DNA from: Candidatus Pacearchaeota archaeon
GTDB taxonomy: Archaea > Nanobdellota > Nanobdellia > Pacearchaeales > GW2011-AR1
DNA: 10,262 bases
NCBI GenBank assembly: GCA_002687255.1
Contig: NYZR01000010.1
Coordinates: 1-10,262, forward strand
Direction: 5' to 3'
This document shows positions 1 through 10,262 of this stretch, one piece after another (the stretch's first letter is position 1; each line of letters begins with the position of its first letter). The translations under genes were made by a program, and so were the position numbers. The notes below the pieces were generated by a model. That model did no database searches and was not told where the DNA came from. It was given only the letters and a program-made list of their open reading frames with translations.

Positions 1-39
1 AAGAGTGATGTGTTGACGGTTGTAGCGACGGCTGCTTAA
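1..39 (+). CDS. possible 3' end of an upstream + strand gene (partial, 12 codons)
   Basis: Frame 1 is open from the window edge to TAA at 37-39 (KSDVLTVVATAA*). Its G/T-ending codons match the other + strand genes, and T-runs follow. It is too short to support further. Confidence 0.2.
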   Translation, partial: KSDVLTVVATAA

Positions 40-71
40 TTTTTTCATCGTGCTTGGAGCGCTCGTTTTTT
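40..71 (+). terminator. two oligo-T runs (T6 at 40-45 and T6 at 66-71), archaeal-style termination signals
   Basis: Archaeal RNAP terminates at oligo-T tracts. Both runs lie between the putative upstream stop (37-39) and the next promoter (122-128). Confidence 0.3.
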
Positions 72-121
72 GATATCGTGTTACAGCGAACACAGGGCGA
101 TGCTACATCTCCTGGGAAAGG

Positions 122-128
122 TATATAA
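122..128 (+). promoter_or_regulatory. TATA box (TATATAA) preceded by purine-rich BRE-like GGAAAGG
   Basis: tatataa at 122-128 lies 29 nt upstream of ATG 151. The same 27-31 nt spacing recurs at five other operon-head genes in this window, which fits leaderless transcripts. Confidence 0.55.
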
Positions 129-150
129 CGGGATCTATCTTGTTGGAATT

Positions 151-1260
151 ATGGGGAGATGTTTGTTTTTTGGTTTGTTTGTATTGGTGTTGTTTGCAGG
201 TTTGGCAAGTGCGGCTTTGGGGATCAGTCCGGCGAAGTTAACTTATGATTTCGTTCCGGGGATGGAGCATGAGATTGAGTATACTGTTATTTCTGATCGG
301 CCAGATCAGGTGGCTTTTGTTTATAGTGAGGGGGCGTTAGGTGAGTTGGTTGGTGTGAGCAGGGAGAAGGTGGTTGGGGAGGAGCAGTTTGTGGCGACTC
401 TGCGATTTCCGCAGACTATGGGGAAGCCTGGAAGGCACAGGATTTATGTGGTGGCTAGTGAACAGAAGGCTGAGGGGATTGAGCCGTTGGGATCTGCCGT
501 GACAGTGCGGGCAGTGATTGAGGTGTTTGTTCCGTATCCTGGACAGTATGTGGATGTTGCTCTGGATGTTTCGAATGGAAATGTTGATGAGACGATTCCT
601 TTGGTTTTGAAGTTGGAGAGTTTGGGGACTGAGAACGTGACTGTTTCTCCGAGAGTTGAGGTGTTTGATCGTGATGGGACGCAGGTCGCTACACGTGGGT
701 TTGATTCGTTCTTGTTGCCTAGTCGGGAGAGGAAGGATGTGCATGCTGAGATGTCGACGATGGGTTGGAAGCCGGGAGAGTTTCTTGCTGTTGGAAAAGC
801 GAGCTTTGCTGGACAGACTAATGATGTGAATAAGACGTTTCTTGTCGGTTCTTTGTTCGTGAATGTGACGAATCATACTGAGAGATTGGTGAGGCAGGAA
901 GGGATTCAGAAGTTTTTGGTAAACGTGGAGAGTCGTTGGAATGGGGCTTTGGATGAGGTGTTTGCCGAGGTGAATCTTTCGAATGAAGAAGGCAGTGTTT
1001 TTGTGAAGACGCCTTCCGTTTCTTTGAGACCCTGGGAATTTGCGGAGCTTGTTGCTTTCGTAGATACTGATGAATTGGATGGGGTGTATCAGAGCGAAAT
1101 TGTGGTGAGGTATGCTGGTGTGAGCACGAGAGTGTTTGGTTTGTTGGAAGTTGGATCTGCAGAGCAGGTTTGGATGTGGGTTCTTGTTCTTGTTGTGGTT
1201 GCTTTGTTCTTGTGGAAGCGTTCGGTTTCGGAGCATGGGAAGCAAGATGAAAAGCGATAG
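151..1260 (+). CDS. secreted, C-terminally membrane-anchored surface protein with multiple Ig/CARDB-like beta-sandwich domains (hypothetical)
   Basis: ORF 70..1260 trimmed to ATG 151, which has the TATA at -29. The N-terminus MGRCLFFGLFVLVLFAGLASA|AL looks like a Sec signal peptide. About 330 aa of beta-rich sequence follow, enough for about 3 beta-sandwich domains. The C-terminal TM VWMWVLVLVVVALFLW is followed by a basic tail, KRSVSEHGKQDEKR. N-glycosylation sequons are present (NVT x2, NKT, NHT, NLS). The stop is TAG. The family cannot be named without an HMM search. Confidence 0.85.
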   Translation: MGRCLFFGLFVLVLFAGLASAALGISPAKLTYDFVPGMEHEIEYTVISDRPDQVAFVYSEGALGELVGVSREKVVGEEQFVATLRFPQTMGKPGRHRIYVVASEQKAEGIEPLGSAVTVRAVIEVFVPYPGQYVDVALDVSNGNVDETIPLVLKLESLGTENVTVSPRVEVFDRDGTQVATRGFDSFLLPSRERKDVHAEMSTMGWKPGEFLAVGKASFAGQTNDVNKTFLVGSLFVNVTNHTERLVRQEGIQKFLVNVESRWNGALDEVFAEVNLSNEEGSVFVKTPSVSLRPWEFAELVAFVDTDELDGVYQSEIVVRYAGVSTRVFGLLEVGSAEQVWMWVLVLVVVALFLWKRSVSEHGKQDEKR

Positions 1261-1666
1261 AGTTTTGTTGCTGGCGGTAGCTGTTTTGGTTTTTGCTGTT
1301 TTGGTTTTTGCTGTTTCTTTGTCTGATTTTTTCGGCTGGGTCGCTGTTGATACAGAAAGGGTTTATGCTAGTGTTAATGTCTCTGATCGTGTGGGTTTTA
1401 ATGTGAATGGCAGCGCTTTGACTTTTGGGAGTATTCTTCCAGGAGGATCTTCTTCGAGATCTGTTATTTTTCAGAATACTTATTCTTTTCCTGTTGAATT
1501 GAGGATTTCTGTGGAAGGAGATATTGCTGGGCTTGTTCAGGTTGGGGATGGGTGGGAGATTCCTGTTGGTGGAGGGTTGGAGATTCCCTTCTCTGTTTAT
1601 GCTGGGCCTGGTGTTCGACAGGGTTTTTCTGACGGATTTGTGGTGTTTCGGATTTTGAGACAATGA
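1235..1666 (+). CDS. small N-terminally anchored single beta-sandwich (PapD/ASH/DUF1573-like pattern) surface protein (hypothetical)
   Basis: ORF 1136..1666 trimmed to ATG 1235; ATG 1247 is an alternative (MKSDRVLLL...). It overlaps the upstream stop (1258-1260) by 14-26 nt, which suggests translational coupling. The TM/signal anchor is LLLAVAVLVFAVLVFAV. About 110 aa follow with an LTFGSILPGGSSSRSVIFQN...PVELRISVEG pattern typical of Ig-like folds. The stop is TGA. Confidence 0.75.
   Translation: MGSKMKSDRVLLLAVAVLVFAVLVFAVSLSDFFGWVAVDTERVYASVNVSDRVGFNVNGSALTFGSILPGGSSSRSVIFQNTYSFPVELRISVEGDIAGLVQVGDGWEIPVGGGLEIPFSVYAGPGVRQGFSDGFVVFRILRQ
1280..1316 (+). repeat. 15-bp perfect tandem duplication (gctgttttggttttt x2 plus 7-nt partial third copy) inside the TM-coding segment
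   Basis: Copies lie at 1280-1294 and 1295-1309, with a partial copy at 1310-1316. The duplication is in frame and encodes AVLVF-AVLVF-AV. Confidence 0.9.
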
Positions 1667-1790
1667 GATTTGAGCTTGCGCAACCTCCTTGCTTTAGCTC
1701 GTGTGCAAGCAAGCACAAATCTCGAGCGTGAACTACCCGGGGGGCGGAGGACGCCCCAGGCTTTAGCCCGGGGTGGTTCACACAATGAGG
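1660..1790. ncRNA. candidate structured RNA or structured intergenic element (class unknown, strand undetermined)
   Basis: A 190-bp gap lies between CDSs. The segment is locally GC-rich and C-containing within an otherwise G+T-rich strand. Nested complementarity: stem 1674-1682/1702-1710 (9 bp, one GU), stem 1728-1738/1771-1781 (11 bp, one GU), enclosed hairpin 1741-1746/1752-1757 (GGGGCG/CGCCCC, loop GAGGA), and a mini-hairpin 1759-1761/1766-1768. The motif GCTTTAGC(T/C)CG occurs twice (1691-1701, 1760-1770). ACAATGAG flanks the element on both sides (1660-1667, 1782-1789). Only short, implausible ORFs cross it on either strand. Confidence 0.4.
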
Positions 1791-1827
1791 TTCTTGGTCT
1801 TGGTGAGATGCTTTTGCGAAGCCAAAG

Positions 1828-1835
1828 ATATTTAA
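1828..1835 (+). promoter_or_regulatory. TATA box (ATATTTAA) with upstream purine-rich CCAAAG
   Basis: It lies 30 nt upstream of ATG 1858, the same geometry as the other operon heads. Confidence 0.5.
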
Positions 1836-1857
1836 GAGTGATCTTCTTGGTGTTGAG

Positions 1858-3303
1858 ATGTTGAAGAGGGGGATGAGGAATGGTTTTCGTGTGGTATTGT
1901 TTTTCGTAATTTTTTTGTCGGTGTTTATGTTGTTGGGTAACGTGTTGTTGTATGCTTCGTATCAGCAGTTAGTTGGTGTTCATGGAAGAGCGACGGAAGG
2001 GAGTATTGGTTTTACTGTTGTTGATAGCACCAGTCCTAATGTGACAATTGTTTTTCCTGAAGCTGTTCAGTATACTTCTAGCACTGTGGATATCAATCTT
2101 AGCTTACATGAGTCTGGCTATTGTGAATATTCTCTTGATGGTGGGGTGACGAATAATACTCTGACGGCAAGAGATGGAAATACTAGTTATACTGGAGATA
2201 CAGGTAGCATAGATGATGCGTTGTATACGTTTCGGGCATATTGTAATGATACTTCTGGGAATCGGAATGATACCGAGTTTCTTGCCTTTTCTGTTTCTAC
2301 TGGCACTTCTAGCGACGCCGCTGCTGGCGGGGGCGGCGGAGGGGGTGGTGGAGGCGGTGGAAGTAGTCCTGCGAAGGAAACTACTTGGGTGGTTGATGTT
2401 GCTCGGTTGAAGGCTTCTGCGAATTTGGGCGAGACTAAGAAAAAGTATTTCCAGATCACAAATAATGGGGTGACTGCCTTGGTTTTCACGCTTCGTCATA
2501 ATGTGGATTCCTATCTTTCTTTTTCCGACGATTCTTTGGAGATTGATCCGAATACTTCAAAGAAGGTGACTGCGACCTTTAAGGCACCTGAGAGAGGAAA
2601 ACCTGATGTCTATACAGGGGAGATTACTGTTTCTACGAAGGGTTCTAAGAAGAAGATCCCAGTTATTTTTGAGGTTAGCTCAGGGAAGGCGCTTATTGAT
2701 ATGAGTGTTTATATTCCTCCTGTGTCTCAGAAATTAGGGGTCGGAGAGGATTTGACATTTGATGTTGAGCTTGATCCTGCTGAGGAAGGCGAACGTGAGG
2801 TGACCCTTTTGTATATGGTAAAGGACTTTTCTGATGTCGTTCATCTTCAGTATGAAGAGGTTGTGATGTTGGATAAGGCGATGGCACACCGGGTTTCTTT
2901 GGATGCAAGTGATCTTCTCGATGGGGAGTATATTCTGGTTGTGGCCGCTACTGATAGTCATGGCACAAGTGTGGATTCCCAGGTGTTTACTGTTGATCTT
3001 GGTGTTGCTCTTTCTGCTTCTTTTGGCATGGATCATTTTTCTTTGTTGTGGTTTGCGTTGGTTGCTCTTATTGCTGTTGCTCTGGGATGGTTCTTGTGGA
3101 TACATCATAGGGGTCATGGGAGGGGTGGTCGGTTTAGGAGGAGGCGCTCTTCAGGGTTTGCGGCGTCTCTAGGTCTTGGTGAGTTACAAGGGAAGTTGAT
3201 GGCTCTAGAGGAAGCGAAAGCTGGAGGGTTCGTGAAGGATTCATCTTATAGGAAAGGGAAGCGATCTCTTTCGTCTAAAATGAAGAAGAGGTTGGGGCGG
3301 TGA
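1858..3303 (+). CDS. bitopic modular surface protein: N-terminal anchor, Cys-containing glycosylated Ig-like domain, Gly12 linker, two Ig-like domains, TM, basic SHOCT-like cytoplasmic tail (hypothetical)
   Basis: 481-aa ORF. The N-terminal TM is FRVVLFFVIFLSVFMLLGNVLLYA. The domain SPNVTIVFPEAVQYTSSTVDINLSLHESGYCEYSLDGG...YTFRAYCNDTSGN resembles the 'TPPxITIxSP...YSLDGG...NDTAGN' Ig-like module common in archaeal adhesin-like proteins, and it carries 6 NxS/T sequons. The G12 linker is at 2326-2361. Two further beta-sandwich-like segments follow. The second TM is FSLLWFALVALIAVALGWFLWI, followed by HHRGHGRGGRFRRRR and LQGKLMALEEAKAGGFVKDSSYRKGKRSL (SHOCT-like L..L..a..G.i....Y...K pattern). 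The stop is TGA. Confidence 0.85.
   Translation: MLKRGMRNGFRVVLFFVIFLSVFMLLGNVLLYASYQQLVGVHGRATEGSIGFTVVDSTSPNVTIVFPEAVQYTSSTVDINLSLHESGYCEYSLDGGVTNNTLTARDGNTSYTGDTGSIDDALYTFRAYCNDTSGNRNDTEFLAFSVSTGTSSDAAAGGGGGGGGGGGGSSPAKETTWVVDVARLKASANLGETKKKYFQITNNGVTALVFTLRHNVDSYLSFSDDSLEIDPNTSKKVTATFKAPERGKPDVYTGEITVSTKGSKKKIPVIFEVSSGKALIDMSVYIPPVSQKLGVGEDLTFDVELDPAEEGEREVTLLYMVKDFSDVVHLQYEEVVMLDKAMAHRVSLDASDLLDGEYILVVAATDSHGTSVDSQVFTVDLGVALSASFGMDHFSLLWFALVALIAVALGWFLWIHHRGHGRGGRFRRRRSSGFAASLGLGELQGKLMALEEAKAGGFVKDSSYRKGKRSLSSKMKKRLGR
2326..2361 (+). repeat. imperfect GGN x12 tract encoding a Gly12 linker
   Basis: ggc ggg ggc ggc gga ggg ggt ggt gga ggc ggt gga. It is in frame within the 1858..3303 CDS, flanked by SSDAAA and SSPAKE. 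Confidence 0.95.
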
Positions 3304-3313
3304 AATACTTGTC

Positions 3314-3318
3314 TTTTT
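3314..3318 (+). terminator. oligo-T (T5) 11 nt after the TGA stop of the 1858..3303 gene
   Basis: tgaaatacttgtcTTTTTcc. Archaeal terminators are simple T-runs. The tract is short, so the call is weak. Confidence 0.3.
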
Positions 3319-3337
3319 CCAAAAAATGCCTTCGTGG

Positions 3338-3509
3338 CACGCCTCTGTTTTGCTCTGTTTGTGGATGTGCATCATGGCGCTTCGTGAGCCCATTTTTTGT
3401 TGCGTCTTTGGATCCGCCACCCCTTTTTCCCCACAGGTTCGCTGTGGCGCATACATCCACTGCTCTTGGTTACTACAGTGCTCTCTCCCCACGCCCTTCT
3501 GTTTTGCTC
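3338..3509 (+). repeat. imperfect direct repeat CACGCC(CT)TCTGTTTTGCTC (3338-3355 and 3490-3509) bracketing a roughly 135-bp non-coding segment
   Basis: The 12-nt core tctgttttgctc is identical at 3344-3355 and 3498-3509. Both copies are preceded by cacgcc, and the second has a 2-nt insertion. Between them, an 8-bp perfect long-range stem pairs 3361-3368 (gtggatgt) with 3453-3460 (acatccac), and a hairpin forms at 3431-3436/3442-3447 (CCACAG gttcg CTGTGG). Confidence 0.5.
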
Positions 3510-3518
3510 GCCACAATG

Positions 3519-3526
3519 TTTATAAA
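3519..3526 (+). promoter_or_regulatory. TATA box (TTTATAAA)
   Basis: This is the best TATA match in the 3304-3570 spacer. It lies 52 nt upstream of the GTG 3571 start, so this gene would carry a short 5' UTR, unlike the leaderless genes. Alternatively it drives something else. Confidence 0.4.
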
Positions 3527-3570
3527 GAACTTTTCGTTGGGTAGGATAAGCACAACATGGGGTTGCGAGC

Positions 3571-4098
3571 GTGGCAAGTAGTGCTGGCTCACGACGGTTG
3601 GTTGCCTGGTTCAAGAAGAGTGTTCGGGAAGGGTATCCGATTAACAGGTGTGTGGAGGTCTTGCTGGACAATGGCTATGATCCTGTGATGGTGAGGGAGG
3701 CTGTAGAGCTTTATCACGGAGTGAGACCCAGGAAGGAGAAGGCTGAGAAAAAGAAAACAGGGAAATCAAAAAAAATGCCGGCGAAAAAATCTACGGGGAA
3801 GAAGGGTTCTTCTATGTCTGGGACTTCTGCATTGTCTGGAGCCATTCAAGATCTTGAGAGTGAGTTGATGAAGCTAGGGAAGAAGAAGCATGAAATTGAG
3901 GATGCTGTAGCTTCGGTCTCTGCTGAGGTGGCGTATTCACAGGCTCGGGAGAGAGAGTTCCAGCAGAAGATTTCTGCGTTGATTGCTGAGGAAGGGAGTT
4001 TGAAGAATCGTGAGAAGAATTTGCAGGCTCGGTTGGATAGAGTTGGGGATAAGATGGCGAAGGTTGCGAAGATTCGTGCTGAGATGGGTGATGTTTAG
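3571..4098 (+). CDS. hypothetical protein: small N-terminal helical domain, Lys-rich linker, C-terminal coiled coil
   Basis: 175-aa ORF with a GTG start; the start is uncertain. The N-terminal LVAWFKKSVREGYPINRCVEVLLDNGYDPVMVREAVELY matches the '...GYs...I...L...Gw....I..A' helical module seen at the N-termini of many small archaeal proteins. The linker is RPRKEKAEKKKTGKSKKMPAKKSTGKKGSS. A heptad-like E/K/L/A-rich region runs from about residue 95 to 175. The stop is TAG. Confidence 0.7.
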   Translation: MASSAGSRRLVAWFKKSVREGYPINRCVEVLLDNGYDPVMVREAVELYHGVRPRKEKAEKKKTGKSKKMPAKKSTGKKGSSMSGTSALSGAIQDLESELMKLGKKKHEIEDAVASVSAEVAYSQAREREFQQKISALIAEEGSLKNREKNLQARLDRVGDKMAKVAKIRAEMGDV

Positions 4099-4137
4099 TA
4101 TAGAAATGTTTAAGTAGGGTTTCTTGGTGAGGTGTGT

Positions 4138-4452
4138 ATGTTTGGACTGATTCAAGAAAGATATCAGAGTCTTTCTGAGAAGTATACAGCTCTTGATCAT
4201 CAAAGAAGTTCTCAGAGGGTGACTGTTGGTGGGAAGGAGCCACTTACTCTTTCTTATGATCGTTTGAATGGATTTCTCTTCGGTGAGAATGATGTTCCTG
4301 CGTCTGATGATCGAATTGCTCAGGTGAGATTGTATGGCGATGAGCATGGGTTTTTCCCCGAAGTTGTTGATGAAGGGGGTGTTGATAGAACTTCATTAGC
4401 ACTGCAGCAGGTTTTGCGAGTGGTTCAGTTTCACAGGGATTTACCGTCTTAG
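4138..4452 (+). CDS. hypothetical small protein (104 aa)
   Basis: ORF 4132..4452 trimmed to ATG 4138. A Shine-Dalgarno-like GGTGAGGTG at 4126-4134 is complementary to the archaeal 16S 3' end; its GGTGA core lies 7 nt upstream of the ATG. Codon usage is G/T-ending like the other + genes. The segment LTLSYDRLNGFLF...DDRIAQVRLYGDEHGF faintly resembles DUF2283-type small beta proteins; this is unverified. The stop is TAG. Confidence 0.6.
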   Translation: MFGLIQERYQSLSEKYTALDHQRSSQRVTVGGKEPLTLSYDRLNGFLFGENDVPASDDRIAQVRLYGDEHGFFPEVVDEGGVDRTSLALQQVLRVVQFHRDLPS

Positions 4453-4459
4453 CTTCTAT

Positions 4460-4678
4460 TTATTCTTGGCAGCCTCTGTTTATCAATTCGGTTCGTGCTG
4501 CTGATGCTTCTAGGCCTGAGGGGAGTGAATGGTCTGTTAGGTGGACAAGGGTTCTCGCTAATAGATTGAGTTGTTGTGCGGCTTCGTATTTTTGGATGGT
4601 GGCTCGGAGCTCTTTTGGAGATCCTCTTCGTGCTTGTGCTTCACGTTGCTGTCCTTCTTGGTATTGTTTGAGAAACAT
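4460..4678 (-). CDS. possible small helical protein (72 aa), doubtful
   Basis: The ATG at 4678 starts 1 nt after the prf1 TAA (TAACATG). The ORF exactly fills the 227-bp gap between the convergent genes, and the stop is TAA at 4460-4462. Against it: the minus strand is stop-codon-poor because of the composition skew, so ORFs of this size arise by chance. There is no SD, and the Q/E/A/R-rich sequence has no recognisable motif. Confidence 0.3.
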   Translation of the reverse strand: MFLKQYQEGQQREAQARRGSPKELRATIQKYEAAQQLNLLARTLVHLTDHSLPSGLEASAARTELINRGCQE

Positions 4679-4679
4679 G

Positions 4680-5786
4680 TTATTCAATCGGAAATCTCAA
4701 CAAGGCTCCGATGCCTGTTTTTGTGAGGTTGATGAACTGCTGGCCGTCTTGGTGTTCGTCCGAGATTAAAACTACGGAGGCTCCGATGTTTTCTGCCATT
4801 TTGGAGAGTTCACTTGTTTTTGCTTTGCTGAGCTTTTTGTCTAAGAAGAGTTTGTCGACGGCGCCCCGTTCTAGGGCGACCTTGACTTTTTCCTCTCCGT
4901 AAGGTGCCATGTTCTTGTGTTTTCCAAGTGTGTCGAAAAACTGTTCTAGGATCTTTTTCTCTTTGATGAGTTCTTGTTCGGCGATGTCTTCTTGGGATTC
5001 TTCGACTAGGAGTTCTAGTCCGTGTTCGTCCACATAGCCAATGTCCTTGAGGGCTATGACTTTTTCTTTGAGCTTGGTTACGAGCTGCCCTTCTTCTAGA
5101 AATTCTTCTTTCGTCGGAATCGGCCCACCGATAAGGATCCCTTTTAGTTTGTCTAGATCGAAGAAGTGATCCTTCATGGATTCTGCTACTCTTCTGAAGA
5201 AATCTTTTGCGAGGCCTTCTGTTATTCTATGGAATCTTTGGCTGGACTGGCCGCCTGCACGAGTTTTTCCTGGAACTCCTGAAGTGAGCGATTGGAGCAT
5301 CTTGATATCCTTGCCTTCAAGTAGTCCGATGCTTGCTTCTTGTCGGTCTATGGCTAGGAGTCCGAAGACTTCTTCCACTTCGAGCATGGCCTTCAGAGGT
5401 TCTAATAGAAATGTTTGATCGCAACGATACATTCTGACCTTGAGAGCTTTCGGTGGTTCGATGGCCCAGATCTCAATATTTTGTTGGCCTTCTTTTTCTG
5501 AAGTGTTGCCTGCATAAATGGCTAGTCCGTTTTCTGGGGTTTTCTTGTAGGTCTTGAGTTCTCTGATTATTGTGTCCAATCCATCTGTGACTGCCGAACG
5601 GGTTTGTTTGGATTTGATGTTCGTTGCTGTCGATCTTTCACCTTCTAATTGTTTTTGAACGAGGTTGATGTTCTGTCCCGTTGGTATGAGGACGGAGACG
5701 AGTTGGGTGTGGCGGCCTTTGATGGCATCTAGGGTTTCAATGAGTTCTTCAAGTTCTCTTGCTTGTTGGGGGGTGAGGTCTGACAT
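4680..5786 (-). CDS. prf1: peptide chain release factor aRF1 (archaeal/eukaryotic class I release factor)
   Basis: The 368-aa ORF carries the diagnostic motifs: TATNIKSKQTR (NIKS stop-codon recognition loop), MYRCDQTF (YxCxxxF) and TRAGGQSSQRF (GGQ peptidyl-tRNA hydrolysis motif). This family is restricted to archaea and eukaryotes. The stop is TAA. Confidence 0.95.
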   Translation of the reverse strand: MSDLTPQQARELEELIETLDAIKGRHTQLVSVLIPTGQNINLVQKQLEGERSTATNIKSKQTRSAVTDGLDTIIRELKTYKKTPENGLAIYAGNTSEKEGQQNIEIWAIEPPKALKVRMYRCDQTFLLEPLKAMLEVEEVFGLLAIDRQEASIGLLEGKDIKMLQSLTSGVPGKTRAGGQSSQRFHRITEGLAKDFFRRVAESMKDHFFDLDKLKGILIGGPIPTKEEFLEEGQLVTKLKEKVIALKDIGYVDEHGLELLVEESQEDIAEQELIKEKKILEQFFDTLGKHKNMAPYGEEKVKVALERGAVDKLFLDKKLSKAKTSELSKMAENIGASVVLISDEHQDGQQFINLTKTGIGALLRFPIE

Positions 5787-5808
5787 GGTAGTTAGATGAG
5801 TGTGTGGT

Positions 5809-5817
5809 TTAAAAAAT
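5809..5817 (-). promoter_or_regulatory. TATA box (TTTTTTAAA on the minus strand) for prf1; the T6 run may also terminate valS
   Basis: It lies 24-31 nt upstream of ATG 5786 and 7 nt downstream of the valS stop (5824-5826). Confidence 0.45.
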
Positions 5818-5823
5818 GTGGTG

Positions 5824-8199
5824 TCACACGAGATCTACTTTAAGTGCACCTTCCTTGATTTCTTCTGCAGAGGTGACAGCTTTGAGATCTTCGAGAAGGG
5901 GTTTGAGGAGGGTTTGTGTTTCTTCCGGTAGTGTTAGATAGATTTCTGCCTTCATAGATACTTTTGCTTCTGACTTTGTTTGTCTGGCTTTGGCGATGAT
6001 CTCGAGGAGAGTGTTCCAGGCTTCCTGGTCTTTCTTAGAGGTTTTTAGTTTGAGCGGTGTGGGCCAGCTGCTTGTGTGAATGGAAGTTTCCTTTTCCTGC
6101 TTCTTGAAATGAGTTTGGTAGATTTCTTCGGTGATGAACGGTGTTATCGGTGCCATCATCTTCGTTATTGCTAAGAGGGCTTGATAGAGAGTGTAGGAAG
6201 CAGATGCTTTTTCTGTTGCTGTGCCGTTGTAGACCCTGTATTTGACTAGTTCTAGGTAGTTATCAGCGAAGGTGTGCCAGAAGAATGCGTCGACCAACAT
6301 TTTTGCTTTTGATAGTTCGTATGATTCGAATGCGTCTGTTGCTGATTTTGTTAGGTTGTTGAGTTGAGTGAGGAATAACCTGTCCGTTTCGTGTAGCGTT
6401 GGTTGCGTCTTTTTTGGTTTTATGTTCATGAATACAAAATTAGCTGCGTTTATTATCTTGGTTACGAATTTCTTTCCGGCTATGAGTTCTTTCTCTGGGA
6501 ATGGTAATGCGTCTCCTGCTTTTACAGAGGCTGAGAGGTATCTCAAGGCATCCGCTCCATAGTCTTCTATTACGTCCTGAGGAGATACCCCGTTGCCTCT
6601 TGATTTTGACATCTTGTGTCCGTCTTTTCCGAGTATCCATCCGTTGATATAGAGTTCATTCCACGGGTTTCTATTTTCGTGTAGTTGTGATTTCACTATG
6701 GTGTTGAAATCCCAGAACGTGATGATATCTTGGCCGTTTCTTCTTATGCTCATGGGTTGATTGGTGATTTTTTTGTATGCTGGTGTGTCTTTTAGCAGAT
6801 CTTTGGTGATGGTTGGCGTGAGTGAAGAGGTCGCCCAGGTGTTCATCACATCTTTTTCTGGTATAAATTCTGTTGAGTTACATTTTGGGCATTTCTTTAT
6901 TGGTGGTTTATCTTCTATGGGGTCGATGGGTAGTTGCTTTTCATCTGCGAGTATCGTCTCGTCACAACTTTTGCAATACCAGACGGGGAATGGAATCCCG
7001 AATGCTATCTGTCTTGAAATGCACCAGTCCCATTTTAGACCTTTGACCCAGTTTTCGTATCTGTTTCTCATATGGTCTGGGTGCCATTTGATTTCCCTTC
7101 CCCACTTTAGTAATTTTTCTTTTAGATCGAGATACTTGATGCACCATTGCTTCTTTTCTATGAATTCAATTTCTGTGCTACATCTTTCACACACATTCAC
7201 TGGGTGGGTGATCTTCTTCTGTGATTTCAGCGCTCCAGCTTTTTTCAGGTCTTGGATTACTTGTTCTCTCGCTTCTTTTATCTTCAGTCCTTTGTATTTT
7301 CCTGCGAGTCCTGTCATCGTTCCGTCGGGAGCTATGGCCATTTTGATGGGGAGTTTGTGTTCTCTTTGCCATTCCATATCTGTTTGGTCTCCGAAGGTGC
7401 AGCACATTACCACTCCGGTTCCTTTCTCAGGGTCTGCCTTGGGGTCTGGTAGGATGGGAACTTCTATGTCGAATAAAGGGGTTTTCGCCTTCTTCCCTTT
7501 CAGTGGTTTGAATCTTTTGTCATCAGGATGGTAGAAGATGGCTACAATTGCTGGAAGGAGTTCTGGTCTTGTTGTTGAGATTATAAGGTCTTTGTTGTCT
7601 ACCTTGAACACGATATCGCTGAATTGGCTGTGGATGTCTTTATCGACTAGTTCTACTTGTGCGATTGTCGTTCGGCAGGTTGGGCACCAGAGGGCCGGGG
7701 CGTCGATACGGTATTCTCTTCCTAATTTGTAGAGATCTATGAAACTTTGCTGTGAGACCCTTCTCGATCGTTCATCTATGGTTGAGTAGAAGATGTCCCA
7801 GTCGGCGGAGATTCCTAGTCTTTTTGAGTCTGCTAGGAATTCTGGTATGTATTCTTCTTCTATTGTTTTCAGGCAGAGTTCTATGAATTCTTCTCTGGAC
7901 ATGGATTTTGAGTCGACGTTTTTCTCTTTTTCAACTAGTCTTAGGGTTGGCAGGCCGTTGTTGTCTGTTCCGAATGGATTGAGAACTTCGAAGCCATTCA
8001 TTCTTTTGAATCTGGCTATGAAGTCTTGCTGGGCGTCTCCGAAGGCGTGTCCCATGTGGAGTTTTCCTGAGATGGTTGGCGGCGGGGTGTCTAGGGAGTA
8101 GATTTTCTTCTTGGTTTTTGTGTCGAACTTGTAGATCTTTTTGTCTTCCCAGTATTTTTGCCATTTTCTTTCTATTTCTTGGATGTTTGTTTTGGGCAT
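5824..8199 (-). CDS. valS: valine--tRNA ligase (archaeal-type class Ia aminoacyl-tRNA synthetase)
   Basis: 791-aa ORF. TPPPTISGKLHMGHAF is the ValRS-type 'PPP..(S/T)G.LH.GH' HIGH motif, and GHKMSKSRGNGV is KMSKS. The CP1 editing-domain signatures are TTRPELLPAIVAIFYHPDD and GTGVVMCCTFGDQTDMEW. DWCISRQIAFGIPFPVWYC is present, along with four CxxC pairs. The N-terminus IERKWQKYWEDKKIYKF is typical of archaeal ValRS. The class Ia call is near certain. Val specificity rests on motif resemblance rather than IleRS or LeuRS features. Confidence 0.88.
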   Translation of the reverse strand: MPKTNIQEIERKWQKYWEDKKIYKFDTKTKKKIYSLDTPPPTISGKLHMGHAFGDAQQDFIARFKRMNGFEVLNPFGTDNNGLPTLRLVEKEKNVDSKSMSREEFIELCLKTIEEEYIPEFLADSKRLGISADWDIFYSTIDERSRRVSQQSFIDLYKLGREYRIDAPALWCPTCRTTIAQVELVDKDIHSQFSDIVFKVDNKDLIISTTRPELLPAIVAIFYHPDDKRFKPLKGKKAKTPLFDIEVPILPDPKADPEKGTGVVMCCTFGDQTDMEWQREHKLPIKMAIAPDGTMTGLAGKYKGLKIKEAREQVIQDLKKAGALKSQKKITHPVNVCERCSTEIEFIEKKQWCIKYLDLKEKLLKWGREIKWHPDHMRNRYENWVKGLKWDWCISRQIAFGIPFPVWYCKSCDETILADEKQLPIDPIEDKPPIKKCPKCNSTEFIPEKDVMNTWATSSLTPTITKDLLKDTPAYKKITNQPMSIRRNGQDIITFWDFNTIVKSQLHENRNPWNELYINGWILGKDGHKMSKSRGNGVSPQDVIEDYGADALRYLSASVKAGDALPFPEKELIAGKKFVTKIINAANFVFMNIKPKKTQPTLHETDRLFLTQLNNLTKSATDAFESYELSKAKMLVDAFFWHTFADNYLELVKYRVYNGTATEKASASYTLYQALLAITKMMAPITPFITEEIYQTHFKKQEKETSIHTSSWPTPLKLKTSKKDQEAWNTLLEIIAKARQTKSEAKVSMKAEIYLTLPEETQTLLKPLLEDLKAVTSAEEIKEGALKVDLV

Positions 8200-8219
8200 G
8201 CTCTTTTTTAGGGAAGAGG

Positions 8220-8227
8220 GTTTAAAG
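8220..8227 (-). promoter_or_regulatory. TATA box (CTTTAAAC on the minus strand) for valS
   Basis: It lies in the 38-bp spacer between the methyltransferase stop (8238) and the valS ATG (8199), 28 nt from the ATG. Confidence 0.45.
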
Positions 8228-8237
8228 GGTTTTTGGG

Positions 8238-8924
8238 CTATCTCTTTTGAAGGATGAGCCCGTATTCATTGATTATCAGATAACGAGCTTTTTCTAGGAT
8301 CATGGGTTCTGCTGCTTGTTGAAAGTGTTTGCTTGCCGCTTTTAGAATTTCTCTCATTTGGAAGATCTCTGTTTTTTCATGAAAGTGTTTGAGATCTTGC
8401 ATTAAAATGGGGTGGTGTGCTTCTACCCCCTCACGTGTTGATTCTGGAGTGTATTCAAAATCAAGTATAATGAGGTTCCCTTTTGGTTTAATTCTTGTTA
8501 CTAGATCTTTGAGAACGGCTTCTAATTCTTCAGGATCTCTTCTTTTGTCGAGGGCTTCGTGGAGCGAGAAGCTGCAGAAGATAGTGTCTAGGTTTTGGAA
8601 TTGAGGCGGGAGGTCTTGGAGTGGTTTTTGGTAGACGTGGTAGGTGTTTGTGTTTCCTTGTTGTTTGAGCTTTTTTGCTAGGGATTTTGATTGTCGGAAG
8701 AGCGCTGTGTTAGGTTCTGCTCCGAGGAGCGTGCAGTGGTTTCTCTTTTCTGCGATGGCCTTGACATCTATTCCTGGGCCTGGGCCCACCACCCCGATGG
8801 TGGTTTGGTCTTGGAGACCGTTTTTTATGGCCCAAGTGAAGAGGTTTTCTTTTGTTTGGTAGTGGAGGTGCTCTTCGTAGACTTGGGCTATTTTTGTGTA
8901 GTTTTGATCGTTTCTTTGTGTCAT
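8238..8924 (-). CDS. class I SAM-dependent methyltransferase (substrate unknown)
   Basis: ORF 8238..9122 trimmed to ATG 8924 (MTQRNDQNY...). A strong SD, AAGGAGG (+ strand cctcctt, 8931-8937), lies 6 nt upstream. Rossmann MTase motifs are present: motif I IGVVGPGPGID, post-I LLGAEPN, motif II DTIFCSFSLHE and motif III IKPKGNLIILDF. The start overlaps the upstream stop as ATGA. Confidence 0.85.
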   Translation of the reverse strand: MTQRNDQNYTKIAQVYEEHLHYQTKENLFTWAIKNGLQDQTTIGVVGPGPGIDVKAIAEKRNHCTLLGAEPNTALFRQSKSLAKKLKQQGNTNTYHVYQKPLQDLPPQFQNLDTIFCSFSLHEALDKRRDPEELEAVLKDLVTRIKPKGNLIILDFEYTPESTREGVEAHHPILMQDLKHFHEKTEIFQMREILKAASKHFQQAAEPMILEKARYLIINEYGLILQKR

Positions 8925-9145
8925 TTTATACCTCCTTTGGCGAATTTGATTGCCCACATGCAGAAGATAAAGGTGTTGACTATGACGAATGGAAGATCTG
9001 TTATGAGGATTGCGTGGAGGATGAGGAACGCTGTTCCTAAGAGGTCTAGAGGGATGAATCGATTTGGCTTTTTGGTGTTGAGAAAGAGGTATGCTATCAT
9101 AACGAGTGCAAGTCCTATCCACCCCATTGCGTCTTGGATTGTCAT
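8921..9145 (-). CDS. 74-aa three-TM membrane miniprotein (resembles bacterial CBU_0592-type / SemiSWEET-sized 3-helix proteins)
   Basis: Three hydrophobic helices: WIGLALVMIAYLFL, FIPLDLLGTAFLILHAILI and LPFVIVNTFIFCMWAIKFA. The ATG at 9145 lies 1 nt after the upstream TAG, and its TGA overlaps the downstream ATG (ATGA). Family resemblance is from memory of the pattern W.G......AY.....................N..G......................N..W only. Confidence 0.75.
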   Translation of the reverse strand: MTIQDAMGWIGLALVMIAYLFLNTKKPNRFIPLDLLGTAFLILHAILITDLPFVIVNTFIFCMWAIKFAKGGIK

Positions 9146-9146
9146 G

Positions 9147-9164
9147 CTAGAATTTTAATTCTAG
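9147..9164 (-). other. perfect inverted repeat CTAGAATT-AA-AATTCTAG formed by the last five codons plus the stop of the beta-barrel gene
   Basis: On the minus strand, CTA GAA TTA AAA TTC TAG (LELKF*). As RNA it can form a 7-bp stem with a UAAA loop that ends 2 nt before the next start codon (9145). Confidence 0.6.
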
Positions 9165-9800
9165 GCCTATGATGGGGGTGATTCCTTCTCGGATTTTCTT
9201 GAAGCTTGGTCTGGTGAAACTTTTGCTTCTGACAAAAGCAGAAACTCTGTCAGTGAGTTTGAGCTTGACTTTTGGTTCGAGCATCAGGACTTTTGGATCT
9301 ATGTTGTAGTCTGCAGTGAGATTTGCTCTGAGTCTTGGGGTGAGTTGCTGTGAGGTGAAGAATGTTGCTTGTTGTCCGTGCTCTCCTGATGTCTCTAAGG
9401 GAAGGTATTTGAGATAGGTGAAGTTGTTTTTTCCTAAATTTGGTGTGTATGTTATTCCGAGTCTAATGGTGTCTTCTAAGAAGGTGGCTCCGTTGTATTC
9501 TGCTGTTAGTGCAAGAGGAACTTGTTTTGTTGGTTGGATGTTGATCCTTCCTTCTGCGTAGACGCTTTGCATGTTTGTCGGTTCTTCTTTACTGGCGTTG
9601 AGGTCGATGAAGCCATATGTGCTTATTTTATCGTTGAGTTTGCTGCCTCCTTCAATTCTTGCTGTGGAATGTTCTTTTTTTATGTTGTAGCCTGGCTGGA
9701 ATGTGAACCAGTTGTCGCTTGCTTGGGCTTTTCCTGGCAAGAACGGCAGGGCGAGGAAAGCTAGCTTTGCTAGTATTCCAGGTTTTCTTTTTTTGTTCAT
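9147..9800 (-). CDS. secreted beta-barrel-like protein resembling small bacterial outer-membrane channels (Tsx/OmpK- or KdgM-like pattern); hypothetical
   Basis: 217 aa. The signal peptide is MNKKRKPGILAKLAFLALPFLPGKAQA|SD (basic n-region, hydrophobic core, AxA site). About 12 segments of alternating hydrophobic/polar residues occur at beta-hairpin spacing: WFTFQPGYNI, STARIEGGSKL, ISTYGFIDLNA, SVYAEGRINIQ, LALTAEYNGA, DTIRLGITYTP, FTYLKYLPLE, QQATFFTSQQL, LRANLTADYNI, LMLEPKVKLKL, VSAFVRSKSFT and ITPIIGLELKF. The terminal residue is Phe, as in the OMP beta-signal. An SD-like GGGAG lies 8 nt upstream, and the start overlaps the upstream stop (ATGA). That it is a CDS is well supported; the fold and family are inferred. 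Confidence 0.85.
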   Translation of the reverse strand: MNKKRKPGILAKLAFLALPFLPGKAQASDNWFTFQPGYNIKKEHSTARIEGGSKLNDKISTYGFIDLNASKEEPTNMQSVYAEGRINIQPTKQVPLALTAEYNGATFLEDTIRLGITYTPNLGKNNFTYLKYLPLETSGEHGQQATFFTSQQLTPRLRANLTADYNIDPKVLMLEPKVKLKLTDRVSAFVRSKSFTRPSFKKIREGITPIIGLELKF

Positions 9801-10048
9801 CTTCTTAGCTCCCTTGAGACTTTTGAGATCAGATCTTCGTTTCTCGTGATCTTATGGGCTCTGAAGTGGGTTCTCCGATGTTTATCTTCCTCTAGTTTTC
9901 TGTAGACTGTTGAGACAATTTGTCTTTCTCCTAATCTCATCTCCTGAGCCTCTTTTTCTTTAACGAAGATGTCTTTTCTGATTTCTCGATATTTCCTCTC
10001 TGGATTTCCTGCATCTGTTTCTCTATGGTCTATTGCTACGATTGTCAT
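9797..10048 (-). CDS. small highly charged protein (83 aa), possibly ribbon-helix-helix-like DNA binder; hypothetical
   Basis: ORF 9797..10180 trimmed to ATG 10048 (MTIVAIDHRETDAG...), which lies 21-28 nt downstream of TATA 10069-10076. The segment KDIFVKEKEAQEMRLGERQIVSTVYRKLEE could be strand-helix-turn-helix as in CopG/Arc-type proteins; this is a weak call. The tail is basic. The TGA overlaps the next ATG (ATGA). Confidence 0.6.
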   Translation of the reverse strand: MTIVAIDHRETDAGNPERKYREIRKDIFVKEKEAQEMRLGERQIVSTVYRKLEEDKHRRTHFRAHKITRNEDLISKVSRELRR

Positions 10049-10068
10049 ACTCGCTTTCGTTTTATTGG

Positions 10069-10076
10069 TTATATAA
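10069..10076 (-). promoter_or_regulatory. TATA box (TTATATAA, nearly palindromic) for the minus-strand operon
   Basis: It lies 28 nt from ATG 10048, the same spacing as the other leaderless heads. Confidence 0.55.
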
Positions 10077-10084
10077 GAAAATAG

Positions 10085-10103
10085 TGTCCTCTTCAGGAGG
10101 ACA
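10085..10103. promoter_or_regulatory. inverted repeat TGTCCTC-ttcag-GAGGACA, candidate operator
   Basis: It has 7-bp perfect arms (10085-10091 and 10097-10103) with a 5-bp spacer. It sits between the two divergent TATA boxes, 9 bp from each (10069-10076 and 10113-10120). Confidence 0.5.
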
Positions 10104-10112
10104 ATAGAAAGG

Positions 10113-10120
10113 TTTACATA
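10113..10120 (+). promoter_or_regulatory. TATA box (TTTACATA) preceded by AGAAAGG (BRE-like, same as at 115-121)
   Basis: It lies 29 nt upstream of ATG 10142, matching the leaderless spacing elsewhere in the window. Confidence 0.45.
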
Positions 10121-10141
10121 ATGCGGTTTGTTGAAAAAGGG

Positions 10142-10262
10142 ATGGATGAGAAAGTGTTTGAGGATGTGGGGCTGACGCATAATGAGGTGTTGGTTTGGAA
10201 GGCTCTTTTGAAACTTGGATCTTCGACAGCTGGGCCATTGACTCGGGAAAGTGGATTACATC
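10142..10262 (+). CDS. TrmB/MarR-like winged-helix transcriptional regulator, N-terminal fragment (runs off window)
   Basis: This gene is not in the supplied ORF track because it is open-ended. The frame is open from ATG 10121 (MRFVEKG...) and ATG 10142 (MDEKVFEDVGLTHNEVLVWKALLKLGSSTAGPLTRESGLH) to the window end. The pattern GL(T/S).nE..V..aLl.lG..ta..l...sG is the TrmB-family N-terminal wHTH signature. TATA spacing favours the 10142 start. Confidence 0.65.
   Translation, partial: MDEKVFEDVGLTHNEVLVWKALLKLGSSTAGPLTRESGLH

What the first reader, a model, noticed from the sequence alone, without database searches (positions are those of the whole stretch)
1..10262. Extreme G+T (keto) excess on one DNA strand regardless of gene orientation
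I hand-counted eight 60-nt lines spread across the window. G+T on the + strand was 43/60 (181-240), 37/60 (2941-3000), 38/60 (3361-3420), 35/60 (3781-3840), 34/60 (5401-5460), 42/60 (6001-6060), 35/60 (8401-8460) and 44/60 (9301-9360). That is 308/480, about 64%. The excess is similar under + strand genes and under - strand genes, so it does not follow transcription or coding direction. As a result, + genes use G/T-ending codons: TTT, TTG, GTT/GTG, GGT/GGG, AAG, GAG (for example ATG GGG AGA TGT TTG TTT TTT GGT TTG...). The - genes use A/C-ending codons: TTC, CTA/CTC, GGA, AAA, GAA, ATA, AGA (for example valS ATG CCC AAA ACA AAC ATC CAA GAA ATA GAA AGA AAA...). All five + strand stops contain G (TAG or TGA) and none is TAA. 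The skew also explains the very long antisense shadow ORFs in the track (302 aa, 281 aa, 257 aa): the A+C-rich strand lacks T/G for stop codons, and the G+T-rich strand lacks A. A strand asymmetry this strong is unusual for a cellular archaeon. It points to a strong replication-associated or ssDNA-exposure mutational bias (C-to-T and A-to-G deamination on the displaced strand), with essential genes (valS, prf1) on the A+C-rich coding side.
Basis: seen in the sequence. Interest (0 to 1): 0.7.

Follow-up and report, generated by a model that had tools for sequence, protein, structure and literature searches.

The report
Extreme one-strand G+T bias, DPANN archaeon
One DNA strand of this marine nano-sized (DPANN) archaeon is about 64% G+T overall and about 78% G+T at freely evolving codon sites, whichever way the genes point; a strand-specific mutation bias of this strength is familiar from animal mitochondria, whereas a recent survey found archaea to have very little of it.

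Summary

The bias does not come from amino-acid content. At 4-fold degenerate sites, the + strand is 79% G+T under + genes and 77% under - genes. All 19 genes across 14.4 kb (window plus an overlapping contig) fall between 0.67 and 0.88, across four changes of gene orientation. Synonymous codon choice flips with the strand, which excludes transcription and translational selection. At least five independent assemblies give 99.98-100% identical sequence, which excludes an artefact.

The organism is a marine (Tara Oceans) DPANN archaeon, named 'Candidatus Pacearchaeota archaeon' in NCBI.

Purines and pyrimidines stay near parity (47:53). That points to excess C->T and A->G transitions on one strand, about 13-fold combined, in every neighbour context.

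Two of the closest relatives show nearly the same skew. About half of 62 related loci show a weaker orientation-independent skew.

A link to replication is the best explanation, but it is untested. No origin, terminus or sign switch could be reached.

I found no published description of this. A 2026 survey concludes that archaea have greatly reduced strand-specific mutational skew.

The parts
1..10262 (+). G+T-rich (keto-rich) strand of the whole window. The same skew continues for 4.1 kb more on overlapping contig L001.
   Evidence: G+T is 63.8% overall. At 4-fold sites across the 14.4 kb: T822, G647, A237, C167.
70..1260 (+). g1, a predicted secreted or membrane-anchored protein with no family match. 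The start may be the TTG at 70 or the ATG at 151.
   Evidence: called as 396 aa in L090. 4-fold G+T 0.85 (counted from 196).
1247..1666 (+). g2, a 139-aa protein with an N-terminal hydrophobic segment. It carries a 48-bp in-frame duplication polymorphism at 1534-1581.
   Evidence: 4-fold G+T 0.81.
1858..3303 (+). g3, a 481-aa surface-type protein with an Ig-like domain, a poly-Gly run and a C-terminal hydrophobic segment.
   Evidence: PF22544, 2.5e-6. 4-fold G+T 0.76.
3300..3581 (+). 93-aa called gene with no family match.
3571..4098 (+). g4, a 175-aa coiled-coil protein. It is purine-rich, which explains the locally positive AT skew.
   Evidence: 4-fold G+T 0.75.
4138..4452 (+). 104-aa called gene with no family match.
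4680..5786 (-). aRF1, the archaeal peptide chain release factor 1.
   Evidence: eRF1 domains 1-3, down to 2.5e-32. 4-fold G+T on its coding strand 0.225, i.e. 0.775 on the + strand.
5824..8199 (-). valS, valine--tRNA ligase. Identical to NCBI MAE49482.1, 'Candidatus Pacearchaeota archaeon'.
   Evidence: 4-fold G+T on its coding strand 0.234.
8238..8924 (-). Class I SAM-dependent methyltransferase-like protein, 228 aa.
   Evidence: 4-fold G+T on the + strand 0.72.
8921..9127 (-). 68-aa called gene.
   Evidence: 0.78.
9147..9800 (-). 217-aa protein with an N-terminal signal-like segment and no family match.
   Evidence: 0.84.
9797..10048 (-). 83-aa called gene. The longest ORF runs 9797-10180.
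   Evidence: 0.80.
10142..10262 (+). Start of a TrmB-like regulator gene that runs off the window (to 10882 in extended coordinates).
   Evidence: 0.80.
337..1245 (-). 302-aa antisense shadow ORF, not a gene. Its codons are aligned with those of g1.
   Evidence: 0.008 stops per codon in that frame.
818..1663 (-). 281-aa antisense shadow ORF, not a gene. Its codons are aligned with g2 where the two overlap.
   Evidence: 0.000 stops per codon in the codon-aligned antisense frame of g2.
6761..7534 (+). 257-aa antisense shadow ORF inside valS, not a gene. Part of it was called as a gene in one assembly.
   Evidence: antisense frame 1 of valS has 0.024 stops per codon.

Best explanation
The window is an ordinary chromosomal stretch of a marine DPANN archaeon of the Pacearchaeota/Woesearchaeota group. 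Its two DNA strands have evolved under very different mutation pressures.

On the + strand, C->T and A->G transitions are fixed far more often than their complements (G->A and T->C). The combined excess is about 13-fold, roughly 3.6-fold each if shared equally. This has driven unconstrained sites to about 45% T, 34% G, 13% A and 9% C. It has dragged codon usage in opposite directions on the two strands, and it has shifted amino-acid content.

Most likely the asymmetry is tied to replication. The + strand would be the one left single-stranded or unprotected for longer at the fork, with the whole 14.4 kb inside one replichore. In bacterial terms this is the leading-strand sequence, which serves as the lagging-strand template. 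Cytosine and adenine on that strand would deaminate to uracil and hypoxanthine and be copied before repair.

Shown here: the asymmetry is strand-specific, independent of gene orientation, of transition type, free of sequence context, and heritable within the clade. Inferred: the link to replication, the deamination chemistry, and which strand is leading.
For: 1. **Independent of gene orientation at neutral sites.** 4-fold G+T on the + strand is 0.79 under + genes and 0.77 under - genes. All 19 genes over 14.4 kb fall between 0.67 and 0.88 across four orientation switches. They include family-confirmed genes on both strands: valS and aRF1 on -, endonuclease III, NAC and a PepF-like peptidase on +.
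2. **Graded by constraint.** Keto fraction by codon position is pos3 0.81 > pos1 0.63 > pos2 0.51 in + genes, and intergenic DNA is 0.62. This is what a mutational cause predicts.
3. **Transition signature.** At 1873 4-fold sites T/C = 4.9 and G/A = 2.7, while purine:pyrimidine is 47:53.
4. **No motif dependence.** T/(C+T) is 0.73-0.88 and G/(A+G) is 0.64-0.88 in every 5' and 3' neighbour context.
5. **Real sequence.** At least five independent assemblies agree at 99.98-100% identity.
6. **Heritable in the lineage.** Sister lineage L096 has 4-fold GC skew -0.53/-0.66 and AT skew +0.49/+0.40 for its two gene orientations. L097 has -0.49/-0.66 and +0.26/+0.26. Of 62 related loci, 30 have an orientation-independent skew above 0.2. 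The orientation-dependent component has a median of only 0.05, and G goes with T (r = -0.41 between the GC and AT components).
7. **Matches known patterns.** This is the compositional pattern of bacterial leading strands and of the vertebrate mitochondrial H strand. Both are attributed to deamination of C and A in single-stranded DNA (PMC3269012; PMC7143001).
Against: - No origin, terminus or sign switch was seen. The organism's indexed contigs are all 10 kb or shorter, so the link to replication is untested.
- Equilibrium composition cannot separate a damage asymmetry from a polymerase-error asymmetry. It also cannot separate a C->T asymmetry from an A->G asymmetry, because only the ratios a/d and c/b are identifiable.
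- As I recall, archaea make short Okazaki fragments, which should limit single-strand exposure. A survey of reference genomes concluded that archaea show little strand-specific mutational skew (PMC12999951).
- Some relatives show AT-only skew (L065, L041) or GC-only skew (L070). AT-only skew with G roughly equal to C cannot come from transitions alone, so more than one process acts in the clade.
- No gene-strand bias towards the keto-rich strand is evident (rough tally).
- The population is almost clonal, so no polarised mutation spectrum could be obtained.
Confidence: 0.6

Rival explanations
1. The same strand-specific mutation pressure operates, but the genome is replicated in one direction only or by a strand-displacement-like mode. 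One strand of the entire chromosome would then be G+T-rich and the skew would never change sign. This mode is documented for vertebrate mitochondrial DNA and was proposed for some CPR bacteria.
For: The magnitude is far above ordinary bidirectional replicons: typical bacterial GC skew is about 2.5% (PMC8941118), against 25% here. Vertebrate mitochondrial DNA shows the same G+T-rich versus A+C-rich strand pattern (PMC3269012). The skew keeps one sign over 14.4 kb and over 18-22 kb in the sister loci. No clean sign switch turned up in about 1.3 Mb of related loci. Microgenomates UBA1400 genomes show a monotonic cumulative GC skew over the whole chromosome, for which unidirectional replication was proposed (PMC7143001).
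Against: With only two switch points per roughly 1 Mb genome, 14 kb of constant sign is also what bidirectional replication predicts. The polarity relative to valS differs between close relatives: valS is on the keto-rich strand in L004, L005, L010 and L014 and on the keto-poor strand in the window, L096 and L097. Both models can accommodate that through inversions. A complete DPANN genome (Forterrea) has the normal peaked pattern (PMC7111523).
Confidence: 0.18
2. The asymmetry reflects which polymerase copies which strand, rather than damage. For example, a family-B polymerase with a pocket that senses uracil and hypoxanthine could copy one template, while a family-D or pocket-less polymerase copies the other. 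Deaminated bases or misincorporations would then be fixed on one strand only.
For: The two transitions involved (C->T and A->G) correspond to the two deaminated bases, uracil and hypoxanthine, that archaeal family-B polymerases are known to sense in the template. That point comes from my own knowledge and was not tested here. The lack of sequence context fits a polymerase-level effect as well as it fits spontaneous damage. The variety of skew types among relatives could reflect different polymerase sets.
Against: No polymerase gene of this organism was available. This is inference only and cannot be distinguished from the damage model using composition.
Confidence: 0.15
3. The skew is caused by transcription: the non-transcribed strand is exposed and accumulates C->T and A->G.
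For: Transcription-associated deamination gives a G+T-rich coding strand, as seen in the + genes.
Against: The - genes have the opposite composition on their coding strand (4-fold G+T 0.23). The skew ignores four orientation switches. The orientation-dependent component at 4-fold sites is 0.05 for GC skew and 0.01 for AT skew.
Confidence: 0.01
4. The skew is caused by selection on codon usage or amino-acid content.
For: Amino-acid content differs between the two gene sets: Val 11.5% vs 4.0%, Gly 9.5% vs 4.9%, Lys 5.3% vs 10.7%.
Against: Preferred synonymous codons are opposite on the two strands although the genes share one tRNA pool. The skew is largest at 4-fold sites, smallest at second positions, and present in intergenic DNA. 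The amino-acid shift is therefore a consequence of the skew, as in mitochondria (PMC2779903).
Confidence: 0.02
5. The skew is an artefact (chemical conversion, amplification or mis-assembly), or the DNA belongs to a virus or plasmid that replicates by rolling circle.
For: Bisulfite-like C->T conversion would raise T and lower C on one strand.
Against: The same sequence occurs in at least five independent assemblies. It encodes intact, conserved valS, aRF1, NAC and endonuclease III. A is also depleted and G enriched, which C->T conversion alone cannot produce. There are no PHROG matches. IMG/VR holds only a 34%-identical valS. valS-aRF1 synteny is shared with cellular Woesearchaeota and Pacearchaeota MAGs.
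Confidence: 0.01

Closest known systems
Leading/lagging-strand compositional asymmetry of bacterial chromosomes (Lobry-type GC and TA skew)
   Same: G>C together with T>A on one strand, visible at third codon positions and in non-coding DNA, and independent of gene direction. It is attributed to strand-biased deamination at the fork (PMC3269012; PMC12999951).
   Different: The magnitude. Typical bacterial GC skew is about 2.5%, or 23-25 excess G per 1000 bases. Here it is 25%, or 114 per 1000, and 4-fold-site skews are about 0.55-0.6. The organism is an archaeon with a eukaryote-like replisome. The sign switch at origin and terminus that defines the bacterial pattern was not observed.
H/L strand asymmetry of vertebrate mitochondrial DNA
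   Same: One strand is G+T-rich and the other A+C-rich. Codon usage and amino-acid content follow the strand: the GT-codon amino acids F, V, G, W, C trade off against the CA-codon amino acids K, N, T, P, Q, H (PMC2779903). The proposed chemistry is C and A deamination on the strand left single-stranded (PMC3269012).
   Different: This is a cellular chromosome with genes on both strands, not a 16-kb organelle genome. No gradient with position and no strand-displacement replication has been shown.
Whole-chromosome G/C disparity in CPR bacteria of order UBA1400 (Ch65, Collierbacteria, Beckwithbacteria; PMC7143001)
   Same: An ultra-small, uncultivated, probably symbiotic prokaryote with one strand strongly depleted in one base. 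The disparity does not follow gene distribution and is shared by related lineages.
   Different: In Ch65 only G/C is affected (C 29.8% vs G 15.0%, with A roughly equal to T). Here both G/C and A/T are skewed, and total keto excess is 27.7% of bases against about 15% in Ch65 (my arithmetic). Ch65 is a bacterium. Its skew is known to keep one sign around the whole chromosome, which is unknown here.
Nucleotide skews of archaeal reference genomes (PMC12999951; PMC7111523)
   Same: Archaeal chromosomes analysed with the same codon-position logic.
   Different: Those surveys find weak skews (7-8 excess G per 1000). [quoted passage not shown] DPANN are not mentioned in that text. The window and many Woesearchaeota/Pacearchaeota loci show the opposite: a large orientation-independent component and a negligible orientation-dependent one.

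Membership tests
Replication-associated strand compositional asymmetry (leading vs lagging strand) | Departure from intra-strand parity at neutral sites (4-fold sites, intergenic DNA) that is independent of gene orientation. | tested here: met
   4-fold G+T on the + strand is 0.79 under + genes and 0.77 under - genes. All 19 genes fall in 0.67-0.88. Intergenic DNA is 0.62.
Replication-associated strand compositional asymmetry (leading vs lagging strand) | The skew changes sign at the replication origin and at the terminus. | not testable with these tools
   Only 14.4 kb of this organism could be reached. The 23,128-bp NCBI contig listed was not retrievable. No orc1/cdc6 gene was found in any fetched locus.
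Replication-associated strand compositional asymmetry (leading vs lagging strand) | G excess is coupled to T excess, the keto type expected from C->T and A->G on the exposed strand. | tested here: met
   T/C = 4.9, G/A = 2.7, R:Y = 47:53. Across relatives the GC and AT components correlate at r = -0.41.
Mitochondrial-type asymmetry from strand-displacement replication | One sign of skew over the whole replicon. | not testable with these tools
   No complete or long contig of this lineage is available. The sign is constant over 14.4 kb.
Mitochondrial-type asymmetry from strand-displacement replication | A gradient of skew with the time each site spends single-stranded. | tested here: inconclusive
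   Per-gene 4-fold values show no trend along 14.4 kb. That span is too short relative to a genome of roughly 1 Mb.
Transcription-associated strand asymmetry | The skew follows the coding or non-transcribed strand of each gene. | tested here: not met
   The orientation-dependent component is 0.05 (GC) and 0.01 (AT), against orientation-independent components of 0.56 and -0.57.
Translational selection / codon-usage bias | The same preferred synonymous codons in all genes of the genome. | tested here: not met
   Preferences are reversed between strands for Phe, Lys, Glu, Asp, Asn, Tyr, His, Gln, Ile and every 4-fold family with adequate counts.
CPR UBA1400-type whole-chromosome G/C disparity | Strong G/C disparity with no A/T disparity. 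| tested here: not met
   AT skew is -0.30 overall and -0.57 at 4-fold sites. Relative L070 does resemble the GC-only type.

The most novel reading that the evidence does not exclude
A whole clade of marine and aquatic DPANN archaea (Pacearchaeota/Woesearchaeota) replicates or repairs its chromosome in a way that leaves one strand chronically exposed or unprotected. Possible causes are unidirectional or strand-displacement-like replication, or loss of the archaeal surveillance of deaminated bases. The result would be mitochondrion-grade strand asymmetry in a cellular genome, and a direct exception to the view that archaea lack strand-specific mutation bias.
Probability: 0.25. Interest if true: 0.8.

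Novelty: new variant of a known kind. Interest (0 to 1): 0.62.

Why it matters
- **It challenges a recent generalisation.** Strand asymmetry is the classic footprint of how a genome is replicated and repaired. [quoted passage not shown] That text does not mention DPANN. This window and its relatives show an archaeal lineage where the strand-specific component dominates and is far above the bacterial average.
- **It opens a question to direct test.** A closed genome would show where and how these uncultivated, ultra-small archaea replicate. Gene-content comparison across the clade could show which repair or polymerase features set the strength of the asymmetry.
- **It has practical consequences.**
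  - Codon usage and amino-acid content depend on the strand, which can mislead composition-based binning and phylogeny.
  - Antisense shadow ORFs are long enough that gene callers replaced part of valS with antisense 'genes' in one public assembly.

Tried and rejected
1. **RNA genes.** A tRNA scan and an Rfam scan of the window found nothing.
2. **More of the same genome.** Look-ups of valS, aRF1 and g3 returned only contigs of 10 kb or less. The 23,128-bp contig recorded for the valS cluster is not in the position index.
3. **A second contig of the same organism.** I searched with the MetRS of the closest relative and picked hits with matching amino-acid composition. The three contigs fetched belong to other organisms with moderate skew.
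4. **Mutation spectrum from population variants.** The assemblies are 99.98-100% identical, so there are too few SNPs.
5. **Origin of replication.** An AAA+ gene next to valS in 11 relatives turned out to be the RFC large subunit, not Orc1/Cdc6. A change-point scan of 80 related loci found no clean sign switch.
6. **Virus or plasmid origin.** No PHROG hits and no close IMG/VR relative. Rejected.
7. **Accelerated protein evolution.** The window's valS is as far from an outgroup set (0.373) as its neighbours are (0.35-0.40). No evidence of acceleration.
8. **Motif-specific deaminase or methylation signature.** The asymmetry is present in every neighbour context. Rejected.
9. **One look-up failed.** The P0007 look-up (175-kb contig) failed for lack of a free slot and was not repeated.

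Full report
**1.

The window has A 1987, C 1723, G 2895 and T 3657. That gives G+T 63.85%, GC skew +0.254 and AT skew -0.296. The excess is 6552 keto bases against 5131 expected, about 28 standard deviations from parity (my arithmetic).

The skew is uniform. Every 500-nt block lies between 57.6% and 70.4% G+T. GC skew is positive in 38 of 40 sliding windows and AT skew is negative in 38 of 40. The small local departures track coding direction. Coding strands carry extra purines, so GC skew is higher and AT skew less negative under + genes, and the reverse holds under - genes. The purine fraction is about 0.45-0.60 in 1-4500 and 0.36-0.49 beyond.

**2. What is encoded, and where it comes from**

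The + strand genes occupy 70-4452. They encode secreted or membrane-type proteins, one with an Ig-like domain, and a coiled-coil protein. The - strand genes occupy 4680-10048. They encode aRF1, valS, a methyltransferase-like protein and small proteins without family matches. A + strand TrmB-like gene starts at 10142. No tRNA or Rfam family is present.

The valS protein is identical to NCBI MAE49482.1, 'Candidatus Pacearchaeota archaeon'. The same DNA occurs in at least five independent marine metagenome assemblies, several of them from Tara Oceans samples, at 99.98-100% identity. The sequence is therefore real, and the population is nearly clonal.

Contig L001 overlaps the window and extends it by 4131 bases. 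The extension carries endonuclease III, NAC, a PepF-like peptidase and two small genes. The nearest valS relatives are only 67-69% identical, and those carrying an organism name are labelled Pacearchaeota or Nanoarchaeota. Nothing suggests a virus or plasmid.

**3.

| Site class | + genes (G+T) | - genes, coding strand (G+T) | - genes, on + strand |
|---|---|---|---|
| Third codon positions | 80.7% | 25.0% | 75.0% |
| 4-fold degenerate sites | 79.3% | 23.3% | 76.7% |
| Second codon positions | 0.51 | 0.41 | - |

Intergenic DNA is 61.9% G+T (all).

I split the 4-fold-site skew into two components. The orientation-independent part is +0.56 (GC) and -0.57 (AT). The orientation-dependent part is 0.05 and 0.01.

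Over the extended 14.4 kb there are four changes of gene orientation. All 19 genes have 4-fold G+T on the + strand between 0.67 and 0.88. These include family-confirmed genes on both strands.

Synonymous codon choice is reversed between strands, + genes versus - genes:
- Phe TTT/TTC 59/18 vs 13/61
- Glu GAG/GAA 61/27 vs 18/124
- Asp GAT/GAC 66/5 vs 35/57
- Ile ATT/ATC/ATA 34/5/5 vs 19/67/45
- Leu TTG 70 vs 6, and CTC 5 vs 77

One tRNA pool cannot favour opposite codons, so translational selection is excluded. Transcription-linked asymmetry is excluded because it would flip with gene direction.

**4. Consequences for proteins and for ORF structure**

Proteins on the + strand have Val 11.5%, Gly 9.5% and Lys 5.3%. 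Those on the - strand have Val 4.0%, Gly 4.9% and Lys 10.7%. The two sets differ in protein type, so this comparison is confounded. Within one orthologous family, however, the window's valS ranks 8th of 121 for enrichment of CA-codon amino acids over GT-codon amino acids. The same effect is described for mitochondrial proteins (PMC2779903). valS is not a long branch.

- Base composition alone predicts 0.052 stops per codon on the + strand and 0.048 on the - strand, not fewer than the uniform 0.047 (my arithmetic).
- In 200 mononucleotide shuffles, the longest stop-free run averaged 148 codons and never exceeded 219. The observed ORFs are 302, 281 and 257 aa.
- The cause is the third-position bias. 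In + genes, TTA+CTA+TCA are only 1.5% of codons, so the codon-aligned antisense frame has 0-0.03 stops per codon.
- In the larger - genes (aRF1, valS and the 217-aa gene), a different antisense frame is depleted, at about 0.02 stops per codon.

A practical result: in one public assembly the gene caller truncated valS to 262 aa and called three antisense ORFs in its place.

The stop-codon remark is true for + genes (TAG x4, TGA x2). It does not discriminate, because four of the five - gene stops tabulated also contain G.

**5. What kind of mutational process**

Across 1873 4-fold sites, the + strand has T 822, G 647, A 237 and C 167. Purine:pyrimidine is 47:53 while keto:amino is 78:22. The asymmetry is therefore essentially one of transitions.

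With transitions only, equilibrium gives:
- T/C = rate(C->T on +) / rate(T->C on +) = 4.9
- G/A = rate(A->G on +) / rate(G->A on +) = 2.7

The product is 13.4. It equals the strand asymmetry of C->T multiplied by that of A->G, roughly 3.6-fold each if shared equally. This derivation is mine. Composition cannot apportion the product between the two transitions.

The bias is present in every 5' and 3' neighbour context: T/(C+T) is 0.73-0.88 and G/(A+G) is 0.64-0.88. That argues against a motif-specific deaminase or methylation-dependent deamination. It fits a generic process, such as spontaneous deamination in exposed DNA or a polymerase-level bias.

**6. It is a property of the lineage**

Two of the closest relatives show nearly the same thing, with the same polarity relative to valS:

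| Locus | valS identity | GC content | 4-fold GC skew (+/- genes) | 4-fold AT skew (+/- genes) |
|---|---|---|---|---|
| L096 | 68% | 36% | -0.53 / -0.66 | +0.49 / +0.40 |
| L097 (same Tara sample, 49-kb contig) | 67% | 32% | -0.49 / -0.66 | +0.26 / +0.26 |

Among 62 loci from genomes labelled mostly Woesearchaeota, Pacearchaeota or Nanoarchaeota that had enough genes on both strands:
- 30 have an orientation-independent 4-fold skew above 0.2 in GC or AT.
- The orientation-dependent component has a median of 0.05.
- G excess goes with T excess (r = -0.41 between the GC and AT components).

The window is the most extreme of that set because both components are near 0.56.

Some relatives are AT-only (L065 0.63, L041 0.57) or GC-only (L070 -0.55). 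AT-only skew with G roughly equal to C needs transversions, so more than one process operates in the clade. Other relatives (L004, L005, L010, L014) have moderate skew with valS on the keto-rich strand. The gene's position relative to the asymmetry has therefore changed during evolution.

These relative-locus figures rest on a simple longest-ORF gene call. In the window that call reproduces the validated genes.

**7. Comparison with what is known**

- *Bacterial chromosomes.* G+T-rich versus A+C-rich strands are the classic leading/lagging pattern of bacteria and the H/L pattern of vertebrate mitochondrial DNA. Both are attributed to C and A deamination in single-stranded DNA (PMC3269012). Bacterial skews are typically about 2.5% (PMC8941118), or 23-25 excess G per 1000 bases. 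Archaea average 7-8 (PMC12999951). The window has 114.
[quoted passage not shown] Its text does not mention DPANN. An earlier survey found a bacterial-type peaked skew in only 18 of 224 RefSeq archaea, all Euryarchaeota, plus one DPANN genome (PMC7111523).
- *Closest precedent.* In CPR bacteria of order UBA1400, one strand of the whole chromosome has C 29.8% vs G 15.0% but A roughly equal to T. Unidirectional replication was proposed for them (PMC7143001).
- *Literature search.* Six full-text searches found no description of strong strand asymmetry in DPANN archaea. The library covers open-access papers only.

**8. Verdict**

Its core interpretation is supported: a strand-specific mutational bias unrelated to transcription. 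The specific attribution to replication and single-strand deamination is the most likely mechanism (about 0.6) but is inferred.

I could not reach an origin, a terminus or a sign switch. I also cannot separate bidirectional from unidirectional replication, or a damage asymmetry from a polymerase asymmetry.

I rate it a new variant of a known kind. The phenomenon is textbook. Its strength in an archaeal chromosome, its spread across a DPANN clade, and its conflict with a recent generalisation are not.

Noticed in passing
window 1534-1581 (inside g2, 1247-1666); L084/L087: A 48-bp in-frame tandem duplication polymorphism. Contig TARA_SAMEA2619974 scaffold_12567 carries two copies, adding 16 aa (VQVGDGWEIPVGGGLD). 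g2 is therefore 155 aa there and 139 aa in the window and other assemblies.
   Followed up: yes
window 5824-8199 (valS); L084 172-2449: In one public assembly the gene caller cut valS to its C-terminal 262 aa and called three antisense ORFs (205, 64 and 102 aa) over the rest, although the DNA is 100% identical. The skew-driven shadow ORFs mislead automatic annotation.
   Followed up: partly
L004 9752-11263: The aRF1 of the closest genomic relative is 503 aa and contains an intein (Intein_splicing and Hint domains). The window's aRF1 (368 aa) has none.
   Followed up: no
window 4680-8199; L004, L092, L094, L096, L097: The valS-aRF1 gene pair is conserved across the relatives examined. Downstream of aRF1, ScpB and a family-2 glycosyltransferase follow in L092, L096 and L097 but are absent here. 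The window organism has its unmatched surface-protein genes there instead, in convergent orientation.
   Followed up: no
L037, L046, L050, L056, L058, L064, L067, L070, L075, L078, L083 (upstream of valS): A roughly 400-aa AAA+ gene sits on the opposite strand, immediately upstream of valS in several of these relatives. The six tested match RFC-type clamp-loader lid domains or Rad17, not Orc1/Cdc6. It is absent from the window.
   Followed up: partly
L065, L041 (AT-only) and L070 (GC-only): Some relatives have very strong orientation-independent skew in only one base pair: AT skew about 0.6 with G roughly equal to C, or GC skew -0.55 with weak AT skew. AT-only skew cannot arise from transitions alone, so the clade holds more than one kind of strand-specific mutational bias.
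   Followed up: partly
window vs relatives (whole loci): The window has 45% G+C, whereas its closest relatives have 26-36%. An excess of A->G on one strand would raise G+C, but this link was not tested.
   Followed up: no
window 2350-2400 (g3): g3 contains a run of twelve glycines flanked by Ala and Ser (AAAGGGGGGGGGGGGSS). It is encoded on the G-rich strand and may be a slippage-prone low-complexity tract.
   Followed up: no

Follow-up and report, generated by a model that had tools for sequence, protein, structure and literature searches.

The stretch of DNA analysed here (the window) comprises 10,262 nucleotides of a contig from a Candidatus Pacearchaeota archaeon and carries, on its minus strand, a gene for a predicted 12-stranded beta-barrel of the outer membrane protein (OMP) type (9147..9800; ATG start, 217 aa, stop codon 9147-9149). 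Codons 1-27 (9720..9800, minus strand) encode a predicted Sec-type signal peptide, MNKKRKPGILAKLAFLALPFLPGKAQA, whose cleavage would fall ahead of S28. In a rule-based reading it consists of a basic KKRK n-region, a 13-residue h-region (mean Kyte-Doolittle 2.4) and an A-Q-A site in front of the serine, which agrees with the exported product and the AQA/SD cleavage site proposed in an earlier note on this DNA. The last strand is encoded by codons 209-217 (P-I-I-G-L-E-L-K-F; 9150..9176, minus strand), and the C-terminus of the protein, ...TPIIGLELKF, has the beta-signal-like form G-x-x-hydrophobic/aromatic-x-F with a terminal Phe.

The operon opens with a highly charged ORF of 83 aa (9797..10048, minus strand), whose stop overlaps the ATG of the barrel gene (ATGA). 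No homologs of this ORF were found, and it may be lineage-specific or not expressed, since it is absent from the other cassettes, loci that carry other family members. A 127-aa version of it starting at 10180 was set aside as unlikely because it would overlap the promoter and start of the TrmB-like regulator gene. On the other side, an ORF for a small membrane protein of 74 aa (8921..9145, minus strand) starts with an ATG 1 nt past the stop codon of the barrel gene; it has a weak, sub-threshold NCBIfam match (E=0.006) to the CBU_0592 membrane protein family and no similarity to the small ORFs at other cassettes. It overlaps through another ATGA with the gene of a class I SAM-dependent methyltransferase (8238..8924, minus strand; 228 aa from ATG 8924; Pfam Methyltransf_11/12/25), which is preceded by a GGAGGT motif. 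The barrel gene is translationally coupled to its neighbours through its 1-nt and 4-nt junctions. A methyltransferase gene lies 3' of the barrel in 6 of 10 cassettes; as these enzymes are heterogeneous (UbiE/CpaM-like, DVU_1556-like and RsmC/HemK-like, that of the window being weakly related to one of them), a functional link was set aside and no mechanism was drawn from the methyltransferase. The window holds no tRNA and no Rfam elements. Its other surface proteins carry C-terminal membrane anchors, which fit an ordinary single-membrane archaeal envelope.

The divergent regulator and its candidate operator

Facing the operon on the plus strand is the 5' end of a gene for a TrmB-like winged-helix regulator (10142..10262, beginning MDEKVFEDVGLTHNEVLVWKALLKLGSSTAGPL; alternative ATG at 10121), which is cut by the window end. 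A palindrome, TGTCCTC-TTCAG-GAGGACA (10085..10103), lies between two divergent TATA-like boxes. One of these, TTATATAA (10069..10076, minus strand), is 21-28 nt upstream of ATG 10048, a leaderless-type spacing, and would serve the operon, while the other, TTTACATAA (10113..10121, plus strand), is 21-29 nt upstream of ATG 10142 and would serve the regulator gene. An A/T box equivalent to that of the operon is found at the same relative position in the other TrmB-type cassettes.

Over 37-39 residues, the regulator fragment is 33-49% identical to the TrmB genes of loci L001, L086, L089, L090, L092 and L095, whose barrel-adjacent regulators match PF01978. All nine distinct archaeal cassettes (9/9) have a divergent wHTH regulator, which is TrmB-like in seven and a Lrp/AsnC tandem in two. 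L097 and L098 are the sole close DNA pair among the loci and are identical. An exact, GC-containing palindrome occurs at the same relative position in 6 of the 7 TrmB-type intergenic regions, the copy of L095a being imperfect, and the palindromes co-vary with the TrmB subgroup: TACCAGTACTGGTA in L089/L090, AACTCTC-N8-GAGAGTT in L086/L092 and TTGCTCT-N10-AGAGCAA in L001. The palindrome at 10085-10103 is thus a candidate operator of the TrmB-like regulator. When the 255-aa protein of L089 was searched for the sugar-binding effector domain of TrmB, it matched at residues 3-83 only, and its NCBIfam matches to TrmB and TrmBL1 were far below the cut-offs; because the match is confined to the DNA-binding domain, no ligand of the regulator can be inferred. 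The divergent regulator and its candidate operator, together with the bacterial and CPR relatives described below, are additions to the earlier note.

The barrel family and its predicted fold

Word-indexed homolog searches returned two proteins with a single sequence and five with a profile, and the family surfaced in exhaustive HMMER searches, which gave 114 clusters (50% identity) at E<=1e-3 and 70 at E<=1e-10. Three further loci came from a narrow metagenome scan, and at least one family member belongs to an NCBI MAG. Carriers of the family include the MAG GCA_043805315.1 (P0009), the MAG of HLD34026.1, the bin of a 165-kb contig in JGI 3300072015 and, on the CPR branch, GCA_016933365.1. 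Nearly all members are ~190-230 aa long, a comparable N-terminal hydrophobic segment is present in nearly all those listed, and the twelve predicted strands, with 114 clusters of matching length, are far beyond chance. The family was previously unmodelled, with neither a Pfam nor an NCBIfam model. The window protein has no match in Pfam, in NCBIfam or, by phmmer and by profile, among PDB sequences; no known OMP family was matched at the sequence level by it or by other members in these three resources, and 9 of 10 selected members have no Pfam match even at E<=5. The sub-threshold Pfam matches that do occur among members are mostly to OMP families, as with P0077, a distant CPR member that touches PF13505 and Porin_4. 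Viral contigs scanned with patterns of close relatives contained no family member, and neither did 80 DPANN ValRS loci. GTDB genomes yielded no relative of the close trio with two very specific peptide patterns, a search uninformative on absence.

Across the family, residues E50, Y62, E101, R113, G115, E175 and G212 are conserved, the last in 59 of 62 members, and position 215 is rich in Y/F. The BAM beta-signal consensus is the yardstick for the C-terminal motif. The terminal Phe, which had been noted for the window protein as beta-signal-like, recurs in 65 of 103 full-length members (63%) with the consensus G-[VIL]-K-[YF]-x-F, and many of the members not ending in F have F, W or L within their last three residues.

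A first AF2 model from a three-sequence alignment was useless (pLDDT 31.8), so a deeper alignment was needed; with 62 sequences, AF2 predicts a 12-strand meander with pLDDT 90.3 and pTM 0.82. Strands 1-6 span residues 31-39, 44-54, 59-68, 79-88, 96-105 and 108-118, and strands 7-12 residues 126-136, 144-152, 157-166, 171-181, 186-196 and 208-216, joined by loops that are all short (2-11 residues); the signal-peptide stretch is helical and of low pLDDT. According to the model, the even-numbered antiparallel meander would close into a barrel. A Foldseek search of the PDB with the model gave 69 matches at E<=1e-3, the best 50 of which are almost all bacterial outer membrane barrels, with a few designed or engineered proteins, and the closest superpositions are to KdgM, NanC, VhGalP, PcoB and Tsx. 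Matches in BFVD are to phage OMP-like barrels. Structure prediction, which the earlier note had named as a check, thus returned a confident 12-strand barrel with outer membrane barrels as its PDB matches.

Support independent of AF2 comes from the family alignment, in which every strand shows a two-residue alternation, in keeping with the roughly 12 amphipathic strands counted at first in the single sequence. Hydrophobic residues make up 70% of the outward face and charged ones 5%, with an entropy of 2.55 bits, and the polar face is 31% charged, with an entropy of 1.99 bits, and bears the near-invariant residues. The conserved charges of the lumen face are basic at R48, R85, R113, R193 and K214 and acidic at E50, D66, E83, E101, D164 and E175. 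Several strands frequently carry Tyr or Phe at or close to an end (38, 88, 102, 118, 165, 180, 215), so that the aromatic girdle read from the single sequence, and with it a hydrophobic belt, reappears at the family level. Among the top 60 MI pairs, 24 fall in adjacent strands (40% vs 9.6% expected), although the pairs are silent on the pairing of strands 1 and 12; of the 29 long-range pairs, 20 join two polar-face residues, vs ~27% expected. Because the outer face is hydrophobic and variable and the conserved charges lie on the other face, the barrel is read as a membrane protein and not as a soluble one. By computation, the product is predicted to be a Sec-exported, ~190-residue, 12-stranded transmembrane beta-barrel of the bacterial outer membrane type with a KdgM/NanC-like fold.

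Archaeal residence and bacterial relatives

The genes for aRF1 (eRF1 domains 1-3) and for a class I ValRS of DPANN type lie on the same strand as the barrel gene, and the best matches of the ValRS are to Woesearchaeota/Pacearchaeota MAGs at 62-67% identity, so the flanking genes are archaeal, as had been stated. The codon usage of the barrel gene correlates with that of valS (RSCU r=0.80; comparable values are 0.73 for aRF1 and 0.78 for the methyltransferase), and its GC matches that of its neighbours. Of the original codon argument, the agreement with valS stands, whereas the A/C-ending bias itself is a strand-wide compositional skew, since the plus-strand genes of the window mirror it with a G/T-ending bias. 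An independent assembly encodes a protein that is 97% identical. Other members adjoin genes for L7Ae, Nre, a Cdc48-type AAA protein or PAC2, and P0009, P0116 and P0089 carry the NCBI labels Nanoarchaeota/Nanoarchaeia. The archaeal-context members are 21-46% identical to the window protein and have therefore been long resident under purifying selection, and the same regulator-barrel layout recurs next to archaeal markers in the nine distinct archaeal cassettes, whose samples and assemblers differ.

The barrel gene is accordingly native to DPANN archaea of the Nanoarchaeota/Woesearchaeota type, and bacterial members also exist; the host archaeon is small and probably symbiotic. The earlier claim of an outer-membrane-style 12-strand barrel native to an archaeal operon is upheld by the agreement of fold, belt, C-terminal Phe and the nine cassettes. 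An artefact, that is, a bacterial gene mis-assembled or mis-binned into an archaeal contig, or a very recent non-functional transfer, might be suspected because genuine bacterial members exist and one distant member sits on a CPR contig. This suspicion is opposed by the archaeal genes on both sides, the 1-nt and 4-nt junctions, the fit of codon usage and GC, the shared layout of the nine cassettes and the low identity among archaeal-context members; it is largely refuted and extremely improbable, in accordance with the view that the gene is neither a fresh transfer nor part of a chimera.

The bacterial members P0036 and P0054 share with the window protein its length, the signal peptide, the conserved lumen residues and the ...G-V-K-W/Y-x-F end, and P0036 reaches E=2.8e-29 against the window-centred profile. 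They live in diderm bacteria, and a relative of P0036 is labelled Opitutaceae (Verrucomicrobiota); all bacterial members are annotated as "hypothetical protein". The loci of both are rich in sulfatases and include TonB receptors and ECF sigma/FecR; an AP_endonuc_2 gene (a sugar-isomerase-like TIM barrel) lies 13-16 bp upstream of each barrel gene. Unlike the archaeal cassettes, these loci have neither TrmB nor a methyltransferase, and the insertion FDYGFGDW, common to the bacterial members, is missing from the window protein. The neighbour-joining tree is star-like and gives no direction of transfer. An old bacterial origin of the family is likely because Opitutaceae-type and distant CPR relatives exist.

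Proposed function and comparison with known systems

To our knowledge, archaea have no BAM/Omp85. The explanation that we favour, to which we give a probability of roughly 0.6 as a whole, is that the family is bacterial in origin and, after an old transfer, was kept and diversified in DPANN archaea, and that the exported mature protein, unaided by a BAM machine, would fold into a lipid bilayer beyond the cytoplasmic membrane and act there as a small-solute channel with a conserved lumen lining of R48, E50, D66, E83, R85, E101, R113, D164, E175 and R193. The TrmB-like regulator would bind the palindrome at 10085-10103 and switch the 83-aa ORF, the barrel, the 74-aa membrane protein ORF and the methyltransferase. 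The destination of the barrel can be ranked speculatively: a partner or host cell membrane, or the contact zone, comes first as a tentative choice, the archaeon's own second outer lipid layer follows as a less probable one, and the outer face of its own cytoplasmic membrane is less probable still, the rest being something else. It is conceivable, if doubtful, that ultra-small episymbionts among DPANN archaea and in a distant CPR branch, which themselves lack an outer membrane, secrete a self-inserting, bacterial-type 12-strand barrel into the partner membrane or a layer of the contact zone for metabolite uptake.

An alternative, which we consider as doubtful as such a secreted barrel, places the protein in an outer membrane of its own producer, a diderm DPANN archaeon, as a resident, substrate-specific porin assembled by a non-BAM or very divergent machine that reads the C-terminal Phe. 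Double membranes have been reported in a few archaea, including the ultra-small ARMAN and the DPANN-affiliated Altiarchaeum, and such archaea interact closely with other organisms (PMC4243693, PMC8871954). A terminal or near-terminal Phe and the motif G-x-x-aromatic-x-F are kept in all archaeal-context members examined, and the dedicated regulators and the two paralogous cassettes found on one contig resemble specific bacterial porins. However, the ~90 kb of cassette flanks, a small share of the genomes, contain no Omp85/POTRA, LptD, Lol or further OMP-like gene, and C-terminal transmembrane anchors such as those of the window's other surface proteins are a feature of monoderm archaea.

The barrel could also sit in a membrane without being a channel. 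Its conserved paired lumen charges and very short loops could indicate a barrel plugged by a salt-bridge network, which would serve as an anchor, receptor, adhesin base or enzyme and has been likened to OmpX, OmpA, PagP, OMPLA and LpxR. The lumen face carries the near-invariant E50, E101, R113 and E175 as well as R48, D66, E83, R85, D164 and R193, long-range MI links lumen positions, every loop has only 2-11 residues, and the fold matches include OMPLA and the intimin/invasin beta-domains (TM 0.50-0.54). We nevertheless think this unlikely: structurally, the 12-strand channels KdgM, NanC and VhGalP match best, neither an extra adhesin or passenger domain nor a catalytic motif was recognised, and the bacterial relatives lie in polysaccharide-utilisation-type loci beside a sugar-isomerase-like gene, as would suit an uptake channel. 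Much less probable again is a closed barrel secreted in soluble form, which would bind a ligand or lipid in its interior and act outside any membrane; a soluble closed barrel had been the third option of the earlier note. It would suit archaea without known OMP insertases and a few polar outward positions such as D110, K131 and Q151, but the outward face is hydrophobic and variable with the conserved charges opposite, the reverse of a hydrophobic core, and natural soluble barrels account for none of the best 50 of the 69 PDB matches.

Beta-barrels that span a membrane and end in a C-terminal Phe signal are regarded as a hallmark of the outer membranes of bacteria and organelles, and of the BAM/SAM machinery. 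Their occurrence as a conserved, regulated family in DPANN archaea means one of three things, namely a second membrane built by some of these archaea with bacterial-style proteins, barrel assembly in vivo without BAM or a tool aimed at a partner membrane, each of which would change views of DPANN cell envelopes and host dependence. If the favoured destination, a partner membrane, is true, archaea would for the first time be seen to use a beta-barrel "porin", one that works without BAM as a regulated uptake conduit. The small (~190 aa), expressible protein and its regulator-operator pair offer a test system, and for bacteria the family is a new, unannotated OMP family of Opitutaceae-type polysaccharide-utilisation loci.

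Among known systems, the pore protein of Ignicoccus is a small alpha-helical oligomer and not a beta-barrel. Its outer-membrane pore complex (Burghardt et al., 2007), as presented in a review of double-membraned archaea (PMC4243693), is a precedent for a pore in an archaeal outer membrane, and porins and beta-barrel proteins go unmentioned in the main text of that review. In the PopA porin-like superfamily, which has a different, oligomeric architecture, an Altiarchaeales match is described as a possible distal relative only (PMC12228718); it is a precedent for a bacterial-type porin-like barrel in a DPANN-affiliated lineage. As far as tested, the Ignicoccus pore and PopA are unrelated to the present family.

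The only Pfam models touched by several members are Phage_OMP (PF24653), a cyanophage OMP-like barrel matched by 6 of 62 members (best E 8.4e-4), and OMP_b-brl (PF13505), matched by 2 of 62 (best E 1.2e-3), in both cases below the curated threshold. The window protein and nine selected members, core archaeal and bacterial ones included, have no PF24653 match at E<=5, and the suggested search with PF13505 gave no match for the window protein. Tsx (PDB 1tlw) is likewise a 12-strand outer membrane barrel, with a fold TM of 0.55/0.49, lower than that of KdgM, but it is larger, with crystallised chains of 248-251 residues, and has long loops. A sequence kinship with Tsx/OmpK, suggested by an echo in the mature N-terminus, was dropped for lack of a profile match (PF03502: no match of the window protein at E<=1, and 1 of 62 members at E=0.011), and likeness of fold alone remains.

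The closest known systems are the KdgM/NanC porins (PF06178; PDB 4pr7, 4fqe, 2wjr, 8xua), which, like the window protein, have 12 antiparallel strands, ~200 residues, short loops, a charged lumen and no plug domain, and the mini-porin size class originally assigned to the ~190-residue mature barrel is therefore sound. Foldseek aligns the model to KdgM and NanC over ~190-210 columns. The best superposition is with KdgM 4pr7 (TM 0.58 by query and 0.70 by KdgM, rmsd 4.0 A, 191 columns), and NanC 2wjr gives TM 0.58/0.62. The likeness is one of fold only, as a profile check with PF06178 found no match of the window protein at E<=1 and none among 62 members at E<=0.1. The lumen of the family has conserved acidic and basic residues, whereas NanC and KdgM have basic tracks, and the hosts here, unlike those of KdgM/NanC, are archaea without a demonstrated outer membrane. 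KdgM/NanC porins are under dedicated substrate-responsive regulators, KdgR and NanR, and the expression of the archaeal barrel would be conditional in the same manner, in parallel to the substrate-specific porins of bacteria that are switched by regulators of their own.

A new family of predicted secreted barrel proteins

The minus-strand ORF at 9147-9800 of the window starts with ATG and encodes a protein of 217 residues, whose N-terminus, MNKKRKPGILAKLAFLALPFLPGKAQA|SD, contains all three regions of a predicted Sec signal peptide, as read from the sequence, and whose C-terminal end is ...IIGLELKF; both features were found as the earlier note had described them. Pfam, NCBIfam and PDB sequence searches with this protein gave no match, and a word-indexed search returned no more than two relatives, one 97% identical and from a different assembly, the other 46% identical. 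When a small alignment of the word-indexed relatives was used to query 1.84 billion cluster representatives exhaustively with HMMER, 114 clusters passed E<=1e-3, of which 70 also passed E<=1e-10 and 34 passed E<=1e-30; nearly all are 190-230 residues long. In a 62-sequence alignment, E50, Y62, E101, R113, G115, E175 and G212 (window protein numbering) are near-invariant and the tail G-x-K-x-x-F is conserved. Phe is the last residue in 65 of the 103 full-length members, and the C-terminal consensus is G-[VIL]-K-[YF]-x-F, which we take to be the core of the bacterial beta-signal.

A Pfam scan of the 62 members produced sub-threshold matches only, most of them to outer-membrane barrel families: Phage_OMP in six members, OMP_b-brl (PF13505) in two, and Porin_4, Tsx, PorP/SprF, Autotransporter and OmpG in one each. 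Of the profiles named in the earlier note, PF13505 is touched, always below threshold, and PF06178 (KdgM) is absent from the matches of all 62 members. The echo of Tsx that the note had seen at the N-terminus lacks support, since PF03502 was matched just once, at E=0.011. At E<=5, Pfam gave nothing for nine of ten selected members, bacterial ones included, the exception being P0077, a member from CPR bacteria, with OMP_b-brl and Porin_4 below threshold. No account of the family, or of beta-barrel OMPs in Nanoarchaeota or Woesearchaeota, was found in the literature searched; the family is new and unmodelled, of a known structural kind, and in an unexpected host.

Archaeal setting and divergent regulator

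The barrel gene belongs to a tightly coupled minus-strand operon, in which the stop of an 83-residue ORF overlaps the barrel ATG, a 74-residue membrane ORF has its ATG 1 nt from the barrel stop codon, and a 228-residue SAM methyltransferase, preceded by a GGAGGT motif, has an ATG that overlaps the TGA of the membrane ORF. The class I ValRS ORF (5824-8199, by Pfam) starts 38 nt beyond the methyltransferase stop; TTTAAA stands about 27 nt upstream of its ATG, inside this gap (8200-8237), and ValRS may thus be transcribed from a leaderless-type promoter of its own and not be a member of the barrel operon. The archaeal neighbourhood proposed earlier is borne out by an ORF at 4680-5786 with all three eRF1 domains in Pfam, and by the closest relatives of ValRS among 185,579 species genomes, which are Woesearchaeota, Pacearchaeota and Nanoarchaeota MAGs at 62-67% identity. 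The barrel gene matches its neighbours in GC (0.43) and, as had also been noted, shares its codon usage with valS (RSCU r=0.80). Elsewhere, one family member lies on a 165-kb contig with PAC2 and a class I (IleRS-like) synthetase, another adjoins Nre, a Cdc48-type AAA protein, AlaRS and L7Ae, and further members occur on contigs of MAGs labelled Nanoarchaeota or Nanoarchaeia. The gene is native to archaea and no artefact.

Each of the nine distinct archaeal cassettes for which upstream sequence is available has a divergent winged-helix regulator beside the barrel operon. In seven (the window and loci L001, L086, L089, L090, L092 and L095a) it is TrmB-like, about 240-255 residues long and 28-60% identical among loci, with the window's truncated copy aligning at 33-49%; in two (L095b and L097/L098) it is an Lrp/AsnC tandem regulator of 335-337 residues. 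An exact GC-containing palindrome lies between two TATA-like boxes in six of the seven TrmB-type intergenic regions, the L095a copy being imperfect, and its sequence co-varies with the TrmB subgroup: TGTCCTC-N5-GAGGACA in the window (10085-10103), TTGCTCT-N10-AGAGCAA in L001, AACTCTC-N8-GAGAGTT in L086/L092, and TACCAGTACTGGTA in L089/L090, with a near copy in L095a. The window's boxes are at 10069-10076 for the operon, 21-28 nt upstream of the ATG at 10048, and at 10113-10121 for the regulator, 21-29 nt upstream of an ATG at 10142 that gives an N-terminus resembling those of the orthologs. As the TrmB/TrmBL1 models match the regulator only in its DNA-binding domain, its conservation would imply conditional expression of the barrel, and not a particular ligand.

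In six of ten cassettes the barrel is followed by a methyltransferase; these enzymes are heterogeneous, and no weight is placed on the link. The 10.6-kb contig L095 carries two paralogous barrel-methyltransferase cassettes (3-2475 and 4382-6839), one with a TrmB-like and the other with an Lrp/AsnC tandem regulator. Member P0031 (L093, 10001-10672, on a 409-kb contig of GCA_038121585.1, archaeal or bacterial, GC 0.39) is without adjacent TrmB; its neighbours are a gene for an OmdA-like protein of 81 residues on one side and one for Polyketide_cyc2/AHSA1 on the other. Among 123 ORFs of at least 120 residues around the cassettes, a crude OMP filter picked only family members and one antisense ORF, and no Omp85-type family was found in the cassette flanks.

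On the plus strand of the window, three surface-protein-like ORFs (70-1260, 1136-1666 and 1858-3303) begin with a hydrophobic segment and give weak matches to Ig-like domains; the two large ones end in a transmembrane anchor and basic tail, and the 481-residue product contains a run of 12 Gly. They are typical of a single-membrane archaeal envelope. A 175-residue ORF (3571-4098, plus strand) has a middle part that is basic and of low complexity, followed by a C-terminal coiled-coil, with weak coiled-coil Pfam matches only. Strong strand asymmetry, independent of gene orientation, extends over positions 1-10262: plus-strand GC skew is about +0.25 (windows +0.02 to +0.46) and AT skew about -0.30, and minus-strand genes are rich in A/C at third codon positions, plus-strand genes in G/T. 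This GC skew is in the top five of 101 sequences (the window and 100 loci), and the AT skew is not approached by any of the loci listed.

Relatives outside the archaea

The loci of members P0036 (E=2.8e-29) and P0054 are bacterial and high in GC; they hold many sulfatase genes along with a TonB-dependent receptor, ECF sigma/FecR and two-component genes. For P0036, 25 relatives were found (52-78% identity), each unnamed or called "hypothetical" and one with the label Opitutaceae. At L094 9001-10657 and L100 9046-10675, the barrel gene of this Opitutaceae-type subfamily lies 13-16 bp downstream of a gene for AP_endonuc_2, a xylose-isomerase-like TIM barrel, an arrangement that, in sulfatase-rich loci, suggests a sugar-related uptake operon. 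A distant branch, at E about 1e-8, includes one member from CPR and one labelled Nanoarchaeota. The former, P0077 (E=8e-9; L099, 153-773), is on a Wolfebacteria contig, beside a set of type IV pilus genes and a bacterial LeuRS; CPR bacteria have been described as monoderm (PMC8871954). The weakest matches are from Omnitrophota. The neighbour-joining tree is star-like, gives no direction of transfer and places the Opitutaceae-type pair among members of archaeal context. We infer a bacterial origin of the family because this fold and the C-terminal signal are bacterial hallmarks.

Fold, membrane and function

With three sequences, AlphaFold2 reached a pLDDT of 31.8; with the 62-sequence alignment, it gave a pLDDT of 90.3 and pTM of 0.82 (178 residues at pLDDT >=90) for a model of exactly twelve strands in up-and-down order, with one short helix in the last loop. 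Foldseek found 69 PDB matches at E<=1e-3; almost every one of the best 50 is an outer-membrane barrel from bacteria, a few being transmembrane barrels that were designed or engineered, and the matches in a viral structure library are phage OMP-like barrels. All twelve strands alternate with period two in the alignment. One register is 70% hydrophobic, 5% charged and variable in identity (mean entropy 2.55 bits), with Tyr/Phe frequent at the ends of several strands or close to them; the other is 31% charged and better conserved (1.99 bits), and holds R48, E50, Y62, D66, E83, R85, E101, R113, G115, D164, E175, R193 and G212. Read from the alignment, the two registers match a lipid-facing exterior and a polar lumen under constraint. 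The reverse would be seen in a soluble barrel with a hydrophobic core, an option of the earlier note that is disfavoured. Mutual information, which is independent of AlphaFold2, agrees with the membrane barrel: 24 of the 60 strongest MI-APC pairs are in sequence-adjacent strands (40% vs 9.6% expected), and among 29 long-range strand-strand pairs, 20 connect polar-face residues with each other, where about 27% would be expected. The pairing of strands 1 and 12 that would close the barrel is a prediction of the model. On entirely computational evidence the note's main reading is upheld, and the identity of the protein as a 12-strand transmembrane barrel of bacterial type, native to DPANN archaea and under regulation there, is well supported.

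We infer a channel from the charged lumen, from the structural matches and from the polysaccharide-utilisation setting in which the bacterial relatives lie; a plugged barrel, acting as an anchor or enzyme, is a serious rival. A pore directed at a partner cell stays a candidate because branches of the family occur in both DPANN and CPR, two episymbiont groups without a known outer membrane. With its conserved regulatory partner, the family offers a tangible way to study the DPANN envelope and the assembly of barrels independently of BAM. Double membranes have been reported in a few archaea, ARMAN and Altiarchaeum among them (PMC4243693, PMC8871954), and a possible porin-like relative in Altiarchaeales, of another superfamily, is mentioned in passing (PMC12228718). 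Among known structures, the best superpositions on the model include the 12-stranded KdgM (TM 0.58 on the query and 0.70 on the named structure, rmsd 4.0 A), as well as VhGalP, PcoB, OMPLA and the intimin/invasin beta-domains; the 12-stranded NanC, at TM 0.58/0.62, and Tsx, at 0.55/0.49, are also among them.
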